A stretch of DNA of 64,000 bases, from positions 5,905,097-5,969,096 of the forward strand of contig CM082598.2 in the NCBI GenBank assembly GCA_040954595.2, given 5' to 3'. Position numbers and translations under genes: made by a program. Source of the stretch: Balanoglossus misakiensis. Taxonomy: Eukaryota > Animalia > Hemichordata. This document shows positions 1 through 64,000 of the stretch, piece by piece (the stretch's first letter is position 1; every line of letters begins with the position of its first letter). Under the pieces are notes generated by a model that was not told where the DNA came from, ran no database searches, and worked only from the letters and a program-made list of their open reading frames with translations.

Positions 1-1243
1 GATGTGAACCAATCCTGGAAAACACCAACAAACAGAACATTAGGTACAGTGTCATCCGTACAGACAGTGACCTAGAGACACTATTCAAGTGGTTGCTTGA
101 TGAACTGAAACTAAAACAGAAGGAAACCCCTCGTGTAATCATTTTTTGCCGGCGTAGACGACATTGTGCTGAATTGTTTGAACTTTTCTCCTTGAGACTT
201 GCACACAGTGCTTACCATAATTACAATGCCAGCTGCCACAATGATGATCACAACCGTTACTTTGCGATGTTTCATTCCAAAACTGATGAGGTAATCAAAG
301 AATCAATAATATCATCGTTTCAAGACCCAGAAGGGGTAGTAAGGGTGGTTTTCACAACATCTGCCTTTAGCATGGGGATGGATTTGAAGAATATTTCTCA
401 AGTTATCCATTTTGGACCATCAAATGATGCTGATGATTATATACAAGAGACTGGTAGGGTTGGTAGGGACAGTAATGTACAGAGTAGTGCTGTTTTATTA
501 TTGTATAAAGGTTGGATGAGGAGCAACAATATTGACAAATCTATGAGAGATTACTCAAATAACTGTGCAAAATGTCGTCGTAAAGTCCTACTTTAAGAAG
601 ATCCACAATCTCTTGTTGTTTCACATGCTTGTTGTGACATTTGCAGTAAATCATGTAGGTGTATGTGTCCTTGTGAAGATGTTGAATTTTGTCATTGCTC
701 TATTGTCTGTGTTTCTTCAGATATGTACATGTCAAAAGCTGAACGAGAGTTGCGAGCCTTGTCAGAAAGACAAATGCAAGACAGGGAACATTTCAAACAG
801 TTGAGTGTGAAGCATAACGTATAACAACAACAAAGGTCAATTTTTCATACTGAGCTGAATGATTACAGAGATAGTTTGCTGATAGAGATCGATGGGAATT
901 GCATAGTAACAGCAGATTTTGCTACTGGGTTTTCCTCTGCCCTTGTTCATGACCTTGTAAAATATTGTCAGTATATTGACAGTAAGGAAATGTTAGAGAA
1001 ACATTTTCCTTTTTTTCTTGTGAACATGTTTCTTATGTATGGGATTTATTCTGTGAAATACTTGACAGTAGTTCTCTTGAGTCTCAAAATTTTGATGATT
1101 GTATTAACGATATATGTATAGAAGATAATCTGACTAATTTATCTGTAGATGAGGATGTTATTGATAGTGATGATGAAGATCTGGTGTTTGCTTACAGGTC
1201 TAGGTGTCCTCAGATTGTTAGCGACTCTGAAGATGAATATTAA
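1..1243 (+). pseudogene. RecQ-like SF2 helicase C-terminal half (AcademH helicase), disrupted
   Basis: ORF 93-596 has RecQ helicase-C motifs (VIIFCR, MFHS, VVFTTSAFSMGMD, VIHFGP, YIQETGRVGRD, CRR). Reading through the stop at 594-596 gives the Zn-binding CCDIC motif. A further stop and a frameshift follow, then an acidic tail ending at TAA 1241-1243. The 5' part lies outside the window. Confidence 0.85.
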
Positions 1244-2987
1244 AAGATATTTATTGCTTGACAGCAAGACAATTTCTACTCTGGTTTGTCTTTTATTTAT
1301 TATCACTATTATAATAAGCTCAGCTGTTGGCCAACAATTAAGGTATGGAATCATGAAAACAGTTTCAGATATTTTATAAAAATATGAAATGTAATTATAT
1401 GGTGGCCAAACTTTATCATGTAAATCTATTTTATAATACAGGTATCAGTGTTCTCAGGAATATCTGGCGAAGTGGCGGCTAATTTATATAACAATATGGG
1501 TGTCGCTCTGTAATTGCTCTGTGGAGAACAATGGAATGTACACATAAACCTCATTTCCTCCTCCTACTCCCAAGCACGCATAAAACTCAAGTCCACACAC
1601 AGATGTTGGATTTACATTGGGGGTAAACTTTAATATATCACATGGACCGTAGTCCCTAACACTATGAACACTATGAACCCCCCTTCCCCTGCAATATGTT
1701 AAAGCAGGCCTGCCAATCACTAAAAATTTACATTAAATTACATTAGCTATACTTTTTTATAATTGTAAATACAATGAGATGTGATAGACATAAACTGCAA
1801 TACAAACAATGCTTTGATAAATAAACACACAAACAGAAATATGCAAATATATGCTGGTTTTGAAGTTTTTATGCTTCCAGCAATAAATTTGCAGCTGCTA
1901 TGAAGTAACCCACAATTCCCCATTTCAATCATTAATACTCCTGCTTCAGTGTCACTTTCCGTTCAGTGTCACTTTCCTATCTCTTCAGTAGAAATGCTTT
2001 GATGAAAATGTCTGCAAGCTCCTTTTCATCCAATTCTTGAATGCTTTCATATCTAGCATTTCAAGAATGTTTGCTGGCATCTTTTCAAAAGCCTTATGCT
2101 TTCGTGCAGGCTTCGATGCAAACAATTCTGCCTGGTGGAATTGCTGTACCAGTGTAAGAACGTCTTCTGTTGTGTTACCTTGTGTGTGCCTTCCTGATGG
2201 TCGTCGTACCTGCGTTTCCTTGTCATACTTTTTTGTTACTGACTCTGTAATGTTCTGGCTGAGGGCGACTCTGTTGATTGTTCTCTGTGTGATGTCACCC
2301 CTAAAGCTATGTACATCAGTTTTGAATGTTTTATTGTCGTGTTCAATGTCCAAATCCATGGGGTGATTTGTGTCAACCTTTCCTTGCCAATTCACACTTC
2401 TGTTCCACGTCAACTGATACGCCTTCCTTGGAGTTAGCAAGCAATTGACCTGAGCCAGTAATTCCAAAGTAGCATAGGCATATTTGGGGCAGCTTGACAC
2501 TTTGTAGTACAAATTTGTACAGACACACGATTCTCCCCCCCCCCCATCTCCCATATATATAGCATTGTTGTGGTCACGGCGGAGCAGACACAACATCATT
2601 GTATTCCGTGTGTAGTTCAGCACCCGATCATCCTGCAGACTCTGCTCCTCTTCTTCAGAATATTCTTCATGTTGCCTTTCATGTTTCTTCAAATTTACTT
2701 GCCGAACATACTCGCGGTCACACTATCTGCATCTATACTTGCTCCTTGGACACTCTAATTTTGGGACATCACTAACCACATATGTCTTCACTAACTTCCT
2801 CGCTTCAGACATAATGTACTATTTCTTCTCACCATTAGAATCAGGATTGCCTGTAAAATGTTAAATAAAGAATAATTAATTTGATTATGAATAAAATGAC
2901 CACAGTATTTGAGTCAATGTCACGATCATCATCATCTTATTATCTCTTTAGTTTTCATATCATAAGGTGGGATTTGCCTTGACCTAC

Positions 2988-4937
2988 TAGTCCTGTTTCA
3001 TTAGTCAGGTCCATGACATATGTACCGACATCTGTGATTGGTCCATCTGGTAATCTTAGGTCCACTTGAGGCACGCTGATTGGAGGGACCTTATGTGTTA
3101 GGTCTTATTATTATGTATTATTCACTAGACCCTGTAGGTTAGGTCTTATTACTATGTATTATTCACTTTACAGCTCCCTGATTGGTTAATGTGTAGGTCT
3201 GGTCCTCCAGTGTTCACTGCCTCATTATGCAGGACCTTGTAGGTTAGGTCTTATTAAAATGTATGTGTTCAATTTTCAGCTCCCTGATTGGTTAATGTGT
3301 AGGTCTCCAATTTTCACTGCCTAGTCTTTTGTAGTCTCGGTTACCCAGACGCCTTTGCTTCTTCCGATGCTCTCCAGAAAAGGGTCTGGGGAAATACTAT
3401 TGAAAGCTTTGTAAAACAAAATGGCCGATGTCAGGATTTTGATCATCGCCTGATTGGCTGAGCTGTCAGTATGACCCGGGTCACTGCAATAGTTTCGACA
3501 ATCGTCTACTAAAGATATTTCGTATAATTTCTCCAACAATGCTAACAGAGGACGCCTTTTGCCTTTCGCATCAACCAACAAGTACCGGTCTCTTGATATG
3601 AAGATACGACAAATAATCACACATTGTCGAGAATCAGTGACCCGGGTCATACTGACAGCTCAGCCAATCAGGCGATGATCAAAATCCTGACATCGGCCAT
3701 TTTGTTTTACAAAGCTTTCAATAGTATTTCCCCAGACCCTTTTCTGGAGAGCATCGGAAGAAGCAAAGGCGTCTGGGTAACCGAGACTAAGTCTTTTGTA
3801 CTTTCTGAATACAGTTATCGTATTCTGTCTGCCATGCTGCCTGCGCGTTGTCGAAGCTCGATCCCAGTGTATAAAGAAAGGCACTCATATAATGATTGGA
3901 TTTCACCTTTTCCTTCACTATTCATGGCATTTTATGCGATACTGTGAACTAGATACTCGAAATAAAAATTGTAAGGAGAAATTTCGCATTTATTTCCAGT
4001 GGCGGTTTGTTGGAATGGGCTAGTGTTTTGTTACATAATGCAATTCAGCACATCACTTCGTGTAACACCTGGCTGAATACGAAGTGTGTGCTATTCATTC
4101 GAGCAAACCAACAATATCTTACAATAGAAATGTTTAGAATAACATTGCATTTCTTTAATTGTGATACCTCATTAGTTGCTTTACAGGTATGATTACTACA
4201 GGTATGATTATTGTACTTCTTTCACGAAGCTGCACCGTCATAGTTCCATTTTTATGAAAACAATATACGAATGTATAAACGGACAACGTACTCCTTATCA
4301 CAACATCTTCGTCAAAACAAATTTACTTTAAAATAGTAAAACAACAATAATAATATTGATGATGAGAAGTAGGAGGGTGATTAAAAAAATACACAACTGT
4401 TAGCAAAAATGCTTAGATGAGTTAATCAGATTTTTAAAGTCCATCTAAAAATCATTTAATCTTTCCAGGGTGCGGTTTATGTTGGAGATCGTATCAGTCA
4501 GGCTATTTCTCAGAAAATCAATGAATGATCTGCGGACATCCCGAATAATGTGTTACCACAACGCTAGCCAGGAAGCACATGGGACATTTCACAATGAGGC
4601 AGTGAACACTGGGAGACCAGACTGACACGTTAACCAATCAGGGAGCTGTATGGTGAATAAATACATATTAATAAGACCTAACGTACAAGGTCCTGTATAA
4701 TGAGGCAGTGAACACATGGGGGACCAGACTGACACGTTAACCAATCAGGGAGCTGTAAAGTGAATAATGCATAGTAATAAGACCTAACCTACAAGGTCTA
4801 GTGAATAATACATAGTAATAAGACCTAACCTACAAGGTCCCTCCAATCAGCGGACCTTAGAGAAGCGGACAAACCAATCAAAACATGCAATACATGTGTA
4901 TAGGACGTGTAATGTAGTTCATTTTGAAACAGGACTA
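2988..4937. mobile_element. Non-autonomous foldback-type element with TAG...CTA ends (Academ-like) in a transposase intron
   Basis: Ends are TAGTCCTGTTTCA / TGAAACAGGACTA. The ~330-bp imperfect inverted arms (2988-3322 vs ~4597-4937) are built from subrepeats (TAGGTTAGGTCTTATTA, CAGCTCCCTGATTGGTTAA). No TSD is evident. Confidence 0.7.
3332..3789. mobile_element. AcademH-type MITE, 155-bp TIRs, 9-bp TSD
   Basis: TIRs at 3332-3486 and 3635-3789 (TAGTCTCGGTTACCCAGAC...). Direct repeat AGTCTTTTG at 3323-3331 and 3790-3798. Confidence 0.92.
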
Positions 4938-6189
4938 GTGAAACTCGGGTTATGATACTTGCCTTCAAACACATTACATGATGGTGTGCCTGCCACATCA
5001 GCCATACCAAAATGCTCCAGGGCACCAGTAACCAGGTATGCATCAGTGTATTTGTCGAGAAGCTCTGCAGAAGCATAGTAATTCTTTGATGGATCACTTG
5101 TGACATTTCGTGAATTGATGGCATTTCTTGCTGCATACAAAGTCCCAATATCCGGACTAGAACTTGTGGAATACAAATGGTTCCAAATAACCTGTTTAAA
5201 ATACCAAACAATACAGTGATTATGTAATCAATATTTTATCATCAATCAACTCTCTAACTGTGTGGGTTGTAAAATCCAACTAACGCAGTTGGATTTTAAC
5301 AATAAAAACCCACACAATTATTTATTAAACATGATTGTGCACAAAAAAATATTATTCGTCTGTTACCGGATAAATTCTAGGTTTGTTTAAAGTCTCACCT
5401 TGTTCCACTCTGCTTGGGCATGGAAGTCTTCAAGTTTTGGTATTAGGCCATCCAATCGAGTACTTGGACTTCTCCCATCTCTTTTAGTGGACTGTGCCTC
5501 CTTGTGACGTTCAAATGTGAGATAGTCACCTCCACCTAATACCTTAACAGGCTCCATATCATCATCATTATGCCCAGGAACAAAGGTGTGCAGAAACTCA
5601 TGTCAATCATGACACTACATGACACTACAATGTCAATCATATCGTCTCCATATTGTTCATTCTTGGCAAGAATTCCAAGGTGCACCTGTATTAAAATGAA
5701 AATCAACAGAACAATAAAGTGAGTGGGTTTGTTTAAATACAATGGATAGTTCAAAAATATTTTTTTTACAATATGAAAAATAAGGATAAAGTGTCAAGAA
5801 TAGTAAAATGATACCGCAAAAGACTTAAAGTTTTGTGTTTTGATACAATAAAAGGTAATATGTCTTCTCGCTATAACCACATCAAACAATAACACATTTT
5901 TACCTTCTCAGATTTTTTCTTTGTACTTTCCATGTTTTCATGTGGGATAATCTTTTCAACATGGTCACCAAATTTTGCCAGCACTGAGATGTATTGGGTC
6001 CAGGTCCAAACAACAAGTAGTGATAACTCATTGATCAACAACTGGTGGTCTTCTTCACTCGGCAGGAAATGTGTTAGTGGTACACTACCAATTTCTGCAA
6101 TTGGTTTGTTGTCTTGGAGATGGTTTCCTGACACCCGGTTTTTGTACGCAACAATATTGTACAGGTGGTGGTCTTTGGTTTAGATAGAA

Positions 6190-6534
6190 CAAAAGAAATC
6201 ACCACACAAGTGAACAAATGTCGATAAATCGACAGTTGACACTATAAAGTCTCATTGTTTGGAAACAAAAGTGAATATCAAAAAGCTGTCAATCGCCGGT
6301 AACAGATCACCTGGAAGCATTGTCTTTTTTATTTCCACTCCTTCGAGTAAAAAAATTATAATCGTGCATTTTTAGCAAAACAAGAAAGAGAACGGAAATT
6401 TTGGAAAATAAACCAGATTTTCTCAAATTTTAAGTATAGAGCTAACAGAAAATATATAAGGTGTAGGGGAAAACCCGAAATATAAGGAAAAATAATCGAT
6501 TGTAAACAAGTGTCATTAAAACTTCATCTTAACC
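6190..6534 (-). mobile_element. Truncated TTAA-type (Kolobok-like) insertion coinciding with the missing transposase segment
   Basis: On the - strand, TTAA|GGTTAAGATG at 6538-6525. Transposase-like coding resumes abruptly near 6180 with no clear splice acceptor. Only one terminus is seen. Confidence 0.35.
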
Positions 6535-6764
6535 TTAAAAACAAATGAACCGTACCTGTGTATCTTAACAAGGAGGGATTTTTCACTGAACACAAACCAG
6601 TTATTTCTCCGTTGATGTTACTACAGAGTTGTTTCAGAACAGCATCTGTCAAGTCACCTCCCCCGAGAATGATAAATATAGTGCGTGTTCATGAAACAGT
6701 AAATGAGGCTCACCAGAACATCGTTGTCTGCTAATTTTAAACCAGCTGTATCACTTCCTGTCGA

Positions 6765-6946
6765 CGCTTCGTCGGGCACCTTCAACGTTACGCTCATCGG
6801 TGTTCCCGTCGACGGTTCATTGGGCACCTTCGACGTTACACTCATCGGTGTTCCCGTCGACGGTTCATTGGGCACCTTCGACGTTACACTCATCGGTGTT
6901 CCCGTCGACGGTTCATTGGGCACCTTCGACGTTACACTTATCGGTA
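6765..6946 (-). repeat. 48-bp coding tandem repeat (VPNEPSTGTPMSVTSK x ~3.7) in transposase exon 2
   Basis: Direct repeats are visible in the DNA and in ORF 6654-6923. Confidence 0.95.
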
Positions 6947-7929
6947 TTGCCTACATGTCACAGGGACCAAAAATGATACATTTAATGGGCCGTTACTTTG
7001 CTACTTTGTTCGCAAATTACTATATTGAATATCGGAAATTTGTTTCCAGGACATCGGATGCTTTCCAACAATCGTACAATCGTTGGTTATGAACAGAACT
7101 GAACACTAATGCCTCAAAACGTGGCCCATCTCACAAATATAACTTTTTTGCAAAACAAATTAAAATAAAACTCACCAGAACATCATCGTTTCCGAATACC
7201 GCACCGGGTGCACTAGGCGTTGTCGGCGCCGCGGAAACTTGGTTGGCGTCAAACAGTACCCTCTTCCTAGCTCGAGCTCCGTGGCTATCGCAAGGAATAA
7301 CGCGTTTGAGCACTTCTTCCTTCTTCCCATTTCTGCACTTACTTGCTCTAAAAAGTTGACGAAAGTTCTCCAAATTCTTGGTAAGTGTAGCCGCCTTGTC
7401 TCTGCAGGATCTGCAGCAAACATGCGTCTGCAGAAAGGGATCCAAACTTTCCCTGACGATGTACTCGATTTCATCGCAGTATTTTGTTTTCTTCCCCTCG
7501 TGATAGAGTCGACGGCGATTAGCAGGCTTTGTGACACACAGGCCACAAACAACACAGAGAATGTTTTGAGATTTCGGTGAAATGACTGAATTTGTGCTAA
7601 CTTTGGTAGGAGTTGCGACCTCGGAGTTTGACATACTTTCTGAACTTCATAATATAAACATTGCCACGCGACCGGCACGCGATTTTCTCGGGCACGCGAG
7701 CTCCACGCGAGCTCATGCGTTTAAACTTTAACTCCGCCCATTATTTAAATCAGTAACTGCATATTCATGAGATGACGTCGACAAGAATAATTCATAGCAA
7801 CTGGAATGCAGCAAGGTATACAAGTCTATGGGCCTACGCAATCCCTACACATACATACGCGCCCATACACGCTGACGTTTACTCGACACACGGTACATAG
7901 AGAAATTCGGAACAAGTTGTTTAAATGTA

Positions 7930-9137
7930 TTTATCATAAAATAATGAAGCCCTTAGACTTGGAGCAAGTCTAGCTTGCCCGTGGCATAACTGACAAATAA
8001 AGTAGCATCTGACTTGCGCATCTCCTTGACACGTTTCAAATAAGCAAATAAACAATATACACAAACTCGCCTATCTTTCTTGAAGGCAGGTAAACATGAA
8101 ACTTTCTTGGTCTTTGAGGGCCTGTCCGTCTTGGTTAATCACCTGGAAGTAGCGTAGCAGACCCTGACACCAAAGATACCTTCCTCACTTGGAGATTGAC
8201 AATATCGGAACAACGTCCAGCCGTGCAAAGAGCAGTTATCATCATTGTCTTGAGAGCCCCTTAGATGGCGTTAATGTATGAAGATAATCCAAAACTTGAT
8301 TGACATTCCAAGCTGAAGTATACTTGGGCTTGGGAGGCCGAGAAACAAAAATCCCTATCATAAACTGAAGCACAAGAGGGTGGTTACCAAGGCGATAACC
8401 ATCAACTGGCAGGTGTACCGACGATATAGCAGACCGATAAACATTAAGTGTGCGGTATTCCAGCTTCTTGTCAAATAAATCCATCAAAAATTCCAGAACT
8501 ACAGGTACAGGTCCTGAAATAGGCTCATCCTTTTGCAACTTGTACCAATTACTCCAGCGACGCCATGCTGACTCATACTGCGTGGCTGAACCGCGCCGTT
8601 ATAGCGACTGTAAGACCACTCTGGACACTCGTTCTGAAACCCCTCTGGCTCTGAGGGTACTCCTGAAAGCTGCCATACGGCTAGACGTATCTGTCTTTCT
8701 AAGGGGTGATCCTCGTTTGTCACTGGATTTCTCAGTAGATGTGGATACTGTGGTAGTAACAGTGGTGGAGCGCGTTGTGCCGTCCATAATGGTGCCACTA
8801 ACATGACAGAAGTCTTGTCTGATCTTGACGGATCTTGCATAACACATGTGGAATTAGACAAAACGGTGGAAATGCATACCCCTGAAGGCCGGTCCAAGGA
8901 ATTGTAAACGTATCTATCCTCCAAGCTTGTGGATCAGGTTTCCATTTTCCATGCTACATACCGAGGAAACTGATTGTTGAGTCTCGATGCAAACAGATCC
9001 ACCTGAGGAGACAGTTTGAGTTGCCTAAGTGCTGCCTGGAGAACAGTGGGATGAAGATGCCACTCTTTGAAATTGCGCGACAGGTAATCTGCCTCTAGAC
9101 TGGTCTTCCCTGGTCTGTGACTTGCGTATTTCTTCAC
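7930..9137 (-). mobile_element. DIRS1-like tyrosine-recombinase retrotransposon remnant
   Basis: RNase H end and methyltransferase-like region (HRPGK..EADYLSR..EW.L, VDLFASRLN, YAFPPF), followed by the overlapping recombinase N-terminus (VLEFL..L..KKLEYRTLNVYRSAIS..HPLV..F..G....PPKPKY..W.V..VL.YL). Many frameshifts. Confidence 0.85.
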
Positions 9138-9249
9138 TTGTTGTTAAAATTATAAGTCTCAAGGACAAATATTGATTGCATAATATACAACCTTACCTTT
9201 ACATGTACCTTGCTTGTAAATATATTGATAAAGATAATTCATTGCAGGT

Positions 9250-10450
9250 TAAAACATATGAAATGAAATTAAAACAATTAAAGCGGGCAATGAAGATTTT
9301 TTGTTGTTGTAATTTTCAGAGAAAACACTTTGAAGAAGAAATCAGTGGTGTGTGGTGTCACATGACAGCCAACTTAAAGCTGTGACCAGTGAACAAGTAA
9401 ATCTCGGTAGAACCCAGCAATATAAGCGGCGCAGGCTGACTCTTCAGTGTGCTGAACAAATTCATTCCTCCGTACCGGTGTGTTCTGTTCAAGGTCAAAG
9501 GCCATTCAAAGCTTCTAGGGCTGCTTTCGATGGTCTTTGGCATACACTTATTACAACGGCTTCACCAAGTCAACTACAACCCTTTTTGTCTAATTCACCC
9601 AAATTGATTAATAGTGTTCTTCCTACTGTTCTCAAACCATCAAGCAAAGATCTAGAGAATGATGAAAGTAATATGATTAGAAGTTTAAAATGTCTATATG
9701 TGAATGGTGTTATGTCGAAACAGAAATATGCTGCACTAGTAAAGGAAAGGAGAGTTCGATTTCATAAAGCAGAGAGAAAAAGCTGACAGGAACAAAACAC
9801 CTGCTTCTCAGCTCAATGCCCAAACTGACTCTATACAAGAAAGTAACATCCTTTATTCAAAGCCTAGATATAGTTGTAGTTGAAGGCAAAGTTGTCGGTC
9901 GTAAGCGCCCCCTGAGTCCCATGCTTCTAAAATTGAAAATGGGGGAAAATAAGCGATGTGATCTGTGTTGGCTTGGGAAACCCAATTGTTTTCAAATTGC
10001 TTTGGGGTCAGATGAAGCTCCCTTTGGAAAGCATAATCAGGCCACAAGCTGGTTAATAAACTTTCTCAATGTTACACGCAAGCTTGCTAGTCCAGATCAT
10101 ATTTTTTTTACTACTTGGGGCGAACCTTAAGAGTACATGAGAAATTATGCTAAGAGTATTACCTCTGAATTACAAGCCATTGTTACAGAGAAACATGACA
10201 TATTCCAGCATGAGGTGTCATTCAAAGTTTCTCTTCTACCATTTAACATGAAAGGATTGGCCTTTGTTTCAGGGGAGCTTAGCAATGCCGCAAAGTATTT
10301 CTCATCTTTTGCCAATGTTTCAACAGCAAACATGAATACACTGAATGCCTAAGTGGTCCAAATAATAAATGGCAAAACTGGGATTATAGCAAACGAGTGA
10401 TTGATGTAGCAATTATCAACAAAATGAAGAATACTCAAATACAATATTTA
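9250..10450 (+). pseudogene. Decayed putative DDE transposase of uncertain superfamily
   Basis: Consecutive broken ORFs 9352-9786, 9816-10130 and 10137-10352 contain IALGSDEAPFGK..SWLINFLN and LLPFNMKGLAFVSGELSNAAKYFSSFANV, a spacing reminiscent of RNase H-fold D...D cores. A TIR-like end ATGGTCCGCCCC|TTA lies at 10975. Confidence 0.4.
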
Positions 10451-11225
10451 ATGGTGTGATCAAAGTACCATGATTACTTCCAAAAGAGAGGGCAACAGAA
10501 AAGAATTATCACTGACACAGGATATATTCTACCCTTTATAGTTATGCATGAAACAATAAGTGTACTGGACAAAGAAGGTATAAGTCTTTCATTGTTAATA
10601 AAAATTATTCCCCCAATTAATATTTGTAAACTCTCTCTGAATAAAGTGAATATTCCAAAAGCAGAAATGAGAATCAGAAGCTAAAGCAAATATTCTGATC
10701 ATTCTGACAAATGCATAAAGCTGTATAAACATGATGCTAGGTCTACATAAGTTCGTCCTTTTATTCGCCTTTATTAGAGTGCATAAAGGTCATTTGTGGT
10801 CAGCCATTATACCAATTTACAGAGTTACAGATAGATGTATAAAAGAGTATCTTTATGCTGCATAAAGATGATTACAAGAACAGCTTTAATCATATTTATA
10901 CCAACTTTAAGCATTGCATAAACCATTGAATAAACCTTCCAGCCCCCCTCTCCAGGATATCAAATGGTCCGCCCCTTATGTGCGCCCTCACTGATGGCAA
11001 TACAAGTCTTGATTCTGACTGGTTGATGCTCATCATCACATGACTATATTGGACTTTGAAAGAATAGAAAAGCTTTGGGATGGTCTGACACTAGTGACAG
11101 AAGTGTTGCTGCTTGATGTATGTGAAGACTGTTCCGTCCTCGGCCTGTCTCTTCGTTGCTCCAAGTTGTGCATGCAAGTCCTGCCACCCACAGCTTCCTT
11201 ATGGTGAGTCTATATTTTATTACAG

Positions 11226-11398
11226 CCTTGTGTGAACACAACATGAGAAACAGAAAGCCCTCTTGTGAAGGCATTTGATACACAACACTTCAATCACATC
11301 GTCTGCTCGCACAGGTTGTCAGCTTGACTACATTGTACGTAACAGTCTCAGAGAGCAAAGGACATTGGTGGGCGTGGGTGAAGATACTGTTTGGATTG
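11226..11398 (+). pseudogene. Possible decayed F5/8 type C (discoidin) N-terminal exon
   Basis: After the acceptor TTATTACAG it reads IHNTSITSSA ... GHWWA (other frame) ... EDTVWI, resembling IPD..ITASS / GAW.A / QWI. It is truncated by the repeat array. Confidence 0.3.
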
Positions 11399-12164
11399 CA
11401 CATTTCATTGACCCCTGGAAATGGTTGTATTTTTGGGTTAAAAAACATTTTTTGATAGTATGTCATTCAATTGAAATTAGGTAAAAAAGTTGACCATGCA
11501 TCATGCATCTTAATATGTCATTCGAAACTAGAGTACACGTGCAAAAAACAACATGTTGTGTTGCGTTATCTACTTCCATTGAGGAGTAACAGCGTTTGAA
11601 AGTTAGAATTTTAGAAAATTTGATCAAATTCACGGTGAGTTGTATTGAATCAGAGTTTATTCCCGCCAGGGACACTTTATCGACTAAAATTGTTTCGTAT
11701 TGTTAGATGGGTCATGCACAATCCCCAGTTAAAATTTGAGCAAATTCGGCCAACGCAGAGCGAAGCTATTTTCGTCTGAAGTTGTCAAGAGCAGCGAAAA
11801 TGCAAACTGAGAAAAACGGCAGTTTGCATTGTTGACACCTATTTCTTAAGCAGTGAACTCATTCAGTGATATTTAGGGGTGATTATGCACCATTTCCGCC
11901 AAGACGCATTTGTCAGAATGTGGATCAGTATTAGACCTACCGAGTTATGTAAAAAAGTTAAATTTGGCAGAAATCACAACTTTTCATGCAATACCACCTT
12001 AACACGATTTTTCAAAGAATGTTTGGAAACGAGCTTATAGCATCTTTGCCATTGTCAAGGTTTTGCCATCTCTAAAGATCATGAAAAAACTAATTTTGAA
12101 TGGAGTACCCTCGGAAACCTCTTAAAATTTTGTGTGTTTATCTGTGCGATACCATGAGGCGATC

Positions 12165-12303
12165 GATGATATGGTCAGGGCGTTATGGCCAAAGGGGACT
12201 GTTCCTGTCCTGATGATATGGTCAGGGCATTATGGCCAAAGGGGACCGTACCTGTCCTGATGATATGGTCAGGGCATTATGGCCAAAGGGGACCATACCT
12301 GTA
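12165..12303. repeat. 47-bp tandem triplication
   Basis: GATGATATGGTCAGGGC... starts at 12165, 12212 and 12259. It is single-copy in the other array units. Confidence 0.9.
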
Positions 12304-12599
12304 CTTTATGATAAGAGCTACATCACAAACAGCTCGAGAAAATTGTTAATCGTTATCTAAATTTGACTGCATGGGCGAATTAAATTTCCAATCCCAACAT
12401 GAAAATTTAGAATCTATAACAGTGTGACCTAAATTGGATATTGGTAATTAAATACGACTTAAAGTTTATTGCTTTATAGTTCATCCCCGCGATTTCTCTG
12501 CGAGCAGTCAAATACACACAGCACTGAACCTCAAAGGTTTGGATGATACCAAGAGGCGGTGGTACGATCAGAGTTTTTTAGGTTCCATTTGTATACATA

Positions 12600-14095
12600 T
12601 ATACCAGTGGGTCTGTCTGTCTGTCTGTCTGTATGTACGTACGTACGTATATCCGTCCGTCAGTATGTCCGTATGTCCGTCCGTCCGTCTACATCGAAAA
12701 CTTGAAAACCGCTGCACGTGTAATTTGATAAAATTTGATATTTGGTGTGTAGATGAATGCTGGGCTGTAGATGGGAGTTTGTTCAAACGAAGTTGTCATT
12801 GCGAAAATATGCAATTTAGCTGGGAAAAACCTAAATTTGGTCAAAACTCAGAAACTCAACAATCCCTGGTCAAATAAATTTGGTATGCATGTACCTTATA
12901 TGAACCTCACACGGTTCTGTATGTTTTGAGCTAATAGTGTGAATTTTCTATTTTTTATGCATTTTTTTGTCTTTTTCCACATTTTTAGTAAAAAAATCTA
13001 CTTTTTTGAAAGTGATCAACCGACGCCTTTGAAATTTAGTATGGAGCTTTATATGGGTGATCTACGGCGCTCAAATAGGGCCAAATTGAAATCGCCATTT
13101 CACTCAACTCAAATCGCATTTCACTCGACTCAAATCGCAATTTCACTCGATGCATGTGTACGGTGTGGGTATCCCTAAGTTACTTCTCAGTTGTCACGCG
13201 CTTCGATCTGATAAGCGTGTCCATGTCAGAACGCAACATGCCTTCGTCACAACGCGTCATCAAAATTTTAACCATGTCCTTTTTGGTTGTCTTAGAGGGT
13301 CGCAATCGGCGTCGAATTGTTCGTTTGTCTACGTTTTACATGGTGGCTACCTTGGGCGAGGAGACTAAGAACCGTAACTGCTCTTCCGGTACGTCTAAGG
13401 AAGGCCTGCCTCTTGTACCATGGTTCAAAAAAGGCGCTTGGTATGATTCATCGACATGTAAACACACCGTGCTCAGGTTGCTCGAGTGCATGTTGAACCT
13501 CCACCACAACCTGAACAACACGCTCATCGCACATTCCAACGTATAAACTGTGATAAACGTTCGGCAAGACTCATACACCTAGACGCCAAATCTTGTCTAA
13601 AATTTTTGAACGTTCAAATCTGGAAATATCATGGACAAACTTTCCGACACGTAGTTATGCACAAACTCCGTACCTGAAGTCATATTCGTAGATTGGAACC
13701 ATTTCGTACGCAACCCCCTAAGAACCTGATCAGTGACCACTGGAATTCTGACAAGTCATTTCATGAATACGCACGTTCATTTTCAACTGCTCTCATTTTC
13801 AACACATATTTCATGGTAGTATGCTAGGGGACCTGGTTTGAGTTGACTGAAATTGCGATTTGAGTCAAATTGCCATTTGAGTCGAGTGAAACTGCAATTT
13901 GAGTCGAGTGAAATTGCAATTTGAGTCGAGTGAAATTGCGATTTGAATGTTGGCCCCTTTTGAGCGCCATAGTAATCTGAGTACCAAAGTTTTGTTTAAA
14001 TTGCTGCAAAATTTCCATATTTATAATTTTGGAGCAATTTTTGCCTTTTTGATCATTGTTATTCCTGTAAAACCGCTTGTAAGATTGCTTAGAAA
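12600..14095 (+). mobile_element. Helentron/HINE-like non-autonomous fragment split by an IS3EU insertion
   Basis: (GTCT)n/(GTCC)n microsatellite head followed by AAATTTGGTATGCA-type core repeats. The sequence continues after 13977. Confidence 0.5.
13063..13971 (-). mobile_element. IS3EU-type internally deleted DNA transposon
   Basis: Ends TACGGCGCTC...GAGCGCCATA, with a 6-bp TSD GTGATC/GTAATC (GTGATC in the duplicate at 28135-28140). Subterminal ~22-bp repeats ATTTCACTCGACTCAAATCGC. The remnant GRPSLDVPEEQLRFL...VATM*NVDKRTIRRRL is HTH-like. Confidence 0.8.
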
Positions 14096-14915
14096 TGCAA
14101 TCATACAAATTGATCAGCACAATTATTGGTATATTGTTCATTGCTAGATGCTCTACTCACAATGGATATATTCTCTTTGCGTGCTCACAAAGGTTCTTTG
14201 CGTGCAGTCAAATACACACAGCACTGAACCTCAAAAGTTGACATTTTCTGCAACAATTAAACCATAACATTATGCAAACAATTTATGGAATCATATCACA
14301 TAATACATTTATATTTTCATTTTCTATGGTGTTGATTCGAAATCCAGTCAGTATCTCATTTTCTTTTCCACATAGAAACAAACTGTCGGCCCCATTTTAC
14401 CATAAAGCTCCGGTCTATGTACATGTATTAGTCCCACCATGAACAACGTCCATAATCGCACGTATCTCTTCTTGTACGTGGAAGCGATTAGTTCCACTTT
14501 GGGCGTAACACCCTGACTGTTTTGTCGATGTCGTCGCTCGATACTGCACAGATATAATCAATCAACATGAATCGTTAACGTTTAAGCTTCGACCTACTAT
14601 CCCTATGTGTAGCTGAGTGCCAATTACTGTTAGCAACAATGTTATTTTGCGATGATTTTTGAGTTAAGCAATATGTCACTCAAAGGAGTGGGTGTGGCCA
14701 TGGTGTTGCGATGTTATACGCACATTAATCAAAGATGTCGCTTTGGTCTAAAAACACAATTTGTTCCGACACGTTCTTGTCTCAATTAAAAGTCTCTGCG
14801 TTCTGATGATACCAAGAGGCGATGGTACGATCAGAGTTTATTTTGGCCAGAGTGAAAGATACCTGTGTTCTCTCTGATAATTTAACCCCAAGGTTGGTAT
14901 AGATTCCCCTCTTAA

Positions 14916-15317
14916 GGATGTACGTGCAGAACAAAAACTTGGAAACTGTGTAAATTAGTATGAATTTGTCTTTTCTCATAAATTATTACATTGAGAATCG
15001 CTACAAAAACTCACTTCTTCTATTGTCATTTTCACGAAATTATACAAATAGTCAGTCAAGTAAAAGTAAATTCAGTGGTCAAATAAAATCGTGTGGTCAC
15101 CGCGCTCTATTTTGAGATAAACTTTGTTAAATGTTTTGCCCATAGACAGACCATTGATGAAAAATGCTGACTCATTCATAGCCTTGTATTTCGAAAACAA
15201 GGGCTGTGAAACCTATATGTTATCACATTTTTTGTAATGCTTACAATTTAAGGAGAAACCAAAAATGTTCAATTAAAAGAAATGACAATACATTCAATTT
15301 TACTGATCGTACATCCT
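14916..15317. mobile_element. TTAA-flanked MITE family A (Kolobok-like, GGATGTACG ends)
   Basis: TTAA|GGATGTACG...CGTACATCC|TTAA. Another copy lies at ~31067-31452 and partial copies at 24441 and 29870. Confidence 0.8.
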
Positions 15318-16912
15318 TAACAAAATTTCTCAAAGAATGTTTGGTAACAGGCTTTCAGTATCTTTGCCATTGTCAACGTTTTGCCATCTCTAAAGATCAT
15401 GAAAAAAATATTTTTGAATGGAGTACCCTCGGAAACCACTTAAAATGTTGTGTGTTTATCTGTGTGATACCATGAGGCGATCGATGATATGGTCAGGGCA
15501 TTATGGCCAAAGGGGACCGTACCTGTCCTTTCTGATAAGGGCTATATCACAAACAAAGAGAAAATTGTATCTCGTTATCTAAATTTGACTGCAAGGGCGA
15601 ATTAAATTTCCAATCCAAACATGAAAATTTAGCATCTATATTCAAGTGTATTGTGACCTTAATTGGAAATTGGCAATTATATACGACTAAAAGTTTATAG
15701 CTTTATAGTTCATCCCCGAGATTTCTCCAATATAATCCAATAAACCGAACTGTTTGGGTGCTGTCATACAGTATTATAGTCATTTACATCCAAAACAGTT
15801 CTAAAACTCAAATTCAATATTGTTTACACTGTTTGTTGCTCATGAACTTTGACCTCAAGTTGAAACATGAAATAAATCAGTGGAGACAATCTGACCGAAA
15901 ATTAACCTCATTGCCTTATCCAGTCCATCCGTATGAAGCCTGTTTGTCCAGGCAAGAAAGCCATATATACCTGAGCATAGCCATATTTTGAAGCAACAAG
16001 CTTTAGAGTCAAACAGGGTAATTGAAGAGATATTTCTGTAGATAGATATAGTCCATTTTGACCTAGTTGTATCAAACAAAGAAGCTTGCTGGAAAGAATT
16101 GAAAACCGCCTGTGCTGTTTTGGCCGATTTTTGCGTACGACTAAACGGTGCAAAGTTGTTTCTGTTCAGCTCGCGTCTTCGGTGCCCCAGCTCATATAGA
16201 TGTGGTGCCTTCGTGCCTGGGGAGTGATGACTGCTGACAGGCTAAAGCTTGGGCTCCGGGAATGTGGGCTAATTGCTCTGACTGACTCGATAACTCTACA
16301 ATTAATGTGGATTAATTAAATCTTGACATAACGAATGAAGTCAAGTTTGGCCCACAAAACTTCAGTTATATGTTTCACTATTTATGAAAAAAAAACTTGA
16401 CATTGCATTAGTAAAGTTTAAAGTAGCCATTTCTATCACATGAATGTTTCCAAAAACAAACATGAAAACATGGAATGAGAATTGTGTAAAATTAATAATT
16501 CCATTGACATCGGCCGGCACCTGTGAAGATGCTCCCATCCCTGCCAAAGGAAATAAACCATTGCTAATGTTTTACACAGCAGACTAAATGGCAGGTTTGA
16601 AGGACACAATTATAAAACAGAACAGAACCAAAAATATTGAATAGAAAATGCGATCATACAAATTGATCGGCACAATTATTGGTATATGCACAGGGTTCTT
16701 TGCGTGCAGTCAAATACAGCACTGAACCTCAAAATTTGTAATTTGTTTGCAACTATGAAACCATAATATTTAATGCAAACGATTTATGGAATCATATCAC
16801 ATAAGTCATTTATATTTTCATTTTCTATGGTGTTGATTTGAAACCCAGTCAGTATCTCATATTCTGTTCCACATAGAAACAAACTTTCAGCCTCATTTTA
16901 CCATAAAGCTCC

Positions 16913-19900
16913 TACCCTAGGAAATAGGTGCCGTTAATCAGAATTTTTGGTAAGGAAGGTATGAAAATGGTGCTGATTCCAAAAAAGTCAGTCTTATTGA
17001 CCCCACTCAAGACAAAATTGCCATTTTGGCCATTTTTAACCCCAAAAGGTCATTTTTAGAAAACACTAAAAACACACTGTTTTCGTCACATTCTGAGATC
17101 TGATGACATATGATATGTTTATTCCATGTAAAATTTGGTGAATAATACGAAAAAAGCAGTCAGATTGACCCAAAACAACACAAAATTGCCTTTTTGACCA
17201 TTTTTTGCCCCAAAACGTAATTTTTAGAAAAAAATTAAAACACATGGTTTTCTTCATAATGATTTATCTGGTGATATATGGAAAGTCAATTCTATGTTAA
17301 AAGTGGTGACTTAAAAAAGTAAAGCCGTTTTTTTACCTCAATCAATACAAAATAGCCATTTTTGGCCACTTTTTGAGGTGAAAAAAGGTCATTTTTACAA
17401 AAAAACTAAAAACAAATTGTTTTCTTCATCTTCAGAGATCATTTGATATATGAAATGTTCATTGTATGTAAAAAATGATGCTGATTCCAGAAAAAGCAGT
17501 CTTATTGACCCTACTCAAGAAAAAATGCCATTTTTGCCACTTTATGCCCAAAAACGTCATTTTTAGAAAACACCCAAAGCTTACATATTTTCTTCACTTT
17601 CGGAGATCTGATAATGTATTATATGCCCACCCTATGTGAAATATTTCCAAAAAAGCAGTTTTATTGCTGCCACTCAAGATAAAAGCGCCTTTTTGACAAG
17701 TTTTTGCCCAAAAAGTGTCATTTCTAGAAACACTCAAATCTTTTATATTTTCTTCATTTTCGGAGTTCTGATGATGTATTATATACCCACTCTATGTGAA
17801 AAAAAAAAAAAAAAAAAACGTTTTACTTGCGCCGCTTTTTTGGCAAGTTTTTTGCCCAAAAAGCCACTTTTCGAAAATCATTAAAAACAAACTGTTTGAT
17901 TCTTATTTGGAGATTCTATGATGTGTGAAAAGTACATTTTATGTAAAATAGGTGTTGTTTCCAGAAATGCAGTCTTATTGACCTCAACCATGATGAAATC
18001 ACCTTTTTGGCACAAAATTGTTATTTTTAAGAATATATTAATAGCATTCTCTTTTCTTCATTTTCGGTGATCTTATTATACAAAAATAAGCCCATTCTAT
18101 ATTGAAACGTGGTTACTGTTCCAAAACAGAAGTCTTACTTCCCCTATTCAATAGAAAATTGTAATTTCGGCCACTTTTTTGGTCAAAAATGTCCATTAAA
18201 AACAAACATACTAAAGACAAATTGTTTTCTTCATATTCAGAGATCTGATCATGTCTGAAAAGTCCATTCTGTGTAAAATTATAGCAATAATGACGACGCC
18301 CTGACCATTAACGTTTGTTTATGGGCAAGGGCGAGGGGAAAGCCAAAACATTCACGGGCGAGGCTTCCGAGCCCATGCATTTTGGCTTTTCTCGAGCCCG
18401 CGCCCATAAACAAACGTTAATGGTCAGGGCGGAGTCGGTTATTTCCATTATATTACCAACGAAATCAAGAAAACCGTCAACATTTACGAAAATGTGCCAC
18501 TAGGGGCCCCGTAACTTGTGTTACCCAAATGTTGCATTCACTGACCTGTTTGCTAATATTACTATTCAGATTTACAGGCATGTAAACAAACCATTACTGA
18601 GTATTTGTGGTCAGTGACGTCGTTCATCTCGACCAATTAAAATGCGACGCACAGGCCATGGTAATGTAATTGGTGGCTATTCCCAAAACGGCAGTCTGGT
18701 TGGCCCACTCTAGTCAAAATTGCCTTTTTGGCTATTTGTAGCCAAAACTAGATATAGTCAAGAAAAATTTATCCTTTTAGCCATTTTGTACCGAAAAAAT
18801 GTTTGTATTTGGAGTTTTTGCAAAATTAGCCCAAGTTGAACTCATAATGGTGATGAAACAGCGTCGAGAGAAAAAGAAGTTACAAAATGAACAAAACTCG
18901 CGTTGATGAAAGTAAACACGCTGCCCGGGACCAAGCTCTTAACATGATACAGATGACAAAAGACAGGCATTGCACATTGCCCAAATATTCCCATACAGCA
19001 GTTCCAAATTAAAACGTCAAGGAATTTAAGTGTTTTTATTATATTTATTTCGTTTAAGCCTACGTTTTCCCTGCTGCGTGCTAGTTCAGGGGCCGGTTTT
19101 AGCAGTGCTCTATTGAGTATTCTAGCATCGTTTGATTGCATTCCTGTCCAATCAGAATGACGGAGGTATCATATTATATTATAATATAATTTCTGATTTT
19201 GTATTCAGATTGAAGAGAATACATTTCAACAATCTCTCCCGAGCTGGCACATCTGGAAATAAATATTTCACACCACGCATAATCGACTTATAGTAGACAG
19301 TGCGTATACATGGATCGTCTTATTGTTGAGTTCAGTTTTTGGCTAAATGTGCCAAATTGTGGCAACTCTGTCTTTCAACATCATCAATTCAATTGATATT
19401 ATATGGTTATGACGTTTTAAATATGCATATACAACATCAGAACTCAAAAGGAAAAAAACATCAATTATATTTCTTTTCTGAAAATGACTATTGTTGACCA
19501 AAAGATGGCTAATTGGCAATTTTGTACTGAGCGGGGTGTCTCAATAAGACCGTTGTGCTGATATCAGCATATTTTTTTGCAAAAAAAAACCGGAATTTCC
19601 ATAATCACAAGAGCTCTGAATATGAAGAAATAAGTTTGTTTTTATTTTTTCTCACAGTTACCTTTTTGAGTAAAAAGGCCAAAATGGTACTTTTTCCCTC
19701 TGTGGGGTCAGTAAGAGTGGGTTTTTTAAATGTCACTACTTTCAAGATAGAATAGACTTTTATTTATCATTAGATCACCATTGGGAAGAAAATGGCATAT
19801 TTTTTACTATTTTCTAGAAATGACACTTTTTGGGCAAAAACTTGTCAAAAAGGCGCTTTTATCTTGAGTGGCACCAATAAAACTGCTTTTTTTGGACATT

Positions 19901-20826
19901 TTTCAGTGGGCATATAATACATTATCAGATCTTCGAAAGTGAAGAAAATATGTAAGCTTTGGATGTTTTCTAGAAATGACGTTTTGGGCAAAAAGTGTCA
20001 AAAATGGCAATTTTGTCTTGAGTAGGGTCAATAAGACTGCTATTTCTGGAATCAGCACCATTTTTTACATAGAATGGACTTCTCAAACCTTCCTTGCCAA
20101 AATTTCTGATTAACGGCACCTATCTCCTGAACTACCAGTCTATGTACACATAGTAGTCCCACCATGAACAACGTCTATAATCGCACGTATCTATTCTTGT
20201 ACGTGGAAGCAATTAGTTCCACTTTGGGCGTAACACCCTGACCGTTTTGTAGATTTCGCCGCTCGATACTGAATGATCTCTGAATATGAAGAAAAAAATT
20301 AGTTTTTAGTTTTTTTTGTAAACATGACCTTTTTTGACCTCAAAAAGTGGCCAAAAATGGCTATTTTGTATTGATTGATGTAAAAATAATCTGCTTTACT
20401 TTTTAAAGTCACCACTTTTAACATAGAATTGACCCCTCCATATATCACCAGATAAATCATTATGAAGAAAACCATGTGATTTAATTTTTTTCTAAAAATG
20501 GCGTTTTTGGGCAAAAAATGGTCAAAAAGGCAATTTTGTGTTGTTTTGGGTCAATCTGACTGCTTTTTTTCGTATTATTCACCAAAATTTACATAGAATA
20601 AACATATCATATGTCATCAGATCTCAGAATGTGACGAAAACAGTGTGTTTTTAGTGTTTTCTAAAAATGACCTTTCTTGGGTTTAAAACGGCTAAATTGC
20701 AATTTTGTTTTGAGTGGGGTCAATAAGACTGACTTTTTTGGAATCAGCACCATTTTTTACTTAGAATGGACTTTTCAAACCTTCCTTACCAAAATTTCTG
20801 ATTAACGGCACCTATCTCCTGAACTA
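16913..20826. mobile_element. Large foldback-like element with AT-rich ~145-bp subrepeats
   Basis: The left end AGGAAATAGGTGCCGTTAATCAGAA (~16919) is inverted relative to TTCTGATTAACGGCACCTATCTCCT at ~20104-20128 and again at ~20796-20820 (right end duplicated). The arms are built of GCAGTCTTATTGACC-containing units. It interrupts the array motif GCTCC|AGTCTATG. Confidence 0.7.
18281..18670. mobile_element. Crypton-like non-autonomous element with internal palindrome
   Basis: Perfect 30-bp inverted arms at 18297-18326 and 18402-18431. A second copy at ~35951-36241 sits at a different site with no TSD. The family assignment is by resemblance only. Confidence 0.5.
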
Positions 20827-21466
20827 CCAGTCTATGTACATATAGTAGTCCAACCAGGAACAACGTCTATAATCTTACGTATCTCTTCTTGTACGTGGAA
20901 GCGATGAGTTCCACTTTGGGCGTAACACCCTGACTGTTTTGTCGATGTCGCCGCTCGATACTACACAGATAAAACTAATCAATATGAATTGTTAAAGTTT
21001 AAGCTTCGACCTACATTCCTATGTATAGCTGAGTGCCAATTACTGTTAGCAACAATGTTATTTTGCGATGATTTTTGAGTTAAGCAAGATGTCACTCAAA
21101 GGAGTGGGTGTGGCCATGGTATTGTGATGTTATACGCACATTGATCAAAGATGTCGGTTTGGTCTAAAAACACAATTTGTTCAGACACGTTCTTACTGCG
21201 TTTGGATGATACCAAATCTGATTAAAAGATGCCAAGAGGCGACGGTACGATCTGATTTTTTTTGGCCTGATTGGAAGACACGTGTGTTCTCTCTGATAAT
21301 TTAGCCCCAAAGTTGCTATAGACTCCCCTCTTAAGGATGTACGTACAGAACGTTTGGATGATACGAAGAGGCGACTGTACGATCAGGGTGTTTATGGCCA
21401 GGGTGGAAGATACCTGTGTTCTCTCTGATAATTTAGCCCCAAAGTTGCTATAGATTTCCTTCTTAA

Positions 21467-22193
21467 GGTGGCATTGCACGAAACCGTCAAGACTTTTTCA
21501 GAGGCCTATTTCTCATCAAAGACAACGTCAAAACCCCTATAAACCATACATATTCTGGAAGCTGAGTTTTTGAACTTTTGTTTTAATTGCACATTTTATT
21601 GACCCCTGGAAATGGTGGTGTTATTGGGTTAATTTTTTTTTTTTGATATTATGTCATTCAATTGAAATTAGGTAAAAAAGTTGACCATGCATCATGCATC
21701 TTAATATGTCATTCGAAACTAGAGTACACGTGCAAAAAACAAAATTTTGTTTTGCGTTATCTGCTTCCATTGAGGAGTAACAGCGTTTGAAAGTTAGAAT
21801 TTTCGAAAATTTGATCACATTCACAGTGAGTTGTATTGAATCAGAGTTTATTCCCGCCAGGGACACTTTATCGACTGAATATTTTTCCTGTTGCTAGATG
21901 GTTCATACACAATCCCCTGTTAAAATTTGAGCAAATTCGGCCAACGCAGAGCGAAGCTAAATTCTTCTGAAGTTGTCAAAAGCGGCGAAAATACTAACTG
22001 AGAAAAACGGCAATTTGTATTGTTGACACCTATTTTTTAAGCTGTGGACTCATTCAGAAAAGTGCTATTTTTGGGTGATTATGCACCATTTCCGCCAAGA
22101 CGTATTAGTCAGGATGTGGGTCAGTATTAGATCTACCGTTTTATGTAAAAAGTAAAATTTGGCAGAAATCACAACTTTTCATGCAATGCCACC
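21467..22193. mobile_element. TTAA-flanked MITE family B (Kolobok-like, GGTGGCATTGCA ends, ~727 bp)
   Basis: TTAA|GGTGGCATTGCACGAAA...TTTCATGCAATGCCACC|TTAA. Other copies: ~11393-11998 (5' truncated), ~24689-25150, ~25688-26416, ~33549-34254 and ~37780-38200. Confidence 0.85.
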
Positions 22194-23291
22194 TTAACAC
22201 GATTTTTCAAAGAATGTTTGGTAACAGGCTTATAGCATCTTTGCCATCTCTAAAGATCACGAAAAAACAAATTTTGAATGGAGTACCCTCGGAAACCACT
22301 TACAATTTAGTGTGTTTTTCTGTGTGATACCATGAGGCGATCGATGATATGGTCAGGGCATTATGGCCAAAGGGGACCGTACCTGTCCTTTCTGATAAGA
22401 GCTACATCACAAACAAAGAGAAAATTGTTTCTCATTATCTACATTAGACTGCATGGGCGAATCAAATTTCCAATCCCAACATGCAAATTTAGCATCTACA
22501 TTCAAGTGTATTGTTACCTAAATTGGATATTGGCAATTAAATACGACTAAACGTTTATAGCTTTATAGTTCATCTCCGCAATTTCTCCAATATAATCCAA
22601 TAAACTGTTTGGCGGCTGTCATACTGTATTATAGTCATTTACATCCAAACCCCTTTTAAAACGCAAATTCAAAATTGTTTACACGTTTGTTGCTCATGAA
22701 CTTTGGCCTCAAGTTGAAACATGAAGTGAATCAGTGGAGACAATCTGACCGAAAATTCATTTTCATTGCCTCATCCAGTCCACCCTTATTAAACCATATA
22801 CCTAAGCATTGCCATATTTTGAAGCAACAAGTTATAGAGTGAAACAGGGTAAACTGAAGAGATATTTCTGTAGATAGATATAGTCCATTTTGACCTAGTT
22901 CTATCAAACAAAGAGGATTGCTGGACAGACTTGAAAACCGCCTTTGCTGTTTTGGCCAAGTTTTGCGTACGACTAAACTGTGCAAAGTTGTTTTTGTTCA
23001 GCTCGCGTCTTCGGTGCCTCAGCTCACATAGATGAGGTGCCTTCGTGCCTGGGGAGTGATGATTGCTGATAGTCTAAAGTTTGGGTTTCTAGGAAGGGTG
23101 CTAATTGCTCTGATTGACTCGATAAGTCTACAATTAATGTGGATTAATTAAATATTGACAGAATGAAGAAGGGACAATTATGAAGTCAAATTAGGCCAAC
23201 AAAACATCAGTTATGTGTTTCACTATTTATGGAAAAAATAACTTGACATTGCTTTAGTACATGTAAAGTTTAAAATAGCCATTTCTATCAC

Positions 23292-23447
23292 TAGACTCTC
23301 TCACAGCCCATGGCTCGCTACAAGGCTTTTCACTGACGCGCCCAGAACCGTTTAGCAACGGAGAAGCCTCAAATGGTGTTGCGTAGCGAACCTTGCAATC
23401 AGACCATAAGCCTGCATCGACTGCGAAGGGGGCTGTGAGAGAGTCCT
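23292..23447. mobile_element. 156-bp AcademH-type MITE, 9-bp TSD
   Basis: TAGACTCTCTCACAGCCC...GGGCTGTGAGAGAGTC, flanked by TTCTATCAC at 23283-23291 and 23448-23456. Empty sites are present in the units at ~16431 and ~32562. Confidence 0.88.
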
Positions 23448-26400
23448 TTCTATCACATGAATGTCTCCAAAAGCTAACATGAAAACATGGAATGAGAATT
23501 GTGTAATATTAATTCCATTGACATCGGCGGGCGCGGGTGTAGATACTTCCATCCCTGTCAAAGGAAATAAAACGATGACACAATTATAAAACAAAACAGA
23601 AACAACAATTTTGAATGGACAATCATACAAATTGATCGGCACAATTATTGGTATATGCACAGGGTTCATTGATAGATGCACTGCACACAATGGATATATT
23701 TTATTTGCGTGCTCACAAAGTTTCTTTGCGTGCAGTCAAATACACACAGCACTGAACATCAAAAGTTGTCATTTTCTGTAACAATTAAACCATAATATTT
23801 AATGCAAACAATTATGGAGTAATTATATGTAATTCATTTGTACTTTTCTTTTCTTTGGTGTTGATTTGAAACCCAGTCATATTCTGTTTCACATAGAAAC
23901 AAACTTTCAGCCTCATTTTACCATAAAGCTCCAGTCTATATGTACATGTTTTAGTCCCGCCATGAAAGACGTCCATAATCGCACGTATCTCTTCTTGTAC
24001 GTAGAAGCGATTGGTTCCACTGTGGACGTAACGACCTGACTGTTTTGTCGATGTCGCCGCTCGATACTGCACAGAAAAAAAAAAACAAATCAACATGAAT
24101 CGTTAAAGTTTAAGCTTGGACCTACTATCCCTATGTATAGTTGAGTGCCAATTACTGTTAGCAACAATGTTATTTAGCGATGATTTTTGAGTTAAGCAAA
24201 ATATCACTCAAAGGAGTGGGTGTGGCCATGGTGTTGTGATGTTATACACACATTAATCAAATATGTCGCTTTGGTCTACAAACAATTTGTCCAGACACGT
24301 TCTTGTCTCACTTAAACGTCACTGTATTTGGATGATACCAAGAGGCGACGGTACGATCAGAGTTTTTTTTGACCAGAGTGGAAGATACCTGTGTTCTCTC
24401 TGATAATTTATCCCCAAAGTTGCTATAGATTTCCCTCTTAGGGATGTACGTGCAGAACATAAACTTGTAAACTGTGCAAATTAGTATTGGTGTTGGCCAT
24501 GGTGTTGTGATGTTATACGCACATTAATCAAAGATATCTCACTTAAAAGTCTCTGCGTTTGGATGATACCAAGAGGCGACGGTACGATCAGAGTGGGTTT
24601 TTTTTGGGGGGGGGGGGGGGGCAGAGTAGAAGATACATGGGTTCTCTCTGATAATTTAGCCCCAAAGTTGCTATAGATTTCCTTTTAAGTCTGCATTGCA
24701 CGAAATCGTCAAGACTTTTCAGAGGCCTATTTCTCATCAAAGACAACGTTAAAACCCCAATAAACTATACATATTCTGGAAGCTGAGTTTTTGAACTTTT
24801 GTTTTAATTGCACATTTTATTGACCCCTGGAAATGGTGGTGTTATTGGGGTAAAAAACATTTTTTGATATTATGTCATTCAATTGAAATAAGTTAAAAAG
24901 TTGACCATGCATCATGCATCTTAATATGTCATTCGAAACAAGAGTACACGTGCAAACAACAAAATTCTGTTTTGCGTTATCTGCTTCCATTGAGGAGTAA
25001 CAGCGTTTGAAAGTTAGAATTTTAGAAAATTTGAACACATTCACGGTGAGTTGTATTGAATCAGAGTTTATTCCCGCCAGGGACACTTTATCGACTGAAT
25101 ATTTTTCCTGTTGCTAGATGGGTCATACACAATCCCCTGTTAAAATTTGACCATTTTCTATGGTGTTGGTTTGAAATTTAGTCAGTATCTCATTTTCTGT
25201 TCCACATAGAAACAAACTGTCAGCCTCATTTTACCATAAAGCTCCAGTCTATGTACATGTAGTAGTCCCACCATGAACGATGTCCATAGTCGCACGTATC
25301 TCTTCTTGTACGTGGAAGCAATTAGTTCCACTTTGGGCGTAACACCTTGACTGTTTTGTCGATGTCGCCGCTCGATACTGCACAGAAAAAAACAAATCAA
25401 CATGAATCGATGATTTTTGAGTTAATCAAGATGTCACTCAAAGGAGTGGGTGTGGCCATGGTGTTGTGATGTTATACGCACATTAATCAAAGATTGTGCT
25501 TTGGTCTAAAAATACAATTTGTTCAGACATGTTTTTGTCTCACGCAAAAGTCTCTGCGCTTGGATGATACCAAGAGGTGACGGTACAATCAGGTTATTTT
25601 TTTTGGGGGGGGGGCAGAGTAGAAGATACCTGTGTTCTCTCTGATAATTTTAATTTTGCCCCAAAGTTGCTATAGATTTCCTTTTAAGTAGGCATTGCAC
25701 GAAACCGTCAAGACTTTTTCAGGGGCCTATTTCTCATCAAAGACAACGTTAAAACCCCTATAAACCATACATATTCTGGAAGCTGAGTTTTTGAACTTTT
25801 GTTTTAATTGCACATTTTATTGACCCCTGGAAATGGTGGTGTTATTGGGTTAAAAACATTTTTTGATATTATGTCATTCAATTGAAATTAGGTTAAAAAG
25901 TTGACCATGCATCATGCATCTTAATATGTCATTCGAAACTAGAGTACACGTGCAAAAAACAAAATTTTGTTTTGCGTTATCTGCTTCCATTGAGGAGTAA
26001 TAGCGTTTGAAAGTTAGAATTTTAGAAAATTTGATCACATTCACGGTGAGTTGTATTGAATCAGAGTTTATTCCCGCCAGGGACACTTTATCGACTAAAT
26101 ATTTTTCCTGTTGCTAGATGGGTCATACACAATCCCCTGTTAAAATTTGAGCATATTCGGCCAACGCCGAGCGAAGCTAAATTCTTCTGAAGTTGTCAAG
26201 AGCAGCGAAAATGCAAACTGAAAAAAAACGGCCATTTGCATTGTTGACACCTATTTGTTAAGCTGTGAACTCAATCAGAAAAGTGCTATTTTTGGTTGAT
26301 TATGCACCATTTCCGCCAAGACGCATTTGTCAGAATGTGGATCAGTATTAGATTTACCGATTTATGTAAAACAAGTGAAATTTGGCAGAAATCACAACTT

Positions 26401-27639
26401 TTCATGCAATGCCACCTTAATTAACACGATTTCTCAAAGAATGTTTGGTAACAGGCTTATAGCATCTTTGCCATCTCTAAAGATCATGAAAAAACTAATT
26501 TTGAATGGAGTACCCTCGGAAACCTCTTAAAATTTCGTGTGTTTATCTGTGTGATACCATGAGGCGATCGATGATATGGTCACGGCATTATGGCCAAAGG
26601 GGACCGTACCTGTTCTTTTTGATAACGGCTACATCACAAACAAAGAGAAAATTGTTTTCTCGTTATCTACATTTGACTGCATGGGCGAATTAAAATTTCC
26701 AATCCCAACATGAAAATTTAGCATCTATATTCAAGTGTATTGTGACCTAAATTGGATATTGGCAATTAAATACGACTAAACGTTTATAGCTTTATAGTTC
26801 ATCTCCGCAATTTCTCCAATATAATCCAATAAACTGTTTGGCGGCTGTCATACTGTATTATAGTCATTTACATCCAAACCCCTTTTAAAACGCAAATTCA
26901 AAATTGTTTACACGTTTGTTGCTCATGAACTTTGGCCTCAAGTTGAAACATGAAGTGAATCAGTGGAGACAATCTGACCGAAAATTCATTTTCATTGCCT
27001 CATCCAGTCCACCCTTATTAAACCATATACCTAAGCATTGCCATATTTTGAAGCAACAAGTTATAGAGTGAAACAGGGTAAACTGAAGAGATATTTCTGT
27101 AGATAGATATAGTCCATTTTGACCTAGTTCTATCAAACAAAGAGGATTGCTGGACAGACTTGAAAACCGCCTTTGCTGTTTTGGCCAAGTTTTGCGTACG
27201 ACTAAACTGTGCAAAGTTGTTTTTGTTCAGCTCGCGTCTTCGGTGCCCCAGCTCACATAGATGAGGTGTCTTTGTGCCTGGGGAGTGATGACTGCTGATA
27301 TGCCTGGGGAGTGATGACTGCTGATAGTCTAAAGCTGGGGTTCCTGGGAAGGGTGCTAATTGCTTTGACTGACTCGATTACTCAACAATTAATGTTGATT
27401 AATTAAATCTTGACAGAATGAAGAAGGGACAATTATGAAGTTAAGTTTGGCCCACAAAACTTCAGTTATGTGTTTCACTATTTATGAAAAAAAATAATTA
27501 ACTTGACATTGCATAAGTAAAGTTTAAAGTAGTCATTTTTATCACATGAATGTCTCCAAAAGCTAACATTAAAACATGGAATGAGAATTGTGTAATATTA
27601 ATAATTCCATTGACATCGGCGGGCGCGGGTGAAGATACT

Positions 27640-28134
27640 TACAAGTTGCTCGAGTGCATGTTGAGCCTCCACCACAACCTGAACAACACGCTCATCGCAC
27701 ATTCCAACATAATGTAACTGTGATAAAAGTTCGGCAAGACTCATACACCTAGACCCCAAATCTTCTCTAAAATCTTTGAACGTCCAAATGTCGAAATATC
27801 GTGGACAAACTTTCCGACATGTAGTTTACGCACAAACTCCGTACCCGTAGCCATTTTCGTTGACTACCCTGGAATTCTGACAAGTCATTTCATGAATACG
27901 CACATTCATTTTCAACTGCTCTCATTTTCAACACATATTTCCTGGTAGTATGCTAGGGGACCTGGTTTGAGTTGAGTGAAATTGTGATTTGAGTGAAATT
28001 GCCATATGAGTCGAGTGAAATTGCGATTTGAGTCAAATTACGATTTGAGTGAAATTGCGATTTGAGTGGAGTGAAATTGCGATTTGAGTCGAGTGAAATT
28101 GCGATTTGAATTTTGGCCCCATTAGAGCGCCATA
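27640..28134 (-). mobile_element. Partial duplicate of the IS3EU element
   Basis: Matches ~13475-13971 and shares the same right flank. Confidence 0.8.
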
Positions 28135-29044
28135 GTGATCTGTTTTGTTTAAATTTCTGCAAAATTTGCATCTTTATAATTTTGGAGCAATTTTTCCCTT
28201 TTTGATTATTTTTTTATTTTAAAACCGCTTGTAAGATTGCTTGGGAACATGCATACCAAATTTTTACTTTACACATCAGACTAAATGGCAGGTTCGAAGG
28301 ACACAATTATAAAAAAGAACAGAAACAAAAATATTGAATCGAAAATGCAATCATTCAAATTGATCGGCACAATTACCCGTATATGCACAGGGTTCATTGC
28401 TAGATGCACTGCTCACAATGGATATGTTTTATTTGTGTGCTCACAAAGTTTCTTTGCGTGCAGTCAAATACACACAGCACTGAACCTCATAAGTTGTCAC
28501 AATTAAACAATAATATTTAATGCAAACAATTATGGAATAATTACATGTAATTCATTTGTACTTTTTTTTGGTGTTGATTTGAAATCCAGTCAGTATCTCA
28601 TATTCTGTTCCACATAAAAACAAACTGTCAGCCTCATTTTACCATAAAGCTCCAGTCTATGTACATGTATTAGTCCCACCATGAACGATGTCCATAGTCG
28701 CACGTATCTCTTCTTGTACGTGGAAGCGATTAGTTCCACTTTGGGCGTAACACCCTGACTGTTTTGTCGATGTTGCCGCTCGATACTGCACAGATAAAAC
28801 AAATCAACATGAATCGTTAAAGTTTAAGCTTGGACCTACTATCCCTATGTATAGCTGAGTGCCAATTACTGTTAGCAACAATGTTATTTTGCGATGATTT
28901 TTGAGTTAAGCAAGATGTCACTCAAAGGAGTGGGTGTGGCCATGGTGTTGTGACGTTATACGCACATTAATCAAAGATGTCGGTTTGGTCTAAAAACACA
29001 ATTTGTTCAGACACGTTCTTACTGCGTTTGGTTGATACCCAATC

Positions 29045-29425
29045 TGATTAAAAGATACCAAGAGGCGACGGTACGATCAGATTTTTTTTTGGCCTGATTG
29101 GAAGACACGTGTGTTCTCTCTGATAATTTAGCCCCAAAGTTGCTATAGACTCCCCTCTTAAGGATGTACGTTCAGAACGTTTGGATGATACCAAGAGGCG
29201 ACTGTACGATCAGGGTATTTATGGCCAGGGTGGAAGATTCCTGTGTTCTCTCTGATAATTTTTCCCCAAAATTGCTATAGACTCCCCTCTTAAGGATGTA
29301 CGTGCAGAACGTTTGGATGATACCAAGAGGCGACTGTACGATCAGGGTATTTATGGCCAGAGTGGAAGATACCTGTGTTCTCTCTGATAATTTTTCCCTA
29401 AAGTTGCTATAGACTCCCCTCTTAA
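29045..29425. repeat. 132-bp tandem subrepeat containing the TTAA target site
   Basis: GATACCAAGAGGCGAC...ACTCCCCTCTTAA occurs three times, producing the 44-aa periodicity in ORF 29172-29684. It also occurs twice at 21230-21466. Confidence 0.9.
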
Positions 29426-29865
29426 ACCCCGGTGCGGGGTATAAAAGACCCCCCAAATCAGTGGCGAATCTTAATGCCGTTTCACTGACAACAGACAACA
29501 CCAACGATCTTGGCTCTATGAAAATCGGCCCAAACAGGTCCAAGCATAAAGAATTACACCACACAACGACAGTGGTTGGCTTTATAAACACACACAACAT
29601 AAAGTTATCGACGAAAAAGTACACGAGCTTTTGAAACAACGATGATTTTGGCAGAAATCTGGTTTCAGTGCTTTTCAGAAGCATCCCTGGGAAACAATAA
29701 CCACGCCTTTCAAACAGCTGTCAATCGCGTGGAAGTGTAAAGTGTTCAATTATTTTCTATGTACATGAGATCAATTACACAGTCATTATGCACGACGACC
29801 ACTCCCAAATAAACAACTATACAAACACACGTTAACCCGAACCCCGGTACTTTCCGCACCGGGGT
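29426..29865. mobile_element. TTAA-flanked MITE family C (ACCCCGGTGCGG ends)
   Basis: TTAA|ACCCCGGTGCGG...CCGCACCGGGGT|TTAA (TTAA at 29422-29425 and 29866-29869). Confidence 0.85.
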
Positions 29866-30263
29866 TTAAAGATGTACGTACAGAACATAAACTTGTAAAC
29901 TGTGCAAATTAGTATGTGTTTGTCTTTTCCTATAAATGATTACATTGAGAATCGCTAGAAAAATTCACTTCTACTATTGTAATTTTCACGAAATTATACA
30001 CATAGTCAGTTAAGTAAAACTAAATTAAGTAGTCAAATAAAATAGTGTGGTCACGGCAATCTAATTGAGATAAACTTATAAACTTTGGTAAATGTTTCGC
30101 CCATAGACAAACCATTTGTGAAAAATGCTGACTCATTCACAGTTTTAGCCCCAAAGTTGATATAGACTCCCTTCTTAAGGATGTACGTGCAGAACGTTGG
30201 GATGATACCAAGATGCGACGGTACGATCAGGGTATTTATGGCCATAGTGGACTCCCTTCTTAA

Positions 30264-31063
30264 GGGACCGTTCACGGCCGGGGGGGGGGGGGGTGGGCAA
30301 GTTTGTGACATCGGTTTTCAAAATCAGGCCGAGCCCCCCTTCACCCAGGAGCAAAAAATGATGACCCCCCCCTTTGACAGACCCAAAAATATGATGACCC
30401 CCCCACGCCGAAAATATTCGCCGTCCTGATCCTATGTTCACTGTATGCAATAAAGGGAATGAGGCTCCTCACACTTCAATTATAATTTCTTAAAGTAATT
30501 GAAGTATATAATAGTATATCGTTGCAATAAAGAAATATATGAACAATTGAAAATGACAAGTCAATACAATAGTTGCTAGACTTGGTAAAACAAGAAAAGT
30601 GGCGGGGGTGGGCGTGGGAGGGGGTGTCCCCCTCCCACCTAAGAAAATGTTGTGAAATACGGTGCTCAAGGTTGCATTTTAATGAACTCAAAAGCAAATT
30701 AACTCAACGTTAGGGAGGACAAATGTTAATTTTGCCACTCCACTCAAAGTAAGCATCGGGGTCGGGTGGGAAGAAGTCTGCCCTGGTACACTAGGCAAAC
30801 CAGCGAATAAATGAATTGTGGCGAAGACTGGAGGGGGTGGGTGTGGGAGTGTCCCCCTCCCATATTAGAAAATTTTGTGAAATAAAGGGCGCGAAACTGC
30901 AATTTTGTGGACTCAAAAGCAAAAGTTCGGTGGCAAAAGAATGTGACCCCCCCCTTAAACGTTTAAAAAAACCCAGATGACCCCCTCTTTTGGACTTCAA
31001 CATTTAAGTGACCCCCCCCTTTGATTTTGCCGCCCCCCCCGGCCATAAAAACTGAACGGTCCC
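30264..31063. mobile_element. MITE family D with TAA TSD (PIF/Harbinger- or Zator-like)
   Basis: TAA|GGGACCGTTCA...TGAACGGTCCC|TAA, with subterminal G/C runs and ATGACCCCCC repeats. Confidence 0.8.
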
Positions 31064-32069
31064 TAAGTTTGTACGTGCAAAACGTAAAATTTTAAATGTT
31101 TGCACTTGTCTTTTTCCACAGGATTACATACATTAATAATTACTACAAAACTCACTTCTACTATAATTTTCACCCATTATATTTATAAACATAGGTCAGT
31201 TTAATAAAAAATATATTCAGTGGTCAATTTAAATTGTCACCACGCTCTATTTTGAGATAAACTTTGGTAAATGTTTTGCCCATAGAAAAAAACATTGGTG
31301 ATAAATGCTGACTCATTCACAGCCTTGTATTTCAAAAACAAGCGCGGTGAAACCTATATGTTATCACAGATTGTTTTATGCTTATAAAGAAGAAACCAAA
31401 AATGTACAATTAAAAGAAAAACAATACTTTAAATTTTACTGATCGTACATCCTTAACACGATTTCTCAAAGAATGTTTGGTAACAGGCTTTCAGTATCTT
31501 TGCCATTGTCAACGTTTTGCCATCTCTAAAGATCATGAAAAAACTAATTTAGAATGGAATACCCTCGGAAACCTCTTAAAATTGTGTGTGTTTATCTGTG
31601 TGATACCATGAGGCGATCGATGATATGGTCAGGGCATTTTGGCCAAAGGGGACCGTACCTGTCCTTTCTGATAAGAGCTACATCACAAACAATGAGAAAA
31701 TTGTATCTCGTTATCTACATTAGACTGCATGGGCGAATCAAATTTCCAATCCCAACATGAAAATTTAGAATCTATATTCAAGTAAGACCTAAATTGGATA
31801 TTGGCAATTAAATACGACTAAAAGTTTATAGCTTTATAGTTCATCCCCGAGATTTCTCCAATATAATCCAATAAACCGAACTGTTTGGGTGCTGTCATAC
31901 AGTATTATAGTCATTTACATCCAAAACAGTTCTAAAACTCAAATTCAATATTGTTTACACTGTTTGTTGCTCATGAACTTTGACCTCAAGTTGAAACATG
32001 AAGTAAATCAGTGGAGACAATCTGACCGAAAATTAACCTCATTGCCTTATCCAGTTCATCCGTATGAAG

Positions 32070-33175
32070 CCTGCTTGTCCAGGCAAGAAAGCCATATATA
32101 CCTGAGCATAGCCATATTTTGAAGCAACAAGCTTTAGAGTCAAACAGGGTAATTGAAGAGATCTTTATGTAGATAGATATAGTCCATTTTGACCTAGTTG
32201 TATCAAACAAAGAAATTTGCTTGACAGACTTGAATACCGCCTGTGCTGTTTTGGCCAAGTTTTGCGTACGACTAAACGGTGCAAAGTTGTTTCTGTTCAG
32301 CTCACGTCTTCGGTGCCCCAGCTCACATAGATAAGGTGCCTTCGTGCCTGGGGAGTGATGACTGCTGACAGGCTAAAGCTTGGGCTCCGGGAATGTGGGC
32401 TAATTGCTCTGACTGACTCGATAACTCTACAATTAATGTGGATTAATTAAATCTTGACAGAACGAATGAAGTCAAGTTTGGCCCACAAAACTTCAGTTAT
32501 ATGTTTCACTATTTATGAAAAAAAACCTTGACATTGCATTAGTAAAGTTTAAAGAAGCCATTTCTATCACATGAATGTTTCCAAAAACAAACATGAAAAC
32601 ATGGAATGAGAATTGTGTAAAATTAATAATTCCATTGACATCGGCCGGCACGGGTGAAGATGCTCCCATCCCTGTCAAAGGAAATAAACCATTGCTAATG
32701 TTTTACACAGCAGACTAAATGGCAGGTTTGAAGGACACAATTATAAAACAGAACAGAAACAAAAATATTGAATAGAAAATGCGATCATACAAATTGATCG
32801 GCACAATTATTGGTATATGCACAAGGTTCTTTGCGTGCAGTCCAATGCAGCACGGAACCTCAAAATTTGTAATTTGTTTGCAACAATGAAACCATAATAT
32901 TTAATGCAAACAATTTATGGAATCATATCACATAAGTCATTTATATTTTCATTTTCTATGGTATTGATTTGAAACCCAGTCAGTATCTCATTTTCTGTTC
33001 CACACAGAAACAAACTGTCAGCCTCATTTTACCATAAAGCTCCAGTCTATGTACATGTATTAGTCCCACCATGAACGACGTCCATAATCGCGCGTATCTC
33101 TTCTTGTACGTGGAAGCGATTAGTTCCACTTTGGGCGTAACACCCTGACTGTTTTGTTGATGTCGTCGCTCGATA
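32070..33175 (-). pseudogene. Representative decayed F5/8 type C (discoidin) exon set of the array unit
   Basis: Exon 33175-33033 (acceptor TGCAG, donor G|GTAAAA) reads ...TPKVELIASTYKKRY(V)RLW..SW....C.RLELYG. A short linker exon follows at ~32674 (GMEVSTPAPADVN in the 23.5-kb copy), then VITPQA..SS..WGTEDA(R)LN ... QFTLFHS....W with frameshifts. Confidence 0.55.
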
Positions 33176-35383
33176 CTGCACTGAAAAAAAAACAAATCAA
33201 CATGAATCGTTAAAGTTTAAGCTTGGACCTACTATCCCTATGTATAGCTGAGTGCCAATTACTGTTAGCAACAATGTTATTTAGCGATGATTTTTGAGTT
33301 AAGCAAGATGTCACTCAAAGGAGTGGGTGTGGCCATGGTGTTGTGATGTTATACGCACATTAATCAAAGATATCGCTTTGGTCTAAAAACACAATTTATT
33401 CCGACACGTTCTTGTTCACTTAAAAGTCACTGCGTTTGGATGATACCAACAGGCCACGGTACGATCAGAGTTTTTTTTGGCCAGAGTGGAAGATACCTCT
33501 GTTCTCTCTGATAGCTTAGCCCCAAAGTTGCTATAGATTTCCTCTTAAGGTGGCATTGCACGAAATCGTCAAGACTTTTTCAGAGGCATATTTCTCATAA
33601 AGACAACGTTAAAACCCCTATAAACCATACATATTATGGAAGCTTAGTTTTTGAACTTTTGTTTGAATTGCACATTTTATTGAACCCCGGGTTCAAAAAC
33701 ATTTTTTGATATTATGTCATTCAATTGAAATTAGGTAAAACAGTTGACCATGCATCATGCATCTTAATATGTCATTCGAAACCAGAGTAAAAAAAACGAA
33801 AATTTAGTTTTGCGTTATCTGCTTCCATTGAGGAGTAACAGCGTTTGAAAGTTAGAATTTTAGACAATTTGATCAAATTTACGGTGAGTTGTATTGAATC
33901 ATAGTTTATTCCCGCTAGGGACACTTTATCGACTAATTTTTTTTTTCGTATTGTTAGATGAGTCATACACAATCCCCTGTTAAATTTGAGCAGATTCGGC
34001 CAACGCACAGCGAAGCTAAATTCTTCTGAAGTTGTCAAAAGCGGCGAAAATGCAAACAGAGAAAAACGGCAATTTGCATTATTGACACCTATTTCTTAAG
34101 CTGTGGACTCATTCAGAAAATTGCTATTTCTTGGTGATTATGCACCATTTCCGCCAAGACACATATGTCAGAATGTGGATCAGTATTACATCTACCGATT
34201 TATGTAAAAAAAGTAAAAATTGGCAGAAATCACAACTGTTCATGCAAAGCCACCTTAACACGATTTCTCAAAGAATGTTTGGTAACAGGCTTATAGCCTT
34301 TTTGCCATCTCTAAAGATCACGAAAAAACTAATTTTGAATGGAGAACCCTCGGAAACCGCTTAAAATTGTGTGTGTTTATCTGTGTAATACCATGAGGCG
34401 ATCGATGATATGGTCAGGGCATTATGGCCAAAGGGGACCGTACCTGTCCTTTCTGATAAGTGCTACATCACAAACAGCTCGAGAAAATTGTTAATCGTTA
34501 TCTACATTAGACTGCATGGGCGAATCAAATTTCCAATCCCAACATGAAAATTTAGCATCTATATTCAAGTGTATTGTGACCTAAATTGGATATTGGCAAT
34601 TAAATACGACTAAGAGTTTATAGGTTTATAGTTCATCCCCGAGATTTCTCCAATATAATCCAATAAACCGAACTGTTTGGGTGCTGTCATACAGTATTAT
34701 AGTCATTTACATCCAAAACAGTTCTAAAACTCAAATTCAATATTGTTTACACTGTTTGTTGCTCATGAACTTTGACCTCAAGTTGAAACATGAAGTAAAT
34801 CAGTGGAGACAATCTGACCGAAAATTAACCTCATTGCCTTATCCAGTCCATCCGTATGAAGCCTGTTTGTCCAGGCAAGAAAGCCATATATACCTGAGCA
34901 TAGCCATATTTTGAAGCAACAAGCTTTAGAGTCAAACAGGGTAATTGAAGAGATATTTCTGTAGATAGATATAGTCCATTTTGACCTAGTTGTATCAAAC
35001 AAAGAGGATTGCTGGAAAGAATTGAAAACCGCCTGTGCTGTTTTGGCCAAGTTTTGCGTACGAGTAAACGGTGCAAAGTTGTTTCTGTTCAGCTCGCGTC
35101 TTCGGTGCCCCAGCTCACATAGATGAGTTGCATTCGTGCCTGGGGAGTGATGACTGCTGACAGTCTAAAGCTTGGGATCCTGGGAAGGGTGCTAATTGCT
35201 CTGATTGACTCGATAACTCTACAATTAATGTGGATTAATTAGATCTTGACAGAATGAAGAAGGCACAATTATGAAGTCAAATTAGGCCAACACAACTTTA
35301 GTTTTGTGTTTCACTATTTATGGAAAAAATTAACTTGACATTGCTTTAGTACATGTAAAGTTTAAAATAGCCATTTCTATCAC

Positions 35384-35539
35384 TATACTCTCTCACAGCC
35401 CATGGCTCGCTACAAGGCTCTTCACTGACGCGCCCAGAACCGTTTAGCAACGGAGAAGCCTCATATGGTGTTGTGTAATGAACCTTGCAATCACACCATA
35501 AGCCTGCATCGACTGCGAAGGGGGCTGTGAGAGAATCTA
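35384..35539. mobile_element. Second copy of the 156-bp AcademH-type MITE at the paralogous site
   Basis: Same element with TSD TTCTATCAC at 35375-35383 and 35540-35548. Confidence 0.88.
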
Positions 35540-36344
35540 TTCTATCACATGAATATCTCCAAGAAGAAACTTCCATCCCCGCGCCAAAGGAAATAAACCA
35601 TTGCTAATGTTTTACACAGCAGACTAAATGGCAGGTTTGAAGGACACAATTATAAAACAAAATAGAAACAAAAAATATTGAATGGAAAATGCAATCATAC
35701 AAATTGATTGGCACAATTACCCGTATCTACACAGTGTTCATTGCTAGATGCACTGCTCACAATGGATATATTTTATTTGCGGGCTCACAAAGTTTCTTAG
35801 CGTGCAGTCAAATACACACAGCACTGAACCTCAAAAGTTGTCATTTTCTGCAACAATTAAACCATAACATTTAATGCAAACAATTATGGAATAATTACAT
35901 GTAATTCTATTGTACTGTTATTTTTTTGGTGTTGATTTGAAACCCAGTCAGGAGGGAAATAATGGACGACGCCCTGACCATTAACGTTTGTTTATGGGCA
36001 AGGGCGAGGGGAAAGCCAAAAATTCATGGGCAAGACTTTGGCTTTCCTCCAGCCCGAGCCAATAAACAAACGTTAATGGTCAGGGCGGAGTTGGTTATTT
36101 CCATTATATTACCAACGAACTCAAGAAAACCGTCAACATTTACGAAAATGTCCCACGCAAAAGACTGAGTATTTGTGGTCAGTGACGTCATTCATCTCGA
36201 CCAATTAAAATGCGACGCACAAGCCATGGTAATATAATAATATATCATATTCTGTTCCACATAGAAACAAACTGTCAGCCTCATTTTACCATAAAGCTCC
36301 CGTCTATGTACATATGTATTAGTCCCACCATGAACGACGTCCAT

Positions 36345-37340
36345 AATAATAATAATATTTATTTCTTACATAGCGCATTACATAATGGAATAAAATCTCA
36401 ATGCGCTTTACAACATGATAAAAAGTACACTAAAAATACAAGCTAAAAAATAATTCGACATAAAAACGTTAAAAGGGTATATTAAAGTTGTAAAATGTGT
36501 AAAAGAATTAGTGCATAAATGCTTTCATAAAAAGATGGGTTTTAAGTTGTGTGTTAAAAGAAGACAGGGAAGGTGCATTTCGAATTGAATCGTCAAGGGA
36601 ATTCCATAGCCTGGGAGCAGTTACCGAAAAAGCTCTTTTACCATAATGCTCCTGGTTAAAACGAGGTTCGACAAGTTTTGTGGCATTCGCAGAACGCGTC
36701 AAGCTACTTGGCTTGCAAACAACAAGAAGATATGACAGATAGGTTGGCGCTTGGCCACAAAGACATTTGTATGTAAGAATAAGAACTTTGAAATCTATTC
36801 GATGGATGACAGGGAGCCAGTGTAACTCTTGAACGACCGGCTTGATGTGTTCGGTTTTGTTAGTGCGAGTCACTAAACGAGCAGCTGAGTTATGTATGCG
36901 TTGTAACCGGTTAATGAGATACTCACTGACAGGAAGATGAATGTACAAGCTATTACAGTAGTCAAGACGTGATGTTATGAAGACGTGAATTAATGTTTCA
37001 GTAGTTTTTTCTATCTAAAACGTTACGGATACGACCTATGCGATTTAAAACAAACGAGGCTGACTTACATACTTGCATAATTTGAGTATGAGCTATAACC
37101 ACACTGTCAAAATAAGAGCCAAGGTCTCTGACTACGGCTGAAGGGGTAATTAGGTTTGTACCGACACGTAGTCCGGGTAGCGGTCTAAAGGGTCTGAATT
37201 TCGAATGACAATGAATTAATTCTGTCTTAGTGTCATTTAAAACAAGCTTGTTCACGGCCATCCATTTGCGAATCTCGTCCACGCAAGATTCAATGTGCAA
37301 CTTTGAATGATCAGCTCGCTTGCAGGTTAAGTAAACTTGT
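36345..37340 (-). mobile_element. 5'-truncated L2/CR1-group LINE
   Basis: RT C-terminus QVYL...WMAVNKLVLNDTKTE...VRDLG..FD, SRLDYCNS, LQRIHNSAARLV, LHWLPV..RIDFK, RAFSVTAPRLWNSL. It has a 3' stem-loop (AGCGCATT...AATGCGCT) and a (TAT)n tail, and is inserted in the discoidin-like exon. Confidence 0.92.
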
Positions 37341-38571
37341 ATCGCACGTATCTCCTTCTTGTATCGCACGTATCTCTTCTTGTACGTGGAAGCGATTAGT
37401 TCTACTTTGGGCATAACACCCTGACTGTTTTGTCGATGTCGTCGCTCGATACTGCACAGAAAAAAACTAATCAACATGAATCGTTAAAGTTTAAGCTTGG
37501 ACCTACTATCCCTATGTATAGCTGAGTGCCAATTACTGTTAGCAACAATGTTATTTTGCGATGATGTTTTATTTAAGCGAGATGTCACTCAAAGGAGTGG
37601 GTGTGGCCATGGTTTTGTGATGTTATACGCACATTAATCAAAGATATCGCTTTGGTCTAAAAATACAATTTGTTCAGATACGTTCTTGTCTCACTTAAAA
37701 GTCTCTGCCACTGGCCCAATTAAACCTGATACTGTTTGCTTAGAGTTGTGATCGTGCCTGGGGAGTGACGACTGTTTGAGTTGCATATTTTATTAACCCT
37801 CGGAAATCGTGGCGTTTTTGGGCTAAAAAACAGTTTTTGATATTATGTCATTCAATTTGAATTAGGTAAAACAAGTTGACCATGTATCATGCATCGTAAT
37901 ATGTCATTCGAAACTAGAGTACACGTGCAAAAAAGCGAAAATTTTGATTTACATTTTCTGTTTCCATTGAGGAGTAACAGCGTTTGAAAGTTAGATTTTT
38001 AGAATATATGATCAATTCATGATGAGTTGTATTGAATGAAAGTTATTTATTCCCGCTAGGGACACTTAATCGACTAAAAACATTTTTTGTATTGTTGGAT
38101 GGGTCATATACAATCCCCTGTTAAAATTTGAGCAAATTCGGCCAACGCAGAGCGAAGCTAAATTCTTATGAAGTTGTCAAAAGCAGCGAAAATGCAAAGA
38201 GACCAGCCGTTTTATTTAGTGTATGTACAGTACATGTCATTGGCAGCTTATGGGTCAGTCAGTGTTTGCCCAGTGATCTATGTCTGTCTGTCTGTCTGTA
38301 TGTATACGGCCATGTACTCCGGTGTAGACTTATTCTTGTGTAATCCCTCAATGGGACCAGTGTCCTTGACGCGATTTTTTTCTTTGTAGCGCAGCTCGTA
38401 TTTACTGATAGTTACTTATTGCCTTTTTTTACAGATACAGTCTTCAAAATCATTTGATAGCTAGACATCGCAATCCCTACAAAACTAACTTGCCAGTTGA
38501 ACTCAAGACTGCAACATCGTGCTATGGTGTAATTTGTGAATGTATTCAGAAGCAATGTTAATGACATAACA

Positions 38572-40932
38572 ATGGCTTCCCAGGAATATAAAGACCCACA
38601 GGTAAGTGACCTTTGAAATGAATTTACGCTGTCCGTCTCATCATGGACGCCCATATTCTATCAACAAGTGTTCCAGAATAATTATCTAGATTTGTCTGCT
38701 GAGATTATTCATGTTTCAGGTAGACTGAAACATTTGATGGACACAATTAACAAATTACCGGACAGAATGTGTCGCAGCAAAATTTAAGTTGTGAAAACTT
38801 GACAGATTTTCGATGAAATTCAATACTGCAGACGGCAACTTGTAGACACAGCAATATATGTGTGCTCACATTTGCATGTGGCCTCCAATTGCAAGTCAGC
38901 TCAAACCAGCCCTGTGCTTATTAATTATATGCGCGTATTTTACCCCTTAAATGTTTGTCCAAACGCGACTCATGTTCTACATGACATTAAATGACTGTCC
39001 AAACGAAACATCTGTGGAAAGGTGAACCAGTCAGTCAGTCAATAAATCCGTGAGTTCTGAGTGAGGTGTCTGTGTGGATCGAGAGACTGTGAGTGGGGCA
39101 CACAACTTGTAACAATGACATCATGGAAACTGTTTGTTGTTTGTGCTGGACGTACAAAGTTTTGACTAGTAATAAACTGCTTGTCATATTTTATTATCGC
39201 AATCCAAAGTTTTCAATATATGTCTGTATTACTGTATAGTCAATCATTCTCGAGTCTAATTGGCATCTCTACAATGGCTCACTCCACATAGATAGATACC
39301 AATTACCATATCAACAGACAATGGCCTTTCTGACCTGTGCGAGTTCATTCAAGGTGACACAAATGTTGATTGTAAGCGAACGGTTTTTCAGCCGCACTCA
39401 GTTTAATGTCATGCTAACCTATGGTCACTTTGTTTTTGTAGTAATGATAGAAAATTTATTCATGTCATTCTTGTTAGTGAAACAAATTGTTTATCGACCA
39501 CATTCTTGAACACCAAGTGTGTCTGAAATAAAGTTAGTGTGTTATTTCTCACATACCTACCACAGAAATTGCTAGAGAAAAACTACATAGGGAAAGTGTA
39601 TACAGAATGACAAAAGGAAAATATACGAATGTCAAAAGATTGTGAATTTCTACTCTCCCCTGGTGGTGATACACTCAGGCAAAATAGCGATCCATGCATG
39701 TTCCCAAAACTATCACAGAGAAGGGGACGCTTTCCAGTTATCATCACTGTCTTTGAAAATGATAAAAAATGGTACATCTTACAACAATGTTCAAATGAGA
39801 TTTGAAATACAGATGGGTGACTAAACCAGAGTTCTTTGTATTAGAAACAACGGTCTTGCTTTGTATTTGTATTATGGCATTATCTGTCCCAGTTTTTGTA
39901 AATTAGGAGCTAAGGGGGCTTTTGTCTGATTTTCTTCTATATTCAGTGTTTCATTCAGGATGGTATCAGCAGGGGGTACATGTCCCCTTTTGCCATAATA
40001 TTTGAGGGGGATTCCACTCTGGCAAAGGGGACTGTAATATCTTCAACATGTGAGTGACATCATTTAAAAGGGCACTGGTCCCCCTTTGACAATTAAATTG
40101 CTAGGGGGTACCAACATGTCAATAGAGGGTGAATCCCCCATGACCCCCCCCCCCCCTGTCTAGATGAAAAACTGATATTTCACAAATTGTCTTTTTTGTG
40201 GTTGAAAATTCCTGGAAATGATTCGCGTCTGGAAATTTCATGGAGAAGCAATGTCTATTTTCCCTAAGAGTGCCACCACTGGTTTTGTATTTCTGTTTTC
40301 CTGTTGCCCTTAGGAGATCTTGCTGTTTTGTCTTGGAGAAGAGTCATTGTGTTGTCTTTGTTTTCTCACACTATGATGTCATCATTTTGTATTCAAATTG
40401 ACGTACATGATCATGCTTTGTCTTCAGAATTTTTCATTAATGAAGATTTCAGTGTTTTCCTTTTATATTACTGCTGTTTATGATTGCATTTGTTGGGACC
40501 CGGAAATGGGCGAGTTTCCACCCTTGTCTCTCTTTGTGGCTTAGTGATATGTCCGGGGCCGTGGATCGAAAAAAATGCCAACACTGACCCTAACCTGTCG
40601 AATATACCCTAACCCTTACATGTCAACAAACCATATTTATTAATAAAAAAACATGTATTTGTTTATTATGCCAAAAATCATCATCATCAGCAACAACAAC
40701 AACAACAACAAACAAACAAACAAACAAACAAACAAACAAACAAAATCGCGGAGGGAGAGGTCAACTTGTCTTCAAAGGGCGGAAAATGTTCTGTTTATTT
40801 TGCGCGCTGCCGTTACACAAAGTCCTAAAAATATAGTGAGTACCCAGTTATTTAGCTTCAATAGTAATCCTTCAGCCACCAAGTCGTCATTTTTAGCTCA
40901 CGTGAAAATCACGTGAGCTTATAGTTTAGCGA

Positions 40933-40965
<33 letters not shown>

Positions 40966-43900
40966 CTGCCTGTATACCCGATATCTCAAGAACCGCTGAA
41001 CTGATTTCAACCAAATTTAGTACACAGGTTCAGATATCATATGGCAAGAACTGAAAAGGTTTTTGGTGGGTGTGGCTTTGATATTAATGAAGTTATTAAA
41101 GTTTTAATTTTTCTATTACATGGTTGTCTATGAGAGCTTTCGTTAATGCTGCATATATGACCAGTGGAAACGATAGTTTGAGGAGATCGACTGTTTGAGG
41201 GCGCTGTGAAATGAGACATTCCTGGCGATATTGCCGTGGTTCTGTCCATGCTCAGACGCTGTACCCGTCGTTACGAATAACTTCCCTACGTGAATCCACA
41301 AGGAAGCTAACGTTGTTTAGTTGCTTCATAGAGCGTAAATTGTTAATCTACAGGACCGTCAGACGAATACTCTTTTCAAATGAAGTTTGAAACTACTTAC
41401 GAGTAAGTTAGTGGAGACAATATGGCGGATAATTGGCGTGCTGCCGAATCCGCGTTATGACTATGACGTGACCCATTCATCAAGACAAACCGTAAATGAT
41501 TCACGCATATTGTGGTCCTCACGCAGTCAATCTCAAAATGTCACCAGGCTTTCTATTTTTCTATTGTTCAGAGAAAAATAACATGGCGGTTGATCAAACT
41601 CAACAGTAAAATCCGTTTTGTGTGTTTATAGACAGTCTGTTATCGCCAATAATATATAGCGATTGCTAGATGGCCTACCCAATATGTGATCGAGCGAGAA
41701 TGATAACATTGAATGTCTGTTCAGATCTCATTCCGTACGTCATACGTCAACATTTCGATTTCGATTTAATCCATTCATAAAGAATTTAGAGAAAGTCGTC
41801 TTGAATTGTGACCCCGACTATCAATTTTACGATGATTTTTTGGCGACGGAATACACAAGACGCCATTGCATAACTACGTCAGCTGGACTTCCAAGGTTAC
41901 CATTTTGTGTGTATGGAATCTTATCACAGAGACTACGTACTTTGACAATATGCCATGCTATATCAATGACGCCCCAGAACATTTGTCGAAAAATGAATTT
42001 GTTTTCTCATGGTGGTGCAATATATTTTAATGTCTATTTTGCGGTTGATTTTGATTTTTGGCTAACATGTATATCAAGGTCAGCTTATAGCATAAGTTGG
42101 TGTCCGTCGTCTATGTATGTCTGTATGTGTGCCTCATACAGAATTATGTATTTTGTGAATGGATCAGTTTCATCTAAATGTATTGATGTATGTATGTGTA
42201 TGTCCATCAACATCAAAAACTTGAAACTACTGATATTTAGTGTGTACATAGAAATTGTTATTGCGAAAAAATGCATACTGGTATTAACTGGAAAAATGTT
42301 CAAATAGTCAAAATTGAAAAACTTAATAACAGCGGATCAGATTCAGTTAAAAATTGGCGTGCATTGGTGTGCAAGTACTTTGGGAAGACCTCATATGATT
42401 TTGTTCAGGTGGAGTCAATATCTGGCGTTTGCTATTTTTTATGAATTTTTGGGGGAATTTTCTGCAGTTTTGTTAAAAAAAATTCTTCTCTGAAATTACA
42501 TGTCCAATTGATTGGAAATTTGGTATGGAGGTTCATAGGGCTTACCTGAATCACATTTGTGCAAACGGTGGTGAAATTTGCAAAAATGCATTTTTGGGCA
42601 ATATTTCCTGTTTTTGTCAAAAAATCAAATCTGAAACTGTAAGTGCAATTGTTTTGATACTTTGTATTTGGGTTTCTAGGGGTGATCTCAGTCAGATATG
42701 ATCAAATTGTAATGAAATTTGCATAATTGTATTTTTTGGGAATTTCTGCAGGGTTTGGCCAAATAGTCTTCAGTAAAACCACAAGTCCAATTGATTGGAA
42801 ACTTTGAATGGGAATTCATATATGTGATATCAGTCAGATTTGTCTGAATTTCCTGTTGTTTGCCAAAATGTCTTCCTTATTGAAACTTGTTAAAAAGGTT
42901 CTTAGGCATGAACAGAAATCAGATTTGTTGAAATCTGGTGAAATATTCATACTTTTTGGTATATTTCTTGCCATTTTTGATCAAAGAGTTTTAGAATTCC
43001 ATAGACTTATCTTTTTATGCAGTTCAGGATGGGGTACATGACTCATAACCCCTTACAAAAATTGACAAGGCAACAATTCCACAAACATGTTTACATTTCA
43101 AAATGGTGCAACACACAACCCTTACACCATATACACTATAAACCAAAATGGTTTAACACTGGTTTTTCTAATCTTGTTATTCTGTCAACCAATCACAGTA
43201 CTGCACGTGAGCATATTCAGTTAATATCTGGTTTGTATCTTATTTGGTTTTGGAGTAATTCCACATCGAAATCAGTCTGGAAACAGTCATGGGTAACTGG
43301 ACATGTTTCGTTGAGTCTAGCGTAAAAGTAGGTCAGTTTAATGTCATGCTAACCTTTAATCACTTTGTTTTTGTAGTAATGATAGAAAATTTATTCGTGT
43401 CATTCTTGTTAGTGAAACAAATTGTTTATCGACCACATTCTTGAACACCAATTGTGTCTGCAATAAAGTTAGTGTGTTATTTCTCACATACCTACCACAG
43501 AAATTGCTAGAGAAAAACTACATAGGGAAAGTGTATACAGAATGACAAAAGGAAAATATACGAATGTCAAAAGATTGTGAATTTCTACTCTCCCCTGGTG
43601 GTGATACACTCAGGCAAAATAGCGATCCATGCATGTTCCCAAAACTATCACAGAGAAGGGGACGCTTTCCAGTTATCATCACTGTCTTTGAAAATGATAA
43701 AAAATGGTACATCTTACAACAATGTTCAAATGAGATTTGAAATACAGATGGGTGACTAAACCAGAGTTCTTTGTATTAGAAACAATGGTCTTGCTTTGTA
43801 TTTGTATTATGGCATTATCTGTCCCAGTTTTTGTAAATTAGGAGCTAAGGGGGCTTTTGTCTGATTTTCTTCTATATTCAGTGTTTCATTCAGGATGGTA

Positions 43901-46900
43901 TCAGCAGGGGGTACATGTCCCCTTTTGCCATAATATTTGAGGGGGATTCCACTCTGGCAAAGGGGACTGTAATATCTTCAACATGTGAGTGACATCATTT
44001 AAAAGGGCACTGGTCCCCCTTTGACAATTAAATTGCTAGGGGGTACCAACATGTCAATAGAGGGTGAATCCCCCATGACCCCCCCCCCCCTGTCTAGATG
44101 AAAAACTGATATTTCACAAATTGTCTTTTTTGTAGTTGAAAATTCCTGGAAATGATTCGCGTCTGGAAATTTCATGGAGAAGCAATGTCTATTTTCCCTA
44201 AGAGTGCCACCACTGGTTTTGTATTTCTGTTTTCCTGTTGCCCTTAGGAGATCTTGCTGTTTTGTCTTGGAGAAGAGTAATTGTGTTGTCTTTGTATTCT
44301 CACAACATGATGTCATTTCAGTGTTTTCCTTTTATATTACTGCTGTTTATGATTGCATTTTGAAAATATTTTGATGAAAGAAATGTTGATTGTTGAATGT
44401 TACAGAATCTAATCAATGCCGCAGAGAAGGGTGATGTTGCAAAGATTCAGTCGCTGATAGCTGATGGATATGATGTCAATGCAAGGGGTACATACTTTGG
44501 CGTGGTAAGTGTTTTGTATTGACCAATGTTTAATACAGAGTCATCGCTCAAGCTAGCCTTTGATTTTTTATTTTCACATGCTGTGCATGCAAGAGCTTAA
44601 AGGGGCAAAGTCTCTCTCTCGATGCCCTTTTTTCCATTAATTATGTTTGATACAAGACACTGTTTATGTTAATGTACATGTGGATATATAGTGAATCAAC
44701 GTTCAACCACACAAAACTTCCTTCCCACTTGTATGATATGAGAGTAAAAACTCGCCCAAAATGAATAAATGGTAAAGAACGATTATTCATTTTGGTGAGT
44801 TTTTTCACTCTCCTGTCTATAAGAGGTATGGAAGTTATGTGTGATGGAACATTGATTCACTATATATCCACATGTAGAATAACAACCGGTGTCTTGTATC
44901 AAATATAATTAATGGAAAAAAGGGCAGCGAGAGAGAGACTTTGTCCCTTTAAAGGGACAAAGTCTCTCTCCAGCTGCCCCTTTTCCATTTATGTTTGATA
45001 CAAGACACTGGTTATGTTAATGTAAATGTGGATATATAGTGAATCAATGATCAACCACACACAACATCCATCCCGCTCGTATGATATGAGAGTAAAAACT
45101 CGCCCAAAATGAATAAATGGTAAAGAACGATTATTCATTCTGGCGAGTTTTTTCACTCTCCTGTCAATAAGAGGGATGGAAGTTGTGTGTGGTTGAACGT
45201 TCATTCACTATATATCCACATGTAGAATAACAAACGGTGTCATGTATCAAATATAATTAACGGAAAAAAGGGCAGCGAGAGAGAGAGCTTTGTCCCTTTA
45301 ATAAATTTGCATGAAACTGTATTTCAATTACGTACAACCAAATAACGATCGACAGCCTGGGTTTCCGGTAAGTAACAACTTTTGATAGAAATATCTTTTT
45401 AAATGACAAATTTTGTTGAAATAAAGTTGATTCTTGATGCAAACAAGATATTTCTTATGTCAATGCTTCCACAAAAGATAAACTTACCGACACTGGGATG
45501 TCCGCTGCAAACAGTCTGCACCATGTTGAATGCACCCTCAACCAATATTTTCTAGGTATTTTTAGGGGTTAACTACAGTGTTTCAAGTTCTCCGTGGCGG
45601 GAATTAATACTCATCTGGGGCATTTTTCAAGGTCTATCGCTATTTCATGTTTGCAAATACATCAATGCAGTTTGCCACACCGCTTTCTATAGCACCCCTG
45701 ATGCTGTTACTGTAATAGTACTAGCTGAACCACATTGAACAAAAGAAATACTGTAGACTGACACCATTTTCACACTGGGTGAGACTAGAAATATTTCAGA
45801 GACGCTGTATGTCATTTGTAAACACAGATGATGAATCTTTTGCACTGGTTTGTGTCCTCACACACACACACACACAAACACACAAAGTTAAAGCATAGAC
45901 CCTGGAACTAGATCGCCCCATAGACAATGTGTTGTGGAGAGATGTTAATCCTTTACACCACAGGTTTGGCCAGCAAAAATCGTCACAAATCTGAAATGTT
46001 CCAAGACCACTTTAACTGTTCTCATGTAATATTTATGCCAGCATTTGACCAGAGACGTTTCAGAAACATTTCAATAGTCTCTGTGTGAATGCCATATGAG
46101 TGACTGGCTTTTCACACAACAATAACACTGAATCAACTAAATATCTATGAACGCCCAAAATACCACACACTCCCAAAGTGATATCACAATATCACATTTA
46201 GATTGTCCAAAAACAGACCTACACTAGTCCACAAATATAAATAATCTCAATTCAGCGCGGACTGTTTCATTAACAGTTCCAGTTTTACCCGGTGTGAACA
46301 TGGTATCAGTCTACAGTTTTGTTCATTGTGGTTTAACCACATGCAGTAAATCCTGTCGAAATGGAACCTGTCTTATCTGGAAAACTGTCTATAATGAACA
46401 CATTTTCCTGTACCTTTGACAAAGAACCACGTGTTAAAAGAACCTTTACAAACCGGAAACGTCTGTAAACTGAACAATTTCTTCTGTCTCTTTGGTGTTC
46501 GGTTTAGACAGGTTTTACTGTACATGTATTTTGGTCATAGAGAATTGTCACTCAACCTCAGAAAAAATTACCATTATTATGATCATTCGCTTTCAAATCA
46601 ATCTCAGTCTATTACTGAAATAGCACACCATCTTAAATCAAAACCATTATTACAAGCTTTAAGAGTGACTGAAGCTCATTGTGATGAAATTCCTAGAGTT
46701 TTTTTATCAAAAGATCAAGCAGTTGACTCACATTTCAAGTATCAGATTGGTGATGTCATTTTTATTCCAACTTTAAACGTCTTCATTGCAGGATGGTTCC
46801 ACAGCATTGCACGCCGCATCCGGGGAAGGTGAATTGGATGCTGTCAGGGTGTTGATTAGCCATGGTGCAGAGGTCAATGCGAAGGATGAGGTACGTGAAC

Positions 46901-47846
46901 TGACCCATTACTTCATTTTGGATAACATGGCCACACTATTGAATAGGTAAAGAAATGCCTTTTGAAAAGACCTAATTACAACACTATATTATTTACATCC
47001 AAAATAACTTTGCATGATCAAAATTCAATGGGAAGGAACAATCTTACCCCTGAACAAGAAGAGGGAAAGGCCAAAAATTATTACCCATACTGATTTAGTT
47101 TTACTAACCATGATACCCTTGGGATCCAGCCATAGGAAGGACAGAAGGACACATTGTACTCTAAATTCAAAAATCTTTACAATTTGGCAAAAGAAGTTGA
47201 ACCATAGTGTATTTGACACAGTTTGTTCCGAATGAATAAAGATGTTCCAGAAAGTAAATTTTGATGGATTTTTTTGTGTTTCACCAAAGTTCACAAATTT
47301 TCATTTTTTTTCAAGCCATCTCTGAAATTTTGCTGGCAATCTTTTTTTTAAATCTTCCAGATCCCCTCCATCCCTAGCTAAGCTATGGAGTCTAAAACAT
47401 CCAATGTTAAAAACTATATGACCAGTCAAAGCGTTTTCCTCGCTGTTAGAATCAATTGAGATTCTTCACTGTCATTCTTTGATCTGTATTCACTTTAACA
47501 GTCGGCAATTTTGATTTTGTGTGTGGAAGGACTGTGGATTATCCTTTCAAATCAGTCAGTATGCCATTCTTGGTTGTTTTTTGCAATATGGCTGATACTT
47601 TTGATATTTTTTTATTTATTTGTAGGTTTGTTTGTTTACACCTCACATTTAAGTGTTTATTTGTTTGTTTTAAGAAACCTCACATTACATTTCGATGTTT
47701 GTGTCATTTTTCTCACGCTCCTCCTTCATTACTTACAGAAGGGAGACACCCCTTTGCATGATGCAGCAAGGAGTGGCGATGTCCCCGATGAAGGCACTGT
47801 CAGATTGTTATTGGACCACAAAGCTGATGTGACCATCCAAAACGAG
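38572..47846 (+). CDS. Ankyrin-repeat protein, 5' exons (3' end not identified)
   Basis: Phase-0 GT-AG exons: 38572-38601 (MASQEYKDPQ, tentative), 44406-44504 (NLINAAEKGDVAKIQSLIADGYDVNA), 46792-46890 (DGSTALHAASGEGELDAVRVLISHGAEVNAKDE) and 47739-47846 (KGDTPLHDAARSG..TVRLLLDHKADVTIQNE). Confidence 0.85.
39399..40491. repeat. ~1.1-kb direct duplication, copy 1
   Basis: Near-identical to 43334-44360; the ORFs at 39583/43518 and 39642/43577 are identical. Confidence 0.95.
40891..43234 (+). mobile_element. Helentron-associated (HINE/DINE-like) non-autonomous element(s)
   Basis: 5' TTTTAGCTCACGTG..CACGTGAGC hairpin, (GT)n microsatellite, a second head at ~42056, core repeats, and a 3' CACGTGAGCATATTCAG...CTGGTTT end. 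Confidence 0.65.
43334..44360. repeat. ~1.0-kb direct duplication, copy 2
   Basis: Matches 39399-40491 but lacks a ~65-bp stretch. Confidence 0.95.
44601..45297. mobile_element. Two tandem palindromic TTAA MITEs (Kolobok-like, AGGG ends)
   Basis: TTAA|44601-44948|TTAA|44953-45297|TTAA, with ends AGGG(G/A)CAAAGTCTCTCTC and GAGAGAGACTTTGTCCCT. Confidence 0.9.
45722..46339. mobile_element. Old TIR element
   Basis: Imperfect ~55-bp TIRs: TAGCTGAACCACATTGAACAAAA..CTGTAGACTGACACCAT and ATGGTATCAGTCTACAGTTTTGTTCATTGTGGTTTAACCA. Confidence 0.6.
46344..46520. mobile_element. Tc1/mariner (pogo-like) MITE
   Basis: CAGTAAATCCTGTC...GACAGGTTTTACTG|TA; the left flank is TG. Confidence 0.7.
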
Positions 47847-49058
47847 GTAAATACCAACCTGACTTCTGCAGGTTAATTCTAAAAGTATGAGCTTTCTCAA
47901 TAGTCCCAATTTCCACTGTAGTTTTCTTGGCAAATTGTGTCTGGGATACAATGTATGTATTTGCCATTGTCCTTTGAATCAAAACTACTCCCTCTATCAG
48001 CCAGGTGTTGTACAGGCAGGTGTTGACTGATGACGGTCGATGCCAATCCTATCACAGAGAGTATCAGATAGGGCGATTGTCTGTCGGCCTCCAGCATCTG
48101 GCAACTCCTGTCTGTCACCTAATACAATTCATCATAAGGAGGCGCCATATAATTTGTCACTGTCCTTTGAATCGAAACTACTCCCTCTATCGAGTCAGGT
48201 ATTGTACAGACACAGGCAAATATTGACTCATGATGATGATGTGATTGTCTCTCCTATCTCTGAAACATTTTATCTCCATTGTCAGCAATTTGGAGTTATG
48301 AGAAAGGGGGATTATCAGCATCTGCCAACAACTGTCTTGTCGAACATAAGGATGTTGTTGTTTTTTGCATTGTTTATCCTCAATCTTTTGTGTTTTAAAT
48401 AATGACATCATTTTTGGACACTGTGGCGCATTGATTTCTGTCTGTCCGTCTGTAGACAGATTTTGTTCCACTCATAACGTGAGAGAAATTGCATCCAATG
48501 ATATGAAATTTGATATGTAGCATTGTTATAATAAGATCTAGATCTGATTAGATTTTGGTGGGTGTGGCATATTAATGCTCATTTGCATATTTAATGATGT
48601 CTTGTGATTAGGCCATACCTCCAGAAATACTCAATCAAATTTAGTGGAACTTTGTTCATAATTTTTACATTACTCATTACCAACAATATGATGAAAGTTG
48701 AGTGGGTTTCACTTAATTAATTCTCATTTCCAAAATTAATGAATTAATGAAATTAGGCTATAGCTCAAAACTGTCTCAAGCAAATTTGGCGCTGTGCTAG
48801 AGGGACTTCATAATAATAAAGCAATCTTTAATTCATGAATATTTCTGTGAACACCATCATGAACACTGATATTTGTGTGATCGGTGCCATGTTTAACTAA
48901 TACATTTTGTTACATAGTCCCATCTAGCTGTGAGAATTATCTCAACTTTGAATCTGATACTCTCTCAGTCAGTCATGACAGCTTTTCCCCACACAGATTT
49001 AGATGTGGTGGGTATGGCCGATTTGCCTCATATTGGCCATACACACCAAGTCTATTAA

Positions 49059-49400
49059 AGGGAAAAAGTCTCTCTCTCTCTCGCTGCCCTTTTTCCATTA
49101 ATTATGTTTTATACAAGACACCATTCATGTTATTCTACATGTGGATATTAACGTTCAACCCCACACAATTTCCATCCCGTTTGTAAGATATGAGAGTAAA
49201 AAACTCGCAAAAATGAATAAATGGTAAACACTGATTATTCATTTTGGAGAGTTTTTCACTCTCCCGTCTGCAAGTGGGATGGAAGTTGTATGTGGTCAAA
49301 TGTTCATTCACTATATATCCACATGTAGAATAACATAAACGGTGTCTTGTATCAAACATATTTAATGGAAAAAGGGCAGTGAGAGAGAGACTTTTTCCCT
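49059..49400. mobile_element. Third copy of the AGGG-ended TTAA MITE
   Basis: TTAA|AGGGAAAAAGTCTCTCTC...GAGAGAGACTTTTTCCCT|TTAA. A 46-bp fragment also occurs at 54260-54305. Confidence 0.9.
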
Positions 49401-50571
49401 TTAATATGCATGAGTTTACTTTTTTTGTTTACATACACTGTAATAATGATTGGAAATCTTGAGAATGGCTATTACATCAAGTTGACAATCCCCGCACAAG
49501 TATGTCATGTATATTAACATAAAAAGTCTGGTATGTGGAGCCGCCTCCCTTTTTTACAGGAAGTACTTTCGAAATATTTGTATGCAATCAGTCCACACTC
49601 ATGATCAGTTTTGTGTCAGAATTATAGTCATAGCAACATTTCGAGAAAGACTTTACCAGAAGAACTTGTTTTCGTTGTGGCTCTGATTGGGGCCATTTTA
49701 AACTGGGGTTTGTTTGGCGACTTTCAGGACCGAAGGACGGAAGCGCAGCCATGGTCACATTACACATGCCATGCGGGGGACTTGGGGAGGGGGTGCTTGT
49801 TGACGGTGCCGAGAGGAGTCAGCCAGTTTGTGCTTGTACTTCAGACCGAATAGTGCAGTTCCGACCCAATTTACGTCTTATAAATTTTATAAAAATATAA
49901 TACATTGTATCATTAAGTTGTTCAGTCGCACAATTTTTTCATCATTCTGAGTAACACGGCGGCAGCGTTTGGATAGCTCTTTCTCTTGGAAATCGCTCAA
50001 GCTTAAAAAACATGAGGTTTGTGCAGCTCCACTCCTCAGCTTCTCATCACTGTCCGTCACTTACCCAATCATTTCAAAGGGGTGATCAAGATGGCCAGAA
50101 CAGCCAATTTTTGCAAACCAGATTCAAGAACCTGAGAAAAGGTGCTCAAAGCATGCCATAGATATATTGACGAGATAAACATTGGGAACAATAGGATTAA
50201 GGGAGGTGTGACTGGTCCAACCTGTTCAGTTTTTGTGTGGGGCACGGCTGGAATGGTTACACAAATGTTCTTGAAAGTTAGTGCTACTGTGGCTTTCAAT
50301 AGTATCTCTTATGACGAGTTTTGTTACTTTTGTTTTTTCTTGATAGGTCATGAAAAGAATGACTGCATTCAGCATTTCATTGCATTTAATTTCATTTGCC
50401 ACACATTCCCATTGGCCACATAGTTTCCACTCAATTCTTGCTTTGGTTATTAGACTTTCTTCAGATGGATTTATTTGTGAAATTCAAGTTTTTTATTTAA
50501 ACACTAATTATAAAGATAACTAGTGACATCACTGCACAACTCTACTTAATATTGTTGGATTTATCGCTTGT

Positions 50572-50992
50572 CACAGCTTGGCTACTTTGTGCTGAGAACA
50601 GTCTGATGCCCTCCTACAGGACATAAACATAGTTTGGTTATCACAGATGTTTGATCTGTTTCTACATAAATCTTCACATCTCCCAAATTTCTCTTTTATT
50701 TCCACTTTGATCGACATCGTCCAGTCTGCACAGCTTGGCTACTTTGTGCTGAGAACAGTCTGATGCCCTCCTACAGGAAATAAACATAGTTTGGTTAGCA
50801 CAGATGTTTGATCTGTTTCTACATAAATCTTCACATCTCCCAAATTTCTCTTTTATTTCCCCTTTGATCGACATCGTCCAGTCTGCACAGCTTGGCTACT
50901 TTGTGCTGAGAACAGTCTGATGCCCTCCAACAGGAAATAAACATAGTTTGGTTAGCACAGATGTTTGATCTGTTTCTACATAAATCTTCACA
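50572..50992. repeat. 157-bp tandem repeat x ~2.7
   Basis: CACAGCTTGGCTACTTTG starts at 50572, 50729 and 50886. Confidence 0.95.
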
Positions 50993-52083
50993 TTTCTTAA
51001 ATTTGTCGTCATATTGGAGATGACATGTGATTATTCCAAATTGGCCAATGTTTCTTCTGACAATTCTACTAAATGTCACTGTAGTTGTTGGCTAGATCTT
51101 CTTCTATATTGTGTAGGTTGCATAAATAAATTGGTCACATTCAGTAAATGTTCACTAACATTACATCACTGTCAGTTGTGATGTAATCATTCTTTGAAAG
51201 AAAATCATAAAAAAGTTAAGTTTAAAATTGGTTATGCGTAATGTTATTTGTTTTGCAAATTGTCAAATTTGATGTTGTTTGTCAATTACTGGGAGTAACT
51301 TTTCTTTCTGTATCAACTGGCAGATATTTTCACAGAATTTATTTAGCTCGATCGTTTAGGTACATGTATAAAACTGAATTACACATGTTTACAGTCGATA
51401 CAGTTTCTGTTCAAATGCTGTTATGAACCGCTTCTCACGGTATATGTGTTTATACGTGTCAGTCGCTCTTACTTCATAAATTAGAGGACACTCCGAATTG
51501 AATCATGAACACGAACAGGTATTTATTGCTTGCACACAAGGAGAACTACAACTACCAGAGAGAGTATCAGAACGAGGCTATATGTCCCATACTGCCATGC
51601 GTCTGGAATGTACCAAAGTCAATACAGGGGGATCAGAATACATCTGATACACTACATCCCTCCTTTTCTTGGAATAGCTCTTCAGGCTACTAATGTATCA
51701 ATGGAATGTCAAGTGTCCACGAAAATGCACAGTTTAAAGTTAACAAAAAATCAACAGCAAAATGTGAAACGAATGCATGTCCAACAATGCATAAACATGA
51801 AAACGTCCACAGTATGTATTTTCCTTATATTAGTGTTCCGCGCATATCTGAAAACAACAATAAACTACTGACAAATTTCAATGTCAATATTCAGGGTCAA
51901 AGCTAATAGCTAACAAGAAAATCTGAGTATTTTGATGGCAGTTGCCTGGACCTTTGAGGTCTGCCACTACTAGTCATAGGTGAATCTGTCAGAGTCTGTG
52001 GACTTTCCCGCCGATGATTTTCTGCAAAGACTGGTCACAGGGTGATATAGCAGGTCAGGTATGTAAGAGTACTTCAAAGTGCA

Positions 52084-52249
52084 TACTCCGAGTTCAAAGA
52101 CCGAGTCGGACTTCAAAGTCCGAGTACTCGGACTTGTACACTCCGAGTAGTGGCTGTACTCGGACTTGTACACTCCGAGTAGTGGCTGTACTCGGACTTG
52201 TATACACCGAGTTGCACTCGGTGCTCGGACTTGCGTACTCCGAGTTACA
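52084..52249 (+). repeat. Left TIR with reiterated CCGAGT/ACTCGG motifs
   Basis: Alternating-orientation CCGAG/CTCGG boxes, including a duplicated 32-bp unit CTCCGAGTAGTGGCTGTACTCGGACTTGTACA. Confidence 0.92.
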
Positions 52250-52331
52250 TACTGCCTATTAAAGACAACGGACAACGACAAGCCTGATTTTATTACTCAC
52301 GAAGTCATTTGCCTGCTTACTACCACGATCG

Positions 52332-55300
52332 ATGTCCACGATGTCTTTAGTTGCGCGATGTAACCGCCAGAAGAAGGCTGCTACGGCAGCCAAGTTTTTG
52401 AAGGAATCCCGTGCGAGTGCTTCAAAAAGTACGAAGAAACGAGACCTGCCCGACACAGAATCGTCGGATCAAGGAGTTATTAACTCACCGGCAAAGCGGA
52501 AAAGGTAGGTTTGATTGACAGTTATTTTAATGCCAAATTCTTCGATTTATTTGTTTAGTAATGTTCATGAAGTTCATAAAAAGGGAAGTGACATCGCATT
52601 ACGCATCGGGTCATGTCATAGTTAGTTATCCGCCATGTTGGTTTAGGCACACTCATGGCCACATGACCGTGTGGCCCGGCCCTCGGGTAACGGACCTAGA
52701 CATCCACGGTTACGGACAATATTGGATCTTTAATGAACGTATGTTTCGGGAATACGAACTAAATTTGGTAATCTGATCACAATGTTGAACATCATGCAAC
52801 GATGATAGCGGCTACACGGAGCAAATTAACACGGTAGTCACGCGCTCCCGCCCGCAGACCTGTGGGCTGTACGTACGTGTACGTACGCGTAAAGGTGAGT
52901 GCAGGGTAGCCCTGCGTACAGGTCTGTGTTGTTCCCGGCGTTACACAGACCTAAGTGCGAGATCAGACTCAGTTGCGGTCGTTGTTGATCGATCGGTTAC
53001 GATCATTTAAGCATCGAAATAGATCTTTACACGAATATTCTTTATTCAAGCATTGGTACAGTGGCTTACAGAAACACTGTATGATGGTAATGTAATTAAA
53101 TTTATTCATCACGGTTATTGATCTATTGATTTTTTAGGATGGTTACCAGTGAAGGTACATGTAGGATGGGTGCATCAGATGAGTACAACCGACAGCTACG
53201 AGTCAGCAACCAGTGGTGGAAATTATCTGATGGTGCCACCTATGTTGTGTCCGATTGTGACAAATCTACTGGAGTTCTTCTAAAAGAAAAATACTGTATT
53301 GTTCAGCATAAGCTTTGTTTCACAAATCCCAATAACAACCAGACTGTCAATATTGGAACATGCAACTGCGAAGATGGAAGTGTACATGCTGAGAGATTAG
53401 AGAAAACTGGGAAGACCATACACCATGACTTTATTGATTTTATAGCCACTGAAAAGAGAAATTATTGCATCCATTCACATGCTGTGGACAGTCTGCAGTC
53501 TCCATCTGAAGACACACCTGTCGCAGAGTCGGGTAAGTTGCATATGAAGAACTATCATTTAAACATATCCAGTGTACATGTAAGTCATGTAGATACCAAG
53601 TCAGTCTCAGTACGTAAGCAATTAATTTCTTGTATTGAAATAATACAATAAACCAGGTAACTTAATTTTATCCCAATAATTTTTCCATATTTTTATCTCC
53701 AGAAACTGTTTGTGTCGATATTTTAAGTGAGAACCCCTTTTTGGCAGCTGTCAGTATGGAGTCTGTACATTTGATACGTCTGAAGAATGGTCTTGCCAGG
53801 AAGAAGCTTGCTTGTGCGACATGCAGGTTTGGCACCTCTGATTGCGACTATGTCAATGTTTTCCGGACGTGGTGTGAACAGACAGAGAGGACAGTCCAAG
53901 AAAGTGAAAGACAAGAGCCGCGTACAAGTCAGTTCCGGTATGTTTCATACAAGCCCATCCCGTATCCAATGTCAGAAGACCTGAAGGCTGTGTATACACA
54001 ACAAGAATTAGGACAGTTGCAATTTCCAGGTTATCTTGTTCCAACTATACCACCAAGTGAAAGCATCAACCACACCTGTCAACATGGAAACGGTTGGGAT
54101 ACAGACGACCCCGTAGAGAAGAAGTGGTTTGTGGGTGATGCAGTCATATACAAAGAAGGCTGTACCATATCCAAGGTGTACCTTTGTGGTGAAGCGAAGA
54201 ACATAAAAGGTACTACACTAGCAGTGTTTTCACTGCATACATTGTCACATCTAATTTAAAGGGACAAAGTCTCTCTCTCGCTGCCCTTTTTTCCATTAAT
54301 TATGTCTAGTAATTGTAACTGCATTATTTTTACACATAGCTTGTGAAGCTTGTGAAATGGTGTGCCCAGCAAGAGAAAATCTTTCAATCAATTTCAATTT
54401 CAGAATTTATAATTTCTTGTGTGTCGTTAATCTTTTCATTACAGTCTGCTTTCGACCCACCATTGGTGAGTGTCAGTGCTGTCTGCATTATGATGGACAA
54501 GGAGAGTTACTTTTCAACTTGAACAACCGGGACTTCGTACACTTTGGGTTATTATATACATATCTCCACTTGATGCTGGAATCACGGAATCCTTTAGCAG
54601 CGTTTCACAGGTCAGTCAACTTTGATAGTAGTAGACCAGCAGACAAAGTGAAATCACAGTGAAACATTTTTTGGTAATATAAATAATCCACAGTAACTTT
54701 TTTTCGGTGTTTGGGGAAGATTGTAATGAATCTGTTTTTATCATTTTGCAGAGCTTATTCTGAGAAGCATGCGACACTGACAAGGTCATCCGTTTTTCTA
54801 CCGTTACACAAACTGCGGTTGGCATGGAATGGCTTCGCAAGACTTTTGAATATACAGTCCCAACACCGTACAACAACTAAACTGTACGGGAAAGTTCCCG
54901 CACTAGTTGTAGCAGTGTTGTAGCAGAGATGTTACGGCAACACCTCTATTGTTGGTTAATTGATGTTTTTTGTCTTAGTTTACGGCAACTACAAAGGTTC
55001 CCGTAGTTTGAAACAAAAGAATGTGTGCTCCATTACGGCAATTTGGGGCAGGTGTTACGGCAAGAAGGGCTAATGGGGAGGTGATTATCACCCTGATGTG
55101 AACAATAGTTGTAGCAATGTCTATATGTGATAATGAGCTCCGCCCATGTGGATTTTTGCTTGGTTGCGGGCAATTAATGTCCTGGCCTCACTAAGCAAAT
55201 GCATTCCTTGCAAATCTTGACAGTGGGAAAGTCAGTTGTCAACCTTACCTAATATTTCCCCTGTCTCAGTAGCTTTACATAGCTAGCTGACCGACTGCAA

Positions 55301-58300
55301 AGTTTTGTGTTGTGACTTATGCAGAACGCAAGCGGTTCTAAAAATAAACTTCCATAACACTTGGCCGTAAGTTGGCAGAGTATTGACTAATATGTTGCAA
55401 TTGACGTACATTTTGTGACAACTAGGGCAAGGCCAACAACCTAATCAGGATATGCAAATTAGGTAAAGACGCACTCAAAACAGCAAGGGACGCAATTTGT
55501 GGTTTCATTGCTTCCCCAGAGACTTGGGTAATAAAAAGCAAGCGCGACCACTGATAAAAGACAGCTGAATTCACAGCATCCATTACGGCCTACCGTTCAC
55601 CATACAATACACGTCTTACTGTGTAGTGGGAGGTCAAAATGTTTTTTTTTCATCAACTTGAACTCAGTATTATTCAACAAAAACATCTGCAAAAGATCCA
55701 CTGTAAAAATCTAGCCGGATTCGACTTGCCACTTGCTTCAAATAGAAGTCCAAATATTTCTCTAGGCACATGTGTGTTCACAATATTTCAAATGAAAAAA
55801 GTATAAAGAACACTAGCTTCCATTTAGGTTTACAGTAAAACAATGAATGGGGTGATAGACTGCCGATTGTCTTTACTTTCAAGTTGGAGGACACATCCCT
55901 TGGGAAACATTAACAGAGAACGTAGGTACGGGCACCAGAAATTGACCAGTGGCCTTACTTTAATATTGGTGGTTAAGATATGACAGTGTGGGCCCGCCCT
56001 GCCCCCGCGGCCCATTACCTGGCAAGAACAATGTGCAACTGACAACGCCAAGTCTCAAATTACATTACATTGCATATTATTGAAATATGTATTCTTGTCT
56101 TTATTGTTGTGTTTATTTGTGTGTGAGAGAAAAAGAGCCGGCCTAGTACCGCAAGATGTGTTGTGCGGGTCAGGTTATTTGCTTGGCGCTAGCTTTTCAA
56201 CGCTGTATTTTCTTGCCTACATGAATTTGTATTTCCTGCCTTGAGTGGGTCTTTTCGTCCAAATTTTATAGTTCTCAATGAGCGCGAGCGTACACAACAG
56301 AATGGGGGCAGTGCTGTATATTATTCGTCCGGATATACTGTAAAGACGGCTCATTGAATGTATTTTATCAGACGCGGACTTGCCGGTCAAGAGACGTAGC
56401 CAGACAATGATAGACAGGCAAATTGTATCAAAGTTCTGCCCACGCGCACGTGGCTTGCTTAGACGTAAACAAATTGCGTGACTGTATAATGAGTAAACAC
56501 GATAGGGGAACTTTCCGATCCCAGGAAAATGGCAGCGCAATATCAGCACATTGAATCACTTGCCGATCCAATCAGTTCCATTCTCACACTATCGAACTTC
56601 TCTTTTTATCATGTCTCTTTCCAAAGTTTGTCATTGCACTGGTGAAAACAAACGTTTGTTTTCTGCCTGTTTTTAACATGTTCCCAGACTAATCACATGG
56701 GTAAACGTTGTAATCTCCGCTATCGGGGAATAAACCTGTGTTTACAAGTGGCATCAACTTGCAAATGAAACATTTTGTCATTTAGAAGTTTTCCAGTAAA
56801 AATAGAGGGGGCGGGCGTACTCCATCACAAGCACAGGTCGGCCAGTATTTTAATGTGCAGGTCGGCCCGGTGCGGAACACGGGTTGTTTTGCATATCATG
56901 CATGAATGGATAGAATTTGCGTGCAAAATAAACTTTTGCCAGATACACAACCTGTGCATACTACGTATGCACGTACGTCTGTAAATCCACCTTGGCGGAA
57001 GGATGAATCAAACGTATTAATAAAGTTGGCCCAGCTGATACGAATCGAGTCTTGCTTTGCTCAAATATATTCTGCGATAATTGCTGTGATTAGCGGTTTG
57101 TCATTTCCAGATGCAAGGTAGTAGACAGGTGGCTTACCACCAGGTTAAAAGAAAGGTGCGTGGACAATCAATCACTCCCCTTGTATAAATGTACATAATC
57201 CCATCTTAGCAGTTTGTCCTGGTTGAAATTCGGCGACAACCATGACAATGAGTGTATGTAAAATGCGCTCAAGGTCTGTCTGTAAAAAACAAGGTCAAAT
57301 GGCAAGTCTTTCGCAAAAATAATCCCCATGTCCAGACAAGAATGTTATCGTTTTCAAATAATTTGTTCAGTGAGGTTTCTTTTTGCTGCGACGCTTGAAT
57401 TCTCAATGGCAGTTTGAGGGCTAGACTTTCACCGTTGAGGTCAAAAAATGTTGGAAAATCGACCATGATTCACGTCCGCCTCGGGAAATTAAAGACAAAA
57501 ATCGATAGGATACATATTCATGGTGGCAATATGTGTGCATTGTGGAGTTTTTTGCCATCGAAAAAGTCGAAAATAATACATTGTCAGGAGAGTTGCCCCA
57601 TTCAGCGTCAATTACACAATGAACGCCACCAGTTGGCTACCCCTGTTTATTTACAGGGAAGTCCGGTGTAATGCAATTAACTGACTCTAGATCACGATTT
57701 GAAAAAAAAAACACAATTTATTGTACGCGTTGCTCATGGCAACATTCGCGCTTGCACTCTCAATGATATTCAAGATAGCAGCTCCAGACAACATGACCTC
57801 AGACACGGTCCCTCGGGACCGTGCCTCAGACCTAGATGGACGCGCGGCCGCTATTGAGGTCACCAGGAAGCTTTCCAATGTGGAACAGCTTCAGTCCGTC
57901 CGCGACGCGAAACACCCGACATTGTAATATCCGAGTCAGATTCGGAGAATGAACCAAAACAACTCAACAATTCCGGTAGAGAAAGGGCATGATTTCCATG
58001 ATGCCGATGCATCATTTTGTTCAGAAATCTACACGCAAATTAATTTTATTAAACAGTTAAATGAAACAAAAAATAAAAATAAATGTATCAATGTGTGTGC
58101 GTGGGTCAACAATTTAACTGGCTCAATCAATCTGATTGATAGACCCGGCAGCAAAGTGTATCAACCTTGTTCAACAAACAAATTGCGTGAATATATAATG
58201 AGTAAACATGTAGGTCATTCATCCCAAACCGGCCAACTAATTGCTGCCAGTCACTTCCCGTCATGTTCAAGCGCTGCCCGTCGAAAAACGAGTGTATCCA

Positions 58301-61008
58301 TTGCCGTAATAATAGAATATTGAAATAATACAGACCATTACTACTTATGAAACCCTTCAAAATTATAGTCAAGAAGACTCTCACAACGTGTCTGTTCTAA
58401 AGATCAAACTGCAGCTGATCGTGGTACTACAGGCCAACATTATCTTGTAAACAAGCCGTACTATTTATTATCAGGGGGGGAAAGGGTAAAAAAAAATGAA
58501 AGCCAATGTCTTTTAAGCTAAACCCAATTGTGAAATGCATCAGTGTGTTTGATTTTCCATTGGTCATGCTTTGTCTCTCTCAAATATTAATTGGTCCAGC
58601 TCCTTGAAAGAAAAGAAACCCCAGCAAAGCATGTGCATTCTACAACACTGGGGTAGGGATGTGTTGACCTCTGTTCATGTCCACAGACTGTTCTGTTACC
58701 GAGAGAGTTCAGACTTTGTCGATGAACATAACATCATTCCAAAACTGACTTCATTGGTATTTGATGTCAGCCCTTTGCCATTTTATTTTTAGACAGAGCT
58801 TCTTTTGTAAACTTTGTGATACAATGTTGCAGTGACCTGTTGCAAAAATGTTGCACTCTAGTTCTAGACCTGTCAATCACTCTAGTTGTAGCAAAATAAT
58901 CAACACCTTGAACAAAAGGCATCACTCTGTGGGGGCTAATTGACAGGTGTTGCAGCAGTATTTACTGGTAGAGGTGTTAAGCTTCCCTTGTTAATGGCTT
59001 GCCGTAAAGGAGTTGCCGTAGTTTTTACGGAAATGTAACAAAAGGAAATGGGCCTCAGACAATTGTTGCAGCAAACTCTGCTACAACTAACAATAGTTCC
59101 CGTAGGGGTTCCCGTAGTTCCCGTAGGGTTGACGTACTACTTGCCGTATTCAGAAATATACAAATAGTTGTTATGTTCTGTTGGGACTGTATGCTGGACA
59201 AGTGCATTTTCTTGTGATGTTTGTGGTGACACCCCTGACATTGTGATTTGTGATGGGACGGCAATTGGAATGAACAAGCAACTCCTTCAATGTTTTAAAC
59301 CTAGTGAAGAAAGTGCAGAAAGTTTACCTCCCATTCTGGGTAGTAAACACACAAACCGAGTGTTTGTACCAAGTCCGCCGGCAAGGAAGCTGCTATTACG
59401 ATTTGCTGGACTGCATCCAGGACACAAGCAGCAAAGAAATTTACCAGTTTCTCCACTGTCGCAAAACGAGTACAGGCAGTTGATCTCGCTCCTGAGAAAA
59501 CATGAACATTTGGTGCCACTTGTTGACTTTCTTGATAGAATAAGCCAGAGTGGGGTTAGTGGTGTTTCACCATTGAAGTATCAGTGCTTCCTCCAAGATT
59601 TGGCAAGAAACTCCCCAGCGTCATCTCTACTACAAACCGATGAACATTCTAAAGTACGTCATATCATCAAGGAAATAGTCATCAAGGGTATCAACATCTT
59701 CCAGAGCTGTCACAAAGAGAAACTCACAGTTCTTCAGACAGAAGCACCCATTATTTGTAGTTTCCTCTGCAATGTCAGTGATGATGGCTGTTTACCAACT
59801 GATGTGCGTCGTCTGATCCAGAGTTTGATGTTGCGGTGTAAAGTTCCATACCCATCACAGTCTACTCAGCAGTACCTGCCTCCCTGTCATAGAGAGCTAT
59901 TTGATGGATTAGGTTTCTTTCCAAACATGCCTGAAGTACAAGGGTAAGTTATGATTTTATAATGTGCCCATATTTTGTATGACACAGGTTGTACATCAAT
60001 TGTTATTGCTGCTTGTTGATATAAGTATACTAAATATAATAACAATCAAAAGTAAAAGTTGACTCTTAATAATTATTTACTATCTTATTGCAGGAGTGGT
60101 AACTATTCTATTGACTGCAAAGCAGAAAGCCGTGCATGCCGAGAAGCAGACACTTGCAACAAGTTTTCTCAAGGCCACCCAACATTATCACCTGGGCTGT
60201 TCACTGTGTACTGTCCCCACAAAATCTGTGTTGGTTTTCAAGTAATGGATGTACATGAATCGCCAGCAACGCCATTCAACATAATCATAAAGCGAATGAG
60301 GAAAGCACCACGCATTATTATTTACGACAATGCCTGCAAGCTCCACCAATACTGCCTGAATCGGTGAGTGAAAGAAACCGAAAGTATAGATAGTGGGGAA
60401 TGTATAATATGTATAGATAAAAGTACATGTAAATTCTCAATAACACACTCTAGGTTCTTGAAAAGTTTGATTTCATGTGTTTTTTTCTAATTAAACTAAA
60501 TTATTGTCAAATTTTCTTTTTCCAGTGAGCCTGACTTCTTCAAGACAACAATGTTTTTAGTTGACAGACTTCACTGGGGCAATCACATTGGGTAAGTATA
60601 CTCTACAAACTATTTATACTCGGGCAATTTTTGGAGTCAGGCTTCAGAAACAGTGGTGAAGCCTAATGCTGTGTTGTTTTACATATATCTGCAGCCTTAC
60701 ACAGACCTAGATCGTTCAAATTTGACAACCTACAAAATCATAGATAAAAACATTGTAAACATTTCAGCTGATCTGTACTACACTGTTAAATGTTTTTATT
60801 TTCTTTCAGATGTTCCTCTGGATATAACATGGCTGTCTACAAGGCTGACAGAGCCATCACACAGTTGAATTCACAAGTTTGTGAGCAGAGCAATGCATCT
60901 ATTTCAAGGATTAAAGCACAGCTGTCCTACATGTTACCAGACAACTTTATTTTTCACGCTGCTTTGTTTCTGGGAATAACAAACATGAAAGCAAAGAATT
61001 CATGTTAA
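52332..61008 (+). CDS. KDZ/Zisupton-type (HMGXB3-related) transposase, 8 exons, interrupted by a 4.3-kb insertion in exon 5
   Basis: Exons 52332-52504, 53138-53532, 53703-54209, 54445-54610, 54752-54854+59192-59943, 60094-60363, 60526-60591 and 60810-61008. All introns are GT-AG and phase-compatible, totalling 2631 nt (876 aa). Motifs: SWIM-like CNC..CIH, CDVCGDTPDIVICDG, CNK...PGLF..YCPH..C.GF, ESP, IIYDNACKL..YCLNREP.FF, VDRLHW.NH..C, NSQVCEQ. Confidence 0.88.
54855..59189. mobile_element. 4,335-bp non-autonomous TIR element with TA TSD
   Basis: TA|CAGTCCCAACA...TGTTGGGACTG|TA, with subterminal TACGGCAA/TTGCCGTA, TACGGG/CCCGTA and TTGTAGCAG repeats. No recognisable ORF. Confidence 0.88.
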
Positions 61009-61144
61009 TGTTAAATATAAAAATAATTTATTCATCAATTGAGTCAATATTACAAATGTTACTAATGGGAAAAAAAATACACTTCATTAATAAAAAATAG
61101 CAGAAATTTCTCAAGTAAAAGCAGATTTTATTATTACATTAAAG

Positions 61145-62630
61145 TTACAAATCCATCACTCTTCTTCGCTTGGACGCTCTCTGGCTTCTTCGTGGCTGCT
61201 GGTCATGAGGTTGTGACAGGGTTGGTGAAGGTAGGGTGGAAACGGTGGATAGCTGTGGTGGTTGTTGATCATCATGGCTGAAGATAGTGGGTAGTGGTGG
61301 TGGTGTGGGTGGAAAATCACGCAGCGATGACTGGAAGGGATCGGGTGAATTGAAGGAGGCGATGGACTGGTCCGTGTTGATTGTGGTGTTTCTTGTGTGT
61401 ACCATCACATCTGATAAAGTTAGAACTGGCATCTCCAGTGGTGTTGAGTGCATGTGATCTGAAAGAAAAATAGGAAAATAGATTAAAATCGATGTTAATA
61501 TGTAAAGTGTAGAATGACATAATAGATAATTAATTTTTCTGTGTATATATTTTGTAGACCTTTTGTGACAAGTTTTATATGTATCAATAAATGTGAAATG
61601 ATTTGACAAATACCAGTTTTTGTAAATTATAGACATAGATGAGAACCATAAATATGACTTACCTTCTATACTTCTCATAGATGAGAAAGTGGGCGTTGGA
61701 GCCTCGGACGAGTACTGTGCCAAGTAGTTCATAGCAGCCGGCAAGTCATCTACCCGTACAGACATATCTGAAAGTTGAAAATTTAAATACAGAATACATC
61801 TCTATTTTAGAAATATTGTATTATGCAAGGAGTATTTTTAAATTTCAAATTCCAGTTTGTGATGGGAAACGAAGGGTTAAAATTGGATTGAAGAAAAAAA
61901 GTATCTACTACTTACTCTCTGTCGAATCTTGAGGCGTGGGTTCTTCTTCTCGGAAATCACCTGTATGGGGAGTATAAGTACAAATTGTTAAAATCCAGAA
62001 AGAAACGAGCACTTAATCCAAACTTGCAAACTGTTAAAAGCAAAAGTGACATAGTAAAACGGATATCAACTTACCTGTCAAATGCATCATTTGATAAAAG
62101 GAATAGCATGATGCCGCTGCCCTTCTCAGCATCTTCGTCCACTGGCCACGGGGTCCTTGCTTAAGTTCCGCGGGGGTCTCCGACGGGTCGCAGAATGGCA
62201 CATCACTCGGCCACCACTCCGGAGCGTTGTCCTGCTGGCCCCAGAGGGGGCGTGATCGGTTGACGGTCTTCCGGACGATGTCCGGCACTAGCTTACGTAG
62301 CCCATCGTAAGCCATTACGCTTAGGGTACAACCCCATCGCGCGACACAGTCTGGAAGGCGTTTGGGGTTGTCACTGTCACTGGATGGTGTTGAGGCTGTT
62401 GCTGTGGAAACCGGCGTCGTGTTACTGTTGGCGATGATGGTCGGCATGGATGCAGCGATCGATGTTTGCAGACCTTCGCTGCCGTGGACGATGAACTTTC
62501 GCTCACCGGTCAAGCGATCTACAAAAGTTGTCACTACGGCGACCTCGAGGGACGTCTTCTTCGAAAACATGTCGACCTGGCTCGACAAAATTCTCCAGCT
62601 GCTGGTCTGCTTCTTGTTAAGACTCTCCAT
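61145..62630 (-). CDS. NRF1/EWG-type DNA-binding-domain protein, 4 exons, 339 aa, inside the KDZ element
   Basis: Exons 62630-62075, 61960-61916, 61767-61663 and 61458-61145 (all phase 1, GT-AG, 1020 nt, no stops). LRKLVPDIVRKTVNRSRPLWG..NAPEWWPSDVPF.....WTKMLRRAAASCYSFY resembles the NRF1 DBD pattern (LR.FIP.ML...GRGKPGWG....P.WWP.DIPW....WT.ALR.IV.NCY). The tail is P/S/T/Q-rich with a basic end (RRSQRASKRRR). Confidence 0.8.
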
Positions 62631-62690
62631 TGCGATGCGTGTAGTACTCAGAATTACGATGTAATGACATGAACTAGAAAGTTTCCCATA

Positions 62691-62698
62691 TTTATATA
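62691..62698 (-). promoter_or_regulatory. Candidate TATA box of the NRF1-like gene
   Basis: TATATAAA on the - strand, ~60 bp upstream of the ATG at 62630. Confidence 0.4.
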
Positions 62699-63903
62699 GA
62701 TTGCAACAATGAAAGGTGACAAACATGATCTTGACCGCACTTTCGCGATTGCCGACAATGCCGCATACACATTCACACTTTCATAATCATAGAGGGTGAT
62801 TGACACGATCGGCCCCTTTGACTCTATTAGGAGGTGGTATATCAGATGCACCGACCGTTTATTCCAAGTGCCGCTAACCAATTAATAATAATTATAAACT
62901 TGTGAATGGGAGTGGTCGGTACCTTCGGATCATGCTTAGCGAAAGGCATCGGCAGTAGAGAGACCAAAATGATTGGCAGGAGGTTCATGGAGTTGGTTTA
63001 CCGCCTCAATTTACAACTACATGTACATTTGTATTTAGACCTAAAAAACTCATTCGATAACATCATGTGCGCAGGCAGCGAGGACATTTTTCTTTAATAC
63101 AAAATAGCCGATTGAAAAATAACGTGTTTTTAAATATCGAATTCACTGTTGAGGCAAAAGTCGGACGTACACGGCCAAAGACACAATTTCCGTACCTCAC
63201 CCATATTCTACTCATTTAAACCGATCTCACAGTCACCAAACACAGAAAGAATATCAGACACACCTATTCTCTCCCCCCCCCCTCCCCCCAAAACAACATT
63301 TTTTTTACGTTTTATTGAGACGGACCGAATGACTGTCACCACTCGTTCACTCCCGGGCATTCGCTCAAGAATAACACGTAACTGCACTCACGCTATAGAA
63401 ATACACACAACCGTCTTTCCAAATAAATATATCAATTTTATTTTGACATAAAAACGTTGGGCAAGTATACCGATCACGGTAGCGCGCGAGTAGTCAGATT
63501 CATCGCGCGATCATCCGATGAGCGCAGTGCGACCTTGACCATAGTTCAACCGATGACGTCAAAGGTCAGGTCATTCAAAAATGGCGATTGTCGCATCGTA
63601 TATACCCATTTCGCGTTCGTACGTAAGCTCAATCAGCTGCTAAAATCGACAAACCAAAGAGCCCCTAATTAAAGTCGATGTAAAATCAGACTTGGATATG
63701 ATCTAGTAGAAAGGAAAGGTCAGTATTTCACCAAACGAGAAATGACGCGGATCGTGTATTTTGTACATAGCTGCATACCGGTAACACAACATATCAAGTT
63801 TTCAAAACCCCTCGATCGATACGACTGGGAGCTCGGTATTAAGTATTCCCACATTTTATCATCGAATAGAATTTGTGCTTTTAGAAGCTGGCTTGTATTC
63901 AAG

Positions 63904-64000
63904 TGTAACTCGGAGTACGCAAGTCCGAGCACCGAGTGCAACTCGGTGTATACAAGTCCGAGTACAGCCACTACTCGGAGTGTACAAGTCCGAGTACTCG
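63904..64000 (-). repeat. Right TIR of the KDZ element (truncated by the window edge)
   Basis: 97 visible bases are the reverse complement of the left TIR with one 32-bp unit fewer. Confidence 0.92.

Follow-up and report, generated by a model that had tools for sequence, protein, structure and literature searches.

An NRF1-like gene within the inverted repeats of a KDZ-type transposon in Balanoglossus misakiensis

NRF1, also known as Erect wing (EWG) or P3A2, is normally a highly conserved, single-copy host transcription factor. Other transcription-factor domains derive from transposons, and we know of no account of the origin of the NRF1 fold. The window analyzed here, a stretch of 64,000 nucleotides from the hemichordate Balanoglossus misakiensis, raises the question of why a gene with this fold should lie beside a transposase gene between inverted repeats, as a working part of a mobile element or as a host gene carried along.

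We found that the NRF1-fold gene does lie within the inverted repeats of a KDZ-type (Kyakuja-Dileera-Zisupton) element. The element shares with KDZ transposons, as described in PMC12730594, a multi-exon DDE-type transposase with a KDZ core (PF18758) and a candidate CxC4-like cysteine cluster, CA at its terminus, inverted repeats as in Zisupton and an additional gene within the element. Cargo described for this group includes TET/JBP in fungi (PMC12730594) and F-box in Zisupton (PMC12062965), and neither paper contains the string "nrf1" in its main text. The original prediction knew of no description of NRF1-type cargo, in agreement with a literature search by title and beginning of abstract, which found no NRF1-type gene with a KDZ transposon.

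Ends and insertion site of the element

Matching terminal inverted repeats around both genes had been predicted, and positions 52156-52249 and 63904-63997 are indeed inverted repeat arms of 94 nt that are 100% complementary. Of the proposed span, 52056..64000, the left end stands; the right terminus is predicted ~65 bases past the window, because the partner of base 64000 is 52121 and the arm on this side is one 32-bp unit shorter. The 32-bp units of the left repeat each contain inverted half-sites with a spacing of 11 bp (Table 1). In X2, record 9 (depth 1290) is a contig of the repeat that flanks the element; it agrees with 51631-52055 and diverges from the window after 52055. The target-site duplication of Zisupton/Dileera is 8 bp, and Kyakuja elements are without inverted repeats and have 7-bp duplications (PMC12730594, in part); membership in Kyakuja was rejected, since this element has long inverted repeats.

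Table 1. Features of the transposon and its insertion site (positions in the window)
Feature	Position	Strand	Remarks
Candidate left target-site copy	52048..52055	.	8 bp if the Zisupton/Dileera rule applies; edge of high-copy host repeat hosting the insertion
Left terminal inverted repeat	52056..52249	+	First bases CA; perfect 16-bp palindrome 52118-52133; four 32-bp units
Transposase exon 1	52332..52504	+	Basic, NLS-like; predicted start codon
Transposase exon 2	53138..53532	+	CxC...CxH, SWIM-like motif by eye; joint 53531>53702 in X3
Transposase exon 3	53703..54209	+	Joint 54207>54443 in X3
Transposase exon 4	54445..54610	+	CxC4-like cysteine cluster; Pfam CxC4 E 4.8e-4, under cut-off
Transposase exon 5, portion 5' of nested insertion	54752..54854	+	Homologs continuous over site
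Nested high-copy non-coding DNA element	54855..59189	.	4,335 bp; ~25-bp inverted ends; TA duplication; interrupts transposase
Transposase exon 5, portion 3' of nested insertion	59192..59943	+	CxxC; D469, putative first catalytic aspartate; joint 59942>60093 (X3)
Transposase exon 6	60094..60363	+	KDZ core; D777, putative second catalytic aspartate; joint 60362>60525
Transposase exon 7	60526..60591	+	Joint 60590>60809
Transposase exon 8	60810..61008	+	E836, putative catalytic glutamate; stop
Likely transposase 3' UTR	61009..61601	+	Antisense to last exon of NRF1-like gene; spliced X3 contig 23 stops at 61601; AATAAA at 61586
NRF1-like exon 4	61145..61458	-	Low-complexity tail, conserved STP and TINTD motifs, basic RRSQR end; stop
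NRF1-like exon 3	61663..61767	-	Homolog alignment; predicted splicing
NRF1-like exon 2	61916..61960	-	Splicing predicted from GT-AG and frame
NRF1-like exon 1	62075..62630	-	MADS-like dimerization domain aa 1-72, flexible linker, NRF1 DNA-binding domain aa 87-185
Right subterminal region	63364..63903	.	Common to many diverged copies; CpG-rich; upstream of NRF1-like gene
Right terminal inverted repeat	63904..64000	-	Cut by window end

In the DNA runs, the element ends are far deeper than the coding part, and variant ends are present; the right subterminal region reaches an X1 depth of 438-2640 versus 32 in the transposase. The element is a discrete mobile unit with multi-copy ends, and the diverged copies that share the right subterminal region are likely non-autonomous derivatives. 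CpG o/e is 1.3 over 62631-63900 and 1.0-1.3 at the ends, versus 0.39-0.55 in inner exons. The site GCGC-NN-GCGC has no match in the 64-kb window, and Rfam has none within 50000-64000. Viral contigs scanned with the end-repeat pattern, with NRF1-like exon 1, with P0032 and with two transposase alignments gave no relative.

The transposase gene and its nested insertion

Once the nested insertion is removed, the transposase model rebuilds to 876 aa, its introns GT-AG and its frame free of internal stops. The gene is spliced: among the 15 of 17 joints listed, five of the seven introns are exact GT..AG skips in X3, and none is in X1 or X2; intron 1 is absent among those listed for X3. Because of these skips, X3, which is flagged "DNA?", behaves like RNA. 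RefSeq homologs align to the transposase only from residue 50-59 onward.

Profile searches with exon pieces of the 876-aa model, a check proposed at the outset, gave KDZ (E 0.018) and CxC4 (E 5e-4), each on a single exon and both under the Pfam cut-offs. Homolog P0001, 55% identical to the transposase, passes for KDZ (34.3 bits, cut-off 26.6), and P0002 falls just short (E 1.3e-5); exon 6 is 71-72% identical to both of these PF18758-bearing proteins. The exon match and the passing homolog together identify a KDZ transposase domain at the level of sequence. CxC4 is below the curated cut-off in P0001 (E 3.7e-5) and P0002 (E 3.5e-3) also. Residues D469, D777 and E836, which we take to be the catalytic acidic triad, are retained in the aligned homologs covering those positions; the fold model, made for P0002, has a pLDDT of 42 and is too poor to judge the triad. 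The transposase served as the query in metagenome and genome scans, the NRF1-like alignments being too divergent for scans by pattern.

SAP and SUMO-protease domains are features of Zisupton in the strict sense. CxC7 is another (PMC12062965, in part). None of these three had a Pfam match on the seven transposase exon pieces or on full-length homologs P0001-P0003, and the label "Zisupton", under which the element had been predicted, proved too narrow. The SWIM-like motif of exon 2 likewise had no Pfam match.

The prediction of a spliced, plus-strand KDZ transposase is thus correct in type and in splicing, with the qualification that coding exon 5 is split by a nested element, over whose insertion site homologs read straight. 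The nested element carries a further insertion at ~56441-58175, seen in deep contigs and in a joint 56440>58176. Since exon 5 is split in this way, this copy is non-autonomous. Rescue by splicing out the nested element is unlikely, the only in-frame bypasses using acceptors without a pyrimidine tract. No joint spanning the nested element is present among the 15 of 17 listed, which speaks neither for nor against an uninterrupted copy of the gene. This copy would be mobile only with transposase supplied from elsewhere.

The NRF1-like gene and its relatives

The second gene was predicted to be an uninterrupted, convergent, four-exon gene on the minus strand with both NRF1-like segments in exon 1, and each of these points was confirmed in the sequence, with predicted splicing. 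The rebuilt model has 339 aa, GT-AG introns and no internal stop. In the profile check proposed for it, Pfam Nrf1_DNA-bind (PF10491) matched at E 1e-15 with 58.5 bits, above the cut-off of 23.5 (profile positions 32-205 of 213), and human NRF1 (8K4L) matched at E 3.9e-11. A structure model (pLDDT 87.5) retrieved only NRF1 chains in Foldseek at E<=0.001 (3/289). Its DNA-binding domain resembles the NRF1 fold with Z 12-13 (Z 12.4, rmsd 2.9 A, 98 residues) and its N-terminal domain SRF/MCM1 with Z 6.6-6.9; the N-terminal domain of NRF1 itself is likewise reported to be SRF/MCM1-like (PMC10810270, in part). Chance resemblance to NRF1 was rejected on the Pfam score, the 8K4L match and the Foldseek hits. 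By sequence and model, the gene encodes a member of the NRF1 fold family with both domains present.

Like NRF1/Erect wing/P3A2 (PF10491; PDB 8K4L, 8K3D), the protein has a MADS-like dimerization domain, a flexible linker and a DNA-binding domain, and it retains the equivalents of NRF1 R206 (here R112), W224, W258 and T259. It differs in having only 21-27% identity in structural alignments, in beginning at the dimerization helix without the N-terminal NLS region, and in carrying D148 and S150 at the positions of N242 and R244; its gene differs in being multi-copy, on a separate long branch and inside a transposon. Because one of three base-reading residues of NRF1 is kept and two are changed, the protein probably reads a new sequence. 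The STP and TINTD tail motifs are common to acorn-worm RefSeq models. Of the 13 differences listed for variants of exons 1-2, 7 are silent versus 23% expected (p 0.015), a weak signal. Contigs of X3, a small set, do not extend over these two exons, from which we draw no inference of silence.

Relatives of the protein were found by a full HMMER scan; word-based protein searches with exon 1 missed them and found nothing among proteins of near or longer length. The ten best relatives include five Ptychodera flava genes on five different contigs and two Glandiceps talaboti genes, and further members of the divergent family occur in amphioxus and a brittle star. Within one species, the paralogs are dispersed and less than ~50% identical. 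In the phylogeny against host NRF1, run as had been suggested, the family lies outside the canonical NRF1 group with support of 100/99 (21-row tree) and a long branch between. Joining the acorn-worm group with canonical row P0047 was rejected (p-AU 1e-5), although long branches weaken the deep tree. The PF10491 score is 58 bits for the NRF1-like protein versus ~260-390 for canonical rows in the trees. A canonical NRF1/EWG ortholog was rejected on this low score, the position outside the canonical group and the two changed base-reading residues; a recent or captured copy of the single-copy host NRF1 was rejected on the tree placement and on membership in a separate, multi-copy, divergent family.

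Recurrence of the pairing and possible roles of the protein

A count of how often the pairing recurs tail-to-tail across genomes had been proposed as a check. The pairing recurs in the Branchiostoma belcheri model KAI8516329.1, found via the NRF1-like search alone, in which residues 1-423 are common to the NRF1-like KAI8516328.1 and are followed by half of a transposase with 43.6% identity to the one described here (E 2e-89). This is an automatic gene model that lacks the first catalytic aspartate, and both parts are on one strand rather than tail-to-tail. For P. flava, the records place NRF1-like P0014 as well as transposase P0002 on a 4,771,094-bp contig, and the two appear to be a pair on one scaffold; they are at most candidate neighbors, since the accession numbers differ by 144. 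As evidence against a regular pairing, an NRF1-like gene was present at none of five fetched transposase loci. Three of these end within the transposase, and the other two, with 10-kb flanks, represent a single truncated and frameshifted piece in nearly identical form; among these loci there was no second case of both genes between inverted repeats. Transposase sequence was present in 1 of 156 fetched NRF1-domain proteins.

We consider it probable that the element represents a two-gene KDZ lineage of which the NRF1-like gene is a long-standing part. The alternative that a divergent host NRF1 paralog was picked up as a passenger, the amphioxus neighborhood being a chance insertion or gene-model error, is rather unlikely. 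Read depth over variant copies of exons 1-2 exceeds that of the transposase (X1 57-98 versus 32; X2 133-319 versus 84), and these copies diverge from the window near 61780, so that copies without this transposase exist. They may just as well have arisen from the element by deletion, its right subterminal region being high-copy. The amphioxus proteins resemble conserved orthologs, and their ~80% identity between species is as compatible with a host gene as with a mobile one. KDZ elements are also known to acquire cargo such as TET/JBP (PMC12730594, in part). Against a passenger are the whole state of the gene, with three introns, an upstream region and no stop, the occurrence in a different phylum of the same transposase type joined to such a gene, and the dispersed, dissimilar paralogs within one species.

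As to what a long-standing second gene would do, we tentatively propose, at somewhat less than even chances, that an NRF1-type dimer binds the palindromic end repeats and helps the transposase find and pair the ends. The protein would dimerize through its MADS-like domain, as NRF1 does, the dimer would recognize the inverted half-sites of the element ends, and it would cooperate with the transposase in the manner of Harbinger ORF1. The arguments for an end-binding or targeting role are this analogy and the palindromic repeats. One-gene transposons, too, commonly have repeated motifs at their ends, which counts against end binding. NRF1 binds inverted half-sites and tolerates spacers of 0-7 bp (PMC10810270, in part); in the 32-bp units the half-sites lie 11 bp apart, farther than in any spacer tested. 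Harbinger ORF1, a Myb-like protein, binds the ends, contacts the transposase and aids nuclear import (PMC2836001, in part). PIF/Harbinger offers a working analogy in its separate, element-encoded DNA-binding protein, but its transposase and DNA-binding fold are both unrelated to those seen here, and the present transposase itself contains cysteine clusters and is basic at its N-terminus. Such clusters in KDZ proteins are proposed to be DNA or chromatin readers (PMC12062965, citing Iyer 2014; in part), and their presence counts against the proposed role.

There is a modest chance that the NRF1-like protein belongs to the element as a regular component yet works as its transcription regulator, the dimer binding the CpG-rich ends, where both promoters would lie, and activating the element's genes or keeping them free of silencing without touching the transposase. 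Against this reading, a dedicated activator gene within a DNA transposon would be unusual. Both genes read inward from these ends, the transposase starts ~80 bp from the left repeat, and the low-complexity tail contains short conserved motifs. Host NRF1 is a promoter-binding activator (PMC10810270, in part); the ends lack its GCGC-NN-GCGC site, so a new specificity would be needed here too. It is very unlikely that the protein guides integration by tethering the transposase to particular host sequences or to open promoters, a role also raised in the original prediction. Such steering is conceivable for a sequence-specific dimer, but the single visible insertion lies within another repeat, in repeat-filled surroundings.

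RAG-like (ProtoRAG) and Kolobok elements, which occur in the same animal groups, place two genes tail-to-tail inside inverted repeats. The likeness of the present element to them is one of layout, and none of the hits obtained relates either gene to RAG1, RAG2 or the second protein of Kolobok.

If the two-gene lineage is real, the NRF1 fold would be tied to mobile DNA by a divergent family that moves with KDZ elements in acorn worms and amphioxus, the little-studied KDZ group would gain a two-gene design, and the direction of transfer could be examined with paired trees and wider taxon sampling. A bolder extension, which we regard as improbable, is that the fold has long served a function within an animal KDZ lineage and that host NRF1/Erect wing was domesticated from a transposon end-binding protein. 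The mode of DNA binding of NRF1, a conserved transcription factor of animals, was called new when solved (PMC10810270, in part). In acorn worms and amphioxus, gene models that bear the label "NRF1" or "Ewg-like" may need re-annotation. The NRF1-like protein also has a weak match to the fungal domain PF11001 (E 0.017).

Gene structure and identity of the two proteins

Both genes of the element were rebuilt (see table). The second gene, on the minus strand, had been described as uninterrupted, and it was indeed recovered without a stop. Its exon 1, in which two NRF1-like segments had been noticed, scored 58.5 bits against the Nrf1_DNA-bind profile (PF10491) and matched human NRF1 with an E value of 3.9e-11. 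NRF1 chains were the sole matches of its predicted structure (pLDDT 87.5) in a search at E<=0.001, and the DNA-binding domain of this predicted model superposes on NRF1 at 2.9 A over 98 residues. The N-terminal domain of the model has an SRF/MCM1-like fold, which PMC10810270 likewise describes for the NRF1 dimerisation domain. Exons 3-4 are supported, since short motifs of the C-terminal tail recur in acorn-worm RefSeq models. According to the same paper, NRF1 reads bases through R206, N242 and R244. The window protein keeps the R206 equivalent, but those of N242 and R244 are replaced; because of these replacements, and because the GCGC-NN-GCGC site occurs 0 times in the whole window, its target sequence is expected to differ from that of NRF1.

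The transposase is 55-58% identical to proteins of Glandiceps talaboti and Ptychodera flava, and acorn worms provide the closest named homologs of both element proteins. One of these two transposase homologs passed the Pfam KDZ cut-off, and a CxC4 match stayed below threshold in both. In the window transposase, Pfam domain searches found no CxC7, SAP or protease match. Thus, the KDZ half of the proposed KDZ/Zisupton label stands, whereas the element is not a strict Zisupton; nor is it a Kyakuja, since it has inverted repeats and Kyakuja elements are without them (PMC12730594).

Among three sequencing runs of one sample, possibly the source of the window DNA, exact GT..AG skips were seen for 5 of 7 transposase introns, in one run (X3) only. 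These skips agree with the spliced gene of the original prediction. Not mentioned there is a 4,335-bp element, flanked by TA duplications, that interrupts exon 5 at a position which homologs read through without a break. In-frame splice bypasses are possible on paper, but their acceptors lack a pyrimidine tract; with exon 5 split, this copy is, as read from its sequence, not autonomous. A short relative of the nested element lacks most of its interior (joint 54953>59117). The spliced X3 contig extends 15 bases past an AATAAA; the transposase transcript thus probably runs antisense across the final exon of the NRF1-like gene, which could allow mutual regulation.

Features of the element and other repeats in the window
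Feature	Position	Strand	Description
Helicase fragment	3-593	+	C-terminal, PF00271
DUF6589 fragment	1988-2722	-	
Multi-kilobase repeat	~11400-38200		several diverged, partly tandem copies
Reverse-transcriptase-like remnant	~36500-37500		named by appearance
Hairpin MITE	~49053-49406		whole copy
Palindrome, left arm	52118-52133		perfect, 16 bp, n=1
Inverted repeat, left	52156-52249		100% complementary to right
Inverted repeat, right	63904-63997		
MITE end, transposase intron 3	54256-54305		50 bp; same very high-copy hairpin MITE
Nested element	54855-59189		high-copy, non-coding; TA duplication, repeated subterminal words
Inner insertion of nested element	56441-58175		
Antisense overlap	61009-61601		spliced transposase contig against the final NRF1-like exon and a stretch of intron 3
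Transposase gene		+	eight exons, 876 aa
NRF1-like gene		-	four exons, 339 aa, stop-free

Element ends and copies

The window is eukaryotic DNA rich in repeats; a different DNA transposon probably left its helicase and DUF6589 fragments. On the left side, the flanking repeat is represented by a deep contig that tracks the window up to 52055 and diverges there, placing the element start at 52056. The matching terminal repeats claimed to enclose both genes were found, the right arm being cut by the window end. The arms are built from 32-bp units, in each of which the inverted half-sites are separated by 11 bp. The pairing partner of base 64000 is 52121, and the right arm is one unit shorter than the left, which puts the expected right terminus about 65 bases beyond the window. 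In run X1, the 3' half of the transposase is on a single contig (depth 32, zero differences), and summed depth over 63364-64000 is 438-2723, with variant ends among contigs; contig depth is not copy number, and the high values fit many short derivatives with common ends.

A divergent NRF1-like family

A HMMER scan with the NRF1-like protein gave 150 clusters, mostly canonical NRF1. The best ten were non-canonical (24-75 bits on the Pfam model): five genes of P. flava, whose contigs have five different lengths, two G. talaboti genes and three further proteins. Among ten further divergent clusters examined were proteins of three Branchiostoma species and of a brittle star. The window protein fell within an 8-row group (98/92) in a 60-row tree; in a 42-row mixture-model tree 18 divergent rows lay beyond one long branch (SH-aLRT 97); and a 21-row tree, in line with the proposed comparison with host NRF1, split canonical NRF1 off at 100/99. 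Pairing the acorn-worm group with a canonical row (P0047) was rejected in the 21-row tree (p-AU 1e-5). With rows that were hand-picked subsets of 151 domains, no root, and long branches that come together, these trees show separateness from canonical NRF1 but no direction.

Three amphioxus proteins (P0027, P0071, P0083), about 80% identical across three Branchiostoma species, are annotated NRF1 but stand well apart from canonical NRF1, and may represent a domesticated gene adjoining a transposase remnant. P0141 (997 aa) carries three NRF1-type DNA-binding repeats and a BTB domain. Repeated domains of P0019, P0098 and P0123 score on both PF10491 and fungal PF11001, which suggests a common fold for the two families.

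Pairing and possible role of the NRF1-like gene

The two-gene pairing is a real feature. Its strongest independent evidence is KAI8516329.1, a member of an amphioxus NRF1-like cluster reached from the NRF1-like side alone, which has residues 1-423 in common with KAI8516328.1 and continues as a transposase half 43.6% identical to window residues 537-869 (E 2e-89). This automatic gene model, possibly a false fusion, places the two genes side by side, in the same orientation, in a different phylum. In P. flava, a 4,771,094-bp contig is recorded for one of the NRF1-like genes and likewise for one of the transposases, adjacency not implied; for 5 x 2 genes and a genome size of about 1.2 Gb, the chance of a shared contig is about 3%. 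Co-occurrence at other loci, proposed as a check, is suggested by the amphioxus model. Against it, none of the 5 transposase loci fetched carried an NRF1-like gene (three of them stop within the transposase, and the other two represent a single truncated piece), and 1 of 156 fetched NRF1-domain proteins contained transposase sequence. Contigs of the sample include variant copies of NRF1-like exons 1-2 that are deeper than the transposase and diverge from the window near 61780. Of their differences, 7 are silent among the 13 listed, from a table with 54 more rows. These copies may come from host loci or be derivatives of the element that arose by deletion.

Taken together, the NRF1-like gene is probably a long-standing part of this KDZ lineage; that it is a passenger is unlikely. 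NRF1 is described in PMC10810270 as a dimer on a flexible linker that reads inverted half-sites. The simplest job for an NRF1-like dimer would be to recognise such half-sites in the ends of its own element and there serve the transposase, as the element-encoded ORF1 of Harbinger does (PMC2836001); this role has not quite an even chance. The ends are also CpG-rich, and regulation of both promoters within them is a lesser possibility. Targeting, also raised in the original prediction, is very unlikely.

The transposon kind is already known and the NRF1-type second gene would be the new part: as had been supposed, the literature searched gave no description of this pairing. A bolder, unproven idea would link the element to the origin of NRF1.

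The truncated piece at two fetched loci (L004 and L005, which share 99.4% identity along most of the locus) is a frameshifted KDZ transposase fragment at ~8500-12750 of L004. It is 46% identical to the C-terminal part of the window transposase and is accompanied by an imperfect inverted repeat of 69 bp. The fragment lies in an AT-rich island of a contig that is otherwise GC-rich and gene-dense and is labelled as a bacterial MAG. Among its neighbors are a deoxynucleoside kinase, a protein kinase, a metallophosphoesterase and a BTB protein, and the contig resembles that of a large eukaryotic DNA virus with a KDZ remnant.
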